Shown: one piece after another, positions 1 through 64,000 of the stretch
Position numbering within the stretch: the first letter of the stretch is position 1
Layout of the letters: each line of letters begins with the position of its first letter
IMG/VR virus record: IMGVR_UViG_3300033414_000001
Span: 1-64,000 of that record
Origin: a virus
Taxonomy: Duplodnaviria > Caudoviricetes
Direction: 5' to 3' (one strand)
DNA length: 64,000 nt
Position numbers and translations under genes: made by a program
Notes under the pieces: model-generated
What the model saw: the letters and a program-made list of their open reading frames with translations, nothing else
Told to the model about the DNA's origin: nothing
Databases searched by the model: none

Positions 1-291
1 TTGGCGAAGCTGGCCGAACTGGATCGCGAGATCGAAGCGTATGGGCGCGACTCCCGGCGGCGACATGCCGGCATCCCTGCGGAGCACGTCCCGCATCTCA
101 GCGATCCGCGGGAGACGGTAGCCATGGGGGCGGCGCCTCCTGGGGTCGACGCGGAAACGGGGCTGCTGCTCCCGGAGACGGACGACGGCAAGCGCCGACG
201 CGCCGACCTGCGCAGGATCCTGCCGCCAAAACAGCGCGCCAGGCTCGCGGCGAAGCGCCTGGTGACGAGCAAGAGGAATTACGGCAGGTGA
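1..291 (+). CDS. 3' part of a hypothetical protein running in from before the window
   Basis: Open frame from base 1 to TGA 289-291; converges on a terminator-like hairpin. Confidence 0.45.
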   Translation: MAKLAELDREIEAYGRDSRRRHAGIPAEHVPHLSDPRETVAMGAAPPGVDAETGLLLPETDDGKRRRADLRRILPPKQRARLAAKRLVTSKRNYGR

Positions 292-295
292 AGGG

Positions 296-331
296 AAAAA
301 GGGGAGGCCCCGCGCTGGTAACACGGGGCCT
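296..331 (-). terminator. Intrinsic terminator closing the leftward early operon
   Basis: AGGCCCCG (305-312) / CGGGGCCT (324-331) stem; A5 at 296-300 gives a U-tract on the minus strand. Confidence 0.55.
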
Positions 332-340
332 GCTTGCCTG

Positions 341-556
341 CTACCCAGAGGCCGCACGAACGGCCTCATACCACGCCCTTCTGGCGAGCGCCTCCATCCG
401 CCGCTCGACATCCACGCACGACCCGCAGGTAACCAACCAGGCGTGCGCCGCGTAATGGCGCTGGATCTGCTCCTGCGAGTCGTCGATCGCCAGTTGCAGA
501 TTCACCAGGGCGTTCAGCGCCCGCTCCCCGGATGGGCCCGCTAGAAGATCGCGCAT
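341..556 (-). CDS. Small hypothetical protein
   Basis: 71-aa ORF tightly packed in the leftward gene chain. Confidence 0.45.
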   Translation of the reverse strand: MRDLLAGPSGERALNALVNLQLAIDDSQEQIQRHYAAHAWLVTCGSCVDVERRMEALARRAWYEAVRAASG

Positions 557-558
557 GG

Positions 559-885
559 CTACTCCGCCTCCCCGACATAGAGCACGTACCGACTGTCATT
601 CGGCGGCCAGTAGAGCGAGGTCGCGCGGGGAGGCAGTCCGAGGGCACGGCCCTTCGCGCGCCGCCAGGAATCGGCGCGCCAGGCGGCGCTACGTTCCGCG
701 AGGGCCATCTCGCGTCGGAGCATGCCGCGGGGCTCGCCGTCAAAGGCGCAGGACTCGGCCTCCCTAACCGCATCGGCAGCATCGATCCGGCCAACGACGA
801 CGTTTTGGTTCCGGAGATACCGCCTAGCGGCGGCATCCAACGCGGCAGGGATCTCGGCGTGCCGCTGATGGATCGTCAGGCCCAT
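559..885 (-). CDS. Hypothetical phage protein
   Basis: Start MGLTIHQ at 885, 2 nt after the upstream stop. Confidence 0.55.
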   Translation of the reverse strand: MGLTIHQRHAEIPAALDAAARRYLRNQNVVVGRIDAADAVREAESCAFDGEPRGMLRREMALAERSAAWRADSWRRAKGRALGLPPRATSLYWPPNDSRYVLYVGEAE

Positions 886-887
886 GG

Positions 888-1289
888 CTAGATCTCCTCC
901 GCCGGGAGCGAGGCAATGCACTCGGCGACGATCGACTTCGGCGCTCCGCCGTCCTCCACCAGCGCGGCGCCCACGCGCTGAATCGCGCCCACCAGCGCCT
1001 GCGTGGAGTTCCCCGCGTCGAGCAGCTCCCCGCCGCGCCAGTCGGAGGCGCCGTGCGAGTCCCAGCCGGGAGCCGGAGCGGAGGCGACGCCGTAGACGAT
1101 GGCGCGCCCGTCCTCGTGCTTCCGTACCCGGAGATCCCATCGAGCCTGCTCGTAGCTGGGGAGCGGCGTCCCACCCTGGGAGTCGACGACATCCCAGCCG
1201 TGGGCGATCCCCGTCCATTCCTCGGGGCGGATCTTGACCGGCGGCCTGTTGGTGAGGGTGATGGTTCGCGTCTTGGTAGCGTCTGCCAT
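888..1289 (-). CDS. Hypothetical phage early protein
   Basis: Start MADATKTRTI with AGAGG RBS; protein-like composition (VRKHEDGRAIVYG). Confidence 0.65.
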   Translation of the reverse strand: MADATKTRTITLTNRPPVKIRPEEWTGIAHGWDVVDSQGGTPLPSYEQARWDLRVRKHEDGRAIVYGVASAPAPGWDSHGASDWRGGELLDAGNSTQALVGAIQRVGAALVEDGGAPKSIVAECIASLPAEEI

Positions 1290-1309
1290 GGCGACCTCTG
1301 GTGCGGGCT

Positions 1310-1367
1310 GGCTCATCGGTACCGGGGGCCCGTGCTCCGGTAGACCGCCTCGCAGGGCGGTTTCGCC
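1310..1367 (-). ncRNA. Type II hammerhead ribozyme (U4C core variant)
   Basis: Minus strand: GGC-GAAA-CCGCC(ctgcga)GGCGG-UC-UACCGG(11 nt)CCGGUA-CCGAUGA-GCC; stems I, II, III and GUC cleavage triplet in the correct register; fills the intergenic gap. Confidence 0.7.
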
Positions 1368-1369
1368 TC

Positions 1370-1774
1370 TCAGGGGACGCGAAGGATGTACGGCCGATCC
1401 CATTTCCCTACGTTGACCTCTACATACCAGCCTACGTTGACGTAGTCGGACTGGAGATCGCTGCGGTCCCAGTTCCCATCGTTCAGGGCGGGAAACAGGT
1501 CGGCCAGAAACGCCAAGGATGCACCATGGAATGCGTCCTGCCAGTAGTGCGGGTTGACGGACAGATGCCCACGAGCGGCGCCCTCCGCCAGGATCTCGGC
1601 AGTCCAGCGCTCCGGGACCCTGTCCCCAAAGAAGTCGACCGATCCCTCCGAGATGGAAACCACAAGCGCGGAATGGTCGCACACGGACAAGGTCGCCTTG
1701 ACTCCGTGCCGCGCGCAGACCTCCTTCACGCGCGGGGCGATCGACTTCTTCTTCTCCTGGGACATGTAGGCCAT
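1370..1774 (-). CDS. Conserved phage protein (MAYMSQEKK...SDYVNVGWY...GKWDRPY type)
   Basis: AAGGAG RBS, directly behind a strong promoter; resembles a widespread small phage protein, recalled not searched. Confidence 0.7.
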   Translation of the reverse strand: MAYMSQEKKKSIAPRVKEVCARHGVKATLSVCDHSALVVSISEGSVDFFGDRVPERWTAEILAEGAARGHLSVNPHYWQDAFHGASLAFLADLFPALNDGNWDRSDLQSDYVNVGWYVEVNVGKWDRPYILRVP

Positions 1775-1827
1775 CTAGCTCTCCTTGGCGCGCCGTGGTC
1801 CCGGGCGCGAGGGGCGCTGCGAATCAG

Positions 1828-1870
1828 CAGCGTGAGAGGACTATATACAGGACCGGCTCGCGTGTCAAGT
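1828..1870 (-). promoter_or_regulatory. Repeated sigma70-type early promoter, copy 1
   Basis: TTGACA (1868-1863)-17 bp-TATAGT (1845-1840); 38/43 identical to the copy at 4798-4840. Confidence 0.8.
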
Positions 1871-1902
1871 GTACCCACGAAGGGCACGTCAACGGCGTGT
1901 AG

Positions 1903-2409
1903 TTATTTGCGAATCTTCCGTTTCGCGGGCCCGGGTCGGGGGTCTTGAAGACCACCCGATTCCCACCCCTCCGCCCATTCCTCCAGGGCCTCCGAGGCCG
2001 CCGTGGCGAGCGGGAGATCCGGCCGGCCCCTGGCACTCGACGCCTCCCGGAGCGCGGCCAGCGCCTTCGCCGAGACCCGCACGTGACTGATCTCGGGTCT
2101 GGCCTCGCGCTCCTCTCTCGGCAGTCCGAGGGCCCGGAGCGGCTCGCCGGGGTGACGCCTCCGCCGCACGTAGTGGCCCCAGCACAAGCCGAAGGCGATG
2201 ACCGGTTGGCCACAGGACGCACCCTCCTTGCGCCCGGGGGCGGGACAGGTGGGCCGGGGCGGCGACGCCGCGCGCGCGTCGTCCTCAGCGTAGACGGCGC
2301 GCTGGCGCTCAATGGCGACGGGGTCGTAGGCCGCGACCGGCCCGCCGCTCGGGGACAGCAGATCTCGGCGTGAGGCCGCGGCGACGGCGCTGTTCCTGGG
2401 CTTGCTCAT
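1903..2409 (-). CDS. Zn-ribbon (C..C..GLCWGHY) plus probable ribbon-helix-helix DNA-binding protein
   Basis: CPAPG..CGQPV.AFGLCWGHYVRRRR motif followed by HVRVSAKALAALREA. Confidence 0.55.
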   Translation of the reverse strand: MSKPRNSAVAAASRRDLLSPSGGPVAAYDPVAIERQRAVYAEDDARAASPPRPTCPAPGRKEGASCGQPVIAFGLCWGHYVRRRRHPGEPLRALGLPREEREARPEISHVRVSAKALAALREASSARGRPDLPLATAASEALEEWAEGWESGGLQDPRPGPAKRKIRK

Positions 2410-2639
2410 AGCGACTCCATCTCCGACGCCACGCGGGCCAGGCTGGCGGCGGTCTCGTGGCCGGAATCACGCAGCGCCGCGCGGGCTGCCTCCATGGCGT
2501 CGAGCAGCTCGCCGCGCGCACGACTCCAGCGATCTCCGTGCATTCCGGGTTGGGCAAGGTCCGCCTCGATGGCGGCAATCAGGCGCCGGAGGATCAGGGA
2601 GTGGTCACGGCGAGGCTCAGGGGTTGGGCGGGTAGGCAT
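2406..2639 (-). CDS. Small helical hypothetical protein
   Basis: ATGA-type overlap with the downstream gene; GGAGG RBS. Confidence 0.5.
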   Translation of the reverse strand: MPTRPTPEPRRDHSLILRRLIAAIEADLAQPGMHGDRWSRARGELLDAMEAARAALRDSGHETAASLARVASEMESL

Positions 2640-3147
2640 GTTACCTCCAGATAACGGCAACGGCGATGGCGAGCGCCGCGAACGGAAGGGCGCACATGGA
2701 GAGCAGCAGGGCGAAATCGAGGATATCGGCGGTGCGCTGCTGGGGTGGGATTCGGATCACGGCGAAATCTCCAGACGGTAGGTGAGGGGAAGATCGGCGG
2801 CCTCCAGGAGGCCCCGAGACCATTTGGGGCGATCGTCGTAGTGAACCTCCTCGATCTCGGTCTGGGATAGCGGTTGGACGTAGCCCAACACCTCAGCCTC
2901 GATCTCGGCGCGGGAGCGTCGAGCCTCGACGGCGCGGCTACCCATGCATCCGCGCAGCAGTCTCCGGGACGACCAAGGCCCTGGGTCTCTCTTGGATCCC
3001 TCGCGCCAGATCCAGTCTCCGTAGGCCCGGCGCCAGCCCAGCGGTTTCACGGCGACGCCTCGACGCGGAGCGGAGCCACCCACCTGTTCCCGTGCTCCTC
3101 GTCCGGGAGCCGGCGTGCGTCGCGCTCCTCATACTTCAGACCCGCGG

Positions 3148-3504
3148 TCACGCTGCGGCCTCCGAGGCGCCGGACCTGGGAACCCACTCGCCGTCAATCT
3201 CCTCCTGGAGCGCCTCCCAATCCGCGCTGGACGCACAGCAGGGATCGACGCCACGCCTGCGGCATCGAGCCGCCCACTCGGCAGCTTCCTCTTCCTGGAG
3301 GATGTGGGCCTGGCCGACCGTCATGTCGGCCGGATCGAAGCCGTGCCTGTGGCACCGCAACAGCCACATGTCGTGACGCCGGTTCTGCCGGCGCAGCGCC
3401 TTGGTCTCAGCCGCGAGCCGAGGATCCGGCCGCGGCGGGACGAGGAGGGACAACTCGCGTGCCGTCACTCCGGCGCGTACTGCGGCAAGGATGACAGGGT
3501 TCAT
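3148..3504 (-). CDS. Hypothetical protein
   Basis: Start MNPVILAAVRAG with AAGGAGG RBS. Confidence 0.55.
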   Translation of the reverse strand: MNPVILAAVRAGVTARELSLLVPPRPDPRLAAETKALRRQNRRHDMWLLRCHRHGFDPADMTVGQAHILQEEEAAEWAARCRRRGVDPCCASSADWEALQEEIDGEWVPRSGASEAAA

Positions 3505-3554
3505 ACGTTGCCTCCTTCGGTTCTCCCGTCGCTCCATGCGGCGGGGCAATACGG

Positions 3555-3758
3555 TTACCGACCCCTGGTGACGGCGACAAAAAAGGTCCCGCCATCCAGC
3601 CGCAGCACCAGGCCGCTATGCTTCGGATCCGGGTGCTCATCGTCCAGGCTCACTGCCGCGTCGGCGAGCTGATCGGACTCCTCGATGATCTCGCGGAGAC
3701 ACTCAACCACCGCGTCAGCGCTCCACGGACAGTCATTGCTACCGGGCGTGACAGTCAT
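3555..3758 (-). CDS. Hypothetical protein
   Basis: AGGAG RBS; ends GLVLRLDGGTFFVAVTRGR. Confidence 0.55.
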   Translation of the reverse strand: MTVTPGSNDCPWSADAVVECLREIIEESDQLADAAVSLDDEHPDPKHSGLVLRLDGGTFFVAVTRGR

Positions 3759-3790
3759 ATCGGCTCCTGGTGCTACGAGTTGACTGCTAG

Positions 3791-3835
3791 TCGCGCCCCG
3801 GGACTCGAACCCGGAGGCCGCCGTCCGGCGCGCGA
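3791..3835 (-). ncRNA. tRNA T-arm/acceptor-like mini structure, intergenic
   Basis: CCGGG-TTCGAGT-CCCGG (3814-3798) flanked by TCGCGC/GCGCGA pairing; no D arm, anticodon arm or CCA. Confidence 0.35.
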
Positions 3836-3845
3836 GGGGCTACGG

Positions 3846-4217
3846 CTACAGGAACTCGCTTTCGCCGCAGGGGCACTCGTCCCACGACTTCCCAGCGTTC
3901 GAGCCGCGGACCACGACGTGCCGGGTGCGCCGCTTCCCGCACGGGCACTTCGTGCGCTGGCGGGACAGTCGATCCACCTCGGCAGCCGCTGCGGCTGCGT
4001 AGGCGCGGTAGTAGGCCTGCTCCAGCCGGGAGGGGATGCCCTCGATCTCCGCGGCGCCCGCGTTGATCGCGCCCTCGTCCCAGGCGACATGCCCATCCCT
4101 GAGCGTGCCCAGCACGGCCCCGAGGCCCTGCTCTCGGAGCATGTCCCGGACCTCTCCGCGACCAGCTCGCGCGCCCTTCCGTTGCGCCGCCAGCTTGGCT
4201 TTGCTCTTGATGGCCAT
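3846..4217 (-). CDS. Hypothetical protein with C-terminal Cys cluster
   Basis: GGAG RBS; KCPCG...WDECPCG. Confidence 0.6.
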   Translation of the reverse strand: MAIKSKAKLAAQRKGARAGRGEVRDMLREQGLGAVLGTLRDGHVAWDEGAINAGAAEIEGIPSRLEQAYYRAYAAAAAAEVDRLSRQRTKCPCGKRRTRHVVVRGSNAGKSWDECPCGESEFL

Positions 4218-4260
4218 GACTCTCTCCGTCTGGTGTAGCGGGTTAACTACGAGTCCCTGC

Positions 4261-4557
4261 TCAGCGGTACGGGCGCTCTCGCTCGGCCTTGACCTCGGCC
4301 TGGACCGCCTCGGTCCAGGCCCTTCGAACGGCGCCCTCGGCCTCGTCGATGGCCTGCTCGGACTCGGCGCCGTGCTGGTACTCCCCCGACTCGCTCAGCT
4401 CGTCCGTCAGGACGGCTTCGAGCGCCTCCATGGCGTCGGACAGGGCCTCGTCCGAGGTGAGGCCGCGATCGAGCGCCAGCCGCGCCTCATGGATCGTCGA
4501 GTCGTCGGACGACTCGTAGTTGCAGTTGCAGACGGTCGGATAGCTGGTGGCGGCCAT
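4261..4557 (-). CDS. Acidic hypothetical protein
   Basis: Start MAATSYPTVCNC, 2 nt after the upstream stop. Confidence 0.55.
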   Translation of the reverse strand: MAATSYPTVCNCNYESSDDSTIHEARLALDRGLTSDEALSDAMEALEAVLTDELSESGEYQHGAESEQAIDEAEGAVRRAWTEAVQAEVKAERERPYR

Positions 4558-4559
4558 GG

Positions 4560-4760
4560 CTAGCGGTCCTCTCCGCGCATGGCGGCCAGAATCGGGGCCG
4601 GGAGCTCGCGGAGCACGGGACGCTCGCCGGAGCTGTCCCACCGGCCGAACCTCAGCGCGCTGATATCGTCGAGGATCTGCTCGCGCTGGGCGGAGTTGGT
4701 GGCGGGGCGCGCATACTCGCGCGCCAAATTCAGGGCCCGATCGAAGTTCTTGCTCGCCAT
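4560..4760 (-). CDS. Hypothetical protein
   Basis: Start MASKNFDRAL with AGGAG RBS behind promoter copy 2. Confidence 0.6.
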   Translation of the reverse strand: MASKNFDRALNLAREYARPATNSAQREQILDDISALRFGRWDSSGERPVLRELPAPILAAMRGEDR

Positions 4761-4797
4761 CTGGTTTCTCCTGGGTGGGCTGGCCGCTCCGTGCGTC

Positions 4798-4840
4798 CAG
4801 CGTGAGGTAACTATACACAGGACCGGCGCGCGTGTCAAGT
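4798..4840 (-). promoter_or_regulatory. Repeated sigma70-type early promoter, copy 2
   Basis: TTGACA-17 bp-TATAGT (-10 at 4815-4810). Confidence 0.8.
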
Positions 4841-5650
4841 AGCGCGTCGGATGATCTCAAGGACGCGCGATCGGTCGGCCCTGAGCGGGGAGTCGGTGTA
4901 CGCGGTTACGTACACGATCGTCTTCGGGCCGACCCGGACCACGTGCGCCTCGCCCACGCGGTCAATTCGGACCACGTCCCCGCGGCGGATCTCCAGATCG
5001 GGGAGGCCTCCGGCTTCGGCCAGGGCCGCCACCTCGACGGCCAGCCGGGAGCGGACCTCGACGAGCCGTGCCTCGTTCTGGGCGCGCGCAGCCTCGCCCA
5101 CCCACACCGGATCGGACTGGCGCCGCACGCACTGGCGCTCATCGGCCCGGAGGCGGTCGATCCGCCGGGCGATGGCTGGCGCCGTCGCCGCCTCCTCATG
5201 CCGGAGTCGGCTCGACTCGGCCCGGCGCTCCAGGTCCCGGGCGACGTCCAGCAGCTCCACGCCCTTCGCGGTGGCGGCATGGCTGCGCTCTACCGCGCGG
5301 CGGTGGCGCCGCTCGGAGTGGTGCCCCACCAGGATGGGTTGCCCGAGCGGGATCCCCTCCACGAGGGCCGACCCCCGGGACAGCGCAGCCTCGCCAGCGG
5401 CACGGGCCGACTCCGCGCGTGCGGCCAGGCGATCGGCTCGTTCCGCGGAGTACTCGACCTCGCCGCCGTCCTGGACCTCGATGCCGGCGGGAACCACGGC
5501 CGACCGGGAGGGGTGGTTCCAGGAGCTCCGGTAGCTGCTCCAGCGCCACCCAGCGGAGCGCAGCGCGGCCAGGGTTTCGGCGGCCGGGCGCGTGGCGAAT
5601 GCGAGCCAGCGGCGCCCGGTGACGTGATCTCGGGAAAGGGTGGCGGTCAT
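4835..5650 (-). CDS. DUF3560-like protein
   Basis: GIPLGQPILVGHHSERRHRR motif typical of DUF3560 proteins of mobile elements. Confidence 0.75.
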   Translation of the reverse strand: MTATLSRDHVTGRRWLAFATRPAAETLAALRSAGWRWSSYRSSWNHPSRSAVVPAGIEVQDGGEVEYSAERADRLAARAESARAAGEAALSRGSALVEGIPLGQPILVGHHSERRHRRAVERSHAATAKGVELLDVARDLERRAESSRLRHEEAATAPAIARRIDRLRADERQCVRRQSDPVWVGEAARAQNEARLVEVRSRLAVEVAALAEAGGLPDLEIRRGDVVRIDRVGEAHVVRVGPKTIVYVTAYTDSPLRADRSRVLEIIRRAT

Positions 5651-5886
5651 GGCGTGCTCCGGGCGGCGGCGATCTGCTGCCATCCGCCTCCTCTGCGACA
5701 CCGCAGGCACTCCCCGGCGCTGTGCCAGTACACGGAGTCCCTTCCCCCATCGGCCATGATCGGCAGCGTTCTCCCGACGAGGTAGGGGGCCGCGATGCTG
5801 ACCGTCCAGCCGCACGAGCACGCCGGGGCTGGCGCCAGCGCTTCCCCGACCGCCTTGGTCACTGCCTTCGGTTCCGAAGTCTTCAT
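5647..5886 (-). CDS. Small Cys/His hypothetical protein, probably leaderless
   Basis: ATG 7 nt after the -10 box; CSCG...HSAGECLRC. Confidence 0.55.
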   Translation of the reverse strand: MKTSEPKAVTKAVGEALAPAPACSCGWTVSIAAPYLVGRTLPIMADGGRDSVYWHSAGECLRCRRGGGWQQIAAARSTP

Positions 5887-5893
5887 GTGCTGG

Positions 5894-5922
5894 ACTATAT
5901 ACAGACTAGACGGACGTGTCAA
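5894..5922 (-). promoter_or_regulatory. Repeated early promoter, copy 3
   Basis: TTGACA (5922-5917)-17 bp-TATAGT (5899-5894). Confidence 0.8.
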
Positions 5923-5946
5923 GGGCGCGCTCGCTCGGGTATCCAC

Positions 5947-5975
5947 TTGACACGCTGGTCGGTCCTGTATATAGT
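5947..5975 (+). promoter_or_regulatory. Repeated early promoter, copy 4 (divergent)
   Basis: TTGACA (5947-5952)-17 bp-TATAGT (5970-5975); spacer shares CGGTCCTGTA with copy 1. Confidence 0.8.
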
Positions 5976-5982
5976 ACCTCAC

Positions 5983-6069
5983 ATGACGACCACTACCGAG
6001 CAGCCCATCCTCGCGCCCGAGCATGTCATCTACAGCTACAGCCGCGCCCAGGCCATCCGGGATGGGTAG
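5983..6069 (+). pseudogene. Truncated DUF6573-like gene
   Basis: MTTTTEQPILAPEHVIYSYSRAQAIRDG then a stop inside the inverted repeat; the IYSYSRAQAI.DG motif normally continues. Confidence 0.6.
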
Positions 6070-6097
6070 TGATCAAGTTTGCCCCTTGATCACTACC
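6065..6097. mobile_element. 33-bp IS1-family-like mini element / recombination scar
   Basis: Perfect 12-bp inverted repeat GGTAGTGATCAA...TTGATCACTACC with 9-bp spacer; left end 13/17 identical to the IS end at 15536. Confidence 0.6.
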
Positions 6098-6304
6098 AAA
6101 AAGTTCCCGAGCCACCGTGCTCTTGCCGGCACCGGACGGCCCGACGATGAGTCCGACGCTCCACGGCCGCTCTTCGAGCGGCAGATTCACGTCCCATTCG
6201 ACGCGCGATTCGGCGGCCGGCGGCACGTCGAAGATCCCCCGGAGCTGGAGGACTCGCGCGGATGGGCGGATCGTTGAGCTGACGACTACGTGAGCGCGCG
6301 GCAT
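6098..6304 (-). pseudogene. Truncated ABC-type ATPase (N-terminus to Walker A only)
   Basis: WSVGLIVGPSGAGKSTVARELF then sequence breaks at the inverted repeat. Confidence 0.7.
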
Positions 6305-6858
6305 TCGAGCCCCTCCGCCAGGAATCGATCGAGCAAGCCCTTCTGGTCGGCCTCGCTCGCGCATTCGACAACTACCTGCCATCGCTCCGGAATCGGCCCT
6401 TCGTCCGGTCCGGCGCGATCCAGCAGGGCGGTCCCCGCGTCCTCGGTCATCTGCCGGAGCATCGCTGTGAGCCCCGGATCTTCCGTCGAGACCTCAGCGA
6501 TCAGCGCCGTCAGCGCTGCGTCGTCGCGGGTGGCCATCTCGGTGATGGGGTCGAGCGCCACCAGCGCGAGCTTCTCCTCCTGCGGGGAGAGTTCGACGTA
6601 CAGCACCGGCACAGTGGCGACGCCCTGCCGCAGCGCCTCCTCAACTCGGGCGTGACCATCCAGGACGTAGCCCGTGGCCCGGTTGACGATCACCTGCTTG
6701 AGCCAGCCGAGCTCGCGGAGCGAGCCTCGGAGGGCGTCCAGTTGCGCACCGGGGTGCCGCCGGAAGTTGGCGGGGTTGGCGAGCAGCTGGTCCGGCGGGA
6801 CATCCCCGAACCCGACGATGCGATTTGCGATGAGACCTGACTCGTTCGGCACATTCAC
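6286..6858 (-). CDS. ParB/Srx-like N-terminal domain protein
   Basis: NPANFRRH...SLRELGW..QVIVN..TGYVLDGHARVEEA...VPV motifs. Confidence 0.8.
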   Translation of the reverse strand: MNVPNESGLIANRIVGFGDVPPDQLLANPANFRRHPGAQLDALRGSLRELGWLKQVIVNRATGYVLDGHARVEEALRQGVATVPVLYVELSPQEEKLALVALDPITEMATRDDAALTALIAEVSTEDPGLTAMLRQMTEDAGTALLDRAGPDEGPIPERWQVVVECASEADQKGLLDRFLAEGLECRALT

Positions 6859-7082
6859 CTACCTTGGAAAGGGCAAAACCTCGACCGGACGGAACGATAA
6901 CACAGGCCGAAACCGTCCTTTCCTTGGCCGCGCGATCCCGCGGAACGCCTCGGGCTGGCCTTAGGCGTGCCTTGCGGCGCGATTCGACGACCCATGGGCG
7001 GCATCCGACTGCCAATACCGCCCCTGAAAGCGCTGCCCCATGGCGTATCGAGCCCAATGTGCTAGCCTATCGGGCGAGACCT

Positions 7083-7799
7083 ATGGCGAGACGGGCGAGA
7101 ACGCGAGAACTGTACGATCGGCTGCTCCAGGGCTACCGGGACGCTCCGGGGAACCACGCGCATGCGGCACGTGTGGCGGGCATGGAGCACAGGGCATGTA
7201 AGCGCGCCTGGGAGGAAGGGTGGCCTCCCTTGCCGTGGGCCATCCCGATCAAGGACCAGATCTACTTGGAGCAGGAGCAGGCCCGCCTCGCCGCGCTCCA
7301 GATCTCCGACAAGGACCGGGAGGCCAAGGAGGCGGCGAAGCAGACGGTGCGCCAGGCAGCCATCGACGCTCACGCCGAAGTCGGCCAAGCCGTCGTGTCG
7401 GCCCGGAAGAACGCGATGGCGCTCATGGGTGTGACGCAGGTGTTGTTCAAGGGCCTGCTCCGCCTCAACGAACGGACCTCGGCGCTCCTGGAGAAGCCCG
7501 ACACCGACCTCAAGCCCGAGCAGGCAGTCAGGATCTCGGAGCGCATCAGCAAGACGGTGAAGCAAGCGGCCGAGACGATGAAGCTCGCCATCGTGATGGA
7601 GCATCTGCACCTCGGACGCCCCACGGAGATCCTCGGGCTCACCGACGCGGATGGCGAGATGTCGATGGAGGAGGCGCTGCGCGAGATCGAGATCGCCCGA
7701 GAGGATGCGGATCGATTCAAGCAGCGCGTCGCGGCGGCGATCGGCGGGAAGCTGGAGGTCATCGACGGCGGGAAATCTACGGGAGGGTCGGGGCCATGA
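7083..7799 (+). CDS. Helical phage protein, candidate terminase small subunit
   Basis: First rightward gene upstream of terL; N-terminal HTH-like segment, helical body, LEVIDGGK tail; assignment is positional. Confidence 0.45.
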   Translation: MARRARTRELYDRLLQGYRDAPGNHAHAARVAGMEHRACKRAWEEGWPPLPWAIPIKDQIYLEQEQARLAALQISDKDREAKEAAKQTVRQAAIDAHAEVGQAVVSARKNAMALMGVTQVLFKGLLRLNERTSALLEKPDTDLKPEQAVRISERISKTVKQAAETMKLAIVMEHLHLGRPTEILGLTDADGEMSMEEALREIEIAREDADRFKQRVAAAIGGKLEVIDGGKSTGGSGP

Positions 7800-8071
7800 G
7801 CGAGGCCGTTCCGGATCCGGTGCCGCTGGCCGTGGTCCGAGTAGACGAGACACGCAAGAGGTCGACCGTGGAACTACTGGAGCGCGCCCTCTCCGCGGCG
7901 AAAGAGGGCCAAGTCGATGGCGTATTCGTGGTGCTGACCTACCCGAACTCCTTTGCTTGGCGGGAAATGTGGTCTGACGGGCTATCCAAGCTCGACGCAG
8001 TCGGACGCCTGGAGGCGCTCAAGTGGGCACTCCTGCACCAGCCTTTCGAGAAGGATGGAGAGTGCCGATGA
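7796..8071 (+). CDS. Hypothetical protein
   Basis: ATGA overlap with the upstream gene; 91 aa. Confidence 0.6.
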   Translation: MSEAVPDPVPLAVVRVDETRKRSTVELLERALSAAKEGQVDGVFVVLTYPNSFAWREMWSDGLSKLDAVGRLEALKWALLHQPFEKDGECR

Positions 8072-8158
8072 CACTGCGGTGCCTGGTGATGCGATGACGC
8101 GCTACGAGTTGACGGAAACGATCCAGGATCTTTCCTCAGAGGGAAACAACCCCGCGTT

Positions 8159-8857
8159 ATGACGCACATCCCCGGCTGTATTCGTTCGCTCTCCCTGTCC
8201 CCAGAGCCTCGCTGGCCAGTGGCGTTGCGCAATACCAGGGCGCTCCACGGCGTGCTCACTGCGTTGGCCGGCCGGCCTCACATGCCGAACATGCCGAACT
8301 TCGCTCTTCTCCCATGGCCGCACGATGGCGGATGTCTCGGCTGGGCAGTCCAATGGTTCGACGAACGCGACGCGCGGCTTTCCGGGTCGCATCATGTGTC
8401 GATCTTCAACGAGCCTCGGGTCCTGACGCTCGGGCAGGCAATCGGGCATCGCGTCCCGGCGCGACCCGAGGAGCGTTCGCACTTGATGTGTCTCGACACC
8501 ATCACGCCCATCGTCATTCGACGGACCGTCGATAAGCGCACCGTCCATCATGACTCCCCGGACGATGCGTGCCTGGTGTCAGCCCTCTCGTGCTCTTCGG
8601 CGGTCACGCTGGTGACCGGGAAGCTGGAGCACCCTCTATGGCTACGCATCGTAGGCGGGAAGACCTCGCCGCAGAGCGTGCCCGTAGGCGGCAACTGGGG
8701 CGGGGATTCGCGGGTGCGTGGCTTCGGCGGCCGGCTGCTGCTGGAGGTCGACGGCTACACGCGGTGGAGACTGGAGATCGCGCAGCTCATGGGGCTCGGG
8801 GGGCGCGTGTCGTTGGGGTTTGGGCGGTTCCGCGTCCGAGAGGTAGCGCGGCAGTGA
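8159..8857 (+). CDS. cas6: Cas6-family RAMP endoribonuclease
   Basis: C-terminal G-rich loop GLGGRVSLGFG (GhGxxxxxGhG with Arg), N-terminal LHG helix, TITPIVIR strand; heads the csf operon. Confidence 0.8.
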   Translation: MTHIPGCIRSLSLSPEPRWPVALRNTRALHGVLTALAGRPHMPNMPNFALLPWPHDGGCLGWAVQWFDERDARLSGSHHVSIFNEPRVLTLGQAIGHRVPARPEERSHLMCLDTITPIVIRRTVDKRTVHHDSPDDACLVSALSCSSAVTLVTGKLEHPLWLRIVGGKTSPQSVPVGGNWGGDSRVRGFGGRLLLEVDGYTRWRLEIAQLMGLGGRVSLGFGRFRVREVARQ

Positions 8858-9930
8858 TATCCGCTCCGAGGCTGGTGCACGAATACTGTAGCGCTCCGCC
8901 GGCAGATCTGGGCATTCCGGTCCCGGCCGCCGAACCGTGTTGGTTGTGCGGTGGTGAGATGGAGCGCGGCGTTCCGGTGGACGATTGGATGGGCGCGACG
9001 TTCACCAACCAGAACAAGATTCGCTCTCCCACTTCCAGTCACATTTGCGAAGCGTGCGTGTTCGTGACGGCGCGGTTCTCGCCGGTGCCGGGCAAGCCTC
9101 CGGCCGAGGGCAAGAAGGAAGGGCCTCGCTTTTCGAATCTCTCCCATCTTTGGGAGCGGGCGCCGGACGGGGCGATCGCCTATCGCGCTGCGAGCAAGGG
9201 CGAGAAGCCGGTCATCCTGGAGTTCCTGCGGCGTCCGCACGCGGGCGAGTGGTTCGCGGCCGTCGCCGACACCGGCCAGAAGCACGTGCTGCCATGGACT
9301 CCGATCAATCCGGCCGGCGCGCGGCCGGGACGGGTGCTCTTCGAGGAGCTCGCCATCACGCTCCCGCCCTCGTTCGGCCTGGTAGATGAGATCGCGGCGC
9401 TGCTCACAGCCGGCGCGACGAAGGAGGAAGTCGGCCGGGGCGACTACACGGCATGGAGTTGGACGCGTTGCCCGCGCGAGGTCGAGGCGTTCGAGCGTCA
9501 GCACGGTGCCAAGCGCGGGTCGTCGTGGTGGGCGCTCGCCCTGTGGCTGGCGCAGCGGGACGAAGAAGCAGTGAAGATCCGGGAGGAGCAGGAGAAGGCC
9601 GCCAGGGCGGCGAGGAGGACGCGTGCTGACAGCAGCAGATCGGGACAGCCTCATGCAGGCCACGGTGCAGGTGCTCGACGACCTGCGAAGCGAATACCTC
9701 GGGACGCCGGGGGCGAACATCCTGAGGCACTGGGACCAGATTCAGGACCGGGCGCGAATGGCGGCGCGAACCAGCTCGACGCCGGAGGAGTGGATCACGT
9801 CGCTCAGCCGCAGCCTCAAGCTCCCGGCGCCGGGCAGCTATCTCTCTCGCTCGGCGGAGCGCCTGACGAAGGCGATCGACGCGGTGGGGCCCCGCGGCGC
9901 CCGCGACTGGCTCGACCTCATGGAGCGTGA
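8854..9930 (+). CDS. csf1: Type IV large subunit Csf1 (Cas8-like)
   Basis: GTG start overlapping the cas6 stop; Zn finger CWLCGG...GATFTNQNKI...SHICEAC; ADTGQKHVLPWTPIN. Confidence 0.8.
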   Translation: MISAPRLVHEYCSAPPADLGIPVPAAEPCWLCGGEMERGVPVDDWMGATFTNQNKIRSPTSSHICEACVFVTARFSPVPGKPPAEGKKEGPRFSNLSHLWERAPDGAIAYRAASKGEKPVILEFLRRPHAGEWFAAVADTGQKHVLPWTPINPAGARPGRVLFEELAITLPPSFGLVDEIAALLTAGATKEEVGRGDYTAWSWTRCPREVEAFERQHGAKRGSSWWALALWLAQRDEEAVKIREEQEKAARAARRTRADSSRSGQPHAGHGAGARRPAKRIPRDAGGEHPEALGPDSGPGANGGANQLDAGGVDHVAQPQPQAPGAGQLSLSLGGAPDEGDRRGGAPRRPRLARPHGA

Positions 9931-9991
9931 GTACTCGCACCTCATGGCGCTGACGCGGCTGAAGGCCGAAACCCGCAAGGAGGCAAAGTAA
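9623..9991 (+). CDS. cas11: Type IV-B small subunit Cas11
   Basis: 122-aa all-helical protein between csf1 and csf2 (HWDQIQDRARMAARTS); GAGGAGG RBS before GTG. Confidence 0.7.
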   Translation: MLTAADRDSLMQATVQVLDDLRSEYLGTPGANILRHWDQIQDRARMAARTSSTPEEWITSLSRSLKLPAPGSYLSRSAERLTKAIDAVGPRGARDWLDLMEREYSHLMALTRLKAETRKEAK

Positions 9992-10974
9992 TGGAGCAGC
10001 TCAGGTACGAGTTCGTGTTGTCGGCGCAGTCCCCGATCGCTCACCACTCCGAGGTGTTCGGGAACAACGCCGTGTTGATGGACCGCAAGATCCGCCAGCG
10101 TGACGGATCGTTCGTGCGGGTCCCCATCATCACGGCCGACACCATGCGTCACGGCATGCGCGAGGCCGCAGCCTACGCGCTGCTCGATGCCGCCGGCATT
10201 CTCAATGCGGGCGGGCTCGGGGAGGCGGCGCTGCGACTGCTCTTCGCGGGCGGTATGGTGACGGGGCGCGGGGATGCTGGCGTGATCTCCCTGGAGCAGT
10301 ACCGCCGGATGTCCGACCTCATCCCCTCGATCGCGCTCTTCGGCGGGTGCGCCGACAATCGCGTGATTCCCGGCCGGCTCTTCGTTGACGACGCGCAGCT
10401 CGTGTGCTCGGAGACGGCTCACGCCTTGCCGGGCTGGGCCTCGGCATGGCTCGCGGAGCAAAAGACGACGCTCGACACGTCGCGGGCTCACGTCGAGGAG
10501 GTTCAGCGCGTCCGGATGGATCCGACGCTCGACCCGGGAAAGCGCAAGCTCCTGTCCGGAGGCGCCGAGGTCGAGGTGGTGCGGCGTCTCACGGCTTCGG
10601 AGGAGGGGCACGTCTCCGGGTCGGCCGTGACGATCGAGGACTCGAAGTCGTCGATGATGCCGCGTCGCTTCGAGACGCTGGTGCAGGGTTCGTTCCTCTA
10701 CTGGAGCGTTCACGCGACGTGCTATTCCGAGCTGGATCGCGACACCTTCCACGTCGCCCTCGCATCGTTCCTGGCCAACGCGCAAGTGGGCGGGAAGCGC
10801 GGGACCGGGCACGGCCGTCTGCGGGTCGAGACGGCGCGGGACGTGGCGGTGAGGCGGCCCGCCGAGCAGACCAATGTGCTCGACCTCGGGAAGAAGATGG
10901 GGACCACCTTCCTGGATCACGTCCGGAAGAACGCGACGGAGATCGCGGCCTACCTCGCCTCGGTGAACGCATGA
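9991..10974 (+). CDS. csf2: Type IV backbone subunit Csf2 (Cas7 group)
   Basis: SPIAH, VPIITADTMRHGMRE, LLFAGG, IPSIALFGG, IPGRLFV, GGKRGTGHG motifs. Confidence 0.92.
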   Translation: MEQLRYEFVLSAQSPIAHHSEVFGNNAVLMDRKIRQRDGSFVRVPIITADTMRHGMREAAAYALLDAAGILNAGGLGEAALRLLFAGGMVTGRGDAGVISLEQYRRMSDLIPSIALFGGCADNRVIPGRLFVDDAQLVCSETAHALPGWASAWLAEQKTTLDTSRAHVEEVQRVRMDPTLDPGKRKLLSGGAEVEVVRRLTASEEGHVSGSAVTIEDSKSSMMPRRFETLVQGSFLYWSVHATCYSELDRDTFHVALASFLANAQVGGKRGTGHGRLRVETARDVAVRRPAEQTNVLDLGKKMGTTFLDHVRKNATEIAAYLASVNA

Positions 10975-11630
10975 TCCCGCTCGCCGTCACCGCCCACCTG
11001 GCCGGCGGGATCGCGCTTCCCTCGGGCGCGCTCGCCCTCGATGCGCTGCTGATGGCGGCCGTCGCTCTGCGGGACGGCCTGCCTCCTCTGTCGATCGGCC
11101 AGGAGCGCCCCGAGATCTCGATCCCAATCGAGAAGGAGCCCCGGGGGCGCTTCCACCTCGCCAGCTTCGCCGTGGCTGACTGGGAGGAGCACGAGTTACG
11201 GTACGTGAACAAACGTTTCCCCGTCGCAGAAGCGCAGGCCCTGGCCGGCCCGAAGTTCCGACGCATCCAGATCACCGCCGGCCCGTGCAAGAGCCACCGC
11301 ATTCCCATGGAGACCGGCCACCTCCGCGGTGACGCACTCCGGTGGTGGTGCCTAGGGGAGGCCGAGCCGATCCGAGACCTGCTCGGCCTGGTGAGCCACC
11401 TGGGGAAGCGCCGCGGGGTGGGGCTGGGGCGTGTAGCGGAATGGCACGTTGAGCCCGCAGAGCCATGGCCTGGATTCCCGATCCTGCGGGATGGTCTTCC
11501 GCTCCGCTATCTTCCGCCCGATTGGCCGGGGCTCGCGTCACCTCCTCCGCTCGGATACGCCGTGCTGTCGCCGCCCTACTGGGAGCGCATGCGAGAGGAG
11601 CTGTGCGCGGTACCTGAGGCGATGCCATGA
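10971..11630 (+). CDS. csf3: Type IV Csf3 (Cas5 group)
   Basis: ALDALL, HLGKRRGVGLGRV, C-terminal PPYW; ATGA-coupled to csf2. Confidence 0.88.
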   Translation: MIPLAVTAHLAGGIALPSGALALDALLMAAVALRDGLPPLSIGQERPEISIPIEKEPRGRFHLASFAVADWEEHELRYVNKRFPVAEAQALAGPKFRRIQITAGPCKSHRIPMETGHLRGDALRWWCLGEAEPIRDLLGLVSHLGKRRGVGLGRVAEWHVEPAEPWPGFPILRDGLPLRYLPPDWPGLASPPPLGYAVLSPPYWERMREELCAVPEAMP

Positions 11631-12481
11631 TGCCCAACGGAAAGGAGGTGAGCGAATGGCCAAGGGGAAAGGAAAGGGCGGAGGGAAGGGAACTGGCTCC
11701 GGCGGCAACGGAGGCGGCCGATAGGCCGCAGTCAGCGCTGCGCCCGGAAGATCTGGTCTGGGCGCAGCTCGCCACCTTCCGGCGAAAGGTGGAACGCAGC
11801 CTGGAGGCAATCCGCAAGGCCGCGGCGATCGGGCCCGTCGGAGTCGCCTTTTCTGGGGGCAAGGACAGCACAGTGACGCTCGACTTGGTGCGGCAGGTCG
11901 TTCCGGGTGCGCCCGCAGGCTTCTTCGATTCGGGCTGCGAGCTGGAGTCCACGATGGATCTGGTGCGCCGATCCGGAGCCGAGATCGTCACGCCGCGCCT
12001 CAGCATGCTGGAGATGGCGCGCTACGCGGGGTGGTGGGAGTACGAGAAGCCCGTCGACGCTGGGTGCCCGTTCGACGCCAAGCACATCGTCATCCAGGAG
12101 CCCAGCGAAACCTTCGTGGTTCGCCGCGGGCTGCGCTGCATCGCTACTGGGCTACGCGCAGAGGAAAGCGGAGCGCGAGCGCGCAACGCCTCCTCCCGCG
12201 GTGAGCTGTACCAAGGCGCGGATCGTACCTGGTACTGTGCGCCGCTTGCCTTCTGGCGCATCGCTGACGTGTGGGCGCACATCGCGAGCCGGAAGCTGGA
12301 CTACAACTCAGCATACGATCGGATGTCCGAGGCTGGAGTGCCGCGCGAGTCGCAGCGAGTCGCCACGCTATTGGGCGACCGCGGATCGGGGATGGGTCGG
12401 CACGCGTGGCTTCGCATGTCTGAGCCGAGTAGATGGCGGGAGATAGTGCGCGAATTCCCGGGCATCGCCAGGCTTTCCTGA
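11627..12481 (+). CDS. cysH: CysH/PAPS-reductase-like protein (type IV-B associated)
   Basis: PP-loop VAFSGGKDSTV, TGLRAEES, PLAFWRIADVWAHI; true start uncertain (11627 or a later codon such as CTG 11738). Confidence 0.88.
   Translation: MMPNGKEVSEWPRGKERAEGRELAPAATEAADRPQSALRPEDLVWAQLATFRRKVERSLEAIRKAAAIGPVGVAFSGGKDSTVTLDLVRQVVPGAPAGFFDSGCELESTMDLVRRSGAEIVTPRLSMLEMARYAGWWEYEKPVDAGCPFDAKHIVIQEPSETFVVRRGLRCIATGLRAEESGARARNASSRGELYQGADRTWYCAPLAFWRIADVWAHIASRKLDYNSAYDRMSEAGVPRESQRVATLLGDRGSGMGRHAWLRMSEPSRWREIVREFPGIARLS
11656..11724 (+). CDS. 22-aa Gly/Lys-rich micro-ORF MAKGKGKGGGKGTGSGGNGGGR
   Basis: AAAGGAGGTGA (11641-11651) Shine-Dalgarno 4 nt before ATG; out of frame within the cysH 5' region. 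Confidence 0.5.
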   Translation: MAKGKGKGGGKGTGSGGNGGGR

Positions 12482-12492
12482 CCATCAAGATC

Positions 12493-13992
12493 GTGACCCC
12501 TGACACACAACTCCGATCTCTCCGGCAGCGCGCCGTCCAAGCTCGCGTCGCCCGTGTGCGGCTCGCGCGAGAGGATCCCAATACCTTTGCGCAGTTCGTG
12601 ATGCGAGACGAGGAGACCGGATCACCGATCCGGCAGGCCCCGACGCACATCGCATGGCATGACCTAGCCTCGACGTATCGCAACCTACTGGTGTGGTCGC
12701 ACGTGGAGGCGGGCAAGACCATTCAACTGTCGGTCACTCGCCCATTATGGGAGCTGGGCCGCGACCCCACGCTTCGGGTCGCCATCCTGTCGAACACTAG
12801 CGGCCAGGCGGTCAAGATCGGCAGGCTGATAGCCAAGTACATCGAGGAGTCGGAGGAGCTGCACGCCGTATTCCCGGATCTTGTCCCGGACCCCGACCCC
12901 AAGAGCCCCTGGAACACCACCAATCTCACGGTCAAGCGCAAGACCCGCTCCAAGGACCCGAGCATTCAGATCTTGGGCGTGCACGGCAACGTGCTTGGAT
13001 CACGAATCGATCTGCTCATTGTCGATGACATCCTCGACCGCGAGAACACGCTCACTCCGAAGGCGCGCAACGATCTGTGGTCCTGGTATCAGGCCACAGT
13101 GGTCGGGCGTCTGTCGTCCCGCTCTCGCGTGATCGTGGTGGGCAACGCGTGGCACCCAGGCAGCACCCAGGACCCGGGCGATCTCATGCACCGGCTGGCG
13201 CGCATGGCCGGGTGGAAGGCCGTTCGCTACCCGGTGATGGACGAGAGGGGCGCGCCGCGCTGGCCGGAGCGATGGCCGACAGAGCGCATTGATTACCGCC
13301 GCGGCGAGATGATCCCGGAAGAGTTCGCCCGACAGATGATGTGCGTGGCCCGCGACGACAGCAGCTCGCGATTCCGGGCGGAGTGGATCGAGCGCTGTCT
13401 GCGCAACGGGGACGGGCTCAAGCTCGCATGGGGTTTCGATGCCGCCAAGGTGCCGGGCTGTAGAACGTACACGGGCGTGGATCTGGGCGTTGGTCATCAG
13501 AAGTCGGACCTGACCTGCCTATTCCACATCGCGGTGATGCCGGACGAGTCGCGACGCATCCTGGGCGTCGAGTCGGGGCGGTGGCAGGCGCCCGAGGTGC
13601 GCGATCGGATCATCGACGCCCATCGGCGCTACGACAGCATCCTGGTGGTCGAGAACAATGGGTTCCAGGATTTCCTCGTGCAGCTCATCCGGAGTTCCAC
13701 CGCAATCCCCATCATCGCGTTCACCACGGGGCGCAACAAGGCCGACCCCAATTTCGGCATCGAATCCATGGCGGTCGAGCTGGCGAACGGGAAGTGGATC
13801 ATCCCGAACGAGGAGAGGCGCCCGCACAAGGAGATCGAGGCGTGGATCTCGGAGTTGCTCTATTACGATCCGAACTCACACGCTGGCGATCGACTGATGG
13901 CGTCCTGGTTTGCTACATGGGGCGCGCGCAAGGGAGGATCGGCAGGCGGACCGACGATCGAAAGCGGGCCGCTCGATACGCTGCGGAGGTGA
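12493..13992 (+). CDS. terL: Terminase large subunit
   Basis: Walker A-like HVEAGKT, Walker B LLIVDD, coupling GNAWH, nuclease YTGVDLG, VENNGFQ, DRLMASW. Confidence 0.93.
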   Translation: MTPDTQLRSLRQRAVQARVARVRLAREDPNTFAQFVMRDEETGSPIRQAPTHIAWHDLASTYRNLLVWSHVEAGKTIQLSVTRPLWELGRDPTLRVAILSNTSGQAVKIGRLIAKYIEESEELHAVFPDLVPDPDPKSPWNTTNLTVKRKTRSKDPSIQILGVHGNVLGSRIDLLIVDDILDRENTLTPKARNDLWSWYQATVVGRLSSRSRVIVVGNAWHPGSTQDPGDLMHRLARMAGWKAVRYPVMDERGAPRWPERWPTERIDYRRGEMIPEEFARQMMCVARDDSSSRFRAEWIERCLRNGDGLKLAWGFDAAKVPGCRTYTGVDLGVGHQKSDLTCLFHIAVMPDESRRILGVESGRWQAPEVRDRIIDAHRRYDSILVVENNGFQDFLVQLIRSSTAIPIIAFTTGRNKADPNFGIESMAVELANGKWIIPNEERRPHKEIEAWISELLYYDPNSHAGDRLMASWFATWGARKGGSAGGPTIESGPLDTLRR

Positions 13993-14064
13993 CGCCCCGG
14001 GAGCGGCGGGCGCCACCTCCCGATCGTTACCAGCCGTCGCCGTCGCCGTCGTAGCCCAGCAACC

Positions 14065-15120
14065 ATGGCGCACGAACGCGCAATAGTCAAGGTCCTCTTG
14101 ACGATCGCGCGCGGAGGGCGTAGGGGATGGGGGATGGAACTTCGATCTATCCGGGAGTGGGTGTCAGAATGGACGTTCACAGCGAGAAGCGTCGCCTTCT
14201 TCGTTGTCGTCCTCTTGATCTTCCGGCCAGGCGACGGAGAGTACGCGCAGCCGACGTGGCCCCGCGTTGGAATGCTTCTCGCCGTTGCCTGGCTGGGATG
14301 GATGTGCGCGGGCAAGTCCTTTGCCAAGAGCGCGACACCAATGGTTACGAGTACGTGTCGTGCGCGTTGCGAGCGCGCGATGAAGTACGATCCGAAAGAT
14401 CCCCCCGCGCCCCCGGAGCCGGTTGGGGCGCCTGCGCAGGACAGACCTGAGCCTGTTGATGGTTCGACCTCATCGACTGGAGACGCGAGGGTGTTGGTTG
14501 CCGAGTCGGAGGCGCCGATCGTTGAACTGGAGCGGGAGATAGCGAAATGCGCTACCCGCGCCTTCAACATCGTAGAGACGAAGCAGATCGAAGCGTCTCG
14601 CGATCTGCTTCGGAACGTCGTGCATGAAATATCTCGAATTCTCTACGAGGCGGGCGGCCCCAGCGCGCTTCACGTTGGCCTCCCTCAGGCCGTCGCCGCC
14701 CTGGTCGCTAGGCGAGACGCCGCAATAGCGAAGTTGACTGAGGCGCGCGCCGACGGCCGCCGCGAGGGGCTGGAGGAGGCGGAACAGATCTGCATAAGGG
14801 TGATGACGGCGCGATGGGCGTTTGAGGATCGCCCTCCTGCGCATCCGCCAAAAGCGGTCAATCTCGCTGCGGTGTGCGTAGACAACATCCATGCCATCAT
14901 CGCCTCGCCGCCCCAAGAGGACTCCGGAGCGCGCTGCGCGATGTGCGGCGCCTCCAGACACCCCGATAATCGACTTCTGGAAGCCTATCTAGCACTTCTC
15001 GCGGCGGGCGAGCGCATCGGCATCGCGGCTCGCGTCAGCCTCGCGCACGGCATCGCCGTCTTGACTGCCGAGCGGGACGTCGCGGTGTCGGAGTTGGCCG
15101 CAGCCAGGAGCGCCCGATGA
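14065..15120 (+). CDS. Hypothetical protein (possible alternative start ATG 14380)
   Basis: Long ORF with hydrophobic N-terminus and coiled-coil body; ATGA overlap downstream. Confidence 0.5.
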   Translation: MAHERAIVKVLLTIARGGRRGWGMELRSIREWVSEWTFTARSVAFFVVVLLIFRPGDGEYAQPTWPRVGMLLAVAWLGWMCAGKSFAKSATPMVTSTCRARCERAMKYDPKDPPAPPEPVGAPAQDRPEPVDGSTSSTGDARVLVAESEAPIVELEREIAKCATRAFNIVETKQIEASRDLLRNVVHEISRILYEAGGPSALHVGLPQAVAALVARRDAAIAKLTEARADGRREGLEEAEQICIRVMTARWAFEDRPPAHPPKAVNLAAVCVDNIHAIIASPPQEDSGARCAMCGASRHPDNRLLEAYLALLAAGERIGIAARVSLAHGIAVLTAERDVAVSELAAARSAR

Positions 15121-15380
15121 AATGCGCCGGCCCGAAGTGCAAGCGAGACGCGAAGCTCGGCAAGTTCTGCGGTGGACACTACCGGCAGCTCCGGAGGGCG
15201 GCGCAGAGGGGAGCGGAGCGGCCGGAGAAGGAACTGAAACCTCTCCGGATCGGGAGAGGCGTGAAGCTCGCGGGCCTCACGGTGTCGGAGGCGTGCGCGA
15301 AGGCGCTGGCGGCGAGAGGGCCGACGACGTACGAGGCGGCGAAGGGCGTGCTGGAGGCATGGGCGAGGAGGAAGACGTGA
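15117..15380 (+). CDS. Zn-ribbon plus RHH-like small DNA-binding protein
   Basis: CAGPKC...KFCGGHYRQLRR then LTVSEACAKAL; architecture like 1903-2409. Confidence 0.6.
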   Translation: MKCAGPKCKRDAKLGKFCGGHYRQLRRAAQRGAERPEKELKPLRIGRGVKLAGLTVSEACAKALAARGPTTYEAAKGVLEAWARRKT

Positions 15381-15612
15381 TGCGAATCCACAACGTGCGG
15401 CTCGGGCTGGCAACGAATAGTTCCAGCAGTCACTCAATCATTTTGGGGCGCGGGCTCAGCGACGTGACCCCGGAGTGCGGCCCGGAAGCGTATGGCTGGG
15501 ACAACTTCGTCCTAGCCTCCAAGGAAGCAAAGATGGGTAGTGGGTCAGTTTGAAAATCCCTGAGCCCCGGCCGCGCTAGCGCCGGGCGGTCCCGCCGTGC
15601 TACGCAAGGGCC

Positions 15613-15864
15613 ATGCCTAAGCGTTCAAGCAAGAAGAGACTACCAACCGACCCGAACCAACTGGCGGCGGCGATCGTCGCCCAGGCCACCGCCGAGCCGG
15701 TCACCCAGCCGACGGGCGAGCCCGAGAAGAACCCCGCCGCCGTAGCCCTCGGCAAGTTGGGCGGGAAGAAGGGTGGACCGGCCCGCGCCAAGGCGCTCAC
15801 CAAGAAGCGGCGCGCGGAGATCGCGAAGAAGGCGGCGAAGGCGAGGTGGGGCGCCAAAACGTAG
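15613..15864 (+). CDS. Small basic accessory protein typical of IS1-like elements
   Basis: DPNQLAAAIV...KNPAAVALGKLGGKKGGPARAKAL...IAKKAAKARW. Confidence 0.8.
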   Translation: MPKRSSKKRLPTDPNQLAAAIVAQATAEPVTQPTGEPEKNPAAVALGKLGGKKGGPARAKALTKKRRAEIAKKAAKARWGAKT

Positions 15865-15970
15865 ACGTCACCTATGTTCAGGCACGCGCGGTCTGCGGAC
15901 TTTCCGTAAAGCCGTACTGTTCGGCCCCCGCTAGGTTGACGAGTCTGCGGAGATTCGGTACTTAGTCTGC

Positions 15971-16384
15971 GTGACGACCGCAGACAGAGTTGCCAGGATC
16001 CGTTTTCTGGCTCGCCATCTCGACGAATTGGAGGCCCAAGCCCAGGCCCTGGGCAACCAGATCACTGAGGCAGCCCAAGAGCTGGAAGCGCTCGCGGGGG
16101 CCTCTGTCCAGGCCCCTAAGCCATCCACTGCTGCGGGGGCCAGCGGGGAGTCTGGGCTTGCGCCAGGCACGGAGAGAGCGGAGCGGCAGAGCAAGGCTGC
16201 AACTGCCCTGGAAGCCATTTCCAAGAACAACAAGCTCACCTACGCCGAGCTGTCTGTGTTGCTCTATGGAGACGACACAGATGACAACAAGAGCAAGGCG
16301 CGGAGCGTAATCTACTTCCTGACGAAGAAGGCCAATAAACTCCGCGGGGGGCCCGGAGCGTGGGAGATCACTAGAGATGGATAG
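15971..16384 (+). CDS. Passenger gene, coiled coil plus winged-helix-like domain
   Basis: TTGACG-17 bp-TACTTA upstream; GTCTGCG repeats around the start. Confidence 0.65.
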   Translation: MTTADRVARIRFLARHLDELEAQAQALGNQITEAAQELEALAGASVQAPKPSTAAGASGESGLAPGTERAERQSKAATALEAISKNNKLTYAELSVLLYGDDTDDNKSKARSVIYFLTKKANKLRGGPGAWEITRDG

Positions 16385-16430
16385 ACGAAGGGCCCCGGAG
16401 TCATGACCTCCGAGGCCCTTCAAGATAAGC

Positions 16431-16501
16431 GGGGCTAGCACGGTTGCCGGGACGGACTTTAGACACTGACCCGGGCGGTTCAACTCCGTCTAGTTCCACC
16501 A
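16431..16501 (+). ncRNA. 71-nt tRNA-Ala/tmRNA-like mini RNA
   Basis: GGGGCTA/TAGTTCC acceptor with G3.U70, discriminator A, encoded CCA, T-arm GGCGG-TTCAACT-CCGTC; central part lacks canonical D and anticodon arms. Confidence 0.6.
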
Positions 16502-16717
16502 GATTCGAGCGCCCAAAAGAGGACACCCGATCGCGCAACGATTCGGATCCTCTCACAATCTCGTGCGCGCCGTCAAGGTACGCGTGGCTGGGACGCGCCT
16601 TGGTGAGGAGGGTTCAGTGCGGAGTTCCGACCGCATACTAAGACGCTAGGGGCGCGAGATCGCCCCGCGATCAACGGGCATCACGGGAGACCCCGTGATG
16701 CCCGAGTCTGCGCTGAC

Positions 16718-16751
16718 TATGCTTGACCGCTTAAGCATAAAGAGCGATACT
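16718..16751 (+). promoter_or_regulatory. Transposase promoter with overlapping palindrome
   Basis: TTGACC (16723-16728)-17 bp-GATACT (16746-16751); TATGCTT/AAGCATA inverted repeat. Confidence 0.7.
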
Positions 16752-16757
16752 CCTGCC

Positions 16758-16859
16758 ATGAACAAGCTGACGAACGAGAAGCGGGTTGCGGTGGTGAAGG
16801 CGCTGGTGGAGGGGATGAGCATCCGCGCCACCGTCCGCATGACCGGCGTGGCGAAGAAC
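16758..16859 (+). pseudogene. IS1-family transposase 5' stub fused in frame to phage sequence
   Basis: 34 codons of HTH N-terminus, then unrelated DGYDGRHP; no DDE domain. Confidence 0.75.
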
Positions 16860-16910
16860 GATGGGTATGACGGAAGACATCCTGACTGCGTTCCAGGGGT
16901 TCGCCCGGCC

Positions 16911-17261
16911 ATGACCGACGCGCAACTGGTCACAGTTCTCAGGCGGGGCGGGTTCGCGCCCCGGGGCGTGCGCGCTCTCATGGCCGCGAAGCGCGAGTTG
17001 GAGCAGGAGATAACGAGATGCGCTGGGCGCGCCCACAATCGGGGCGAGCTCAGAGGACTGCGCTGGAGCGGGAGAGAGCTTCGTTGCGCAGGAGAACTGC
17101 TCACCCGCTACGCCATCCAGTACTCGCTGACTCAACTGTCCCCGCCCGAAGAGTTGGCCAAGAGGCTTGATGCCGGCGGCCACGCTCGGGCGGCCATGGT
17201 GTTGCGCCGGCTCGGGGACGAAATGGGAGTCCCGGCTCTTCTGCTGGAGTCGACGAGATGA
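16911..17261 (+). CDS. Hypothetical protein
   Basis: ATG 16911; ATGA overlaps at both ends. Confidence 0.5.
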   Translation: MTDAQLVTVLRRGGFAPRGVRALMAAKRELEQEITRCAGRAHNRGELRGLRWSGRELRCAGELLTRYAIQYSLTQLSPPEELAKRLDAGGHARAAMVLRRLGDEMGVPALLLESTR

Positions 17262-17503
17262 CCGACGCGCTCCGCCGATACCTAGGCCAGGTCGCCCTGC
17301 TGGAGAACATCCGCCGGGCCCACTCGGGCGCAGAAAGCCCCGAGGAGGAGTCGCTGCTCGCCGAAATGGACGCCTCCTGGGATGAGCTGAACGCGACGGA
17401 TCGAGGCGAGCTGCGCCGGTTCCGCTCAGACGAACATCTCGGTATCGATACCGACGTGTTGGCGTTTCCCGGCATACCGCCCCGCTGTCCGCCGATCGGA
17501 TGA
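17258..17503 (+). CDS. Hypothetical protein
   Basis: 81-aa ORF coupled to the upstream gene. Confidence 0.5.
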   Translation: MTDALRRYLGQVALLENIRRAHSGAESPEEESLLAEMDASWDELNATDRGELRRFRSDEHLGIDTDVLAFPGIPPRCPPIG

Positions 17504-17576
17504 CGGAGCTCTTTCGCGGCTAGGTGGCGCGTGACCGCGGGCCGTGGCACAGTATCGCCGCGGAGGCGCACGACGC

Positions 17577-19238
17577 ATGAGTTCAGGGACGATCGTTGAG
17601 CCGCAGGCGGCCCGGCAGGCAGCGATGACGGCCAGCGGCAAGTTCATCGACGGCATCGCCCGTCTCGGCCTATCTCCGCGACAGCAAGCGCTGAACGAGT
17701 TGTGGTCGTGGTACCGATGCGTGCGCTACGACGCGCGAACAACCGACTGGGACGGGTCGAAGCATGTCGACGGCCTCGACGCGGAGGTCATTTCCCAGGC
17801 CGCGTTCATCCCCCCGGGCTTCTACGACGCGAGCGGCGGCCAGGTCCCGTTGAAGTTCCGGCGCCCCACCGCGCCGTACGCGCTGGGAAAGGTCATCCCG
17901 GATCGGTTCACTGGCTTGCTCTTCTCGGAGCGCCGCAGTCCGCGCATCAGCGTGGAGGGGGACGAGAAGACCCAGGACTACGTGAGCGCGATAGCCGAGG
18001 TCGGGCGTCTGTGGCCGACCATGATCCAGGCCCGAACCTACGGCGGCGCGACCGGGACCGTGGCGCTCGGGTTCTCGTTCCACAAGGGTCGGCCGGTCTT
18101 CGAGGTTCATGACGCGCGTTGGTGCGTCCCGGACTTCAAGGATCGCTCCCAGCTCGTTCTTCGCTCGATCGAGAAGCGGTATCAGTACCCGGTCGAGCAG
18201 CGCAACATGATCACCGGGCGGTGGGAGGAGATCCCGCACTGGTATCGTCGCGTCATCGACGAGCAGCGCGATACGCTGTATTCGCCAATTCCGGTGCCTG
18301 ACAACGGCGAAGAGCCGGACTGGGAGGTACAGGAGGAGGCGCAACACGGATACGGGTTCTGCCCCGTGGTGTGGATTCAGAACCTCCCGGTGCAGGATTC
18401 AATCGACGGGGATCCGGACTGTCACGGCATCTTCCCGATGATTGAGTCCATTGATGCGCTGATAGCGCAGGGTAACCGATCCACGATCTTCAACTGCGAC
18501 CCCACGCTAGTAGTCAACAGCGATGCTACAATGTCGGATGTTTCGAAGGGGTCCGGGCATGCTCTCAAGATCCCCGCCAACTCCGGCGCGAGGTACATGG
18601 AAATCTCCGGCACGGGGCCGAAGGCCGCCTTCGAGGCAGCCGACAAGCTCCGAGCCTACGCGCTGGAGGTGGCCCAATGCGTGCTCGACCATCCCGACTC
18701 CGTGCAGCGAACCGCGCAGGAGATCGAGCGCGTCTACTCCTCGATGCTCGCCAAGGCCGACATCCTCCGCGAGCAGTACGGTCAGAGAGGGGTGCTTCCG
18801 CTGCTCAACATGGTCGTGGAGGCAGTCCGAAAGCTCGGCACTCCCGTGGCGGCCGAGCCCCAGGGAGTTGTGGGCGCCGCGATCGTGCGTCGCGTCGTCG
18901 AGCTCCCGCCTCGCCTGATTCCGCAGGCGGACGGGGAGCCGCCGAAGCTCGTGCCCAGAGAGCTTGGGCCGCGCGGCAGTACGCTCCAGCTCCAATGGGG
19001 GCCATACTTCGCGCCGTCCATCACGGATACGTCCAACTCGGTCACTGCGGCAGCAAAAGCGAAAGAGGCGGGGCTCATCGACCGGGAGCACGCCAGCCAG
19101 TTCGTCGCCTCCGACTTCCGGGTGGAGGACGTGGGGCACATGCTCGCCAAGATCGAGCAGGAGAAGCAGGACGAGCAGGCTAGGATCGAGCAAAGCCTGA
19201 TGAGTGGCCTAGGCGGGCCGAGCGGGTTGGGCGCGTGA
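17577..19238 (+). CDS. Portal protein
   Basis: ~550 aa downstream of terL; PVVWIQNLP...DGDPD, helical C-terminus, position before head genes. Confidence 0.85.
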   Translation: MSSGTIVEPQAARQAAMTASGKFIDGIARLGLSPRQQALNELWSWYRCVRYDARTTDWDGSKHVDGLDAEVISQAAFIPPGFYDASGGQVPLKFRRPTAPYALGKVIPDRFTGLLFSERRSPRISVEGDEKTQDYVSAIAEVGRLWPTMIQARTYGGATGTVALGFSFHKGRPVFEVHDARWCVPDFKDRSQLVLRSIEKRYQYPVEQRNMITGRWEEIPHWYRRVIDEQRDTLYSPIPVPDNGEEPDWEVQEEAQHGYGFCPVVWIQNLPVQDSIDGDPDCHGIFPMIESIDALIAQGNRSTIFNCDPTLVVNSDATMSDVSKGSGHALKIPANSGARYMEISGTGPKAAFEAADKLRAYALEVAQCVLDHPDSVQRTAQEIERVYSSMLAKADILREQYGQRGVLPLLNMVVEAVRKLGTPVAAEPQGVVGAAIVRRVVELPPRLIPQADGEPPKLVPRELGPRGSTLQLQWGPYFAPSITDTSNSVTAAAKAKEAGLIDREHASQFVASDFRVEDVGHMLAKIEQEKQDEQARIEQSLMSGLGGPSGLGA

Positions 19239-19483
19239 GCCGAGCCTTTCCGGTCCCGTCAGTCGTCCGGTTCGTCATCGCCGCGCCGCCCATGTCGAGG
19301 GAATGGCTGCGCGAGAGCGAGGCATACGAGACGCACGGGTGGCTGACGCCGGTTCTGGTGGCGCGTTCGTATCACGCTGGCAGTTTGATGGTCTGGCGCG
19401 AAGAGCCGGCGGGGGAGATCTGGCTCCGCCCCGTCGATTCGTGGCGTCAGTTGGCCGGCGACGCTGGGGTCGCCGAGAGCTGA

Positions 19484-19705
19484 ATGCCGCGCTGGAGCAC
19501 CGCCGATGAGATCGAGGGCGCCTTCCCGTCCGTGACGCGAGATGTGCTCAATACCTGGAGGTCCGTGGGCATCGTTCACCCGCGACGCGAACCGGTGTAC
19601 GGTAACGGGCGACTGGTAGGCGCGCTGGAGACGTACGACGCGTCGGAGATTGAGCAAGCGCTCGCGCATGAGTCGGCGCTACTGCTGACGGGAGATGACG
19701 AATGA
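19484..19705 (+). CDS. Small HTH-like (MerR/excisionase-type) protein
   Basis: VTRDVLNTWRSVGIVHP; ATGA overlap downstream. Confidence 0.45.
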   Translation: MPRWSTADEIEGAFPSVTRDVLNTWRSVGIVHPRREPVYGNGRLVGALETYDASEIEQALAHESALLLTGDDE

Positions 19706-21063
19706 CATGGATCTCTGGGCGATGCTGGTTGGTGGTTTTCACCGCGGCATCGATCTGTCTGGCGGTCCCAATTGCCTGGGCGCAAACCGCAAAAGTGCGC
19801 GCCTGCGACGCGACCGGGGCCAAGTGCGCGCTCGTACTGTCCAGAGATCCGGCCGCGGGAGAAAACGGGATCCTCGTTCGGCCGATCTCGCCCTACGATC
19901 AACTGTCGGCGGTAGGCAGACCGGTGACGGCAGAAGCGGAGCCGGTGGCGGCGCTCAGCTTCAACTACTCCATCAACCCGGCGCACGTTTCGTCGCTGAT
20001 CGTCGACACCGGAGCAGTGACGCAGGCTTCGTCCATGGCGGTGCTGCAAACCGGCACCGGCGCGACCGGGTCTGCGCGTATTCGCTCGACGTCGGCCGCC
20101 CGCTACGTAGCGGGCACCGGAGTATACGCGAGCTTCAGCGCGCTTTTCACGGCAGGTGTCGCAAACAGCCGTCAGGAAATAGGGCTTGGCGACGAATCGG
20201 ATGGGGTATTCTTTGGCTATCAGGGCGCCACGTTCGGCGTGTTCTTGCGGTCCGGCGGGTCGGACACGTTCGTCGCTCAGTCGGCCTGGAATGGAGCCGA
20301 CAAATTCGACGGAACCGGTCCCAGTGCGACAACGTTAGACAAAACCAAACTCAATCTATTCAAGGTCCAGTTCTCGTGGCACGGCGCAGGCACGATCCGT
20401 TACTACATATCGGACCCAACGACCGGGCGATTCGCGCTGGTGCACCAGATCGTATATGAGAACACTGCCACCGTCCCGTCGTTCATGAATCCGACCCTGC
20501 CGCTGCACGCCAAGGTCGTGAACACCGGCAACGCAAGCAATGTGACGCTCAAAACGGCATCAATGGGCGCCTACGTGGAGGGGAACTCCGCGACCGGTCC
20601 AATCTTGATAGGGTGGCCTGGCGCGGACTATGGCATAACGACAGCGACCGGGACCGAAGCTGCGATCCTGACACTGAAAAACAAACCATCCAATGTTTTT
20701 GGTGGCATCAACGTCAATCGAGTTCGAACGAAAATACTCCGCATTGGAATCGCGAACCCGAGTGGTGCAAAGGATATGCGATTCCTGGTGAAGCTCAATG
20801 CCACGCTGGGCGGGACGCCGAATTACGTCGACTCGGACACGACAACCAGCGTGATAGCCGTGGACAAATCAGGGACCACCGTCAGCGGGGGGCGTCTGCT
20901 TGGGGCGGTTCGTTTGGCGTCTGGAGCATCGGAGAATATCGACATGACGCCATACAACTTCACGCTCAACCCTGGCGACACCGCCACGTTCTCGGCGCAA
21001 AACGCAACAGACAACACGCCCCTCGACGCGGAACTGTCCGTATCGTGGCTGGAGATGTTCTAG
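19702..21063 (+). CDS. Beta-rich putative virion protein
   Basis: 453 aa Ala/Thr/Gly/Ser-rich; RYVAGTG...DGVFFGYQG...QFSWHGAG. Confidence 0.7.
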   Translation: MTWISGRCWLVVFTAASICLAVPIAWAQTAKVRACDATGAKCALVLSRDPAAGENGILVRPISPYDQLSAVGRPVTAEAEPVAALSFNYSINPAHVSSLIVDTGAVTQASSMAVLQTGTGATGSARIRSTSAARYVAGTGVYASFSALFTAGVANSRQEIGLGDESDGVFFGYQGATFGVFLRSGGSDTFVAQSAWNGADKFDGTGPSATTLDKTKLNLFKVQFSWHGAGTIRYYISDPTTGRFALVHQIVYENTATVPSFMNPTLPLHAKVVNTGNASNVTLKTASMGAYVEGNSATGPILIGWPGADYGITTATGTEAAILTLKNKPSNVFGGINVNRVRTKILRIGIANPSGAKDMRFLVKLNATLGGTPNYVDSDTTTSVIAVDKSGTTVSGGRLLGAVRLASGASENIDMTPYNFTLNPGDTATFSAQNATDNTPLDAELSVSWLEMF

Positions 21064-21082
21064 GTTCGCGAATGGTAGTAGA

Positions 21083-21940
21083 TTGCTGATGCCGAGAGAT
21101 CAGGCAACACTGGGGGACCAGATGTGTACTCAGGCAATGCTTCGTTGTTTCCGGACCGTCGCTCTCTTTGCTGGGCCGCTCATGGCGTTCCCGGCTGCGG
21201 CGCAGCTCTCCAAGGTGCGCGTGTGCGATTCCTCCGGCGCCAACTGCGCTCTGGTGGACGCCGGCGGGACTCTCAAGGCGGGCGGAGCCGTCACAGGCAC
21301 CGTTACAGCAAACCAGGGGACCGCCGGCGCAGGCGCATGGCCGGTCGATGCGAGCGGTGCGACCGTGCCCGTGTCGCTTGATCGGGTGGGCGGCACTGCG
21401 GTGCTTACTGGAGGCGTCGCCGGAGCCGTGGGTATCGGCGGTCTCGCGGCGGATGGCGCCGCAGTGACAGGGAATCCGGTGCTGATCGGCGGAACCGCCA
21501 TCGCCGATGGAGCGGTGACCGCCACCACGGCGGGCAATGTATATAGACTGCCAGAGGACACCCAGCGACGGCTCCTCGTGCGTGATTATCACCCGAATTT
21601 CGCGAGTTGGAGTACCGGCGCCGCGGCCGTGACCGCGAACACTCAAATCGCCGGTCTGTCTGGGGCGGGATTGTCCTACTACATCACCGATCTGATGATC
21701 TCCAACGTCGGGGCTAGCGGATCGGCGACGACCGCCGCAATCGTGTCCAGTACGACAGCGGGGAATGCGTGCGCGACGGCGCCGGCAAGCGTGCTCCCCC
21801 CGGTCGCATTCCCACTCAACGGAACCGTCATGGCCGCGCTCAAGACGCCGATCAAGGTCGCATCGAATAGCGCTCTCTGCTGCGTGATCGACGCCGCCGC
21901 CACGTTCACATGTCAACTGTCCGGCTTCGTTGCGCCGTAG
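21083..21940 (+). CDS. Putative virion decoration/fibre protein
   Basis: Small-residue-rich; DGAAVTGNPVLIGG, YYITDLMISN. Confidence 0.65.
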   Translation: MLMPRDQATLGDQMCTQAMLRCFRTVALFAGPLMAFPAAAQLSKVRVCDSSGANCALVDAGGTLKAGGAVTGTVTANQGTAGAGAWPVDASGATVPVSLDRVGGTAVLTGGVAGAVGIGGLAADGAAVTGNPVLIGGTAIADGAVTATTAGNVYRLPEDTQRRLLVRDYHPNFASWSTGAAAVTANTQIAGLSGAGLSYYITDLMISNVGASGSATTAAIVSSTTAGNACATAPASVLPPVAFPLNGTVMAALKTPIKVASNSALCCVIDAAATFTCQLSGFVAP

Positions 21941-21949
21941 AGGAACCGC

Positions 21950-22300
21950 ATGGCCGACTATCTGAGCACCGGCATCCTTGTCGATTACGCCGCCACGCCC
22001 ACCCCGGCTGGGGTGAAGACGCTTGTCCTGCCTCTGGCCCTTGACCCCGTAACTACCAGGGTCGTCAAGGTGATCCTGGAAAACCAGGACGCGGCGAACG
22101 GCGCCATCCTGACGGTGGCGCCAACCGAAGGGGGCCTGGAGAACAAGGATGAGACGCTGTCCGCCACGGTGGGGCCGCTGAGCGAGGGCTCGGTGATCTT
22201 CTCGGAGCCGCTGCCCCCGAGACTGAATGTCTACACGACCGCGGCGGCGGGCGCCCCGCCCGTACGCATCAGGGTCAGGGGCGTAAGAAGGACCGTGTAG
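21950..22300 (+). CDS. Small beta-sandwich-like hypothetical protein
   Basis: GAGG RBS, 116 aa. Confidence 0.6.
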   Translation: MADYLSTGILVDYAATPTPAGVKTLVLPLALDPVTTRVVKVILENQDAANGAILTVAPTEGGLENKDETLSATVGPLSEGSVIFSEPLPPRLNVYTTAAAGAPPVRIRVRGVRRTV

Positions 22301-22304
22301 GTCT

Positions 22305-22784
22305 ATGGTGTTCGCCGTGGACTTCGACGGAACGGTGGTCTCGGATGCTCGCCCCTATGCGGACACCGAGACGCCTCTCGTCTTCATCCCTGGAGCCCGA
22401 GAAGCACTGCTCGCGCTCAGGAGGGCGGGCCACACCCTGCTGCTGTGGTCGGCTCGAAGCAGCCCGGCGCTCATCGACGATCCGGCCCTGAATCCGCTCG
22501 TGCGCGTCGGCGCAGTTCCGGAGAGTCGAGCTCGGTGGGAGGCGATGCGTCATGTTCACTTGGCGCGGTTGGCGCAGATGCTTGCGTTCGTAGAGCGAGA
22601 GCTGCCCGAGGTGTTCGACGCGATCGACGATGGCCGAGGCGGCAAGCCGGTCGGTGTGGACTTCTTCCTCGATGACAAGGCGCTGCGACTGGGGCGAGGC
22701 ACAGGCGGTTTCGGGTGGGGAGAGATCGCGGAGATGTACGGCGAGCCGGATCACGGGAAACCGGTCGGGAGACTGTCGGCATGA
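22305..22784 (+). CDS. HAD-superfamily phosphatase-like protein
   Basis: FAVDFDGTVV motif I, LLWSAR motif II, KP...FFLDDKA motifs III/IV. Confidence 0.8.
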   Translation: MVFAVDFDGTVVSDARPYADTETPLVFIPGAREALLALRRAGHTLLLWSARSSPALIDDPALNPLVRVGAVPESRARWEAMRHVHLARLAQMLAFVERELPEVFDAIDDGRGGKPVGVDFFLDDKALRLGRGTGGFGWGEIAEMYGEPDHGKPVGRLSA

Positions 22785-23167
22785 GCACCATCCATCGAAA
22801 GAAATTCGCAGACGGGCGAGAGTCACCGCAGGAAATGCATCAGCGTGTGGCTTGGCACGGGAAGCGGTGCCTCGGTTGCGGGGGTCCGCCAGCCATCCAG
22901 ATCCGCGTGCTCGCTCCGATCGCCGAGTTGACAAGGCTGGCGCCGGGCGTCATGGCGGCGATCGCCGCCAGCAATTCGGATCACCCCGGCGCGGTCCCGT
23001 CCGTCCCAACCAAGTACGGTGCGATGATGGTGACGAGCGAGACCTGCTACTGTCGGCTCTGCGCCTCGGCGGCGGAGAGAGCGGCGGCGCGCGGGCCGAG
23101 CTGGACGATCGTGGAGATCGATCGAGGTCCTGACCCAAAGCAGCGGGTAACGGTGGGCATGACTTAA
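22781..23167 (+). CDS. Zn-binding hypothetical protein
   Basis: CLGC...CYCRLC; ATGA overlap. Confidence 0.6.
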   Translation: MSTIHRKKFADGRESPQEMHQRVAWHGKRCLGCGGPPAIQIRVLAPIAELTRLAPGVMAAIAASNSDHPGAVPSVPTKYGAMMVTSETCYCRLCASAAERAAARGPSWTIVEIDRGPDPKQRVTVGMT

Positions 23168-23182
23168 CGGAAGGAGCACCCC

Positions 23183-24940
23183 ATGGCGCGCACTCGCGTC
23201 ACCAATTGGTCCGCGTCGCCGGTCACGATCCCGGGGTACGGACTCTATCTGCCCCCCGGGTCCGCCGTGGTGCTGGACGGGGATGTCGCGACCGTTCGCT
23301 CGGCCATGGGGGGAGGGACGCTTGCCGGGCTCCGAGTCGAGTCGTCCTATAGCTCCGACGCCCCGACTCCGTTCCTGGCCCCTCAGGACTCCAGTCCTGC
23401 CGCCAAGACGACGGGGGCGCTGCGCATCATTTTCGTGAACCCCTCCAGCGGGTCCGACTCCAGCGATGGCTCTGAAAACTTCCCCCTTCTTCGGCTGTCG
23501 GAGGCCTTGCGGAGGATCCCGAGCAACGTTGGGCTTGATCGGTACGTGGTGTGCGTGATTGGCGCGTTCACGCCGTCGGCCGGCGTTGGCCTGGTCCCGC
23601 CCATCGTAACGCTTCCGGCGGCGCTACCGGAGTTCTCGGGGGCTCAGGAGTCTACCCCGAAATGGAGCGACGTGGCTGCGGCGTTGGGTGTGCCCATGTA
23701 CAGTGATGACGTTCTCGGTCCGCTGCCGCCGGTCGTCATTGCTGCGCGACCGCGCGTAATCGCAAGCGTGAATAGCGCGCTCGGGGCGTGGGCGGCGGGG
23801 ACGGTCAAATTCCACGCCGCGTACAGCAACGACGTGGCGGAACTCGCCCCCGATCAGTGGAGACAGATGGGGGTGTGCAAGCTGCAAACCTTCACGGCTT
23901 CGGTCGCGGCGGTCGCGGCCCCCCTCTACCCGATCCTGAACGATCGCCCCGAGCTCATCGACACGGCCGTGATGATCGCGGGGCGCACGACCCCGAATGC
24001 GATCGGGGCTGTCTTCGGCGCGCACAAGACAGACGCGGGGGCGACGTGGAAGCTCCATGCCTGCGTCGCGTCCGCAGTGACGATGCTTGGAGACGTCAGC
24101 GGCGGGGAAGTGCTACAGGCGCCCGTGGGTGCAGCGGAGATCTTTGACGTGTTGGAGCCCGGCGCCGTTCTGACCTCTGCCGCCAGCGCGTCTATCCCGT
24201 CCGGATACGGGTTCTACGGTATCTACTTCACGCCAGACACGATTCCTCCCACGCAGAGAGGGAACGGGGACTTCGTCCTTTGCTACGTGAATCGCATGGA
24301 CGTACGAGACGGCGGCATTGCGCGCTTCTTCGGCAGCGTCGTCGGCAGCCTGTTTGCGTCGAAGGGGACACTCTGGTGCGTGTCGTCCTGGGTGCACGAC
24401 ATCTCCGGCGACTCGGGCGGAAACTTCCGCTTCAAGGTTGCTGAGGGGTCGAGCGTCAACATGACGACGTGCTTCGTCGACTTTGACTTCTACACGTCGA
24501 ACGAGGAATCCTCCTCGTCGCCGATTGACGCAAAGCAGTGCAGTTTGGGCACGGCCTGGCTCGTCGGAATCGCTACGCCCGGCAGGATCACGCTCAATCG
24601 ATGCGACGTGAACGATGTCTGGTCGTTCACGCCGGGCTCAGTCATCTCGCTTCTGGGGTGCGGCACGCATTCGTTCGTGGCCATTCGGAACGGGGTGTCG
24701 GTCCACATTCTCCACGACCCAGTCATCGGAGAGCTGCCGAGCGAGGTGCGGATCAACGGCACCTACGCGCTCGGCGCCGCCGACGCAGTGAAGGTGTTCA
24801 CTCGCGCACAACTCATCACCGCGCTCGGGCTCGGCGCCTCGGCGAACTACGCCAACGACAACGGCGTGGTGGTAAGCGTTTACGAAGTCGGCAACGAGAG
24901 TACGCTCGCCACGGTGGGCGAACGCACCAACATTGTGTAG
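23183..24940 (+). CDS. Putative virion protein with beta-helix-like C-terminus
   Basis: 585 aa; IFVNPSSGSDSSDGS..P motif typical of pectate-lyase-like phage proteins. Confidence 0.65.
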   Translation: MARTRVTNWSASPVTIPGYGLYLPPGSAVVLDGDVATVRSAMGGGTLAGLRVESSYSSDAPTPFLAPQDSSPAAKTTGALRIIFVNPSSGSDSSDGSENFPLLRLSEALRRIPSNVGLDRYVVCVIGAFTPSAGVGLVPPIVTLPAALPEFSGAQESTPKWSDVAAALGVPMYSDDVLGPLPPVVIAARPRVIASVNSALGAWAAGTVKFHAAYSNDVAELAPDQWRQMGVCKLQTFTASVAAVAAPLYPILNDRPELIDTAVMIAGRTTPNAIGAVFGAHKTDAGATWKLHACVASAVTMLGDVSGGEVLQAPVGAAEIFDVLEPGAVLTSAASASIPSGYGFYGIYFTPDTIPPTQRGNGDFVLCYVNRMDVRDGGIARFFGSVVGSLFASKGTLWCVSSWVHDISGDSGGNFRFKVAEGSSVNMTTCFVDFDFYTSNEESSSSPIDAKQCSLGTAWLVGIATPGRITLNRCDVNDVWSFTPGSVISLLGCGTHSFVAIRNGVSVHILHDPVIGELPSEVRINGTYALGAADAVKVFTRAQLITALGLGASANYANDNGVVVSVYEVGNESTLATVGERTNIV

Positions 24941-24956
24941 GCAAGGGGAGGATCTC

Positions 24957-25409
24957 GTGGGAGAGGCCGCCGCTAGATACATCAAGGCTCGCAATCGAGC
25001 GGGCAAAGCGGAGCAGCGCAAAAAGCGCTCCCCGGAGGACCGGCGCGCACTGGAGACGATGCGTCGCGAGGCGGATAAGCGTGGCGCAGAGCTGGAGAAT
25101 GACGGCGAAGGTGGCCTCCCGGCGACGCTCGTCCTGGACGTGATGCGTCGGGACAAGTACACGTGCAAGCGATGCAACGGGAAGCGCGAGAAGCCGATCA
25201 CCGTCCACCACAAGGGCGGCATCGTCGAATCGGAATGGCTCGACAAGAAGGGCCACAAGAGCGTGGCCAACAATCTCGTAGTGCTATGCACCGATTGCCA
25301 CGACGACGTGCACAGTGAGGCGCGCGAGGAAGGCGTCGACTCCAGCCAGAGGACGCCGAGCGCCGACAAGGGCGATCCGAAGCATGACCCGGACGCACGA
25401 AAGGAATGA
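24957..25409 (+). CDS. HNH endonuclease
   Basis: YTCKRC...ITVHHK...NNLVVLCTDCHDDVH. Confidence 0.85.
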   Translation: MGEAAARYIKARNRAGKAEQRKKRSPEDRRALETMRREADKRGAELENDGEGGLPATLVLDVMRRDKYTCKRCNGKREKPITVHHKGGIVESEWLDKKGHKSVANNLVVLCTDCHDDVHSEAREEGVDSSQRTPSADKGDPKHDPDARKE

Positions 25410-25413
25410 GATC

Positions 25414-25866
25414 ATGGCCGACCCGAAGAAGCTGCGCGCGCTGCTCGACACGCAGGCCTATGCGTATCCCGGAACGGGAACCGACTACATGCGTGCCGTG
25501 CACGACATGACGAAGCACGACGATCCCGCCGAGCCGCTCCCGTCCGACGACATGAGCGAGGAGGGACAGATTGCACGGAAGGTCGGCGCCGGGTACATGG
25601 AGATCCGGGAGGATGCCGGCGGGTTCTCCTGTGGCGCGTGCCGCTATGCGGCGCCCGGCCCGAGCGAAGAAGAGGCCAGCTGCATGCACGCGCAGATCCG
25701 CGCGCAGGTGAGCGCGATGCACGGGTGCTGCAATCTCTTCTGGCCCCTGGAGGGCCCGGTGGTCTTCCCGGATGGCGCGATGCCACCCGAAGAGCGCGAG
25801 CCCGACTTCGAGGAGGAGGAAGAAGAAGAGGGAAGCGAGCAGGCGGAGGGCGCAGGAGAAGGGTGA
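25414..25866 (+). CDS. Cys-cluster hypothetical protein with acidic tail
   Basis: FSCGACRY...C...HGCCNLF. Confidence 0.6.
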   Translation: MADPKKLRALLDTQAYAYPGTGTDYMRAVHDMTKHDDPAEPLPSDDMSEEGQIARKVGAGYMEIREDAGGFSCGACRYAAPGPSEEEASCMHAQIRAQVSAMHGCCNLFWPLEGPVVFPDGAMPPEEREPDFEEEEEEEGSEQAEGAGEG

Positions 25867-25867
25867 C

Positions 25868-26818
25868 ATGGCCCGTCGCAAGAGCTTGACCCCGCTCTAC
25901 GAGGTCGTTGCCGAGCATCGCAGACGGCTCGATCGCGTGGCGGAGCGACGAGCACTCCCGAGGCTCAAACGGCTGTACGACGAGGCGCACGCATCAATTG
26001 CGGACGCGTTGCGCCGAAGACTGAGAGCTGGCTTGGGCGACACTTTCACCGCGCAGCAGCAACGCGTGATGCTAGCGCAGCTCCGGATCGGGCAGGCTCG
26101 ACTGGCAGGGATGTTGGCGGGCGAACTGTCCGATGCGACCGTGGAAGCGCAACTAGACACCGTCCGGTCGCTTGCCAAGGGGATTGCGAACCTGGAGCGC
26201 CACTTCACGGGCGCCGAAGTGAGTCTCCCAATCGAGGAGGCCTGGAAGCTGCGAGAGCTTGTGACCGCGCGCCGCCCCGAGCTCGACCTGATGCATCAGC
26301 GAAGCATGGCGCGTTGGGGGGCCCGGCTCTTCGCCGACGTGCACGAGCAGACTTCGCTTGCCCTCGTGACCGACGCAACAACGGAACAGGCCATCGAGAT
26401 GATTCCGAAGACAGCCGCGGCTGAGTGGTGGCAGGGCGAGAGGATCGTCAGGACCGAGACCGCGTGGGCCACGAATTCCGCTGCGGCAGACGGAATCCGG
26501 GAAGCCGTCAAAACGCTTCCGGATCTGCGGAAGCGGTGGACGGAGCACGTCGACGATGAGACCGGGACGCCGTTCGACGATCGCGTGAGCCCCGACTCGC
26601 TCGTGATGCATGGCCAGGTGGCCGGCGAAGACGGGTTGTTCTGGTTCCCGTCGAATGCGCCGGGCATGGACGCTAGGGAGATTGAACGCATGCAGGAGAG
26701 GAGTCCCTGGGAGGAGCCGCCCAACCGCCCCAACGATCGAGCCTCCATCCAGCCCTGGCGGCCGGGGTGGGGGATCCCCGCGTGGGAACTGCGAGACGGA
26801 ATGCGGGTGCAATTGTGA
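25868..26818 (+). CDS. Head morphogenesis (Mu gpF/SPP1 gp7-like) protein
   Basis: ERIVRTETAWA, KRWTEH, MHGQV, PPNRPNDR motifs. Confidence 0.8.
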   Translation: MARRKSLTPLYEVVAEHRRRLDRVAERRALPRLKRLYDEAHASIADALRRRLRAGLGDTFTAQQQRVMLAQLRIGQARLAGMLAGELSDATVEAQLDTVRSLAKGIANLERHFTGAEVSLPIEEAWKLRELVTARRPELDLMHQRSMARWGARLFADVHEQTSLALVTDATTEQAIEMIPKTAAAEWWQGERIVRTETAWATNSAAADGIREAVKTLPDLRKRWTEHVDDETGTPFDDRVSPDSLVMHGQVAGEDGLFWFPSNAPGMDAREIERMQERSPWEEPPNRPNDRASIQPWRPGWGIPAWELRDGMRVQL

Positions 26819-27042
26819 GTGCGTGCGCTAGGGTATTGCCCCCTCCGCCGCTCCGACCGCTCGCGTCCCCCGAGAGCGTGCCGACAGCAACGATCCCGTG
26901 GGATGTCGCATTCGTCGCCGCCAACCGGGAGCTGGACTGTCCGGAGTACGCTCGATGCCTGGACTACGCTGCGGCGCTATGCTGGCGCAGCTTCACGTGT
27001 ACGCGATGCCAGTTGCGGCCTCGCGCCCCAACGAAAGGATGA
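26815..27042 (+). CDS. Small Cys-rich protein
   Basis: CPEYARCLDYAA..CWRSFTCTRC; GTGA overlap. Confidence 0.5.
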   Translation: MSACARVLPPPPLRPLASPESVPTATIPWDVAFVAANRELDCPEYARCLDYAAALCWRSFTCTRCQLRPRAPTKG

Positions 27043-27046
27043 CCCG

Positions 27047-27496
27047 ATGCCGCAGATCCCCGCAAAGAAGCTGAAGGCTCTCGCAGATCGCTACGGCCCG
27101 AAGAAGAAGCGCGACGACGAAGAAGAGAGGGAGGCTGGCGAAGAGAAAGCAGACCGGCAGGAGGATGCCGGGGAGATCGACCCCGCCATCGTCTCGGAGG
27201 AGGGGGAGAAGATCAACGACGGCAAGCAGGATGGCCAGCTCCGGAAGTTGATGCGCGACTTCGATCCCGAGGACAACCCGCCGGAATGGGTCCAGGACGA
27301 GGCGAAATGGGAGAAGGCCAAGGAGGCGGTGGACCCCGAGGGCGACGGAGGCGAGAAGTACGACGAGCCCTGGGCGGTTGTCGCGCACGTCTACAAGCGC
27401 ATGGGCGGGAAGATCAAGGGCGGCGGAAACCCCGGGGGCGCTGGCGGCGGCGGCAGGCAATCGTTCGGCGGCAAGAGGGCCGGGGAGCGCGGTTGA
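27047..27496 (+). CDS. Acidic protein with ChaB-like C-terminal motif
   Basis: KWEKAKEAV...EPWAVVAHVYKRMGG. Confidence 0.55.
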   Translation: MPQIPAKKLKALADRYGPKKKRDDEEEREAGEEKADRQEDAGEIDPAIVSEEGEKINDGKQDGQLRKLMRDFDPEDNPPEWVQDEAKWEKAKEAVDPEGDGGEKYDEPWAVVAHVYKRMGGKIKGGGNPGGAGGGGRQSFGGKRAGERG

Positions 27497-27796
27497 TTGT
27501 TGCGCGGCCCATGTCGCCCGTGTAGCGTAAGCCGTAGCCATGGGCGACAACCGTTCCAATCGATCGCTACTCCACTTCGGGCTCTGGGGGCCATCTGCCG
27601 AGCCGGAAATGCTGCGCCCGGGCGTTGCCTATCGGGAGGCAGATCTCCCGGGCAACGCGTATCGCTATGCAATCCCGCCGGAGCACCCGGAACGGACGGC
27701 AATGGGCGATCTCGGGTTTGCCGGCCTGGCGCCGCCCCGGAGCCTGTCGTTCGGCGGGCTGCCGTTTTCCAACCTGAGGAAGTACTAGGGGCTCCC

Positions 27797-28431
27797 ATGT
27801 TCAAGGCGACTCCAGGGACCGGTCCTCGCTCTCTTCGCCAGCGCGCGGAGGAGATGATCAACCCGTCGAACGTGACGGCGGTCTCGTCCTACTGTCCTCA
27901 ATGCGGACATCCGCTCCAGGCGGACATTCCGCATGGCCACGGCGGTCAATCCGTGGCGCTTCCCCGGAGCGTCCCGCTCCCGACGAAGTCGACTCCGCCC
28001 TTCGTGCTCGGAGGTAAGTGATCGTGCCCGACATGCCGAATTGGCGAGAGTTCGAGAAGGCCGGCGCAGAGTCGCAGCGGGATGTGACCCGGGTCTACGA
28101 CGACCGGTATGGGCATCCCTCCGACAAGATCGGGGAGACCAAGGAAAAGGCTCCCCCTGTCGTGAACCCTCACCCGCTCGCGCTGGAGTAACGCGAGGAA
28201 AGGCATCAGGAGACCCGGATGAGCAATCCAAATTCGGAAAACTCGGTCGACGTGGGCCAGGGCAGGACGCACGTCGACGCGACGCAGAAGTACGATCAGC
28301 AGCACGGAACCGCTGCGGACGTGTCGCACACGATCCCAACCGAAGACCGGCTGCCGACCGTCTGCTTCCCGCTGGCCTCGGAGGCCGCTCCGTTCGTGCT
28401 CGGCCCGCTCGCACCCGGGAAGCGAGAGTAA
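27797..28431 (+). other. Three small head-region ORFs (27797-28021, 28033-28191, 28219-28431)
   Basis: Consecutive short ORFs with Pro-rich C-termini (PPFVLGGK, PPVVNPHPLALE, APFVLGPLAPGKRE). Confidence 0.5.
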
Positions 28432-28434
28432 CGC

Positions 28435-28818
28435 ATGGGCGACTCCTTCTCGCTCCAGGGCAGCTACACCGTAGCTCCGCTCTCGCCTCCGTCGAGCGCG
28501 GACTTCGATGTGCTGGCCCAGATCGACGAGAAGCTGACGCTCGACGGGAAGCAGGCAGGTAGCCTCGATCTCACGGTGGACACGCCCGTCGTTGTGCCGT
28601 TCGGCGGCGTCGCGAACGCACACGTCGTCATCCTCAAGACGACGGTGGGCACGAAGGTGAAGGCCACCATCACCACCTCGGACGGAGCAGCTCAAGTCAT
28701 CCCGTTCGAATCGCTGCTGATTCTGCTGAATTTCACCACCCCGGTCACCGCGATCTCGCTGACGCGATCGCCAGCCGTACTGAGCACCGTGAAGGTGCTG
28801 CTCGCCGAGAAGGCGTGA
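28435..28818 (+). CDS. Putative head-associated beta protein
   Basis: 127 aa, strand-rich, in head operon. Confidence 0.6.
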   Translation: MGDSFSLQGSYTVAPLSPPSSADFDVLAQIDEKLTLDGKQAGSLDLTVDTPVVVPFGGVANAHVVILKTTVGTKVKATITTSDGAAQVIPFESLLILLNFTTPVTAISLTRSPAVLSTVKVLLAEKA

Positions 28819-28831
28819 GGAGAAGACCCCG

Positions 28832-29308
28832 ATGCCCACCACGACCAAGCCAAGCACTCTTGCCGCAGAGCTCGATCGCGCGTCACCTGGAGACGTGTCC
28901 GACGCGCTGCGCATGGTCGGTCTCGGTCGACTGCTTGACCCCGTCAAGGTCACGGTCGCCGGCCTGACGGCCGCCGCCGCGGTCGATGTCACGGCGATCC
29001 CCCGCGCCCTCGTCACCATCAATCAGGGGCTCAAGGGCCTGGCGGCCGGGGAAGCTCTGCCGGCGATCCTGGCTGTCACGGCTCTCCGCGTGACGGCCGT
29101 GGGCGCTGGCGCCCTGGGCCCCCGCGTCGCGACCGATGTCGGCGGCACCCCCGGCGCGCCCGGAGCGACGGGCCCCGGCATCGCCACCATCTCCGACGAC
29201 GGAAAAACTCTCACCTTCGAGGGGACCATCACCGGCTTCGTGCTGGAGTACATCCCTCGATCGAAGGTCGACTTCGCCACGGCGTTCGCGCCGGACCCGA
29301 AGCCGTAG
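28832..29308 (+). CDS. Putative head decoration protein
   Basis: 158 aa Ala/Gly/Thr-rich, GAGGAG RBS. Confidence 0.55.
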   Translation: MPTTTKPSTLAAELDRASPGDVSDALRMVGLGRLLDPVKVTVAGLTAAAAVDVTAIPRALVTINQGLKGLAAGEALPAILAVTALRVTAVGAGALGPRVATDVGGTPGAPGATGPGIATISDDGKTLTFEGTITGFVLEYIPRSKVDFATAFAPDPKP

Positions 29309-29443
29309 TTGCGAAAGGACTGTCCCATCGTACCGGGGAGCGCTCCGCAAGGCGCAATCCGGGAATAACCAAAGCGGACCCCTTGCCGTGCACGCGCACG
29401 GCGGCGGTGAACCAGCCGGGAAGATCTGGGCGAGGAGAACGCA

Positions 29444-30349
29444 ATGGCAGAAGAGACCGCACCAGCAGCAGGAGGAGCCGCAGAAGCAGCAGCGGCGCAA
29501 CGTGCCGGCGCGCAGGACAATGGCGACGGGACGGTGACGCTCGCAAACGGAAAGGTGCAGGTCCTTTCCAGCGAGGCGTACAAGCGCATCAAGGAAGGAG
29601 CCAGAGCGCAGGGGCGCAAGGCGGCCCAGGCGGAGCTGGATGAGATCGCCAAGAGGTACGGGTTCGACTCAGCGGCCATAGCGCTGGCGTCGCTTCAAGC
29701 CAACGGCAACGGCAATGCTGCGCGGAACGTGCCAAGCAACGGCACCCAACGCCGAGACGATCGCCATCGCGAGGAGCGCCGAGACGATCGAGGCACTCGA
29801 AGCGGCGACGGAGAGCGACGGGAAGCGGCGCCGGAGGCCCCTCGGCCGCCACGGCAAGGCGCCGACCGGAAATCGTGGGAGAGGTTCGAGCGTGCGCAGA
29901 AGCAATTCGAACGGGACCGCGACGCGTACCGGGAGCGTCTCAATCGAGCAACGGGCCGCTCGCGGGATCTACAGCGACAGCTCGACGCCCGCGAAGCCGA
30001 GATGGCTCTCCGCGAGAACTTCGCCAAGGCGGGGGTGCAGGATCTCGACTACGTCGTCCACACGTTCAGTCGAGAGTTCAGCGGCAAGACCGAGGAGGAG
30101 CTCAAGGCGTTCGACGAGGCGAAGTGGATTGCCGATCTTCGCGCCAAGAAGCCGTACCTGTTCGGCGAGGTCGTCATCCCGGCCAACACCGGGGTGAACG
30201 GAGCGACTCCGCCTGCTCCGCAGCCCGGAGACGTGACTCGAACGATCGCCGCAGGCGAGCAGGTCGACGCGAGAAAGATGTCGTCGCAGCAGTTCGCACA
30301 GCACCTCAGAAGCAGAGGGATGAACCCGGACTCGATCCGAGTGGGGTAG
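29444..30349 (+). CDS. Capsid scaffolding protein
   Basis: Charged coiled coil, KPYLFG motif, immediately before the capsid gene. Confidence 0.75.
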   Translation: MAEETAPAAGGAAEAAAAQRAGAQDNGDGTVTLANGKVQVLSSEAYKRIKEGARAQGRKAAQAELDEIAKRYGFDSAAIALASLQANGNGNAARNVPSNGTQRRDDRHREERRDDRGTRSGDGERREAAPEAPRPPRQGADRKSWERFERAQKQFERDRDAYRERLNRATGRSRDLQRQLDAREAEMALRENFAKAGVQDLDYVVHTFSREFSGKTEEELKAFDEAKWIADLRAKKPYLFGEVVIPANTGVNGATPPAPQPGDVTRTIAAGEQVDARKMSSQQFAQHLRSRGMNPDSIRVG

Positions 30350-30430
30350 GACGGAATCCATTCGTCTCCTGCGATCGATCGATAGCCACATAGCCTCGCG
30401 CTGACGAGGCGATTTCACAGGAGACCAGCG

Positions 30431-31825
30431 ATGGCCGATTTCAGTACCATTCTGCAAACGCCCCAGATCCGGGCGATCGTCCAGGAAAACATCCTGGAGC
30501 GCATGTTCCACGACGCGCTGTTCCCGAGACTGCTGTTCCGGGGCGAGGCGACGCCGGTCCTGTTCCCTGGCCACGTGGGCGACTCGATGGTCTTCACGGG
30601 ACGGGGGCTCATCAAGCCGAAGACCGGCCCGCTGGTTCCCGGCACCGATCCGGTGCCCAGCGACTACCAGCGCGAGCAGTGGACGGCGACGATGCAGCTC
30701 TACGCCGACTCGATCGACACGAACATTCTCACGTCGATCTCTGCGATCGTCGACCTGTTCCTGGCCAATGCGGCGCAGATGGGACTGTCGGCCGGGCAGT
30801 CGCTCAACCGCGTGATCCGAAACCGCCTGTATGCCGCTGGCCTCAGCGGCAACACCGTGACCACCACGGCAAACGCGGGTCCTGCGTCGACTGCTCTGCC
30901 CGTGGCGCGCCTCAACGGGTTCACCAAGGCGCGCAACCCGAACCTGGCGGGTGGCTCCCCGGTGCAGTTTGCACCCGTGAGCAGCGCGAACCCGCTCGCA
31001 ATCACGGTCGGGGCTGCAACGGCCGCCGTGGTCATCGGGTTCACTCCTGCCGCGCCCGGCGATGAGGTCGGCCCAGGCACGCTGACGCTCCAGGCCGGCA
31101 TCACCTGGGCCAATCGAGATCGCGTCGTGGCTGCGGACGCCAGCGCGATCCAGCGCGTGGGCGGTGGCGCCACCATCGACGCGCTCACGACCGCGAACAT
31201 CCTGACGTTCGCCGACATCCGGTCGGTCGTGTCCAGGTTCCGGCAGAACAATGTCGACCCTCAGCCGGACAAGCGCTACCACCTGCACCTGTCGCCGAAT
31301 GCCGAGGCCGAACTGTCGGCCGATGTCGAGTTCCGGCAGCTCAACACCGCCCTGCCGGACTACTACATGTACCGGGATTTCGCGATCGGCGAGATCCTGG
31401 GGTGTCTCATCTACCGCAACTCCGAGTGCCCGATCGCGGACACCGTGAGCGGCGGCCCGACGGCATCCTACGATCCGCAGGATGCGTTCGCTGGCGAGCT
31501 GTTCGTGGGCGGCGTCCCGACCGGCGCGCCGGTCTACCACACGCTGCTCGTGGGTCAGGGCGCGATCTACGAGTACTACCAGGATCTCGATGCCCTGGTG
31601 ACTGAGGCCGGCATCACCGGGCGAATCGGCCAGGCGAAGGTCACCAACAACGGCGTCGAGATCAACGTCGATCGGGTCCAGCTTGTTCTGCGCTCGCCGC
31701 TCGATCGGCTCCAGCACCTGGTCCCGGTGAGCTATCAGTTCGTCGGTGACTGGCCCACGCGCACCGACGCTACCACCGGCAGCGCCGCTCGGTTCAAGCG
31801 GATCGGCGTCATCGAGCACGCCTAG
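30431..31825 (+). CDS. Major capsid protein
   Basis: 464 aa after scaffold; AGQSLNRVIRN, YHLHLSP..EAEL, HK97-like layout; AGGAG RBS. Confidence 0.85.
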   Translation: MADFSTILQTPQIRAIVQENILERMFHDALFPRLLFRGEATPVLFPGHVGDSMVFTGRGLIKPKTGPLVPGTDPVPSDYQREQWTATMQLYADSIDTNILTSISAIVDLFLANAAQMGLSAGQSLNRVIRNRLYAAGLSGNTVTTTANAGPASTALPVARLNGFTKARNPNLAGGSPVQFAPVSSANPLAITVGAATAAVVIGFTPAAPGDEVGPGTLTLQAGITWANRDRVVAADASAIQRVGGGATIDALTTANILTFADIRSVVSRFRQNNVDPQPDKRYHLHLSPNAEAELSADVEFRQLNTALPDYYMYRDFAIGEILGCLIYRNSECPIADTVSGGPTASYDPQDAFAGELFVGGVPTGAPVYHTLLVGQGAIYEYYQDLDALVTEAGITGRIGQAKVTNNGVEINVDRVQLVLRSPLDRLQHLVPVSYQFVGDWPTRTDATTGSAARFKRIGVIEHA

Positions 31826-31856
31826 CCCGACGATGCGGTCGTGGCTGCACAGACTT

Positions 31857-32330
31857 GGGGAAACGTCGATCGGCAGATCGGCGTTTCCCCTCCCCGCGCC
31901 CGCCTCGTGCGGGCTCACCGGAGATCTTCGGATCTCCATTCCAGGGACGCACGATCGACAGATCGTTTCCGGTCTGGCTGACACCGTGACCGGGCATCCC
32001 ACCGACCCCTGCCTATCTCGCGATGGGCGTGTCAGGGGGTCGGCTCATGTCGGAGCTGACGGGATCTTGCGGTCCCGATGCGCTCCGCTTACCGGCGAGC
32101 AACCCACGGCTCTTGCCGTTGAACCGCTCGCCATCAATGGTGGCCTCGCCTCGCGGCAGCATTGCGCTGCCATTCACGGCGATGACATCCCGGACGGCTT
32201 GGTTCTTCGGACCCATCGCGCCATCCACGTAGGGCTCGTCGCATCGGAAGCATGCACACCCCACGGCGGGGGCTTCCGCCGGTTAACGTGCGCGCATCTC
32301 GCGACGAGCCCTGCCACCGCTTTCTGACTC
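31857..32330 (+). ncRNA. Candidate structured non-coding RNA
   Basis: ~520-bp gap after the capsid gene with a chain of hairpins including a 15-bp stem and a C(UUCG)G tetraloop. Confidence 0.4.
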
Positions 32331-32346
32331 ACTACGAAGGAGCGTC

Positions 32347-32664
32347 ATGGCCGGACCAGTCTCCCCGCAGCAGTCAGCCCAGAAGAAGCGCGATCCGCTG
32401 GCGGCGGCAATCGTCTCGCAGCCCGGGCAGCAGGAGCTTGCTCCTCCGACGCCGGTCAGGGCCGCGGAACCGGATCTGATCCCGCCCGCTCCGCCGGCCT
32501 GCCTGCCCGAAGAGAGGCGGTTCCGGGTCCGGTCCTCCAAGATCGTCAACGTCGGCGGCTCCATGACGACACTCGCCGCGGGTTCCATCGTCAGCGCCAG
32601 AACCCATGACCTGGCAGCCCTCAGGACCCATGGAGTCGAGCTGGAACCCGAGCAGAGCAACTAG
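32347..32664 (+). CDS. Hypothetical head/neck-region protein
   Basis: AAGGAG RBS, 105 aa. Confidence 0.6.
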   Translation: MAGPVSPQQSAQKKRDPLAAAIVSQPGQQELAPPTPVRAAEPDLIPPAPPACLPEERRFRVRSSKIVNVGGSMTTLAAGSIVSARTHDLAALRTHGVELEPEQSN

Positions 32665-32678
32665 CGCCGTGAACCCGA

Positions 32679-33089
32679 ATGGCCCTCAACGACAGCGAAA
32701 GGGAGCGAACCAGATACCACCTCGGGTATCTGTCTGTCGGGACGGCCGCTGCCCTTTCGTTCGGTGAGCCGCGCCCGATCCAGACCCTGTTCCTGGTGGA
32801 CCTGGCGATGGATCGCCTGCTGGTCGCGTCGGAGGACCGAGTCAGGCGCATCCTTGGGGTGATGGACGGGATTGAAGAAAAGCTCATTGCCGCCCAAGAC
32901 CGACTCGCCGCCGACAAGCTCGACGAGCTTGTTCTCCGGAAGACGGAGCCAGAGGAGCTGGAGACGGAGTATGTGCGCTGGGGAGGACGGCTTGCTGACA
33001 TCCTGGGGGCGCCGTTCTACCACTACAGCACCCGCTACAAGGGCCGATCAGGCGGAGTCTTTGCCGGCTCCATACCGGTGAGGAACTAG
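32679..33089 (+). CDS. Head-tail adaptor
   Basis: ERERTRYHLGY N-terminus; position after capsid. Confidence 0.65.
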   Translation: MALNDSERERTRYHLGYLSVGTAAALSFGEPRPIQTLFLVDLAMDRLLVASEDRVRRILGVMDGIEEKLIAAQDRLAADKLDELVLRKTEPEELETEYVRWGGRLADILGAPFYHYSTRYKGRSGGVFAGSIPVRN

Positions 33090-33092
33090 CCC

Positions 33093-33629
33093 GTGGCCTC
33101 GCCGCACAGATTCACAAACCTGTCGGGGGTCGATCTATCCAACACGCTGGCACGCAGGCTCGTACCGGTCGCCGATGCCCTCCGCGATCTGCGCACCACG
33201 TTCGGGATGCGTCCGTACGAGGTCCACATCATCCGCACCGCGTGGAGCGGCGGGGAGCGCGGCGTCGGCGAGGAGTACGTCACCTCGGATCTCGTCATCC
33301 TTCCAACTCCTCGGATCGTCGATCTGTCGACGTTGTCTGCCATCGCTCAGCCGGTGGGCCTGGATGAGGTCGGCCTCGTAATGCTGGATGAGATCAGCGG
33401 GCGCTACACCGATGACCAGCTTCGCGGGCATCGCGACGACGGCTCGCCGCCGTCCCCTGAGGAGAACATTTTCTACGAGGTCGTCTTCCCGCTACCGGAC
33501 GGGAGAGAAGGGACCGCCCCGCGACGGCGCTTCTTCCCTGCGTCCGCCCCCTACTACACTGCCGGGAAGTTCGAGTGGGTGATCCGTTTGGAGCGCGCGC
33601 GCCCCGACCGGCAGGCTGGGGGCTTCTGA
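33093..33629 (+). CDS. Head closure / neck protein
   Basis: Synteny; beta-rich 178 aa. Confidence 0.55.
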   Translation: MASPHRFTNLSGVDLSNTLARRLVPVADALRDLRTTFGMRPYEVHIIRTAWSGGERGVGEEYVTSDLVILPTPRIVDLSTLSAIAQPVGLDEVGLVMLDEISGRYTDDQLRGHRDDGSPPSPEENIFYEVVFPLPDGREGTAPRRRFFPASAPYYTAGKFEWVIRLERARPDRQAGGF

Positions 33630-34138
33630 TGGCGGACCTACACTTCAAGCTCGCGGACTACGGGCCCTATCTCCGGAAGCTCGCGAAAAGCGAGATCCCC
33701 GCGGCCATGGATCGGGCCATGCTCTCGGCGGCGCTGCGATGCGTCCCCATCATGCAGACGCGCACGCGTCGCGCCCCAGCGTCGAATCCGTCAGGAATCA
33801 GCGTGGGCGGCGCGTTCAACTACGGTGACTATTTGCGTGCGTGGAAGGCGGTCCCGATTCCCCGCGGGGCTCGACTGCTGAACGACAGACGATACGCCTC
33901 GGTCATCGAAGAAGGGCGTCGGCCTGGCGCCACGCGTCCCCCGATCCTTGCGCTGACGCACTGGGCGCAGCGGCGGTTGGGTGTTTCGGCGGAGGACGCG
34001 AAGAAGATCGCCTTCGCCGTCGCAAACAGCATCAAGAGCCGCGGACTGCTGCCTCGCCGAGTGCTGGGAAGCGCGATGCCGGAGCTATGGGCGGCGGCGA
34101 ACGCGGAGATCGTGCGCGAGCTCCGGAGGGTACTCTGA
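33629..34138 (+). CDS. HK97 gp10-like tail completion protein
   Basis: YASVIEEGRRPG...PPILAL..WA..RLG motif. Confidence 0.7.
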   Translation: MADLHFKLADYGPYLRKLAKSEIPAAMDRAMLSAALRCVPIMQTRTRRAPASNPSGISVGGAFNYGDYLRAWKAVPIPRGARLLNDRRYASVIEEGRRPGATRPPILALTHWAQRRLGVSAEDAKKIAFAVANSIKSRGLLPRRVLGSAMPELWAAANAEIVRELRRVL

Positions 34139-34848
34139 TGCCGACGCCCCTCATCCCGAAGCCGCTGGGGAAGACCCGCCCGATCTTGCAATCCGCGGAT
34201 CCGGAGCATCTCACGCTCCATCAAGAGACGGACGCGCGCACGGCCATCTGTCGTGGACTCAAGGAGTACGTCGAGCAGTTGAGCTTCCAATCCAACGGCG
34301 GTCGGCTGCTCCGCTTCGCGGCCGTCTACGACACCTGGGCTGAACCGGAAGATCAGGCGCAGTTCCCGGCCGCCGCAGTGGAGGGCATCGGAGAGGGGAG
34401 CTACGACGCTTCGCGCTTCACGCCTGGAGCAATCGCTACCGATGTGCCGGGGCAGGCCCTGGTTCTGCTGTCCGAGTTCACGATGGATGTCAGGCTCGAC
34501 GTGTGGGCCACCGACAGCAAGGAGCGGATGTTCCTGATGGCGATGCTTGAACGCGCCCTGGCTCCATCCAACGACACGTACAGCTTCGCCCTGGAGCTGC
34601 CGCACTACTTCAACGCGCGCGCCATATACTCGTTGTCCAAGGGATCGTACGACGACAGCGATCTCAACGCGATCAGGAAGTATCGGCGCGCCTACCCTGT
34701 GCTCCAGGCAACGCTCCCGGTCATGCGCCCTGCGTCCGTTCCGACTCTGCGGCCGGGGCAGCCTCAGGTATCGCTGGAGGTCGTGGAGCCCCCGGCCGTT
34801 CTGGATCCCACGCTGGGCCAGGTGTTCTTCGGAATGGTGGATCCATGA
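34138..34848 (+). CDS. Tail terminator-like protein
   Basis: Synteny before sheath; FPAAAVE, LDVWA motifs. Confidence 0.55.
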   Translation: MPTPLIPKPLGKTRPILQSADPEHLTLHQETDARTAICRGLKEYVEQLSFQSNGGRLLRFAAVYDTWAEPEDQAQFPAAAVEGIGEGSYDASRFTPGAIATDVPGQALVLLSEFTMDVRLDVWATDSKERMFLMAMLERALAPSNDTYSFALELPHYFNARAIYSLSKGSYDDSDLNAIRKYRRAYPVLQATLPVMRPASVPTLRPGQPQVSLEVVEPPAVLDPTLGQVFFGMVDP

Positions 34849-35735
34849 GCCGGTTCTTCGCGCGCCCACCCACTGCGAATGAGGTGCGTCGACTGGAGGG
34901 AGGCGCCGCGTCCGAGCACGCAATGGCAAGCGCCAACCCCCCGCCGATGGACGCGGCCGGACGCCCGTTCATCCCCTCGCCTCCTCCCGCCGCGGCGATT
35001 TCCGCCCTCATGGACGAGTTCCGACTTACGACAGTGAGTGCGGCTCACCCGGGCACAATAGGGATCGGCAACGATCCGGATCTGGTTACCGGCTTCCTGT
35101 ATATCGAGGGAACCGGGCTGTCGACGGCTGCGCGAGTCGACGTGTTCCCGGTCAGTCCGGGAGATCCGAACGCTCCAGAAACGATCAACGTCCCGTTTCT
35201 TGTAGTTGGAGATTCCGAACTGAGGATTCAGGGCATCGGAATCACGACTACCCACGGCCCTCCCCCAATCACGATCCCGAGCGGTGCATACCGGGTACGG
35301 GTCACCCTGGCCGACTCGACCGTGCTCGTTTCCGGCGCGACGTGGAACTTCAACCTCACCGATATCGCAATCACGCGGCTTCACCTGCTCGGGGATACGC
35401 CGCATGAGCTTGACGTGACCCCGTCTACTCCCGGAACGCTGCACTTGGCTGCGGGATCGGGAGATCTGAGGATCTACGGAGCTTTGCTCGGGACCGGGCT
35501 CATCGTGTCTGTTGACTTCATTCCGGTTACGCCAGGAGATCCGAATTCCCCACTGCTGCTGGGTGTTCCGCTTTCGATCGATCTCGCGAACTATACACTC
35601 CTGGTTACCTGGGCCGATGCGGTGGCGGCGCGCAATCTGGCGGGAGGCAACAGCTCGTGCCTCTACTACGTCCAGGTCAACTCCAGCTACAGCACCGTGG
35701 ACTCCTCGACGTGGGGCGTCGTCAATATTCAATGA
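34845..35735 (+). CDS. Protein with two Ig/IPT-like repeats
   Basis: Internal duplication LYIEGTGL..VDVFPVSPGDPNAP / LRIYGALLGT..VDFIPVTPGDPNSP. Confidence 0.5.
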   Translation: MSRFFARPPTANEVRRLEGGAASEHAMASANPPPMDAAGRPFIPSPPPAAAISALMDEFRLTTVSAAHPGTIGIGNDPDLVTGFLYIEGTGLSTAARVDVFPVSPGDPNAPETINVPFLVVGDSELRIQGIGITTTHGPPPITIPSGAYRVRVTLADSTVLVSGATWNFNLTDIAITRLHLLGDTPHELDVTPSTPGTLHLAAGSGDLRIYGALLGTGLIVSVDFIPVTPGDPNSPLLLGVPLSIDLANYTLLVTWADAVAARNLAGGNSSCLYYVQVNSSYSTVDSSTWGVVNIQ

Positions 35736-35747
35736 ATTGAGGACCAA

Positions 35748-37730
35748 ATGAGCGGATTCATTCGTCGATTCGGATTCTTCCCTGGCGTAGAGGTAATCAC
35801 GCAGATCGAAGGCGCCGTAGTCATCGACCAGCCGCCCCCCAGCGCAATCCAGGGCGTCGGCACTGGAGTTGTCGGCATCGTGGGCGAATTCTCTGACATG
35901 ACGTTCGCCGTGCAGGTCGACGGATCCGGTAATGTCTCCAGCAAGCCGCAGCCCGTCGAAATCCTGTCCGCCAAGGACCTGACCGACAAGCTCGGCGGCT
36001 GGGACGAGACCATCGGGGAGTTCGGAGTTTCGGGCGGGAACGGGTTCGCAGCGCTTCGAAACAAGCGCTTCTCGCGACTCGTTGCCGTGCCCGTGAACCT
36101 GGCATCGAGTAAGGGGATCCGCGTTTTCCGTCAGCTTCCCACCAACGCGTCGGCAACCAGCGCGACCCCGATCGTGCCGATGCAGGCGGGCTCAGTCGTG
36201 GCTGGGCGCGAATTCAAGTCTGGAGCAAATCGAGTCCGGGTCGCGGCGCGCGTCGACTTCACGTCCGATCTCCACTACGACTCGGGGATCGATGGCGCCG
36301 TGACAGCAGCAGGCGCGCCGGCCGCGACGCAAAGCTTCTCCAGCGCGGGCGGCGACTTCGTCAACAAGGGCGTCCGCGCGGGCGATCTGCTCGTTCTCGG
36401 AGTCATCGGCGGAGCGCTGGGGCTGGGCTCGAATGCGGCGACGTACCGGGTCAACGCGGTGACGAGTGCCACCGCTCTCGTTCTGGAGAAGCTCGACGGC
36501 TCGTCCTTCGACTGGGTCACCACGGTGGCGATGCCGTGGCGATTGCATGCGGGCGTGGCCGGCGATTCGGCCAGCCCCGGGTTCGCCATCACGGCGGCGG
36601 GAGGAGCGACGATTCCAGCTCGACCTCTCGATATCACGGTGGTGGGCTCCACGGCCCTCATCCCGTCAGTGGTGCCTGCTGCGCCTACCGCGACATCCTG
36701 GGATCCGCTGTCCGGGCTCGGAGCCGTTACCAGCCCCGGCACGCCGGCCGGCGATCTCGTCTACACCGCGGCGGTGCAGGCGCCGAATGCCGTCTCCAGC
36801 GCGTCCTTCGATGCGCTGTACCAGGCCTGCCTTCAGGCGCTCTTGGCCGACGCCTACCCAGCGAGAGACGTGGTTATCGCATGGTGCGCTCGCACTAGCG
36901 CGACGATCCGGTCGCTGCTCAAGACGCATGCCTTGACCGCCTCCGAGCAGTCTGGACGCGTCGCGGTCGTGTCGCCAGAGATCAGCCAGTTCACCGAATC
37001 CACGGTGGTGGGCGACGCCAGCCCGGGAGTCGGAGCGACTCGCGACGAGCGCGTATTCTACGAGTGGCCCGGAGCTCTCAACTTCGTCCCGGAGGCCGTC
37101 GGGTTCCTCGTGAAGACGGCGCTGGGGGGCACGACGGCAGACGGCATGCTGGACGACCGATGCGATGGATGGCTGGCCTCCGTGCTCTCCAATCTGCCGC
37201 CCGAGCAGAACCCGGGGCAAAGCGGAGAGCCGATCGCCACCGTGATGTCGCCCATCCAGGGCTTCCAACGTGGCGTCGGGCCGTTCGCGCTTGCCGACTA
37301 CATCCTGTTCAAGCAGCGCGGGATCGCCGCGCTTCGCCTGGATCAGGACGCGGGACCGATCTTCCAGAGCGGCATCACGTCCTCGCTGACCTCTGGTCAA
37401 AAGAACATCTCGCGACGACGGATGGCCGACTTCATTCAGGATTCCCTGGCGCGAGGGATGAACAAGTTCGCGAAGAAGCTGATGACCCCGGCCCTCAAGG
37501 ACGACGTGGTAGTGGAGGTGCAGTCCTTCCTGGAGGGTCTGCTGTCCCCGAACAATCCGCCGGCTCAGCGAATCGGCGCCTTCTCTCTCGACTCGAAGAG
37601 CGGGAATACGCCGGATCTGGAAGCGCGAGGGATCTTCGTGGTGATTTCGCGCGTTCGGACGCTGGCCAGCGCCGACGACATTGTGGCTCAAACCGAGATC
37701 GGAGAGAACGTCAACGTCACGGTTGCGTAG
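35748..37730 (+). CDS. Tail sheath protein
   Basis: 660 aa; GVVGIVGEF, ISRRRMADFIQDSL, C-terminal sheath domain. Confidence 0.9.
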   Translation: MSGFIRRFGFFPGVEVITQIEGAVVIDQPPPSAIQGVGTGVVGIVGEFSDMTFAVQVDGSGNVSSKPQPVEILSAKDLTDKLGGWDETIGEFGVSGGNGFAALRNKRFSRLVAVPVNLASSKGIRVFRQLPTNASATSATPIVPMQAGSVVAGREFKSGANRVRVAARVDFTSDLHYDSGIDGAVTAAGAPAATQSFSSAGGDFVNKGVRAGDLLVLGVIGGALGLGSNAATYRVNAVTSATALVLEKLDGSSFDWVTTVAMPWRLHAGVAGDSASPGFAITAAGGATIPARPLDITVVGSTALIPSVVPAAPTATSWDPLSGLGAVTSPGTPAGDLVYTAAVQAPNAVSSASFDALYQACLQALLADAYPARDVVIAWCARTSATIRSLLKTHALTASEQSGRVAVVSPEISQFTESTVVGDASPGVGATRDERVFYEWPGALNFVPEAVGFLVKTALGGTTADGMLDDRCDGWLASVLSNLPPEQNPGQSGEPIATVMSPIQGFQRGVGPFALADYILFKQRGIAALRLDQDAGPIFQSGITSSLTSGQKNISRRRMADFIQDSLARGMNKFAKKLMTPALKDDVVVEVQSFLEGLLSPNNPPAQRIGAFSLDSKSGNTPDLEARGIFVVISRVRTLASADDIVAQTEIGENVNVTVA

Positions 37731-37784
37731 TTAGGGCAAGCGGCGTAGCATCTGCCCGTCGCCGCACCGTGTCCGCCGCACGGA

Positions 37785-37830
37785 ATAGGGCGGGTCGTTC
37801 TCTCCAGAGACGACCCGCCCTATCTGTTTT
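37785..37830 (+). terminator. Strong hairpin between sheath and tube genes
   Basis: 14-bp perfect stem ATAGGGCGGGTCGT/ACGACCCGCCCTAT followed by CTGTTTT. Confidence 0.6.
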
Positions 37831-37847
37831 CGAAAAGGACGAAAGTC

Positions 37848-38282
37848 ATGGCACAGAGGATCAAAGGTCAGGAAGTATCACTGTCCGTCATCATCGACGG
37901 AAGAGCTCTTGAGGCGGCGGCCGACTTCAGGAGCTTCGAGGTCGCCCCGAAGCTGGATAAGAAGGAAGAGGGGTACCTCGGCGAAACCACGAATCGGTAC
38001 GACGAGATCTTCAACGGTGTCCGAGGGCGGGCCGAACTGCATTTCGAGAGTCAGGAGATCTTCACGCTCATGCAGGCGGTGATCGATCGGGCTACTCGGA
38101 GGACGCCGGGGGTGCAGGTCAACATCAAGGCGACGCTGCAATTCCCCAACGGGCAACGTCTCCGCGTCGCGCTCCGGGACGTGGTCTTCGGGGAGATGCC
38201 CATCAACTTCGGCAGCCGCGCGGATTACGGCGCCATGACGCTCGATTTCGAGTGCTCGAACATCGCCGTCATCACGGCATAG
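37848..38282 (+). CDS. Tail tube protein
   Basis: 144 aa after sheath; EEGYLGETTNRYDEIFNG. Confidence 0.8.
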   Translation: MAQRIKGQEVSLSVIIDGRALEAAADFRSFEVAPKLDKKEEGYLGETTNRYDEIFNGVRGRAELHFESQEIFTLMQAVIDRATRRTPGVQVNIKATLQFPNGQRLRVALRDVVFGEMPINFGSRADYGAMTLDFECSNIAVITA

Positions 38283-38292
38283 GAGAAACAGC

Positions 38293-38664
38293 ATGGGAGC
38301 ATTGGAGACTCATCTCGACGCGCAGAAGCGGGCGCGAGCCATCTACGCGTACGTCGTCCCTGAGAGCATCCCGGGCGAAATCAAGACGGTGGAGTTGACG
38401 GAACTGACGGCCGAGGAGGAACTGCAGGCCATCAGGCGAGCCAACGACAACGCCATGAAGGCCGGGTATGAGGCGCTGAAGCAGGCGCTCGTCTCGGTCA
38501 ACGGGAACAGGGTGACGGTCGCGGACGGCTCGGCCGATCTCGCGTTCGACTCCATGCACCCGAAGCTGCGCAATCTGCTGATGGCTGAGTACGCCGATCT
38601 GACTCATCCGTCAGAGGAGAACATGAAGGATTTTCGCGGGAGCCGCACCGTCAAGGTCGGGTGA
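38293..38664 (+). CDS. Tail assembly chaperone (G-like)
   Basis: Between tube and tape measure. Confidence 0.7.
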   Translation: MGALETHLDAQKRARAIYAYVVPESIPGEIKTVELTELTAEEELQAIRRANDNAMKAGYEALKQALVSVNGNRVTVADGSADLAFDSMHPKLRNLLMAEYADLTHPSEENMKDFRGSRTVKVG

Positions 38665-38870
38665 CGTTCGCGGCGTTCCTGCTCGCACGCAGCAAGTCGG
38701 ATCGCGAGCGGGACATCTGGCGTCTCGTCGCCTTCCTTGGGAGGTACGCCCATCAGCCGGCTGACGCAATTCTGCAACGCCCGCTGAGCGAACTGCGCAG
38801 ACTGGCGGACGCTACCGGTACGCTACTGGAAGAAGAGGGCGAAGCGATGGCGAGAGCGAGCTCGACTTGA
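38661..38870 (+). CDS. Tail assembly chaperone extension (T-like, -1 frame)
   Basis: -1 frame open from G GAT TTT (38628-38634) to 38870. Confidence 0.55.
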   Translation: MTFAAFLLARSKSDRERDIWRLVAFLGRYAHQPADAILQRPLSELRRLADATGTLLEEEGEAMARASST

Positions 38871-38878
38871 GGTGATGC

Positions 38879-40579
38879 GTGGCGCATGAGGTCCAGGCAG
38901 ACTTCAAGGTCAACGCGGCCCCCGGGCTCGCCGCGATCGAGCGCCTATCTGCCGGGTTCGATCGCATCTCGCGAACGGTGGGGACGCTGGCCGCGGTTGG
39001 TGGTTCGCTTGCCGGCGCCTTCTCGTTGCAGAAGATCGTCGAGACCACGAAAGAGCACTACGGTGCGGTGAAGCGCCTCTCGCAACTCACCGGGCTCTCG
39101 ACTGAGAAGGCGGACGGGCTGACCGAGGCGTTCGGGAAGGTGGGAATCGGAATCGGAGAGGCAGAGCAAATCCTGCTTGGGATGAGCCGACGCGCCAGCA
39201 TGATGGATCTGAGCATGCAGGGCGTGATGCGCAGCGGAGGCGGGACGAAGGCGTTGTTCCGAGCGCTGGGCGTAGACATCCGGAAGGGCCCAGAGGAGGC
39301 CCTGATTCGACTCTCTGCACTCTATCGCGCAGGCAAGGTCGACGTGACGCAGCTCGGGGCCGCATTCGGGGTCCCGCGAACGGCCGCGCTCGACTTCGCG
39401 AATCTGCTCCGTCGCGGCCCGGAATATCTAAAAGAAACGATCGCGGAAGCCAAGAAGTTCGGCATTCGAGAAGATCAGATGAAGGCGTTCAGCCGGATGA
39501 AGCTGGCGGGCGCGGAAGCCGCCGAGGCGTTCGAGCAGATGCAGGTGGTGATCGGCGGGGAGTTGCTGCCGATCCTCGCCGAACTGATGGAATCCGCCAC
39601 CGCGAAAATCAAGGAATGGATGCCTCATGTCAGGGCATTCGGCGCCTTCCTGAGAGACAATCTGTCGGCTGCCTTGCGCACCGTCGTCACCATCGGCAAG
39701 GCGATGATCGCCAATTACGCTATCATGAAGGCGACGGCGGCGCTCCAGTTGAAAGCGGTGGGGGCCGCACCCGGAGCGCCAGGGGGGTTCGGGGTCTCCG
39801 GCCTTCTGGGGCATCTCAAGAAATTCGCACTGGGTGGAGCAGCTCCAGGCTATGGGGCTATCGCACGCACCGGAAACGTGCTGGGTAGAGTGCCCGGCCT
39901 TGCCGGCACGTTTGGCGGTTTCGCAGGCATGGGGAACGTCACCATGCTGTTGCGAGTGTTTTCGGCGGTGGGCAGGCTGACGCTCATCGGCGCAGCAGCG
40001 ATGATCGCCTGGAAGGCCTTCGGAGCTATCCGGGACAACGCGCTCGGCGTGCGAGATCGGCTACTGGAATTCTGGAATCGTCTCAAGGGACACTTCGCGG
40101 TCATCGCCAAACTGTTCGCTCCAGTTGGGAAGCTGTTCGGTAAGGACGGCGCGGTGGGGAAGTTCTTCACCGTGATCGTGGTGGGCGCAATCGATGCCCT
40201 GATGATGGCCGTGGATGGCCTGATGCAGTTCATCGAGATGATGGTCATCTTCTGGAAGAGGGTGATTGACGAGCCAAGCCGATTACTGCACCCAATCGAC
40301 ACGCTCGGCGACGCGGCGATCGAAGCTGCGAAAATGCATCGAGATGCGATGAAGGCGCAGGAGTCGGAGCGTCTAGCGACGCGCGCCACGGATCTCAAGA
40401 CGCCCGCAGAGCGCGGGGGAACAAGTTTCAATTTCCCAAACGCTCGCTTCGACATCGTACAGAAATTCGAAGAGGGGTACGATCCCGACAGGATTGCGGT
40501 CGCCTTTGCGAACGACATCGCGGCCCTAGGCGAAAGAAGACTCCAGTCCGGATTCAGCCCGCTGTACGCCGTTCGGTGA
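38879..40579 (+). CDS. Tape measure protein
   Basis: 566 aa helical Ala/Gly-rich, after chaperones. Confidence 0.8.
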   Translation: MAHEVQADFKVNAAPGLAAIERLSAGFDRISRTVGTLAAVGGSLAGAFSLQKIVETTKEHYGAVKRLSQLTGLSTEKADGLTEAFGKVGIGIGEAEQILLGMSRRASMMDLSMQGVMRSGGGTKALFRALGVDIRKGPEEALIRLSALYRAGKVDVTQLGAAFGVPRTAALDFANLLRRGPEYLKETIAEAKKFGIREDQMKAFSRMKLAGAEAAEAFEQMQVVIGGELLPILAELMESATAKIKEWMPHVRAFGAFLRDNLSAALRTVVTIGKAMIANYAIMKATAALQLKAVGAAPGAPGGFGVSGLLGHLKKFALGGAAPGYGAIARTGNVLGRVPGLAGTFGGFAGMGNVTMLLRVFSAVGRLTLIGAAAMIAWKAFGAIRDNALGVRDRLLEFWNRLKGHFAVIAKLFAPVGKLFGKDGAVGKFFTVIVVGAIDALMMAVDGLMQFIEMMVIFWKRVIDEPSRLLHPIDTLGDAAIEAAKMHRDAMKAQESERLATRATDLKTPAERGGTSFNFPNARFDIVQKFEEGYDPDRIAVAFANDIAALGERRLQSGFSPLYAVR

Positions 40580-40583
40580 TCGC

Positions 40584-41693
40584 GTGGCTCAGCTCTTCAC
40601 TTCCGATCTGTCGCCGGCAAGCGGCTTCATCATTGAGGAGCTGTCCGGGAACAAGCGGACCATTCTGCTCACGGATCGCGCGCTCCCTTACCGGCCGCTA
40701 TCTCTGTCCGGAACCATGCGCGTCCAGATCACACGCTACGCCGGGAACCCGGTGGCCACCTCGCAAGTTCTCGGCGCCCAAGAAGAGCCAACATCCATCA
40801 CGGGCTTCTGGAAAGACCGCTTCCTCCAGGGCTCGACCTTCGCGCAGATCGACAATGTCCCTGTCGCCAACGTCCGCGAGCTGGTGACGATCGTCGACGA
40901 CGTGCGACGCAAGGGGCAACTCGTAGAGGTGCGCTGGGACGAGCAGACGAGACAAGGCCAACTGGTAAGGTTTGACCAGAAGTGGCACAACCCGCACGAC
41001 GTGGAATGGGAGATCCAGTTCGAGTGGATTTCGCAAGGGGAAGCCAACCCGCCGCCCGCCGGAAATCTGCCAGACTTGTCGGACTTGGCGGCCGAACTGA
41101 TCGCCGTTTCGCAGACGACCGCCTCCGTAAGCCCGCCTTCACTACTGGATCGTGTAGCCCAATTCGCGGTCGACATGCAGGTACTTCAGGAGGCCATCAT
41201 CGCCACCGCCGACGAGGCGCGGCAGGTGGTCATCAACACCGTGAATGCCGTGTCACCCCCGTTGACCGCCGCGAGTCGTACGCTGGCCGTCCTGGACACC
41301 GCGCGACGCGAGGCGCAAGGCCTCATGGACTTCGCGCAGCAAGACGTGAGCCGGAGCATTGTGCAACAGCCGGCAGCGGATGTGTCGTTCGGGAAAACGC
41401 TGGCCTGCTCGCTGTATCTGGCGCGTGCGCGGCAAGCAGCGAAGGCGACGCGCGCCACTGCGGTGAATCGAGGAGTCGATCTCCAGGCGACAACCGGGGC
41501 GCGGTCGTCTGTCATCAGCGTCCGAGTGCGCGACGGCGAGAATCTCCGCTCCATTTCCACGCGGGTCTACGGCAACCAGGACGGGTGGAGACGAATCGCG
41601 CAATTCAACGGGCTCGTTACGTCTGACGTGCCGGCGGGGACGCTCGTCCTTGTCCCGCAGACATCGCCGGCCCAAGCGCAGGGGGCAGCCTGA
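40584..41693 (+). CDS. Baseplate tube-initiator with C-terminal LysM-like domain
   Basis: VRDGENLRSISTRVYGNQDGWRRIAQFNGL...GTLVLVP. Confidence 0.75.
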   Translation: MAQLFTSDLSPASGFIIEELSGNKRTILLTDRALPYRPLSLSGTMRVQITRYAGNPVATSQVLGAQEEPTSITGFWKDRFLQGSTFAQIDNVPVANVRELVTIVDDVRRKGQLVEVRWDEQTRQGQLVRFDQKWHNPHDVEWEIQFEWISQGEANPPPAGNLPDLSDLAAELIAVSQTTASVSPPSLLDRVAQFAVDMQVLQEAIIATADEARQVVINTVNAVSPPLTAASRTLAVLDTARREAQGLMDFAQQDVSRSIVQQPAADVSFGKTLACSLYLARARQAAKATRATAVNRGVDLQATTGARSSVISVRVRDGENLRSISTRVYGNQDGWRRIAQFNGLVTSDVPAGTLVLVPQTSPAQAQGAA

Positions 41694-43573
41694 TGCCAGT
41701 CATCAATCCGGATCAGGCCCAGTTCTTCCCGTCTTGCGTGGTCAATCTGCGCGTGCGATTCGACGAGTCACTGAAGGTTTCGAATCGAGATCTGCCCGGC
41801 CCTCTCACGCTGGCGGATCCGCTTGTCCAGCGCAGGGCCGCGTTCCCGTCACTCGATCAGGTCATGGCAGACGTGGGTCGCCCACTGGTGATGGGCGCAC
41901 CGCAGGACGACATGTCGTACATCCTCAACCGGCTGCCGAAGGAGGCGAGCGTCGATCTCTCCGGTTACCGGCAGGCCGGGAAGTGGAGTCTGACGTTCGA
42001 CTATCGAGACTTCCCAATCGACCCTCGCGCGGTGCGATCTATGGCCGTGGAGATCCACCTGGGGGCCGTGCCGCCGGCCGACTTCGCTGAAGGCATGGTG
42101 CGAATCGATCCGAGAGTGGGGAGACGATCCGTGCTCCAGACGCGCGTCAACGGAGTCATGCGCGAGGACACGCTGCTTGTCATGGGGACCGCCGACAGCA
42201 TCCACAGCGAGTGGGCGAGCCAGGGATCCTGGGTGAAGATGGAGGGCCGAGATCTGCGCGGCATCTTCCTCGACGCCGCCGCGCGGCCGGATCTGCTCAG
42301 CAAGCTGGACCTGCGTCGACCAATCGATCAGGTAGTGGAGCAGATCCTCAGCCAACACGCGTTCGGCGGTTCCGTGCGGGTCGTCGTGAACGAAGATGAC
42401 TGGCCCGATCGAAAGGTGCCGAGCCCCGGGGAAGCCCAGGACATGACGCGCGTGAACATGGGGGCAGCCGGGAGTGCGCCCAACATGCGCCCGCAGGGGG
42501 ACCCGCACAAGTTGTCGGTCTGGGACATCATCACGAGCTACTGCTATCTGGTCGGAGCGATCCCGTACTTCGTCGGGCAACGTCTCCGAGTTCGCCCAGC
42601 ACGCTCACTGTACGACTACCAGAAAAAGGCAGGATTCGACCCAGGCGTCCCGACTCCGTTCGCGGGAGGGAAGCAGCGCACCGTAGATACCGAGCAGGGG
42701 CCAAGGCGGATCAATCTTCGACAGATGGTCTTTGGTCGCAACATCGAAAGGCTGGAGTTCGAGCGCAAGCTCGCTGGGACCAAGGTTCCCGTCGTCGAGG
42801 TCGTGAGCCTAGACACATCCAGCGAGACGCGGGGGCGCGGGAAGCTGCTCATCGTTCGTTACCCACCGCCGGACCCAAGCGACACGCCGTCCGTCGGAGA
42901 AATGCCGGCCTCCGAGCCGGTGCCCGCGAGCAACGAGGAGGCGGGCCAGTCGTCCGCCGGGGCCGCGAACACGAGCGTCGCCCCATCAGGCGGCGCAGTG
43001 GATCGGCAGGTCATCCGGATCCCGGTGGCCGGCATCCGCTCCAAGGAGCGGCTCCGCCGCATCGCTCAGGACATCTACGAGGAAATCGGGCGAGGCGAAA
43101 TGGGCGGGAAGATCCAGACCAAGTCGCTCGCGAGCTTCGGCGGCGGGAACTCCGATCCCGACCTGTTGTTCCTGCGGCCCGGAGACCCGATCGAACTTCT
43201 CTTCGATGCGCGCTCCCTGCAATCGTCCCCGCCGCTTGCCAGCGACATCACGGACGTTGAGGCTCGTCTTCCCTTCGATGAGGCCGTTCGACAACTCACG
43301 GAGCGTCTAGGGGACGCGAACCTCGCTCGCGTCTTGGTCGCTACGTCTCGCGGGCAAGTGGACAAGCTCCAGAGCTTCTTTCGTGTCGCCAATGTTCACT
43401 TCGGGTTCTCTGCGGATTCCGGAGTAGATATCGCCTTCGACTTCCAGAACTACGTGGAATCCAGATACAACGTCACGAAGCAGGAGGAGAACAAGGCAGC
43501 GCCACGCACTACCGTGGTTCGCACCGTCGCATCCCGTCAGCCGGCCGCAGCGTCGTTCCTTCCGAGTCACTGA
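41693..43573 (+). CDS. Baseplate hub protein
   Basis: 626 aa; KMEGRDLRGIFLD; position before the spike gene. Confidence 0.75.
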   Translation: MPVINPDQAQFFPSCVVNLRVRFDESLKVSNRDLPGPLTLADPLVQRRAAFPSLDQVMADVGRPLVMGAPQDDMSYILNRLPKEASVDLSGYRQAGKWSLTFDYRDFPIDPRAVRSMAVEIHLGAVPPADFAEGMVRIDPRVGRRSVLQTRVNGVMREDTLLVMGTADSIHSEWASQGSWVKMEGRDLRGIFLDAAARPDLLSKLDLRRPIDQVVEQILSQHAFGGSVRVVVNEDDWPDRKVPSPGEAQDMTRVNMGAAGSAPNMRPQGDPHKLSVWDIITSYCYLVGAIPYFVGQRLRVRPARSLYDYQKKAGFDPGVPTPFAGGKQRTVDTEQGPRRINLRQMVFGRNIERLEFERKLAGTKVPVVEVVSLDTSSETRGRGKLLIVRYPPPDPSDTPSVGEMPASEPVPASNEEAGQSSAGAANTSVAPSGGAVDRQVIRIPVAGIRSKERLRRIAQDIYEEIGRGEMGGKIQTKSLASFGGGNSDPDLLFLRPGDPIELLFDARSLQSSPPLASDITDVEARLPFDEAVRQLTERLGDANLARVLVATSRGQVDKLQSFFRVANVHFGFSADSGVDIAFDFQNYVESRYNVTKQEENKAAPRTTVVRTVASRQPAAASFLPSH

Positions 43574-43574
43574 G

Positions 43575-44198
43575 ATGCTATCCCGAACGCGAGTCTCCGG
43601 ATCGATAGACGCGGCGCGACTGGCCGCGCTGGTCTCTCGTCCCGGAATCGACCCGAGGATCTGGGCCAGCATCGGCATCGTGACCGCCGTACTCGTGGAG
43701 ACGGAAGGCGTGTTCGCCGACGTAACTCTGGTCCCCTCGCAACTGGAGACGACCGCGCGCGTGGCGTCCATCTACGCTGGCCCCGGGTTCGGTCTCTACG
43801 TTCCAGTAGAGATCGACGATGAGGTCCAGGTGACGTGCCCGAGCGGTGATCCTGCCGAGGGGCTCGTCATCCTGCCGCGCCTCTGGTCGAGGTCCGATTC
43901 CGTCCCGCCCGCGGCCGTGGCGCATCAGGCTGACCTAGTTCTGGTTGTCAGGGATGGCCGCAATCTGCGCATCGACGTATCAGGAGGCGGAACGGTCCAG
44001 TTCAACGGAGACTCGGATGCGCTGGCGCTGGCGTCGAAGGTCAGGGCCAATCTCGATCGATTGCAGCAGAGCTTCGACGCCCACACCCATCCGTTTGTGG
44101 CGCAGGCAGGGCCAAACGCGCTGATCACGGCGGTTACGGCGACGCCGGTGGGCGCGCTGCCCGGCACCGGGTCGACGATCGTCAAGGCGGGAGCGTAG
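43575..44198 (+). CDS. Baseplate spike (gpV/gp45-like)
   Basis: PVEIDDEVQV..PSGDP OB-fold; C-terminal HTH-P motif (AHTHP). Confidence 0.8.
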   Translation: MLSRTRVSGSIDAARLAALVSRPGIDPRIWASIGIVTAVLVETEGVFADVTLVPSQLETTARVASIYAGPGFGLYVPVEIDDEVQVTCPSGDPAEGLVILPRLWSRSDSVPPAAVAHQADLVLVVRDGRNLRIDVSGGGTVQFNGDSDALALASKVRANLDRLQQSFDAHTHPFVAQAGPNALITAVTATPVGALPGTGSTIVKAGA

Positions 44199-44201
44199 AC
44201 G

Positions 44202-44960
44202 ATGCCCATTTCCTTCGCGTCCGCTGCGCCCCTCGACGCCAAGACGACCCGAGTCATCCTGACCGGAGCTCCGCTTGCGCTCTCGAAGGCGCAGAGCGGC
44301 GACGCGCTCAATCCGGAAACATGGGCAGTGACCTCAGTTGGGCCGCTCCAGCCTGGCGCGGCGTTGCACGTGCTTGCCGCGACGCTTTCGGGCGCGGCCC
44401 AGGTGGACGTGAGCACATCCGAGGATCTGCTACCGTACCCCAGCATACTGCGCATCGCGGCCCCGACTTTGCGCGATTCGACTGGAGCTGTCATCGTCGC
44501 TCCCACATCCAGTGACTTCCCGGGGCTGGCTCCCTCCGGCGCTCGCCCGTCCGCGACGAACCCGCAGGCTGGTCCGGTCGATCTCCGGAATCTTCAAGCT
44601 CCGTCCGACAGCTACGGCGGCACGCTGGTGATGACGCCGGCCGGCGACTACGCGATCGAGTCAGGTTCCTCGCTCGTCAAGAAGCTCATGCTGCGGCGTC
44701 TGCTCACCGACCCGGGCGGCTTCTTCCACCTGCCGAACTACGGCGTGGGATTGCGCGAAAAGCGCCTGTATACAGCGTCGCGGCTGGTCCAGGTCAAGAA
44801 GGAGGTCGAGCGCCAGATGCTGTTGGAGCCGGAGGTCGAGGCGGTGTCGGCAACCGTAACCCTGGATCCGAACGGCATTCTCACCATTCAGTTGCGCGCT
44901 CGACTCCGCTCGTCAGGCGTGCCGCTTGAAGCGACCGCGCGAGTGCCGCTGATGCTGTAG
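44202..44960 (+). CDS. Baseplate wedge gp25/W-like protein with N-terminal extra domain
   Basis: RRLLTDPG..FHLPNYGVGL...LEPEVE. Confidence 0.75.
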   Translation: MPISFASAAPLDAKTTRVILTGAPLALSKAQSGDALNPETWAVTSVGPLQPGAALHVLAATLSGAAQVDVSTSEDLLPYPSILRIAAPTLRDSTGAVIVAPTSSDFPGLAPSGARPSATNPQAGPVDLRNLQAPSDSYGGTLVMTPAGDYAIESGSSLVKKLMLRRLLTDPGGFFHLPNYGVGLREKRLYTASRLVQVKKEVERQMLLEPEVEAVSATVTLDPNGILTIQLRARLRSSGVPLEATARVPLML

Positions 44961-44970
44961 GAGCCCGCCA

Positions 44971-46107
44971 ATGCCAGATCTGCCGTCATTCCAGGACCTG
45001 TTTCGCGCCGCTCGCGACGAGGCAATGTCGCGCAACCCGCTGCTGACTCTGGATGCCATCCAGCGCGACGGGTCCGACGCCAACGTGCTTGTAGCGTCGG
45101 CCGCTGGCATGGGCGACGAGGTGATGGCGCAGCTCGCGCAGTCGCTTGCGAGCCTATTCCTGGACTCGGCTGCCGGCGACGATCTGGATCGGCTGGTGTT
45201 CGATCGTTACGGCCTTGTTCGCAAGGCGGCAAGCCCGGCCGTTGTCACGATTCGCTTCACGACTACCGCCCCAACGCCAGGCCCATTCACGATCGCGCAG
45301 GGAACGTTGCTGCAAACCGCGTCTGGCGTGCAGTTCATCACCACGAGCCCCAGCACGGTATTCCCTGGCGGCGGGACCGGGCCGGTTGATCTTGCGGCGC
45401 GATCGACGCTGGCCGGCTCATCGCAGCAAACGCAGATCGGGACCATCACCAGTATCGTTTCGGTCGTCCCAGGATCGCCATCCGATCTTCGGGCGACGAA
45501 CCCGCTGGCATCCGCTGGCGCCGGAGACGCGGAGAGCGATGACTCACTGCGGGATCGAGCGCGCCGCTTCTTCTCGACGGTGCGCCGCGGCACGGCGTCC
45601 GCGCTGATCGCGGGTGCGCTGGCAACCCCGGGCGTCGTCCGTGCGTCCGTGTTCGAGTCCGTCGGTTCCGTGGAGCTCGTGATCGCGGACGCGTACACCG
45701 ACACGCTGGCGCAACTCGCGACGGTTCCGCCGAGCTATCAGACGCAGGCAGTGGCATTGTCGACGGCGGTGGACGCGACGCTGGTGGACTATCGGGCAGC
45801 CGGGATCCGCGTCACCGTGACGGTGGCGCAGGTTGTGATGCAGCCGATCCAGATCCTTCTGACGTTTTTCGCCGGGGCCGACGTGGTGACGGTGGCCAAG
45901 GCCGCGCGAGACGCAATGGTGGCGTATACCAACGGCCTTGCTCCCGGGCAGCCCTGGGTGGTCGCTGACGCCATCGCTGCCCTTCGCTCGGTCGGAGGTC
46001 TCGTGGTCTCCGGCTCTGACGTGCTTTCGCCGGTTGGAGACGTGTCGCCGACTGGGCTTCAGGTGATTCGGACAAGCCCCAACCTGGTGGTGGCGGCGAC
46101 TCCATGA
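44971..46107 (+). CDS. Baseplate J-like protein
   Basis: AAGDDLDRL, AGAGDAESDDSLRDRA, RRGTASAL, PGVVRASV. Confidence 0.88.
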   Translation: MPDLPSFQDLFRAARDEAMSRNPLLTLDAIQRDGSDANVLVASAAGMGDEVMAQLAQSLASLFLDSAAGDDLDRLVFDRYGLVRKAASPAVVTIRFTTTAPTPGPFTIAQGTLLQTASGVQFITTSPSTVFPGGGTGPVDLAARSTLAGSSQQTQIGTITSIVSVVPGSPSDLRATNPLASAGAGDAESDDSLRDRARRFFSTVRRGTASALIAGALATPGVVRASVFESVGSVELVIADAYTDTLAQLATVPPSYQTQAVALSTAVDATLVDYRAAGIRVTVTVAQVVMQPIQILLTFFAGADVVTVAKAARDAMVAYTNGLAPGQPWVVADAIAALRSVGGLVVSGSDVLSPVGDVSPTGLQVIRTSPNLVVAATP

Positions 46108-47288
46108 TCGGCTACGAGGAGACCAACAAGCCGGCGGTGGACGCGGAGCGGCAACTCCAAGCGCACTATCTCTCCGTGTTGGACAGGCTCCTGCCTCGGG
46201 CCTATCTCGACTCACTCAAGAGCCCCGGCCCCGGTTACGAGCAGCTCCAGGGATTTGCCAAGCTATGCGAGCGACTATCCCTTGCTGTGGCCCACTACAA
46301 GGTGGGCGGCATCATCGGAACGTCGGCAGGCCCGCAACGATCTCGCTGCCATGTGGCTCTGTCGAGATCGGCTCCCGGGACGCTGGCGGTGACCGTCAAG
46401 GCTGGGTCGATCGTCCGAGCATCCAAGGGCAATCGGGATTTCGTTCTGCTAGGGGACGTGGTCTTCGCGGCGCTCGACGTGGGCCCACACAACGTCATCG
46501 TCGAGGCGGTTGCGGCCGGGTACGAGTGGAACATCCCGGGGCCCGTGACGCTGCCGGGCGGCGTCGTGTTGCCCGGGGAGATCGACACGGCGTTCAGCGT
46601 CATCCAGGACCCGCCATACACGGACGCATCGATCGTGGTCGCCCAAGTCGACGACGCGACCGGTGGGCAGGACGCCGTGCTGGACGAGCACGCCATCGAC
46701 CGCGGGCTGCGTCGATCCGGGGGCGAGACGGACCCGGCGCTCCAATTGCGCATCACAACGCTTCCCGACACGGTGAGCCCGGGGGCGTTCAATCGGTTGC
46801 TGCACGCACTGCTCGACCCTTTGGGAGCCACGTTCGAACTCATCGAGGTGTGGGACCAAAGGTTCCAGACCTGCTGGAATGGCCCGAACACCGTCTTCCC
46901 AGCGCCAAGCACGTACGCGCCCAATCTGTTTGCCTACAACGATCCGCGACCGCCGCCGGCCGCTCCGACGCCGTTCAGCTTCTACGGTCGCTGGATGAGC
47001 GGAATTGTCGGCGTGATCGTGGTCGTCCCGGTGATCGGTGTCCTGGATCTGGGAATGGCGTACAACGACACAGCAGCGACTCCGGCGGGCTTCAAGACTG
47101 GGCCACTGCTCAATGGGTTGCGAGCTTACGGGGCCTGGAATGTTCCGGCCTCATTCGCGGCTGGAGCTCAAGGCGCCTACAACGGCTTCGACGTGGGCGT
47201 CGCGTCGCTGTACAAGAGCATCTACGATAGCCTGCAAGCCATCAAGGCGGCCGGCGTTCCGGTAACTGTCGAACTTGCGGGGCAATAG
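46104..47288 (+). CDS. Second baseplate wedge protein with J-like segment
   Basis: VTVKAGSIV, VEAVAAGYEWNIPG, GETDPALQLRI. Confidence 0.7.
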   Translation: MIGYEETNKPAVDAERQLQAHYLSVLDRLLPRAYLDSLKSPGPGYEQLQGFAKLCERLSLAVAHYKVGGIIGTSAGPQRSRCHVALSRSAPGTLAVTVKAGSIVRASKGNRDFVLLGDVVFAALDVGPHNVIVEAVAAGYEWNIPGPVTLPGGVVLPGEIDTAFSVIQDPPYTDASIVVAQVDDATGGQDAVLDEHAIDRGLRRSGGETDPALQLRITTLPDTVSPGAFNRLLHALLDPLGATFELIEVWDQRFQTCWNGPNTVFPAPSTYAPNLFAYNDPRPPPAAPTPFSFYGRWMSGIVGVIVVVPVIGVLDLGMAYNDTAATPAGFKTGPLLNGLRAYGAWNVPASFAAGAQGAYNGFDVGVASLYKSIYDSLQAIKAAGVPVTVELAGQ

Positions 47289-47296
47289 GAGCAATC

Positions 47297-48694
47297 ATGG
47301 CGAACCAGGCATTTGATCGCGAAATCATCCACCCGCTGGAGCGCCCGCTCGCGGACGACATCGACCAAGCGCAAAGCCAGATCGATCGCTCCCTGCGAGA
47401 TCTGCTCCGTCGCCTGTTCTCCGACGCGGCCGGGACGATCTACAGCGGCTTCGTCGCGAATGGTCTCCTGGTGGCGCCATCCTCGCCGGCAGCAATGAGC
47501 GTGGTCGTTACCGCTGGGCTCGGGTTCCAGGACCTGCCGGCCGACGTGCCGTCAAGCATTGGCGGAGTCGTTGGCCTGGACGATCTCAGCCCGTACAAGC
47601 CGCTGGTTCTCTCGGCCGACCAGACCATCGCGATCGACGCCTCCCCCGCCCCCGGCCAGAATCGGATCGACATCATCGAGGTGAAGACCGACCGACGCGC
47701 AGAGAATCCGAGCACGCGCGACATCCTGAACCCCGGAACCGGGCTGTTTGTTCCCGGCTCGGTCAACAAGACGCTCGCCTTCGACTTGCTCGGCCGCAAC
47801 GCCAGAGTCGTCAGCCCAGCCAACAGCACGACCGGCATCGGATACAAGGTCGGCGTGGCGGCCGTTGCCGGTTCCGAGGTCGCCCCGGCGACGACCGCGG
47901 GCTACCTCAAGCTCTGCGAGATCCACGTGATCGGCGGAGTGACAACGATCACCGCGGGTGCGCTCACGGATTTTCGATCCAGCCTCTCCGCCATCACGTC
48001 AGCTCTGGCAAGCCTGCTGGCTACCGCACACACGTGGTCGGCGCTCCAGACGTTTTCGGCCGGCATCAAGGCATCGAACACCACGGCGGCGCGAGCGATC
48101 GTGGCTCTTGCTGGAACCGCAACGGAACCCGCGCAGCCTGCCGGGACGGCGCTGGTGGGCGTCGGAGACGCGGCGGGCCCTGGCGTGTCTGGTGTCGGTG
48201 GCCCTACCGCAGGGCCGGGAGTGAGCGGGGTGGGTGGGGCGTCGAGCGGCCCCGGGATGAGCGGTGTGGGTGGGGCCCCGAACGGCGCCGGGTACACCGG
48301 CACCGGAACTGGCACCGGGCCGGGCGTCCTCGGAACCGGTGGAGCGGGGGGCGGTAACGGCCTAGAAGGCGTGGGCGTTGGCGCTGGCAGGGGAGTGACT
48401 GGAACGTCGGCGGGGGCCAATGCTGCGGTTGAAGGAACCGGAAGCGCCGTCGCCTCAAGTGCAGGAGTTGCAGGCACCGGAAAAATCGGCCTGCGAGGGG
48501 TCGGCGTAGACGGCACGGCGCAGGCACTTCGAGTGAGCGCGACATCCGGAACCCTGGGATCTCACATCTGGTTCGAAAACTCCGTTACCGATCCGTCGTC
48601 AGGAATTGGAGCCGGGTCCGCCGCCATGTACTTCGACGGTACGAATCTCAAGCTCAAGATCGGCGCCGTCGTATACACGATCACCATGGTGTGA
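47297..48694 (+). CDS. Tail fibre with Gly-rich repeats
   Basis: N-terminal fibre anchor (GQNRIDII); tandem ~12-aa GPG(V/M)SGVGG repeats. Confidence 0.75.
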   Translation: MANQAFDREIIHPLERPLADDIDQAQSQIDRSLRDLLRRLFSDAAGTIYSGFVANGLLVAPSSPAAMSVVVTAGLGFQDLPADVPSSIGGVVGLDDLSPYKPLVLSADQTIAIDASPAPGQNRIDIIEVKTDRRAENPSTRDILNPGTGLFVPGSVNKTLAFDLLGRNARVVSPANSTTGIGYKVGVAAVAGSEVAPATTAGYLKLCEIHVIGGVTTITAGALTDFRSSLSAITSALASLLATAHTWSALQTFSAGIKASNTTAARAIVALAGTATEPAQPAGTALVGVGDAAGPGVSGVGGPTAGPGVSGVGGASSGPGMSGVGGAPNGAGYTGTGTGTGPGVLGTGGAGGGNGLEGVGVGAGRGVTGTSAGANAAVEGTGSAVASSAGVAGTGKIGLRGVGVDGTAQALRVSATSGTLGSHIWFENSVTDPSSGIGAGSAAMYFDGTNLKLKIGAVVYTITMV

Positions 48695-48704
48695 GGATCT
48701 AGCC

Positions 48705-49133
48705 GTGATCGTCTCGCTCACCGGAGTCCTGTGGGATCAGCCGACGCCTGCCGCTGGCGTGCCGGTCAACCCGCGCACAGCGCTCACCTTCCCGCTCGGC
48801 AACGATGTCGCGGTGAATCTGCGCGTCGTGAAAGCCAGCGGGCCTCCAGTGACGGTCGATCTTTCCGCCCCTGGCGTCTCGCTGAAACTCACCGTGAAGC
48901 GCACTCCGCTTGACTCGAACGAGATGCTGTCGATCTTGGCGACCGCCGGAGCGGGGCTCGGGAACTACGTCATCGTCATCCCTGCGGCGCTGCAACGCGC
49001 GCGGCAACTTGGCCCCGGACGCTACTTCTACGACGTGCTGCTGACGCAGGTAGCTGGCGCGACCGTCACGCGCGATTCCGTGATCCCTGCTTCTCCGCTG
49101 ATCGTAGAGCCCGGCATCGCCAACAACCCATGA
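48705..49133 (+). CDS. Beta-sandwich distal tail accessory protein
   Basis: GRYFYDV motif; follows the fibre gene. Confidence 0.55.
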   Translation: MIVSLTGVLWDQPTPAAGVPVNPRTALTFPLGNDVAVNLRVVKASGPPVTVDLSAPGVSLKLTVKRTPLDSNEMLSILATAGAGLGNYVIVIPAALQRARQLGPGRYFYDVLLTQVAGATVTRDSVIPASPLIVEPGIANNP

Positions 49134-49143
49134 GGTCAACTCA

Positions 49144-49614
49144 ATGGACATGCCCGCCGACATCTCCGCTCACTTCTCCGCCGTCGAAGTGGTCACCACG
49201 GCTCAGCGCGATCTCGTTCCGGAGCAGATGCGCATCTGGAATGGCACGCTTGCGATCCGGACGAACGCGAAGCGCCACGCCATCCTCATGGAGAAGATTC
49301 GCAACGTGCTCGGAGTTCCGCTACACGTCAACTCCTGGTATCGTTGCCCGACGCTGAATGCGCGCGTGGGCGGCGTCACGAACAGTCGTCACATGCTGGC
49401 GCTGGCCACCGATTTCGTTCCGATCGGCATGACGCTCGACGATGCAATGCGACGGATCTCTTCTGCGGTACGTCGGGGCGAGTTGCCAGAGCTGGACAAA
49501 ATCATCATCGAGTGTGGTGCCTGGATCCACGTACAGAGCGCGCTTGACGGAACGGGACCGAGGCTGCTGTGCCTCAAGTCGGAGGACGGAGAGCGCTTCG
49601 AGCGCTACGTCTAG
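49144..49614 (+). CDS. Endolysin, peptidase M15A-like
   Basis: VNSWYRCPTLNARVGG..NSRHM..LATDF...WIHV. Confidence 0.88.
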   Translation: MDMPADISAHFSAVEVVTTAQRDLVPEQMRIWNGTLAIRTNAKRHAILMEKIRNVLGVPLHVNSWYRCPTLNARVGGVTNSRHMLALATDFVPIGMTLDDAMRRISSAVRRGELPELDKIIIECGAWIHVQSALDGTGPRLLCLKSEDGERFERYV

Positions 49615-49616
49615 AG

Positions 49617-49979
49617 ATGCCGTCGCGCGCACTCATTCTTCTGGGGAGCTTCGCTGTCGCGCTGGCCGCCGCGCACGCGGTCGCTGATCCCGGCGCCGCC
49701 GCACTCCCTGCGGTCGATGCGCTTGGACCGCTCAAGGCGGTGGCGGCGTTCCTCCAGACCTTCGGGTCGCTCGGGTTTGCTGTCGTGGCCGGCTGGTGGG
49801 GTCTCAAGAAGGACAAGGAGACCAAGGATCTCACTGTACGTTACGAGGCTCAATCCCAGGCTACGTACAATCAGGCGGTGGGGTTGGTGAAGACCATGAC
49901 GGAGGCGTTGGTGAAGATGGAGGCCACCGTTTCGGCGCTCCGCGGCGTGATCGAATCCATGGAGCGAAGGCTGGAGTGA
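49617..49979 (+). CDS. Holin-like membrane protein
   Basis: Two hydrophobic segments plus coiled-coil tail, adjacent to endolysin. Confidence 0.55.
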   Translation: MPSRALILLGSFAVALAAAHAVADPGAAALPAVDALGPLKAVAAFLQTFGSLGFAVVAGWWGLKKDKETKDLTVRYEAQSQATYNQAVGLVKTMTEALVKMEATVSALRGVIESMERRLE

Positions 49980-49986
49980 GACGGTC

Positions 49987-50334
49987 ATGAATCTCTCTCG
50001 CCATCGATCGCCGCATGTCAGTATCGGCGATCTCCTTGTGGAGCTGGGACTCATCACGCAGGAGCAGTTGATTCGGGCAATCGAGACGAAGTTGCGGTCG
50101 ACGCCAGGGCAACTCATCGGGGAAGTCCTGATCGCACAGGGCGCCGTCACCCGATCTCAACTGGAACGCGCGCTGTCGCAGCAGAGACGAGATAGCCCAC
50201 CAGTCGAGGAGCTCCATCGCAAGACGCGAGATCTGCTTGCGAAGGCGAGCGATAGCGCGGAAACTTTGCATCGGCAGATCGACAACCTCACGTTACGCAT
50301 GCAACACATGGTTTCGGTATCGGACAGGCAGTAG
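49987..50334 (+). CDS. MshEN/GspE-N-like small protein
   Basis: Tandem IGDLLVELGLITQEQLIRAI and IGEVLIAQGAVTRSQLERALSQQ. Confidence 0.7.
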   Translation: MNLSRHRSPHVSIGDLLVELGLITQEQLIRAIETKLRSTPGQLIGEVLIAQGAVTRSQLERALSQQRRDSPPVEELHRKTRDLLAKASDSAETLHRQIDNLTLRMQHMVSVSDRQ

Positions 50335-50356
50335 ACACACACAGGAGAAACAAACA

Positions 50357-51193
50357 GTGAAGACATTCTCGCTTCGCATTGGGCTCATCGCGGCAGGGCT
50401 GCTCGTCCTTCTCTTCGGCGCCGTGGCGCTGGCGCAGGCGACCGGCGCGCCGCCTGCGGACCCGCTCTCCCTCATCTCCATTCTCGTTTCCGCGGCCCAG
50501 GGTCATCAGTGGGGCATCGTCGCGGGGGTGGCGCTGTCCGGGCTGACGTACGTTCTGCGGGCATGGGTGATGCCCGGCTGGAAGTGGGCGCAGACCGATC
50601 GCGGAGGCGTTGCCCTGGCGCTCGCGGTTTCCGTCGCCGGCACCGTCTCCACGGCGCTTCTGTCCGGCACAACCTCCTGGTCCGTGCTCCTCGATGCGGT
50701 CGCGGCGTTGCTCCTGTCGTCCGGCGCCTATTCGGTCGTCAAGAAGACGGTGGCCCCGTCCGATGTCGCGAAGGGTCTTCTCGTGTTCGTCTTGCTGATC
50801 GGCGCCGACTCCGCTCGCGCTGACGGTCTCGTTGCGCCGGCCTTCGGCGGCTGCAGGGACACGACCTGCTACGGCCCTTCGGTCTCGCTGTCCGTGCTCG
50901 CGATCTCGCTCAAGGATGGCTCCGTGTCGACGCTCGCGCTCCCGGGCCTCGGTTACGGAGCGACCTGGCGAGCCGACAAGTGGTACCGGTACGGCGTCAG
51001 CTCGCACTTCTCGCTGCGGAGCACCTCGGACGGACAGCGCCCGCAGGTAGCGATCGTCGGCTCCTTTGCCGAGTACCTGCGCTTCGGGCTCGCCCAAGTG
51101 GTAGGAGGAGGCGGAACGACTCGGGAGCGGACCTCGATCCTGGTGTCGTTCGGAGCCGACTTCGGCGGATCTCCCGCCGCTTCGAGTCCGTAA
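50357..51193 (+). CDS. Multi-pass membrane protein fused to a beta-rich exported domain
   Basis: Signal-like N-terminus, several TM helices, second hydrophobic SARA-DG segment, then amphipathic strands. Confidence 0.6.
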   Translation: MKTFSLRIGLIAAGLLVLLFGAVALAQATGAPPADPLSLISILVSAAQGHQWGIVAGVALSGLTYVLRAWVMPGWKWAQTDRGGVALALAVSVAGTVSTALLSGTTSWSVLLDAVAALLLSSGAYSVVKKTVAPSDVAKGLLVFVLLIGADSARADGLVAPAFGGCRDTTCYGPSVSLSVLAISLKDGSVSTLALPGLGYGATWRADKWYRYGVSSHFSLRSTSDGQRPQVAIVGSFAEYLRFGLAQVVGGGGTTRERTSILVSFGADFGGSPAASSP

Positions 51194-51197
51194 GCTC

Positions 51198-51578
51198 ATG
51201 ATCGCTCTTCTCGTTGGTCTCGCCTTGGCTCTGGCCGCCAGCAGTATCGCGGCCGGGGTCCAGGCGGTCCGAGCGGCATCTCTCGCGGCAGACCTGAAAT
51301 TGGCAACGGCCAGAGCCAATGAACTGACGCAGGCCGTTTCCGATGCCGCAGAAGAGCGACTCGTTCTCGTGCATCGATACGAGGCCGCAGTCGCCGACCT
51401 CAAGCAAAGCGTTGTGGAGCTGGAGGGCCTGATCGATGCGCACGCTGATCCCGAGCTTGTTCGCGCTCGCCTGCGCGAGCTGCTGTCCGGTGAAGCCTCT
51501 TCCGGAGCCACGCCCAATCCAGGAGTGCCTGGTGCCTCCTCCTCCGCCACGGCCGCTCATCCTCGGATCGGGGCCTGA
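51198..51578 (+). CDS. Inner-membrane spanin (Rz-like)
   Basis: N-terminal TM plus coiled coil at the end of the lysis cassette. Confidence 0.7.
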   Translation: MIALLVGLALALAASSIAAGVQAVRAASLAADLKLATARANELTQAVSDAAEERLVLVHRYEAAVADLKQSVVELEGLIDAHADPELVRARLRELLSGEASSGATPNPGVPGASSSATAAHPRIGA

Positions 51579-51708
51579 CGCAGGGTGCCCAGCGCCATTC
51601 ACCATCTGCTACAGCGCTTCCGAGTCCATCGCGCTCGCCAGATACATCGCGGCCATGCAGCGGTGGAGCTCGGAGGCGGCAGCGCGTTGCGGGGCGATCC
51701 CGAAATAG
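51436..51708 (+). CDS. Outer-membrane spanin lipoprotein (Rz1-like)
   Basis: Overlaps the i-spanin in another frame; lipobox-like LACASC; Pro-rich. Confidence 0.7.
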   Translation: MRTLIPSLFALACASCCPVKPLPEPRPIQECLVPPPPPRPLILGSGPDAGCPAPFTICYSASESIALARYIAAMQRWSSEAAARCGAIPK

Positions 51709-51709
51709 G

Positions 51710-52108
51710 CTAGCGATTCGCCATTCGCAGCAGCTCCGCCGCCACAAGCGCCTTCTGCATCTCGGGATCGTGTTTCGCCTGACGCAAAATCGCAATCGCG
51801 TCGCTTCTGCCTCGGATAACTTTCACCCACTCACGCACCCAGTGCGTGTTGCAGGCTCGTAGCACCATGACGCCTTCCGAGATGCAATCCCGGGCAGCTC
51901 GGGCCCCGATCAGCCTCCAGCCGCGCCGCCGGAAGTCGTTCGGATCTATCCGGTGGTATGGCCCACGCTTGAAGGGCATCCCGATGGGAGCATCGTGATA
52001 GGGGGGAGCATCATAGAGGGGAGCATTGCCGGAGAGTTGACCTTCGAAGATCGGACGACCGCACGCCGGGCAGATCGGCAAATGCGGAGGAATCGGAGTG
52101 GATCGCAC
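51710..52108 (-). CDS. Hypothetical protein
   Basis: CPAC motif; converges on the lysis cassette. Confidence 0.5.
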   Translation of the reverse strand: MRSTPIPPHLPICPACGRPIFEGQLSGNAPLYDAPPYHDAPIGMPFKRGPYHRIDPNDFRRRGWRLIGARAARDCISEGVMVLRACNTHWVREWVKVIRGRSDAIAILRQAKHDPEMQKALVAAELLRMANR

Positions 52109-52111
52109 GCG

Positions 52112-52585
52112 TCACCTGCCCGGCGCGGGAGTCGTCCCGCCGGAAGGCGGCTCCTCCACGCACTTCGCCGCGAGTCGCTCGTCCCGCCATAGCGGGTTCT
52201 CGTGCCCCGCGTCCCCGATGACGATGTGACCGAATTCGTGGGCCAGAACCGCAGCGGGACACGCTCCGCCTATCTCGATGCTCATCCGGTAGTCGTCCTG
52301 ACATCCGATCGAGCCCGGGTGGCCGCAGGCTCCTCGGAAGTCGATCGGTTCGACGCGCACGAGATAGCCGCGGATATCGTCCGGGGATCCACCGAACACC
52401 GCGACGCCGATGGCGATGGCGTGCCGCGAGTCGTCTCGCGACAGTTCTCCGCCATCCAGGACGAAACAGGCGCCGTACTCGACATAGGAGCATGTCGAGG
52501 GGTCGCCATCCCAAGCCGGAGAAACTCCGCAGCCAGCAAGAACCATCAGAAGCACCGTCGCGACAGGCGATAGTTGACGTCTCAC
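52112..52585 (-). CDS. Lipoprotein with HExxH zincin motif
   Basis: Lipobox LAGC; VLAHEFGHIVIG...HE. Confidence 0.7.
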   Translation of the reverse strand: MRRQLSPVATVLLMVLAGCGVSPAWDGDPSTCSYVEYGACFVLDGGELSRDDSRHAIAIGVAVFGGSPDDIRGYLVRVEPIDFRGACGHPGSIGCQDDYRMSIEIGGACPAAVLAHEFGHIVIGDAGHENPLWRDERLAAKCVEEPPSGGTTPAPGR

Positions 52586-52826
52586 GTGATTCCCTCCGGG
52601 GATGCCAGCAGGCTCGCCGCTTCTCCTGCTAGTTGCTCCTCGTTGTGTTCCTGTTCGCCCAATCGGCCCTCTCGGGAAAGAGGCCTTGCACCATCAGATA
52701 CCACCCTGGCCCTCGGCTGGCGGTGCTCAAAGAAGGGAATCGGGGGGGGGCGCGACAATCGCGAGCTGCGACGCGTCGCGTTCGTCCAACCATCGGATCT
52801 CGAATCGCATCCACAGAAGCGAAGGG

Positions 52827-53159
52827 TCACAGGGCATCGCCGGACCCAAAAGGCAGCCAACGTTGAGGCAAGAGCTTGCCGTCGCTCCAAGTCCACAGAG
52901 TCGCCTCCTCTCGGCTCCATGCTCCACGGTCTACCCCGTCGCACCATCCCTCAAGGCGGTCATGACGCGGCTTGTCGATGTCCGTGTTGTGAGGGCCCAA
53001 TTTGATCACGCTGCCGGGGCGCTCACTCGCAACGTTCCGCCCGCACAGAACGCATAGCCAGGTGGTAGTCTTGTATTCGACCACGTGCCTCAGGGTGCCG
53101 CCCGCGAGCAGAACGGCTGCGACTCTGGCGTCTCGCGTCTCCTGGTCTTCGCCGATCAT
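52827..53159 (-). CDS. Small Cys protein, paralogue of 53156-53431
   Basis: RDARVAAVLLAGG...LCVLCG...LEGWC. Confidence 0.55.
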   Translation of the reverse strand: MIGEDQETRDARVAAVLLAGGTLRHVVEYKTTTWLCVLCGRNVASERPGSVIKLGPHNTDIDKPRHDRLEGWCDGVDRGAWSREEATLWTWSDGKLLPQRWLPFGSGDAL

Positions 53160-53431
53160 CGCGCGCCGCCGGTTGTTCCAGGAGACCCGGAGTCGGAGCC
53201 ATCGCAATAGCACCATCCGGCAAGGTCGAACATCGAAGTCAGCACGGCTGGGTTGGCATTGCTGAGCCAGGCATTCTGGCTCCTGATAGTGGCTTCGGTG
53301 CCGCACCTCACGCACAGCGGCGACTCCCGGGTGCGCGCGTGAATCACAAACCCGCCTCCCAGGATCGTCGCTGCAACGACGGCGTCGCGTCGCTCCTGCT
53401 CGGTGTCGGTCGTGATGAGAGTCGCGTCCAC
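53156..53431 (-). CDS. Small Cys protein, paralogue of 52827-53159
   Basis: RDAVVAATILGGG...LCVRCG...LAGWC. Confidence 0.55.
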   Translation of the reverse strand: MDATLITTDTEQERRDAVVAATILGGGFVIHARTRESPLCVRCGTEATIRSQNAWLSNANPAVLTSMFDLAGWCYCDGSDSGSPGTTGGAR

Positions 53432-54700
53432 TCACTCCTCCATCTCAATGATCTCGCCCCAGTTCGCTGGATTCCGCCGATGCTCGCCGACCAGCAGCCA
53501 GATCGTTCGCATACCCAGCGGAGGATCGGCCGGGCACGCGCCGTCGCCGTCCGTCACAAACAGGAGAACCTGCGGGCGAGGCCTCATCTTCTGCGCTGCC
53601 GCGAAGGCTGGGCCGAAGTCGGTTCCCCCTCCTCCCTTGAGCAGCGGAAGAACCTCCTGCCAGGTCCTCACCTTGCGCATCTCATGCACGGCCGCGTCAG
53701 CGGCGGCGAAGGTGACGTGCGCGGAGGTCTTGGTGAGCACGCCCTTCACCTCGCGCAAGCCGATTGTCAGATCGTCCTTGCCCATGGATCCGCTCGTGTC
53801 GACGATCACCAAGACCTCCGGCTTCGGCGCCATGAGCGCCGGAAGAATGGGACGCCCGGGCCCACATCCTACTCCTCCCTGCCGACGCGAGGGTCGTCCG
53901 TATCGGTAGTCGACGGCGCCCTGGGCCCACTCGACGGAGCTGCGGACGATCTTCGAGAGCTTCGTCTGCCACGGGATTTTCGGCGGGTCGAGCTGCGTGT
54001 CGGCCCAGACCACCCAGCCGCCCGGGGTGGAGCCTCTGCCCTTGCTGGTCTCGGTCTTGACCGCTTCGGCGACGGTTCTGCGCACTCGCTCAAGCTCCGC
54101 TGGCGTGCGCCCTTTCCCGTCCGGATCCGGTTCGCCCGGGAGGGGGCATCCCGCGCCAGAACCGCACCAGCCCGGCCCTGGCCTGTTCGATCCCGCAAGC
54201 CCGGACGGCTTGAGGCGCTTCCTCAGTTCGGCGTAGTACCCCTCGGCGAGGTGCCCGTTTGGCATGCCTCCCGGGTCACCAACGACGGTGAACAGCGACG
54301 CCGGCAGAACCGGTGGAGCACGCGATCCGTCGACGCCCGTCTCAGGGAACCTCCATACGCCCTCCTGCGGGATGTCGTCGTTGATCTCGGCGTCGGCTGC
54401 GACGTTCCAAAGCCGCGCTTCGGTTTGCCCTGTTGCCCTGGCGACTTCCGCGCGGCCCGCGTGTCGGCGCAGCACGTGCCACGCCTCATGGAGCAGAACC
54501 GTTGCGCCCTGCCTAACGGTCCAGGGCCCGCGCAGATCCGGATCGTAAAACAGCCTCCCGTCCGCCGTGACTCCCATGGTCCCGAGCCCTGGGATTTCTC
54601 GGGGCACGAGCGCTAGAAGCACGGCCGTCATGCACGGAGCGTGTCGTCTTGCGTACAGACGGCACGCACTGAGCCACGCAGCGCCAGTCGAAAAGGACAT
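53432..54700 (-). CDS. Putative metallopeptidase / vWA-like (DUF2201-type) protein
   Basis: LLHEAWH, WNVAADAEIN, AEGYY, VDTSGSM MIDAS, TDG. Confidence 0.88.
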   Translation of the reverse strand: MSFSTGAAWLSACRLYARRHAPCMTAVLLALVPREIPGLGTMGVTADGRLFYDPDLRGPWTVRQGATVLLHEAWHVLRRHAGRAEVARATGQTEARLWNVAADAEINDDIPQEGVWRFPETGVDGSRAPPVLPASLFTVVGDPGGMPNGHLAEGYYAELRKRLKPSGLAGSNRPGPGWCGSGAGCPLPGEPDPDGKGRTPAELERVRRTVAEAVKTETSKGRGSTPGGWVVWADTQLDPPKIPWQTKLSKIVRSSVEWAQGAVDYRYGRPSRRQGGVGCGPGRPILPALMAPKPEVLVIVDTSGSMGKDDLTIGLREVKGVLTKTSAHVTFAAADAAVHEMRKVRTWQEVLPLLKGGGGTDFGPAFAAAQKMRPRPQVLLFVTDGDGACPADPPLGMRTIWLLVGEHRRNPANWGEIIEMEE

Positions 54701-54707
54701 GCGCGTC

Positions 54708-55865
54708 TCAGGCGTGGGCCATCTTCAAGGTGGGCGCCATCCTGGCGAGCACTGGTCTGGCCTCTCGGATCGTCTCCCCAAGTCCCGCCTTCACCAGCGC
54801 GACCGCGGCGGGCTCTACGATATCGACGGCGCTCTGCGCGACGCCGCCCATGATGATCCACAGACGAATCGCTCGTCTGTCGCGCTGCTCGGCTTGCGGT
54901 GGGACGACCATCGCGGCGCATGCGCCGAGCACTGCTGCTGTGCGGTCCAGACGATCAGGGTCGTGCTCGAATGGCTCTCTCCCGTCCAGCACCGCGATCG
55001 GGTCCGGCAGCCTCGCGGCGGAGAGCCAGGTGGCGTACTGCTGAGCGGCAGGCGCCCCGACGAAACCAGCGAGTAGCTCATCCGTGTCGCTTTCGTCGAG
55101 CCGATGGATTGAGGCTCCAGCGAGCGCCCGCAATCCCAGTTCCCAAGATCGTGGAGATGGCCACGCGCGGCCACGCGCTGGGTTGCCTTCGGGTGGCTGT
55201 CGACACAGCAGATCCGGGAACGATCGCAGGAACGCCGTCACGCGTCCGGTCGCCACAGCCAAGGCTTCGGGCCATGCCACCATGACGCGGGCCTCTTCTG
55301 CGGCGGCGCTCAGGGGCGCGGCGTCTCCGGAGCCATTGCAGCCCGAGATCGCCCAGGCTCCCCATTCCTCGGCGCTCGGGGTGGGCCAGTCTAGATGCCC
55401 CATGCGATTCGCCTCGGCGGGGTCCATCTCGTAGACCCCGGGCGCGGTCTCGACCGGGTTCGCCGCCGCCACGACGCGCACGTGGCCGCCCAGATAGCTC
55501 GACCCGATCTGGAGCTCGTTCACCAGCCCCAGCAGCGGGGGCTGGATGGCCGGCGCAGCACGATTGATCTCGTCCACGAAAACGATGCCGCGGGCGCCGT
55601 CCCGAAAGTGCTCGACCCAGTCAGGCGGCGGATAGAGCAGCCGGGAGCCGTCCGCGGTCGGCATCGGCACGACACCGAATGCGCCCTCCCCGCGAGAGCC
55701 AGGGCTCAGCGTCTCGACGTGGCCGAACCCAAACTCCTTGGCCGCGTGCTCGATGACCGTGGTCTTGCCGACCCCAGGCCCTCCCCACCAGCAGACCGGG
55801 AGACCCCAGCGACCGCGCCGGCCGGGAGTGAACCAGAGGACCCTGAGAACTCGCTTGATATCCAT
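54708..55865 (-). CDS. MoxR-like AAA+ ATPase
   Basis: GGPGVGKT, FVDEINRA, VAAANP, ANRMGH, PSPRSWE. Confidence 0.9.
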   Translation of the reverse strand: MDIKRVLRVLWFTPGRRGRWGLPVCWWGGPGVGKTTVIEHAAKEFGFGHVETLSPGSRGEGAFGVVPMPTADGSRLLYPPPDWVEHFRDGARGIVFVDEINRAAPAIQPPLLGLVNELQIGSSYLGGHVRVVAAANPVETAPGVYEMDPAEANRMGHLDWPTPSAEEWGAWAISGCNGSGDAAPLSAAAEEARVMVAWPEALAVATGRVTAFLRSFPDLLCRQPPEGNPARGRAWPSPRSWELGLRALAGASIHRLDESDTDELLAGFVGAPAAQQYATWLSAARLPDPIAVLDGREPFEHDPDRLDRTAAVLGACAAMVVPPQAEQRDRRAIRLWIIMGGVAQSAVDIVEPAAVALVKAGLGETIREARPVLARMAPTLKMAHA

Positions 55866-55989
55866 CGCCCTGTCGCCTCTCCTTGGCGCAAACGGATACG
55901 CCTGGTGCCACTCATATGCTCTATAGGCCCACGAGTCAATTGGCGCGCACTGGGCCTAGTAGGTGGACGAGGCGAGCTAGGCGACGTAT

Positions 55990-56247
55990 ATGGAGGCGAT
56001 GACATCTCCGTCGCAGACCGAGATCATGGCCTCAAAGGGATACATGCTCGCCGCCAAAGCGGCCAAAAGGATCGGCTACGCTCCATCGAGCATGTACAAG
56101 CTGATCGGGGCCGGGCAGGTGAGAGAGCTTCGGATCGGTCGCTTCCGGTACGTCCTGATCTCCAGCCTGGTGTCGTACCTAGGAGAGGAGGCCGCCGCCA
56201 TCCTGGGGCTGACATCGGGAAGCGGCGAGCCTAGTGGTCAGGAATAA
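55990..56247 (+). CDS. Excisionase-like HTH DNA-binding protein
   Basis: YMLAAKAAKRIGYAPSSMYKLI..GQV...RIGR. Confidence 0.7.
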   Translation: MEAMTSPSQTEIMASKGYMLAAKAAKRIGYAPSSMYKLIGAGQVRELRIGRFRYVLISSLVSYLGEEAAAILGLTSGSGEPSGQE

Positions 56248-56647
56248 CGGCCGTTGAGTTGATTCGAACCATGAGATCGATGTTGCCGGGCGACGTTCCG
56301 GTCATCATCGCTGCGGCCTCGCGCGCCAGAAACGGCTCGATAGCCTGCCTCCACACGTGGGTCACGGGGCTCAGCAGTCTCATGGTGCTCCGGAGATGCG
56401 AGCACTCGACGAACACCGTGTCACCCCAGCATCCCATCAGGACAGGCACCACTAGGCCGTCGTTGGCTTGGGCTAGCAGACGATCCACCATCAGCAGGTG
56501 AGCATCCATCGCCGGGATCCCGATACCTTTCCCTGATTTGCTGATCATCTGGCCTAGGCTGAGCCCATCCAAACCTTCGGCCGCCTCCCCGATAGGTACC
56601 CATGTCGCGAGCTTACGGGCGCAGCCGATGCACGCCGATTCCGTCAC
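56231..56647 (-). CDS. Hypothetical protein
   Basis: 138-aa ORF with Cys pairs. Confidence 0.45.
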   Translation of the reverse strand: MTESACIGCARKLATWVPIGEAAEGLDGLSLGQMISKSGKGIGIPAMDAHLLMVDRLLAQANDGLVVPVLMGCWGDTVFVECSHLRSTMRLLSPVTHVWRQAIEPFLAREAAAMMTGTSPGNIDLMVRINSTAVIPDH

Positions 56648-56927
56648 TCGCTACTCCCGGGGCTGAACCTCGCCGCACTCGTTGCATCGCTCCATCGCCC
56701 CAATTGGAGCGCAGGGCCGGTCGCACCGGTAACACCATGCGACATGCGCGAGCAGGGCCAGGGGGCGCTCGACAGGGATCTCCGCCGTCTGGGACGGAAC
56801 GGGAAGCGGAGGCATCTGTCGGCGGACGGAACGCATGGCGAGCACGCGGACACACTAGCACACCGGGCGGATTGGTCAATTGCGGCGCGCATGTGCGCAG
56901 ATTCAGCGGCGAGCCGAGCCGGCATGG

Positions 56928-57344
56928 CTACCCCCTGCCCCGACGCGAGGCGGAGCCGAGAGCGGCCTCCTGCATCCGGGCGTAGCACCGCGGCGCCTTG
57001 CCGGTCGGCGCCTCCTCTCGGTAGAGCGCCTCCAGCTCGCCCCAGACCTCCACCAGCGGCGCCCACCTCGGGTAGCGGAGAGCCACCTCTGGCATCCTGG
57101 ATCGCCAGGCCGGGAATCGGTCCAGCAGACGGACGCATCGGCCGAGGTCGTCAGGATCGTGTGGCGTATCATACCACCCGTACGACCCGGGAAAGCCGGT
57201 CATCACCGACCAGATCGTGGCGCTGGAGACCCCCGTGTCGCCGCTGGCGAGCCATGCCTGCTCAGCGGAGATCCGACTTCGTTCGGCGCGGACCACCTCC
57301 TCCCGCTCTCCCAGGGTCATCGGCCCAGAGGACGCGTCACGCAT
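56928..57344 (-). CDS. Conserved phage hypothetical protein
   Basis: GDTGVSSATIW...PHDPDDLGRC..LL..FP motif. Confidence 0.7.
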   Translation of the reverse strand: MRDASSGPMTLGEREEVVRAERSRISAEQAWLASGDTGVSSATIWSVMTGFPGSYGWYDTPHDPDDLGRCVRLLDRFPAWRSRMPEVALRYPRWAPLVEVWGELEALYREEAPTGKAPRCYARMQEAALGSASRRGRG

Positions 57345-57657
57345 GGCTACCTCCCGTCCCCCCGTGATCGTCCATTTGCCCGCACGTCGGGCGCTTAGGC
57401 TTCCGGGCCTTACTGATCCGCTCCTGGATGGCCTCGGCATCCCTCCGGCGCAAAGAGGCGCGCCAGAGGTGTTCGCCCCCCGCGGCCTCGATCTGCGCCG
57501 CCTCGGCGCGCAGATCGTCGCGCTCCGCCTCCATGGCCGAGATCCTCTCTTGCTGCGTCCCGAGCGCCTCCCACGCGGCTAGCCCCGCATCCTTCGCTCG
57601 CCGCAGATCGCGCATCAGTTGTGCGTACTCCAGCGCCTTCTCTCGTTCGGTCCCCAT
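57337..57657 (-). CDS. Coiled-coil hypothetical protein
   Basis: Start MGTEREK; packed in the leftward chain. Confidence 0.5.
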   Translation of the reverse strand: MGTEREKALEYAQLMRDLRRAKDAGLAAWEALGTQQERISAMEAERDDLRAEAAQIEAAGGEHLWRASLRRRDAEAIQERISKARKPKRPTCGQMDDHGGTGGSHA

Positions 57658-58919
57658 TACCCCTCCTCGGGCTTTCCGCCCTGAGTGAGCGCGGTGCGCG
57701 CGGCCTCTTGGGCTGCGTTCAGGCGCTCCAGCGCGACGCGGTGGGCGGCCTCGGCCTCGTTGATGGGCTTCATGTCGGCGGCGCACTGCTCGTCGATCCG
57801 CCGCTGCTCGTCTGGCGGAAGGGACGACATCAGCACGGCGTTTCGGGACATTCGCTGGGGAGCAGGGCCCCATTCCCGGGACTTCTTCGCTCGCACTCGC
57901 GCTGCGTTCTTGGCCTCCGCTCGCTCGACTCGCAGCGCGTCGGCCCATTCCCGCAGCGCCTCCCGGAGACGGTCACGCTCGGTCTCGGCTGCGGTGGCGC
58001 GATCCAGCAACGTCACAACGCGGGCCCGCGCCTCCGGATACGGGAGCCCGACCTGTCCGGCTTCGTCGAGCGCCGCGACCAGAGGGTAGACGTGCTCGCT
58101 CCAGTTCACCTTCTGTGATCCGATGATGCTATTCCGGATCGCGTTGATCTTGGCCAGCGCCGCCCCGGCCTTCTCGGCGCGCGCCTCCGCCTCGTCCAAG
58201 AGGTGGTGCGCGTGAACCAGATTGACCACCGTGCAGTGGCAGTGGTCGTACCAGGCCGCGCAGTCGCCGGGATCGTGATGCGGCGCGCCGACCAGGTAGG
58301 CGCGCCCCGCTATCTCCGTCTGCTCGGCCATGGCAGTGGCGCGCGCCTCGGCCTTTGTGCCGCGCTCCATCCACTCGGCGCCCTTGATCTCGGCGGCAAC
58401 GCGGCGATCCTCCTCGGCGGCGAGCAGCTCGCGCTCCTTGGCGACCGCCGCAACGGCTTGGTCGCGGGCCGCGCGCACCCCGGCGGCGGCCGCCTCGGCC
58501 TTCTCGGCGCGGTCCTTCGCCGCCCTGGCCGAGGACCGGGTCAGGGAGAGCTGCTCTACGAGCTCCTCCACGTCGTCCAGGAGGGCCGGTATTGCGGCCG
58601 GCGCCTCTTCGATCAGCTTGGCATCGGGGTGGTCGAGCAGCCGGAACCAATCCTCGTGGTGCTCTCGGCCGGGGGCGAGCGCGGTCAACTCCTGCACGTG
58701 GGCCATGACGCCGATGCGGCCATCACGGACTGCGAATTGGGGCGCTGCTCCGCCCATTCCCCAGCGCACGAAACGCATCACCGTGAGATCGAATCGCGGG
58801 ATGCCGCCGCACAGCTTCACCTCCTTGGATTTGAGGCTGACCTCCCAGCGCCACGGGCCCTTGGTCGCCGCTTCAAGCAGCGCCCGCCACTTCGCCCTCT
58901 GCTCTGCTGTCGTATTCAC
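57657..58919 (-). CDS. Ead/Ea22-like mosaic coiled-coil protein
   Basis: LEAATKGPW...DAKLIEEAPAAIPALLDDVE. Confidence 0.65.
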   Translation of the reverse strand: MNTTAEQRAKWRALLEAATKGPWRWEVSLKSKEVKLCGGIPRFDLTVMRFVRWGMGGAAPQFAVRDGRIGVMAHVQELTALAPGREHHEDWFRLLDHPDAKLIEEAPAAIPALLDDVEELVEQLSLTRSSARAAKDRAEKAEAAAAGVRAARDQAVAAVAKERELLAAEEDRRVAAEIKGAEWMERGTKAEARATAMAEQTEIAGRAYLVGAPHHDPGDCAAWYDHCHCTVVNLVHAHHLLDEAEARAEKAGAALAKINAIRNSIIGSQKVNWSEHVYPLVAALDEAGQVGLPYPEARARVVTLLDRATAAETERDRLREALREWADALRVERAEAKNAARVRAKKSREWGPAPQRMSRNAVLMSSLPPDEQRRIDEQCAADMKPINEAEAAHRVALERLNAAQEAARTALTQGGKPEEG

Positions 58920-59476
58920 GGTGAGTCCTCCGCATCCTCGACTTCGGCGGCGCCTTCGCTACCCTGCTCAACCGCACTACTGAACGCCGCGTCGAAAAGC
59001 CGATGGATTGGCGTCGTGCCCTGCTCGTCCTCGTCGTTGAGCGCCCGAACCACGTCGCGCGCAAACGCAACGGCGTTGGTCACCTTCCAGCCATCGGTAG
59101 GGATGCACCCGAGGTCGACTCCTGCCCGGTAAGCCTTCGGGATGTTCACGACGGGGAGACGGATAACGATGCTCCCCTGCTCGATGCTGGCCTCAGCGCT
59201 GCGCTTCTGCGTGCTCCGCGGGCCGCCCCTCCGCCCGTCGCCCGACGACGCAGCATCCAGGCGAGCGAGAGCGCGCGTCAGATTTCCGGTGGCCGGGTCG
59301 GCGTCGGTCTTGCGCGCCTCCCTCGCCACGGCCCGCAGGCCGTCCAGCTCGGCCTCGGCGATCCGGAGTATCTGGAGGTCCCCGGCCTTGCGCCGCGTCG
59401 GCAGGGGACGCTCGGCCAGATCTCGAAGATCGGACAGGAGGGCCGTCAGCACGGGCGCCTCCTTGCGCCGCCTCAT
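58916..59476 (-). CDS. Hypothetical protein
   Basis: Overlap-coupled; DEQGTTPIHRLFD. Confidence 0.5.
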   Translation of the reverse strand: MRRRKEAPVLTALLSDLRDLAERPLPTRRKAGDLQILRIAEAELDGLRAVAREARKTDADPATGNLTRALARLDAASSGDGRRGGPRSTQKRSAEASIEQGSIVIRLPVVNIPKAYRAGVDLGCIPTDGWKVTNAVAFARDVVRALNDEDEQGTTPIHRLFDAAFSSAVEQGSEGAAEVEDAEDSP

Positions 59477-60477
59477 CTCGCCTCCCCCGGCATCTCGCGG
59501 ACGCGCAGATCCTCGGGCCACTCGGCGGGATCGCCACCCTTGCGGTCGCGCAGGCGCTGAGAGACCAGCGGCGCGGCCTCATCGGGGACGCGCAGCGAGT
59601 GCCCAGCGAGGCCGTTGGGCGGGTCCATCGCCGCCGCTCCGAGCTGCTTCACGAAGCACGGAACCTGAGCCTCTCGGCACTGGCGGACGATCGAGCGGAT
59701 CCACGCCAGGTCGCACGGCCTCGCGCCGGGGCCGCTCTCTCCGCCGACGATGACCCAGCCGATCCCGGTCAGGTCGATTTCCCCGAGGTCTTCGAGCAGC
59801 GGCTCAAGGGACAAGAATCGCAGCGCGGCCGGAGTCGCGCGCAGGTGGTCCAGCCTGGCAAGCGCGGCGCGGTTCTCGATGGAGGAGCCCAGCCAAACGT
59901 TCGGGAGCGGCCAGCCGAAACCGGACAGATCGTCGCCCTCGTCGACCTCCTCGGGCACGAGATCGCGAGCAAGCGCGGATTCTGCCTCGCCCACCGTCTG
60001 ACAGGCGTACCAGTGAGCGTCCGGCTGCTGCGGCATCCCGTCCGCGACGTACTGCGCCTGGAGCGTCGCGACGAAGCGTGCCTGCCGCGCGAACCACGCG
60101 GCCATCCGCTCCGGGCGCTTGGTGAGCACCTGGAACGTGTGCTGCGGGCAAACGGCCATCACCCCGAAGACCGCGGAGATGAACTTGTCCGGAACCTCCG
60201 GATGGAAAAGGTCACTCATCGAATTGACGAAGATCCGCCGCGGCTTCCGCCACCGCATCGGCAGATCGAGCGCCTCGGGAACCAGCCGCAGATCGCCGGT
60301 CCAGCGCGGGCCGTCCTTCGTCGGCCGCGTCAGGCCCTCGAAGGGCATTCCCTTGCCGGAGAAGCGGTGCGCCATGCGCTCGGCGTAGCAGCCGCCGCAG
60401 CCTAGCGAGACCCGGCTACAGCCCCGCGTCACGGTCCAGGTGGCATCGGTCCATTGGATCTTGGTGCCGTCGCTCAT
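59473..60477 (-). CDS. Phage Gp37/Gp68 (DUF5131) family protein
   Basis: IQWTDATW...GCSRVSLGCGGCYA, IFVNSMSDLFH, QVLTKRP, FLSLEPLL, WVIVGGESG, FVKQLG. Confidence 0.92.
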   Translation of the reverse strand: MSDGTKIQWTDATWTVTRGCSRVSLGCGGCYAERMAHRFSGKGMPFEGLTRPTKDGPRWTGDLRLVPEALDLPMRWRKPRRIFVNSMSDLFHPEVPDKFISAVFGVMAVCPQHTFQVLTKRPERMAAWFARQARFVATLQAQYVADGMPQQPDAHWYACQTVGEAESALARDLVPEEVDEGDDLSGFGWPLPNVWLGSSIENRAALARLDHLRATPAALRFLSLEPLLEDLGEIDLTGIGWVIVGGESGPGARPCDLAWIRSIVRQCREAQVPCFVKQLGAAAMDPPNGLAGHSLRVPDEAAPLVSQRLRDRKGGDPAEWPEDLRVREMPGEAR

Positions 60478-60842
60478 GGGCGACCCCTACGCAGCGGCGC
60501 CAGCAGGTCGCGCAGCGCGGTCAGTGTCTCTATCGATGCCGAGTCCAATTTCGCGCGGTCCAGATTGCCTGCGGACGTCCAGACCTCGACAGCTAGCCGT
60601 CGCTTGGCAGTCAGGGCTTCGATCTCCGGCGTCCAGGGCTCCAGCCTAGCGTAGCCACACTCTCCGCCGCTAGAAAACAGCAGATGCGGGGCGCACCGCA
60701 CACGCAGGCGTCCGCCGGCAGTGATCTTGCCCACCGCGGACTTGTCGTAGGTGATGTACGGTCCGTAGTCGGCGATCACCACCGCTACCTCGTCACCAAC
60801 CTTGAGCGTCGCCACCCATGCCTTCCGCTCTTCTGGCGTCAT
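60474..60842 (-). CDS. Hypothetical protein
   Basis: LKVGDEV motif; overlap-coupled. Confidence 0.55.
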   Translation of the reverse strand: MTPEERKAWVATLKVGDEVAVVIADYGPYITYDKSAVGKITAGGRLRVRCAPHLLFSSGGECGYARLEPWTPEIEALTAKRRLAVEVWTSAGNLDRAKLDSASIETLTALRDLLAPLRRGRP

Positions 60843-61317
60843 GCTTCCCTCCGTGAATCTGCGGTCATCGCCACGTACTGCGCCCAGTGCTCGTCACACG
60901 CCCACGTCTCATGGGCGACGACCTTCATCTGCGCGCCGGCCAGCGACGCGAAGTGGCTTCCCGCCAACCTCATCGTTGCCGGCGCTCGACAGGTGTACGG
61001 GGTCTTGCCGTCGAGGGCCCAATGGCAGGGATGCGGGCCGTCTCCTGCGTGACCGCAGCGGCAAGGGATCATGCGCCACCCCGGTCGCGTCGGTCGCGGT
61101 GGTCGGGATGGGAGAACTCGTATTCGCGGCGCTCCCTTCGGAGCCACCCAGGGAGCCAGCCCGGATCGTCCATCTCGATCGCCGTCAGCATCGACCCCTC
61201 TAGCGTCTGGGGCCAGCAGACGCACTCCCACGACTCTCCGCTGACGATGAAATACCCGGACCCATTGCACTCGTCGCACGGACCCATTCTGCTCTCGAAG
61301 TCCTCTTGGGTTTCCAT
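60839..61317 (-). other. Two small Zn-finger-like ORFs (60839-61072, 61069-61317)
   Basis: CRCGH..HPCH..C / CDECNG..CVC; ATGA overlap. Confidence 0.5.
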
Positions 61318-61382
61318 GTGTCGCTCCGACGCCCCGCCTCGCACAGCCCCCTGCGACTGCGCGAGGCGGGGATAGGGTTGGA

Positions 61383-61727
61383 CTACTGGAGCGCCCTGGC
61401 GATGGCCAGGAAGAGCGCGTCCTTCCGCTTCTGCTCCTCGGGCAGTTCGTCGTACGGCACGAAGCAGGGATGCTCCTTCTTCTCCGGGTCCTTGACCGGC
61501 CCGTACTTCCAGCCGGCGGCCTCCTTCTCGGCCAGCCACGAGTTGTGCGAATCGGCCGGCGTGGCGCCTGGATTGGCCCAGGCGTGCTCGACGCCGTGGA
61601 TGGCGCTGTCGCGCTGCCAGACCGAAGCGGCCCCCCAAGGAGGCTGGGGCGTGTCGCCCAGCGTCTGACAGTACGCTCGGTTCGCCTCGTGACAGACCTT
61701 GGCTACCTCGATTGCGTGTGCGTACAT
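61383..61727 (-). CDS. RyR-domain protein
   Basis: HNSW..EK...GWKYGPVKD.EKKEHPCFVPYDELPEEQK.KD. Confidence 0.9.
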   Translation of the reverse strand: MYAHAIEVAKVCHEANRAYCQTLGDTPQPPWGAASVWQRDSAIHGVEHAWANPGATPADSHNSWLAEKEAAGWKYGPVKDPEKKEHPCFVPYDELPEEQKRKDALFLAIARALQ

Positions 61728-61735
61728 GCTGGCTC

Positions 61736-61942
61736 CTACGAGAGCAGCGACACCGCCGAGATCGACAGCGCCTTCGCCAGCATCTCCAGCGTGTCGAGCG
61801 GAGGAGAGCGCTCCCCGCGCTCAAGCATGGAAATATACGAAACAGACAGCCCCGCCTTCTGCGCGAGCGCCTCCTGAGAGAGCTTCCGGCGGAGACGTTC
61901 GTTGCGGAAATTCGTCGCGAACTTGTCAGCGAGTGATGCCAT
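61736..61942 (-). CDS. XRE-family HTH regulator
   Basis: RLRRKLSQEALAQKAGLSVSYISMLERGERSP; AGGAGG RBS; TTGACG-17 bp-TACGGT upstream. Confidence 0.9.
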   Translation of the reverse strand: MASLADKFATNFRNERLRRKLSQEALAQKAGLSVSYISMLERGERSPPLDTLEMLAKALSISAVSLLS

Positions 61943-62195
61943 GGGTGTCCCTCCTGTTGCGTGGAACTTCGAGCCCCCGGAACCGTATGCTATCTGTCCG
62001 CGTACGTCAAGTGCGGTGACTACGAGAACGGCGGCGCGTCTCTTGATTCGAGCGCGCGGATCGCCTCGTTGCCCACGCGCATCGGCGCAGCGATCGATTC
62101 GAGTTGAGAGCGCAGCAGCGAGCATTCGCAGCAGACGCCGGCCGCAGTCTCCATCGTGTCCAGCGGCACCTCGCAATCCGGGCAGCACTCGGTCG

Positions 62196-62591
62196 TCATG
62201 GCTCGACCCCCGCGGCGCGATAGACGCGCGTTTCGGCGTCATCGACCCAGCGCAGCAACCGCACAAGGTTGGACGACAGATCGTGCCCCACGGGCAGATC
62301 TCCGCGCAGGGCCAGCGCCACGCATCGGCCGCCCGCGGCGAACCACGGCTCGGCCTCCGCTCGGCATACCCTCGCGTAGCATCTGGCCAGTCCGCGCAGC
62401 ACCTCGGCCCACGAGGCTCCGCTGACGTGAGTACCGATCCCTAGATGTGCGTACCCATGCAGGGAGCCGACACTGGCGTCGACATGGATCTCCCCGGTGG
62501 GGGCCTTCAGCGTGCGGGCCTGAACATTCGGCCCTCCGACGAAGCGAGCCGCAGCGAGCACCTGCTCTTGCGTTACGTCTCCCATGGTCAT
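62196..62591 (-). CDS. Hypothetical protein
   Basis: GGAAGG RBS, packed chain. Confidence 0.5.
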   Translation of the reverse strand: MTMGDVTQEQVLAAARFVGGPNVQARTLKAPTGEIHVDASVGSLHGYAHLGIGTHVSGASWAEVLRGLARCYARVCRAEAEPWFAAGGRCVALALRGDLPVGHDLSSNLVRLLRWVDDAETRVYRAAGVEP

Positions 62592-62944
62592 TCCTTCCCG
62601 TCCACGCCCGGAGCCCGAGCGCGCCACGGCACGCTGATGGCGACATAGATGGTGCCGGCGTGGTCCATGAAGCAGCGCGGATCCAGCGCGCCCATGTGGT
62701 TGCGCAGCAGAGTGATATCGTGCCAGTCGCGCTTGCACTTATCGCACGCGTTGAGCATGCGTTCGCCATGCTCGCACACGGCAAACTCGTACGCCTTCGC
62801 CCGCGCCTCCGCCAACGCCGCGTGCATGATCGCGGACTTCTCGTCCGGATACACCGCCACATCCCAGTCAAGTCGATCGGAATGGTCCCCGGTTGAGGCT
62901 GCGACTACCCAAACCGTGGCCGGCGTTCGCTTGGTCACGCCCAT
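62588..62944 (-). CDS. Hypothetical protein
   Basis: TGDHSDRLDWDVAVY motif; ATGA overlap. Confidence 0.55.
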   Translation of the reverse strand: MGVTKRTPATVWVVAASTGDHSDRLDWDVAVYPDEKSAIMHAALAEARAKAYEFAVCEHGERMLNACDKCKRDWHDITLLRNHMGALDPRCFMDHAGTIYVAISVPWRARAPGVDGKE

Positions 62945-63196
62945 GAGCATCTCTGTTGGTGCAGCTCGCAGATCGCCTCCGCCCACTTCTCCGCCGTGCG
63001 CACGTCACGCACCGGGATCCCGATCCGCCCCGCCTCGGCGATCTCCGCCCTCATGCCGCCGGAATCCTCCGAACGCCACGGCGGAAGGGCGGCCCACAGC
63101 GCATCGCACGTGGCGAGCATGCGCAGGCCGATCCGCACGCCGGCCGCGCGGCGCTTCGGCCAGCGGTGACGCCAGGTAGATGAGCGGGCGCTTCAT
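62935..63196 (-). pseudogene. Frameshifted, internally shortened DUF4406/DUF7768-like gene
   Basis: IYLASPL in one frame; RIGLRMLATCDALW...SGGMRAEIAEA.RIGIPV in another, only a few codons apart. Confidence 0.6.
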
Positions 63197-63951
63197 GGCT
63201 TGAGCGTCCAACCGCCCGGAGGAGGGCACCGCGCGGCCTCCACGGTAGTGAGATGGGCGTGGAGCGGAGCGCGGCAGACGCGCTCGCACGTGTGCGTGTG
63301 GGTCTCGCCTTCTCGTGGGCGCTCCAGGATAGGGCCGCCGCAATAGGCACAATCGCCAAGCTTGGCGGGCTCCTTCTCCCTGCGCTCTCTCTCGGCGAGC
63401 ATGGCGGTGGCGCAGTCGTAGGCCGTCACCGGAACGTTGAGAGTCTGGAAGTTCGGATCCGCGCACAACCCTTGCATCGCCATCGCGGCGAGCTGATGCA
63501 GCGACGGAGGAGGCTCTGGGAGGCGGCGATCGGGATGCTCGGAACACCACCAGTCCTCGGCGTGGTGGCCTCCGCGCGCCCCTCGGCATTCCCCATCCGG
63601 CTTCTCGCCGGAGACTTGATGCCGCTCGCGGACCCACCATGGACACGTCGAACATGTCGCGGGCACGCTCACGCCTTCACCCCTTTCCCGGATCGGATGC
63701 CTTTGAAGGATCTTTTCCTGCGCCTGATCTCTCGCGATGGCCTGCTCCAGGGTCTCGCCCGGGAGCATTCGGACGGGAGTTACCTCGGGGCACTGGGCAG
63801 CCAACGCCTCGACCCAGAGGACCGACTCGTCCGGCGCGTTACCGGTCCGCATCGCGTGCGCGATCTCGCGACATGCCGCCGTCCAGCCGGCCTTGACGCC
63901 GGCCGCAATGGCACCCTCAATCGCCTTCCGCTGCTTGGCTTCGTCGTTCAT
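63193..63951 (-). CDS. Mosaic hypothetical protein with Cys clusters
   Basis: CSTCPWW...GECR...WWCSEH; AAMAMQGL; CAYCG. Confidence 0.6.
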   Translation of the reverse strand: MNDEAKQRKAIEGAIAAGVKAGWTAACREIAHAMRTGNAPDESVLWVEALAAQCPEVTPVRMLPGETLEQAIARDQAQEKILQRHPIRERGEGVSVPATCSTCPWWVRERHQVSGEKPDGECRGARGGHHAEDWWCSEHPDRRLPEPPPSLHQLAAMAMQGLCADPNFQTLNVPVTAYDCATAMLAERERREKEPAKLGDCAYCGGPILERPREGETHTHTCERVCRAPLHAHLTTVEAARCPPPGGWTLKP

Positions 63952-64000
63952 GGTCAGCCGATCCCTTCCTCGATTGCGATCCCCGCCTCTCCCTCTCGAA

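Follow-up and report, generated by a model that had tools for sequence, protein, structure and literature searches.

Six genes lie on the forward strand between positions 8159 and 12481 of the window (the whole stretch of 64,000 nt that was analysed), in the order cas6, csf1, cas11, csf2, csf3 and a cysH-like gene, with the boundaries that had been given in an earlier reading made without database searches (the sequence-only reading; Table 1). That reading had all six joined by start/stop overlaps. The six genes and four of the junctions were as described, but csf1 and cas11 are not joined in this way, as the csf1 frame runs on. The start codon of cas11 is a GTG located 5 nt past GAGGAGGA, and its frame is +1 relative to csf1, as it is in all of the related loci with separate csf1 and cas11 genes.

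Table 1. Features of the phage type IV-B operon (positions in the window)
Feature	Position	Strand	Description	Basis
cas6	8159..8857	+	Cas6-family endoribonuclease, 232 aa	Weak HMM matches; AF2/Foldseek fold
cas6/csf1 junction	8854-8857	+	GTGA overlap	
csf1	8854..9930	+	Cas8-like large subunit, 358 aa	PADLOC Csf1_0_IV, E 7e-20, residues 21-241
csf1/cas11 junction	csf1 frame open to 9930	+	308 nt inside cas11; no simple start/stop overlap	
β-sliding-clamp-binding-like motif	9835..9852	+	QLSLSL, Csf1 residues 328-333	csf1 frame
cas11	9623..9991	+	Type IV small subunit, 122 aa	PADLOC Cas11_1_IV, E 1.5e-6
cas11/csf2 junction	9989-9993	+	TAATG	
csf2	9991..10974	+	Type IV Cas7 backbone subunit, 327 aa	PADLOC, E 2e-44; TIGR03115, E 6.5e-14
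csf2/csf3 junction	10971-10974	+	ATGA	
csf3	10971..11630	+	Type IV Cas5, 219 aa	PADLOC Csf3_0_IV, E 4e-36; TIGR03116, E 1.5e-9
csf3/cysH junction	11627-11630	+	ATGA	
cysH-like (CasCysH)	11627..12481	+	PP-loop protein, 284 aa	Pfam PAPS_reduct, E 8e-14; SGGKDS motif

The signature set of type IV systems (Csf2, Csf3 and a Csf1 with a zinc ribbon) was recognised with PADLOC and NCBIfam models. The earlier assignment to a type IV-B effector operon was upheld, with Csf1, Cas11, Csf2, Csf3 and the CysH-like protein all matched by HMMs. The presence of Cas11 and a cysH-like gene, together with the absence of an array, DinG and adaptation genes, fits the description of subtype IV-B, while the usual lack of Cas6 is violated. 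In a sequence search of the PDB, Csf2 was closest to the IV-B structure 7jhy (E 2.6e-13) and also matched IV-C Cas7c (E 7.5e-5). No IV-A chain was matched by Csf2 up to E 1, which speaks against the possibility, raised in the sequence-only reading, that it belongs to an ordinary IV-A system. The PP-loop residues S76, G78, K79 and D80 of the CysH-like protein are invariant in 11 relatives, and the protein contains no Cys beyond residue 204 of 284, the region of the catalytic Cys in CysH. The locus is almost certainly a type IV-B operon with a genuine Cas6.

The wetland phage that carries the operon is an IMG/VR record with a complete genome of 78,918 bp and 127-bp direct terminal repeats. It encodes a large terminase, a portal, a major head protein (capsid), a tail sheath and a tape measure, and the operon is found directly upstream of the terminase gene. 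The terminal repeats and these structural genes bear out the earlier description of an intact-looking myovirus, and the replicon is an intact, myovirus-like and virulent-looking phage. Its terminase is only 24–27% identical to those of the closest cultured phages, and the sole cultured phage with a Csf2 match, a distant one, was Skermania phage SPI1. When profiles for Cas1 and Helicase_C_2 (DinG-type) were run against the complete genome there was no match, and the positive controls worked.

The product of the first gene gave weak matches to Cas6 models (TIGR01877, E 3e-4; PADLOC Cas6, E 6e-5) and scored below the cut-offs of PF01881 (18.2 against 23), PF10040 (15 against 25) and TIGR01877 (21 against 59). 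Several relatives in the same family do reach the PF10040 (CRISPR_Cas6) cut-off. An AlphaFold2 model of the protein (pLDDT 84, pTM 0.82) was compared with the PDB using Foldseek. The top matches were essentially all Cas6-family endoribonucleases with a probability of 1.0 and a TM of about 0.6, the best being 3zfv (E 7e-9, TM 0.62). The RAMP/Cas6 fold that had been proposed for this protein, for which HMM support alone was weak, was confirmed in this way, and the predicted model has the two RRM/ferredoxin-like domains and the glycine-rich loop of a genuine Cas6. The Csf5 of type IV-A (6njy) ranked only 41st, with generic type I/III Cas6 proteins far higher. Residues that do not vary in 36 diverse members of the family (29–58% identity) include His30, where helix 1 begins, and G212, G214, G220 and G222 in the C-terminal glycine-rich loop. 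Cas6 may be catalytically active and stay with, or pass its RNA to, the complex, and we somewhat favour the view that it is functional and loads a specific RNA. A possible second copy of cas6 at 52.8 kb, suggested by a 24-of-26-nt match, had no support at the protein level and was rejected.

No CRISPR array or spaced repeats were detected in the complete genome by three methods (TRF, repeat finding and spaced-repeat scans), so that the absence of a visible array, reported earlier for the window, holds for the entire phage. The candidates for an array that were dismissed comprised 63-nt coding repeats and an iteron-like cluster. A second complete phage with terminal repeats (84.2 kb, against 78.9 kb here) likewise lacked an array, and scans of two further viral records and all of the related loci retrieved showed neither an array nor a mini-array in any Cas6-bearing locus. 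In the 64-kb window there was no match to the Rfam CRISPR-DR families and no single repeat unit, and a hammerhead was the only match in the Rfam search (gathering thresholds and E up to 5). The 8-nt tag of type I/III systems, ATTGAAAS, occurs once, within the tape-measure gene. There was no hairpin upstream or downstream of cas6 that was common to the related loci and no conserved non-coding DNA in comparisons of the phage with these loci, and a repeat-like Cas6 substrate encoded by the phage was not found.

Clustering at 50% identity divides the large Cas6 family into about 299 clusters, and every member with a readable neighbourhood sits in a type IV-B cassette. Cassettes containing csf and cysH genes surround cas6 in all five near homologues, all four MAG matches from genomes and two of the three distant members sampled; in the remaining distant member, the contig stops one unidentified gene past cas6. 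The genomic linkage of this Cas6 to IV-B cassettes is strict. Relatives were found in MAGs labelled Xanthobacteraceae, Deltaproteobacteria and Bacteroidetes, and there was no match to the family in the PLSDB plasmids. A survey of related phages, which the sequence-only reading had proposed as a check on the gene order, recovered the family in 19 of 35 related IMG/VR viral loci, but in three gene orders. The use of three operon positions favours a function with the operon over a chance neighbour. In one related locus (L003), Cas6 is 48% identical to that in the window, whereas Csf2 and Csf1 are only 30% and 29% identical, respectively.

An apparently intact Cas6 on a phage that lacks an array could also mean that the phage enzyme cuts host pre-crRNA, and that the nuclease-free Csf complex either sequesters the guides as an anti-CRISPR or turns host spacers on rival elements. 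The fold, being nearer to generic type I/III Cas6 than to IV-A Csf5, would suit this, and the literature already contains the sponge proposal as well as the observation that IV-B correlates negatively with other CRISPR systems (PMC7038947; PMC8175902). However, the family is found only in IV-B cassettes and moves among them, as the L003 comparison indicates, a pattern unlike the repeated host captures of IV-A2 and IV-A3. The repeats of the bacterial groups in which the relatives were found would differ, and CRISPR is wholly absent from many bacteria. The capture of host crRNA also leaves the CysH-like protein and the clamp-binding-like motif described below unexplained, and we regard it as unlikely.

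The cas6 gene is missing from 16 of the 35 related loci, and in the complete phage G001 a frameshift divides it, so that it is dispensable in some lineages. This, and the lack of an identified substrate, could point to a relic, i.e. a decaying remnant of an array-dependent ancestor that contributes nothing to a complex using any RNA at hand. The solved IV-B complex, that of JS623, forms on heterogeneous RNA without Cas6 (PMC7937560, as described in PMC8175902). Against decay, the size of the family, the invariance of His30 and of the glycine-rich loop, the intact frame and tight GTGA coupling seen here and the retention of the gene in three operon positions argue for purifying selection and repeated re-use, and a relic is distinctly unlikely.

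The second departure from the textbook set is in csf1, which reads about 100 codons into cas11 in another frame. The folded core of Csf1 (residues 1–262; AF2 pLDDT >90) includes a CxxC...CxxC zinc ribbon, in which C29, C32, C65 and C68 are invariant, while the tail encoded in the overlap (residues 269–358; AF2 pLDDT <50) is predicted to be disordered. An open csf1 frame alone is weak evidence, because the high GC3 of cas11 (0.88) makes stops in this frame rare. The tail includes the sequence QLSLSL, which overlies the Ser-rich loop of Cas11. The consensus for binding the β clamp is reportedly QL[SD]LF or QLxLxL (Dalrymple et al. in 2001), and examples are QLGLF in Pol II and QLSLPL in Hda. Neither the read-on of csf1 nor this motif had been noticed in the sequence-only reading.

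In 31 distinct loci, the csf1 frame continues past the start of cas11 for 60–130 codons without a stop. A relaxed form of the motif is present in the csf1 frame of 26 of the 31 and in neither of the other two frames, against 0.14 per set in composition-preserving shuffles; the strict form, Q[LIM][SDGTA]LF, was found in 17 of the 31, again in the csf1 frame only (shuffles, 0.0015). Among 18 aligned tails, Q328 and L331 never vary, and the relatives have QL[SDG]LF, i.e. QLDLF, QLSLF or QLGLF. Even the very divergent Csf1 of L003 ends in QLDLFA, and in several loci the csf1 stop codon immediately follows QLSLF or QLDLF. The motif in the window is the weaker hexapeptide form with no Phe and lies 31 residues ahead of the stop rather than at the terminus.

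The tail might be no more than an accident of a GC-rich overlap, with few stops in the csf1 frame and a QLxLF-like string that shadows the conserved Ser-rich loop of Cas11 and has no role at the clamp. Other conservation in the tail (e.g. ALGP) is indeed forced by the conserved HWDQ of Cas11, and the motif maps to a single Cas11 column. Yet the Cas11 residues vary at the motif (for example sylsrs, sstcsa, sdlssa or ssacga), whereas the Q, L and L/F of the csf1 frame are fixed. The placement of stop codons right behind the motif, the match to a known clamp-binding pentapeptide and the excess of strict matches over the shuffles also tell against an accident, which we consider very improbable. 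A programmed frameshift giving a Csf1-Cas11 fusion was considered, as cas11 is in the +1 frame, but plain read-on was preferred as the tail carries a conserved motif. With plain read-on, the long form of Csf1 is probably made and its tail motif may bind DnaN, and we rate the chance that the tail docks on a clamp as slightly better than even. No clamp encoded by the phage was detected with one clamp-domain profile, and the host clamp is therefore the likelier target. The Csf1 of the Rhodococcus (actinobacterial) plasmid IV-B system has no such tail, which is therefore not general in IV-B. No clamp-binding motif on any Cas protein was found in the literature searched.

The reading that we favour is that the locus encodes a phage-borne ribonucleoprotein module of the IV-B Csf type, with two features beyond the textbook set. 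We give it a probability of roughly 0.5, a compromise between a near-certain identity and an uncertain mechanism; the lack of a substrate RNA among the sequences searched and the loci without Cas6 stand against it. Cas6 would most likely bind and cut a hairpin in an RNA other than a phage CRISPR array, and cutting would leave a defined RNA in a Csf2/Cas11 filament, one end of which is occupied by Csf3 and Csf1. The disordered Csf1 tail of ~90 residues would hold the complex, once loaded with RNA, on the host's DNA sliding clamp and so place it on replicating DNA, where the nuclease-free Csf complex and its PP-loop CysH-like partner may act on nucleic acid. That the whole of this chain holds is doubtful. 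More doubtful still is a replisome-tethered machine in which the filament with its Cas6-derived RNA pairs with nucleic acid at the fork, the Csf1 tail sits on the host clamp and the CysH-like protein puts a chemical mark or block on the nucleic acid. If true, it would be the first mechanism for type IV-B, which to our knowledge stands alone among the common CRISPR-Cas subtypes in having no RNA partner, target or function assigned to it. The retention of an IV-B-specific Cas6 in over half of the loci in this clade makes the RNA that it cuts the likely natural cargo, and the frame-specific conservation of the Csf1 motif points to replicating DNA as the site of action.

The suggestion that a Cas6-bearing IV-B system was undescribed does not stand, as 12 instances of Cas6 in IV-B are mentioned by Pinilla-Redondo et al. 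in 2020 (PMC7038947) and IV-B has been published on prophages, lytic phages and archaeal viruses (PMC10848311; PMC11656645). The phage locus is a variant of IV-B and not a new kind. Going by their description only, it resembles the 12 instances in combining an IV-B cassette with Cas6 and no array; in the viral clade, Cas6 is not rare (19 of 35 loci) and forms a family of its own. Like the plasmid IV-B of Mycobacterium sp. JS623 (7JHY; PMC7937560; PMC8175902), the locus has four effector genes and a PP-loop CysH-like gene and lacks an array, adaptation genes, a nuclease and DinG, but it differs in having Cas6 and in adjoining the terminase gene of a virulent-looking tailed phage. The phage Csf2 is only 24–27% identical to plasmid IV-B Csf2 proteins. 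With type IV-A (Csf1/2/3, Cas6/Csf5, DinG and an array) the locus shares a type IV effector and a Cas6 that would set the 3′ hairpin of a crRNA, but DinG, an array and an IV-A-type Csf2 match are missing and Cas11 and CysH are present. The IV-B of the Bathyarchaeia 'Fuxiviridae' virus (PMC10848311) is likewise found with a CysH-like gene on a viral genome; it includes a mini-array of two repeats, and Cas6 has not been reported from it, whereas the phage has Cas6 and no array.

As in β-clamp-binding proteins, the Csf1 motif is a short linear sequence of the clamp consensus in a terminal region predicted to be disordered; unlike in the known examples, this putative binding site is overprinted on another cas gene. 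If this is correct, csf1 and cas11 would be a cas gene pair with conserved dual coding. The overlap also matters for annotation, as the tail would be overlooked when gene callers skip csf1, and in L003 and a second locus (L004) csf1 was skipped altogether.

The phage record, derived from a wetland metagenome, is complete at 78,918 bp with direct terminal repeats of 127 bp and a G+C content of 66 %, the window being its first 64 kb. Portal, major head, tail sheath and tape-measure genes were found downstream of the cas operon, and the phage is therefore of the myovirus type. A ParB-like gene lies upstream, and no close cultured relative was found.

Genes of the cas operon and the adjoining packaging gene
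Gene	Position	Strand	Evidence or remark
cas6	8159-8857	+	first gene of operon
csf1	8854-9930	+	profile match, E 7e-20
cas11	9623-9991	+	profile match, E 1.5e-6
csf2	9991-10974	+	profile match, E 2e-44
csf3	10971-11630	+	profile match, E 4e-36
cysH-like	11627-12481	+	PAPS-reductase fold profile match, E 8e-14
large terminase	12433-13992		follows the cysH-like gene

Between 5500 and 17600 the + strand showed no terminator-like site, so co-transcription of the cas operon and the packaging genes is possible. Two back-to-back sigma-70-type promoters facing outward, at 5894-5922 (-) and 5947-5975 (+), are near-consensus (TTGACA-17-TATAGT, 11/12 matches apiece), and a 32-nt copy, 91 % identical, is found in the opposite orientation at 1840-1871.

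The sequence-only reading of a phage-borne IV-B-like csf1-cas11-csf2-csf3 operon with cysH was confirmed by profile matches to all of its components. Among solved structures, Csf2 came closest to its IV-B counterpart from Mycobacterium sp. JS623 (7jhy, E 2.6e-13), the Cas7c of type IV-C was second, and no IV-A chain was among the structural-database sequence matches. In the cysH-like protein a PP-loop (SGGKDS) is present and the catalytic cysteine of the C-terminal region is missing, the same pattern as that described for CasCysH (PMC8175902). When the search was extended from the window to the complete genome, no DinG-type helicase domain, Cas1 or CRISPR array was found, and a IV-A affiliation of Csf2 is not supported. 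The operon agrees with subtype IV-B in every respect but the presence of Cas6. IV-B systems are found on plasmids and sometimes prophages, and 12 instances of Cas6 in IV-B loci have been noted by Pinilla-Redondo et al. (PMC7038947); viral examples are in print from Bathyarchaeia viruses and "several lytic phages" (PMC10848311). The proposal that this variant was undescribed was thus not borne out, and the Cas6-bearing phage system is therefore a variation on an established subtype rather than a new kind. The function of IV-B is still not given in later reviews (PMC11656645; PMC12669027).

The first gene of the operon had been read as cas6, and this identification stands on the predicted fold, the profile score alone being marginal (E 3e-4 to 5e-3, under the curated cut-offs). 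An AlphaFold2 model built with six homologues as input (pLDDT 84, pTM 0.82) was compared with the PDB using Foldseek, and the top matches, which included 3zfv (E 7e-9), 6fjw, 4ilr and 4c9d, were nearly all Cas6-family endoribonucleases with a TM-score of about 0.6. Searched with a profile, a set of 1.8 billion representative proteins yielded 299 clusters of this Cas6 family, part of which reach the Pfam CRISPR_Cas6 cut-off. Among 36 members sharing 29-58 % identity, His30, Trp62, Pro117 and Gly191 are invariant, as are G212, G214, G220 and G222 of a glycine-rich loop. In the model, His30 opens helix 1 of the first RRM, and characterised Cas6 enzymes have catalytic residues in this region. Most IV-B Cas6-family members (e.g. 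P0005 and P0006) have an extra N-terminal region of 70-130 residues that is rich in CxxC pairs and zinc-ribbon-like; it is absent from the Cas6 of the window.

All five close homologues of this Cas6 sit directly in IV-B cassettes, as do all four matches in bacterial MAGs and two of the three distant members sampled, the contig of the third ending one gene past cas6. Of 35 IMG/VR loci recovered by a Csf2 profile, 19 carry the family. No member was found in PLSDB plasmids, the IV-B Csf2 proteins of which are 24-27 % identical to that of the window. On these linkage and distribution counts, Cas6 is a regular, IV-B-specific accessory within this mostly viral clade. Cas6 recurs with IV-B in three gene orders, with cas6 preceding csf1 (as in the window), flanked by csf3 and cysH, or following cysH. 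In the related locus L003, Cas6 is 48 % identical to that of the window and Csf2 just 30 %, and cas6 thus passes between cassettes. That cas6 is a relic would fit its absence from the other 16 of the 35 loci and the state of the gene in a second complete phage with terminal repeats (G001, 84.2 kb; csf1-cas11-csf2-csf3-cas6-cysH; L010 7884-8542, G001:48751-49451), where a frameshift near residue 95-100 splits it into two frames, either as a pseudogene or through a sequencing error. With the invariant residues also in view, we consider a relic quite unlikely.

Several relatives differ in their accessory genes. The closest relative with a Cas6 is L004, whose Csf2 is 70 % identical; there, a gene for a 578-aa radical SAM protein (4272-6008) sits just after csf3, in the slot expected for the cysH-like gene. 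Among viral contigs, the closest Csf2 (60 % identity) is that of L008 (4674-10994), which shares its contig with L038. Its operon consists of csf1-cas11-csf2-csf3 plus a cysH-like gene of divergent sequence, without Cas6; beyond these are a gene for a 665-aa Cas12f/Cas12u1-like protein (PADLOC E 7e-45) and a CRISPR array of six repeats that contain a GTGATC...GATCAC hairpin. In a subgroup of the clade lacking both Cas6 and the Csf1 tail (L011-L014 and L016), the cysH-like gene is often accompanied by another one 3-4 kb further downstream.

Homology in Csf1 stops near residue 260, and the frame stays open until 9930, 308 nt within cas11, which has its own start (GAGGAGGA-GTG) in the +1 frame relative to csf1. 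Csf1 would measure 358 aa with this tail and about 260 aa without it. This frame relation is kept in every related locus having separate csf1 and cas11. Across the loci, tails end in or near QLDLF, QLSLF, QLGLF or QLTLF (the window has QLSLSL, nt 9835-9852), a consensus identical to the bacterial beta-clamp-binding motif. Of the 31 distinct loci whose csf1 and cas11 overlap extensively, 17 match a strict form of the motif, Q[LIM][SDGTA]LF, and 26 a relaxed one, all in the csf1 frame and neither in the other two frames of the same DNA, compared with 0.0015 strict and 0.14 relaxed matches per set in composition-preserving shuffles. Q328 and L331 are invariant in an alignment of 18 sequences, and Cas11 has a variable Ser-rich loop at the motif position, which points to constraint on the csf1 frame; that the motif is a mere shadow of Cas11 is thus very unlikely. 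Residues 1-262 form a confidently modelled core of Csf1, the tail scoring pLDDT < 50, and such disordered tails are the usual setting of short linear motifs. The single clamp-domain profile tried did not match the phage genome. In a literature search, no paper was found that connects the sliding clamp with Csf1 or IV-B. Csf1 of a Rhodococcus plasmid IV-B system is without the tail. In L019 / L070 (csf1 from about 5019), Csf1 continues in frame into Cas11 as a fusion, with no overlap in a second frame and no clamp-type motif.

Taken together, the components suggest a complex in which Cas6 would recognise and then cut a hairpin RNA, Csf2 and Cas11 would polymerise along the cut RNA, and Csf3 and Csf1 would sit at one end. 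The Csf1 tail, if translated, could tether the complex to the host clamp at replicating DNA, with the CysH-like PP-loop enzyme as the putative effector. Candidate RNAs were sought, and neither a single repeat-like unit nor a match to an Rfam CRISPR-DR family was found; related loci have no hairpin beside cas6 in common, and no non-coding DNA is conserved between them and the phage. No array was present at any Cas6-bearing locus or in the two complete phages. Alternatively, the phage Cas6 complex might capture host crRNA as a sponge or hijack, a role that seems unlikely. About nine copies of a palindrome (CCGGAGTACTCCGG and variants), spaced 10-11 nt apart in a second stretch of G001 (L031 3353-3534; G001:63353-63534), were rejected as a CRISPR array and resemble an iteron or operator array.

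Two further features of the phage genome were recorded. A 24/26-nt match to the inside of cas6 (8349-8374, +), beside a C9 run, is found at 52772-52797 (-) with no Cas6 similarity at the protein level; it falls in a 2-kb stretch without a convincing coding frame (51194-53155) between the lysis genes and leftward genes. A type II hammerhead ribozyme was identified at 1302-1368 (-) of the window (Rfam RF02276, E 1.9e-5, 43 bits against a gathering threshold of 37), the match spanning the entire model.

Follow-up and report, generated by a model that had tools for sequence, protein, structure and literature searches.

A phage-borne member of a family of compact alanine mini-tRNAs otherwise found in Actinomycetota chromosomes

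The segment at positions 16431-16501 of the phage DNA analysed in this study is a discrete RNA gene under selection and a member of an actinobacterial family of alanine mini-tRNAs. The phage record is a complete 78,918-bp (78.9-kb) IMG/VR genome with direct terminal repeats and a GC content of 66.4%; the window, i.e., the whole stretch of DNA that was analysed, is its first 64 kb (64,000 nucleotides). We lean towards the view that the element is a phage-borne representative of the "alanine mini-tRNAs", compact and irregular tRNA-like RNAs whose other members reside in Actinomycetota chromosomes, and that it is predicted to be cut by RNase P, charged by alanyl-tRNA synthetase (AlaRS) and perhaps put to use at the ribosome. 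Irregular tRNAs and tRNA mimics of alanine identity are already known as kinds, and what is new here is the existence of cellular homologues and a fold that is not recognised by current detectors. Literature searches gave no description of the family, and an alanine mini-tRNA family shared by a phage and Actinomycetota chromosomes is apparently undescribed.

An initial sequence-only reading of this stretch had reported a 7-bp acceptor GGGGCTA/TAGTTCC with G3.U70 and a second G.U, followed by A73, CCA and a 5-bp T-stem, and the sequence reads exactly so (Table 1). The acceptor pairs in the phage RNA are G1-C72, G2-C71, G3.U70, G4.U69, C5-G68, U6-A67 and A7-U66. The 36-nt middle folds into the GCA-CGGU-UGC hairpin and then into a CGGG/CCCG stem that surrounds CGG/CUG and the 10-nt loop. 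The topology of the element is a four-way junction without linkers, formed by the 7-bp acceptor, a D-like hairpin (3-4 bp with an NGGU tetraloop), the long arm and the 5-bp T arm. In the outer 4 bp of the long arm, the segment that follows the D hairpin is paired with the would-be variable-loop segment. As this outer stem joins the would-be positions 22-25 to the variable loop, it could take the place of the D stem beneath the anticodon-like arm in the helical stack, and the combined length of the outer stem, the mismatch and the inner stem, as read from the sequence, equals that of stacked D and anticodon stems. The phage copy keeps all 19 modelled pairs and has a complete identity set; its inner stem is the weakest in the family, and the folding energy of the phage RNA is unremarkable by itself (z = -1.57).

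Table 1. Features of the phage mini-tRNA gene, its neighbourhood and the chromosomal loci of its homologues. Positions without a prefix refer to the window.
Feature	Coordinates	Strand	Basis or remark
Whole mini-tRNA-like RNA gene, 71 nt including the encoded CCA	16431..16501	+	R2 covariance model
Acceptor stem, 5' strand GGGGCTA (G1, G2, G3)	16431..16437	+	pairs with 16491-16497
D-like mini hairpin GCA-CGGU-UGC, 3 bp and a GG-containing tetraloop	16438..16447	+	RNAalifold on MAFFT alignment
Single long arm: CGGG/CCCG outer stem, A.A mismatch, CGG/CUG inner stem, 10-nt loop ACUUUAGACA	16448..16473	+	outer-stem covariation
T arm GGCGG-UUCAACU-CCGUC, 5 bp with one G.U	16474..16490	+	sequence reading; family covariation
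Acceptor 3' strand TAGTTCC (U70 at 16494), A73 (16498), CCA (16499-16501)	16491..16501	+	sequence reading
Upstream ORF, 137 aa	15971..16384	+	co-directional with the RNA; no family match
Leader hairpin	16387..16421	+	-25.1 kcal/mol, z = -5.6
Downstream ORF, 188 aa	16695..17261	+	co-directional; given as 257 nt downstream of the RNA; residues 22-55 at 16758-16859
Chromosomal locus I			tandem copies 5' of an AAA+ (MoxR/ChlI-like) ATPase gene
Chromosomal locus IIa			short-chain dehydrogenase gene on one side, ABC solute-binding protein gene on the other
Chromosomal locus IIb	e.g. L240:1501-1573 and orthologues		selA-selB intergenic region

The first homologues were 72-nt look-alikes in Acidimicrobiales MAGs, including Ca. 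Poriferisodalis, which came from a scan of a genome collection for the T loop and the TAGTTCC-ACCA 3' end. R1, a covariance model for which the phage element served as the seed, was positive in 26 of the 79 genomes searched from one Acidimicrobiales family that includes Ca. Poriferisodalis, with 55 copies of 35-55 bits and 1-4 copies per genome. In a 151-genome sample of the class the same model gave two matches, G005 itself and L226 (30.8 bits), the latter being a false positive. The other model, R2, was built from chromosomal copies only, with the phage copy excluded. Against the phage genome R2 matched exactly 16431-16501 (79.3 bits, E 5e-16; runner-up 18 bits), a match much stronger than chance would give, although R2 is not fully independent of the phage element because its members had been gathered with the phage-seeded R1. 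The four helices of the element and its identity set are those of the chromosomal members, which are 69-73 nt long. The sequence-only reading had taken the element for a miniature tRNA-like RNA of alanine identity, and both the sequence and the R2 match confirm this. All covariance-model searches for chromosomal members were performed within Actinomycetota, and in the 151-genome Actinomycetota sample R2 revealed three more carriers (47-63 bits), one of them with tandem copies. This implies that the family is sparse but wider than one clade. For comparison, R2 assigned 27-39 bits to TLD-only phage minis, 32.9 bits to the RNA of phage DS6A and 26-32 bits to ordinary tRNA-Ala.

ARAGORN did not call the element either in the window or in the whole phage, no Rfam family reached its gathering threshold for it, and no tmRNA match was obtained at E<=10; these detectors, which had been proposed as a check on the candidate, currently miss the mini-tRNA family. 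An exact 25-nt pattern of the 3' end had zero matches in viral contigs, and the acceptor/T-loop pattern GGGGC...GGTTCAACTCC retrieved nothing but tRNA-Ala genes, whether ordinary or odd, and a single fragment. A class-specific 17-mer pattern collected 75 viral and 119 metagenome stretches, none of which matched R2 at E<=1e-4, and it was therefore too unspecific.

The covariation search had originally been suggested for homologous IS1-like elements. Compensatory changes turned out to be plentiful, but they occurred in chromosomal homologues and not in IS copies. In the model-guided alignment 95% of the cells were paired, compared with 40-51% in slid controls, and 16 of the 22 pairs had changes on both sides. 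An independently made MAFFT alignment, analysed with RNAalifold, again yielded the acceptor, D hairpin and T arm, with nine covarying pairs. G1-C72 is invariant and G2-C71 nearly so, acceptor pairs 4-7 covary, and four of the five T-stem pairs covary within the family. G3.U70 was present in 29 of 31 rows, the exceptions being one false positive and one degenerate tandem copy, and A73 and the encoded CCA are kept in most homologues. The outer stem occurs in four variants (CGGG/CCCG, CGAG/CUCG, UGCG/CGCA and CCGG/CCGG). Those of the D hairpin include GCA-CGGU-UGC, GCC-GGGU-GGC, GCGC-UGGU-GCGC and CCGC-UGGU-GCGG; across the family its third pair is G.U, C-G or A-U, and at position 8 G-C is replaced by C-G in L246/L248 (C8-G19). 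The latter covariation, seen in the CCGC-UGGU-GCGG form, excluded an 8/4 fold. A canonical cloverleaf for subfamily 1, with CCGG/CCGG as the D stem and UCCCG as the variable loop, was also rejected, as covariation favours the GCN-NGGU-NGC hairpin together with the outer stem. At orthologous loci the elements are 91-92% identical as opposed to 78-83% for their flanks. Judging from these alignments, the mini-tRNA family is under purifying selection. One host copy (L214:2919-2997, minus strand) contains an 8-nt duplication, GACGGTTC, within the T arm and may be a damaged allele.

The copies of the Acidimicrobiales family occupy three syntenic places (loci I, IIa and IIb; Table 1). At loci IIa and IIb a strong hairpin is located 2 nt ahead of the 5' end of the element (in L240 it has 13 bp and z = -5.0), and another hairpin lies 3' of the CCA. 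The possibility that the mini-RNA between selA and selB is the cell's selC was ruled out, because a canonical 92-nt tRNA-Sec(UCA) is present 12-16 kb from locus IIb in the same genomes. The genomes of this Acidimicrobiales family also contain a normal 364-nt tmRNA that has a different acceptor stem and no encoded CCA, and their tRNA-Ala genes are ordinary and clearly distinct from the mini-tRNA. At locus I (L229:1594-1658, and likewise in L228, L230, L233 and L234) a second, degenerate mini-tRNA is found 22 nt past the first; it has A3-U70 in place of G3.U70, a 6-nt T loop and neither a D hairpin nor CCA, its long arm is unchanged, and the triplet in its loop varies (GCA, CCA, GUA, CUA). Another actinobacterial genome (L460:576-716 and 8-69, minus strand) contains an array of three mini-tRNAs with the tRNA-Lys-like loops CUUUUGA, CUUUUGA and CUUUUAA. 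Just 3' of the distant member in L459 lie a gene for an NYN-domain nuclease (1826-2479, plus strand), about 250 nt downstream of the member, and an IS1595 transposase gene (2540-3055, minus strand), about 1 kb away.

In the phage the mini-tRNA is situated on the plus strand in the interval between terL (12433-13992) and the portal gene (17544-19238), which is variable and contains small unassigned ORFs. The leader hairpin begins 3 nt past the stop of the upstream ORF and ends 9 nt short of the 5' end of the RNA. The untranslated stretch of about 190 nt past the mini-tRNA contains two very stable plus-strand hairpins (16649-16668 and 16675-16704, joint z = -6.7), one of which is a perfect 13-bp stem; they are located just ahead of the start of ORF 16695-17261 and across it. 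ARAGORN found no second tRNA or tmRNA in the whole phage genome, there was no tyrosine integrase among the phage genes, and the phage has no SmpB gene; the terminal repeats suggest a non-integrating genome. The element was absent from the whole records of the five nearest phage relatives (L002-L006, chosen by the portal protein). The closest of them (L002, 61% portal identity) carries an ordinary tRNA-Ile(UAU) at 4187-4259 (plus strand) in the same terL-portal interval, amid small Cys-rich ORFs. The phage had no DNA match among cultured phages, the portal matches there being only distant ones (Ralstonia and Komagataeibacter phages), and a terL search revealed no prophage relatives in the candidate host family. 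Two things only, the homologues of the element and the matching GC content, suggest that the host of the phage belongs to Actinomycetota, probably to Acidimicrobiia, and the element thus provides a host lead for an otherwise unassignable phage.

The element had also been taken to be carried by an IS1-like element, and this attribution was not borne out. Around the element there are no terminal inverted repeats, and none of the six flanking ORFs matched a transposase HMM from Pfam or NCBIfam. The sole link is a similarity over 34 aa: in tblastn, residues 22-55 of ORF 16695-17261 were 47-56% identical to the N-terminal HTH of IS1-family transposases (E 6e-4 to 0.2), and outside these residues the ORF is unrelated to IS1 transposases. 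An IS1 remnant in the downstream ORF is possible. The IS1595 transposase encoded near L459 was considered as a further link to the element and discarded, as its N-terminus is unrelated to the phage ORF.

In common with canonical tRNA-Ala, the element has G1-C72, G2-C71, G3.U70, A73, CCA and a T loop of the UUCRANU type; it differs in having no U8, no standard D arm, no variable loop and no NGC anticodon, and neither ARAGORN nor the Rfam tRNA model detects it. Unusual tRNA-Ala genes of other shapes occur in viral contigs as well. A 74-nt tRNA-Ala(UGC) with an unusual D region (GGGGCAGTAGCGGGCTACGGG...) was seen in L010, L013, L014, L016-L018 and about 12 further viral loci, and some viral contigs carry 78-80-nt tRNA-Ala genes with an enlarged D arm. 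The best match of the element in the Rfam clan is tRNA-Sec (13 bits). The family shares the UGGU D tetraloop with the host tRNA-Sec, and the 5' strand of the variable arm of the latter, CGGGACGGG, resembles the long arm. In contrast to tRNA-Sec, the element is 20 nt shorter, has a 7/5 and not an 8/5 branch, and carries A73 and G3.U70 where tRNA-Sec needs Ser/Sec identity. The shared tetraloop, the CGGGACGGG strand and the Rfam match hint that the mini-tRNA family may descend from a tRNA-Sec-like gene.

The mini-tRNAs also resemble allo-tRNAs in several respects. Both are weak tRNA-Sec look-alikes found in bacteria and phages, both occur in tandem (polycistronic) copies, and some allo-tRNAs have alanine identity; the two may also share a D hairpin with a tetraloop and highly diverse loop triplets that include putative stop-codon readers. 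However, allo-tRNAs (Mukai et al. 2017, PMC5389517) are about 90 nt long, with a branch of acceptor and T stems that is 8/4 or 9/3 and with a separate long variable arm, whereas the mini-tRNAs have a 7/5 branch, a lone arm between the D and T arms and 69-73 nt. When allo-tRNA traits were checked, the NGGU tetraloop was present on a stem of merely 3-4 bp, and the loops fitted Y-U-NNN-R-N, with an ambiguous register in the phage copy.

According to the account that we favour, the RNA would be transcribed together with the terL-portal gene block, behind the strong leader hairpin, and its 5' end would be cut by RNase P. The host alanyl-tRNA synthetase, reading the acceptor stem alone, would then attach alanine. 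AlaRS recognises G3.U70 and A73 of the acceptor stem, whatever the remaining molecule, and RNase P recognises the acceptor/T branch together with the CCA; by these rules the RNA should be excised and alanine-charged. Charging of the RNA by AlaRS is a prediction that probably holds. At the ribosome, the anticodon-loop-like distal loop of the alanylated RNA might read a stop or sense codon, and such a role would be distinct from the SmpB-dependent mimicry of tmRNA.

The distal loops of the family are CUGUAAA, CUCUAAA, CUGAUAC, CUCAGAC, CUCCAAA, CUUGGAA, CUUUUGA and CUUAGAC, all of which fit Y32-U33-NNN-R37-N38. The triplet differs among orthologues (e.g., GUA vs CUA), and in the best-formed copies a 7-nt loop is closed by a 5-bp stem with one mismatch. 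The phage loop offers the heptads CUUUAGA or UUUAGAC, that is, the register CU-UUA-GA or UU-UAG-AC. With a 10-nt loop on an inner stem of only 3 bp, the phage copy has an ambiguous anticodon register (UUA/UAG) and a doubtful decoding competence. The UUAGA loop motif recurs in the distant members L459 and L461. More generally, loops of 8-10 nt leave room for choosing a fitting register, and few of the lineages are independent, so that the reading of the distal loops as anticodons is only suggestive. In the phage genes we observed no excess of in-frame TAA/TAG codons joining coding-like segments, and the few cases represented adjacent genes. At the same time, Mukai et al. 2017 (PMC5389517) reported that G3:U70 allo-tRNAs, the wild-type anticodons of which are GCG or UUA, translated amber efficiently in E. 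coli when given a CUA anticodon, and that alanine is among the residues inserted by allo-tRNAs. This precedent, the loop signature and the arm length favour use at the ribosome. The step that follows charging might be the action of the alanylated RNA as a non-canonical alanine tRNA at the ribosome, a possibility that we take seriously while giving it a minority chance. Alanine placed at Tyr, Ile or Lys codons would harm the cell, which was counted against a decoding role. A more far-reaching version would regard the family as a new structural class of working tRNA, charged by AlaRS, built as a 69-73-nt linker-free four-way junction, with a helix that involves the would-be variable-loop strand in place of the D stem, and decoding stop or sense codons through a fast-evolving anticodon. 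Actinomycetota would then maintain natural suppressor or missense tRNAs for alanine at conserved loci, selA-selB among them, and the phage would have captured one to alter decoding during infection; we regard this version as rather doubtful.

One explanation that competes with the preferred one is that the element represents a TLD-only mini-tmRNA of the DS6A type, which would bind SmpB and enter stalled ribosomes or titrate SmpB, thereby inhibiting or short-circuiting host trans-translation. The "TLD only" tmRNA of mycobacteriophage DS6A (tmID 11587 of the tmRNA Website; Mao et al. 2009 as cited) is said, in PMC4131195 and PMC11915505, to inhibit tmRNA in E. coli. We located this 83-nt RNA at L160:28478-28560, and a pattern scan with a paired-acceptor filter detected at least 17 similar alanine-identity minis of 60-82 nt in other viral contigs, which ARAGORN did not call. 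These viral minis have tmRNA-like 5' ends (GGGGGUG..GG.U.UCGAC), after which a short capped helix leads to GAC and the T arm. The likeness to the element is considerable: all are phage-borne RNAs of about 60-83 nt with the same topology, a 7-bp acceptor, G3.U70, A73, CCA, a GG-containing D element and a single helix that leads from it and abuts a canonical T arm, and all lack a variable region as well as a tag reading frame. However, the Rfam tmRNA model (RF00023) scored 34.7 bits for the DS6A RNA (E 1e-12) and 66 bits for the L049 mini but gave no match for the element at E<=10, and the D-loop/P2 signature GGnUUCGAC ... GAC is replaced in the element by a base-paired D hairpin. These two results also speak against the original assignment of the element to the tRNA-like domain of tmRNA. 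Moreover, unlike DS6A-type RNAs, the element has a long arm with an anticodon-loop-like loop, and its homologues are maintained at conserved loci in bacteria that already have the normal 364-nt tmRNA; R2 ranked the TLD-only minis no higher than ordinary tRNA-Ala. We therefore consider the mini-tmRNA explanation unlikely. The variation of the loop triplets among close orthologues on a conserved body would instead agree with a decoy, bait or replacement for a factor that targets tRNAs, such as a nuclease from a defence or toxin-antitoxin system that acts on anticodon loops, or an enzyme of tRNA modification or repair, by which essential tRNAs would be spared. The tandem arrays, including the one with three tRNA-Lys-like loops (CUUUUGA/CUUUUAA), the NYN-domain nuclease gene 3' of one member, and the location of irregular and allo-tRNAs near toxin-antitoxin systems as reported in PMC5389517 point in the same direction. 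A decoy, though, does not need the strict conservation of G3.U70, A73 and CCA, and there is no nuclease or toxin-antitoxin gene beside the phage copy or the three conserved Acidimicrobiales loci, which leaves this explanation quite improbable.

It could also be proposed that the element punctuates mRNA: RNase P would cut at its 5' side and another enzyme at its 3' side, so that the upstream message would end in a protective hairpin, the downstream one would receive a new 5' end, and the RNA itself would be a by-product. The position of the element between or ahead of co-directional genes in the phage and at all three host loci fits this idea, as do the strong hairpin directly 5' of it in the phage and at loci IIa and IIb and the second hairpin past the CCA at the latter two. 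Nevertheless, recognition by RNase P explains neither the invariant G3.U70 and A73 nor the covarying long arm and the conserved loop features. Punctuation is, in addition, compatible with alanylation and might be a further role of the RNA more than a real alternative; as the whole explanation it has very little in its favour to our judgement. Finally, the element might have no function in the phage and be the decaying pseudogene of a tRNA or tRNA-Sec, the remains of an att site or a resemblance due to chance. Its weak inner stem, its position in a variable region of unassigned small ORFs, its absence from the five nearest phages and the tRNA-Ile(UAU) that one of them has in the same interval would suit a relic. 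Against it stand the 19 intact pairs with the complete identity set and the purifying selection on the family. Both RNA ends are present, the whole fold covaries among homologues, there is no tyrosine integrase, and the terminal repeats suggest a genome that does not integrate; accordingly, the earlier statement that this is not an att fragment holds, and a functionless relic is hardly credible.

If the mini-tRNA is indeed charged with alanine, tRNA mimics that accept alanine would be reached by a second route, with a structure distinct from that of the tag-less tmRNA. Unlike the mini-tmRNAs of phages, the mini-tRNA occurs both in cells and in a phage, and chromosomes conserve it at fixed loci. 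It raises the question of how far a tRNA can be shortened and rearranged without losing its processing, its charging and perhaps its use by the ribosome, and also whether bacteria possess dedicated alanine suppressor or missense tRNAs and for what reason a phage would carry one.

Two other features of the window were observed. A type II hammerhead ribozyme is encoded at 1302-1368 on the minus strand, with a score (43 bits, E 1.9e-5) that exceeds the Rfam gathering score, and a PAPS-reductase-like gene (Pfam PF01507, PHROG 2302) lies at 11627-12481 on the plus strand, immediately 5' of terL.
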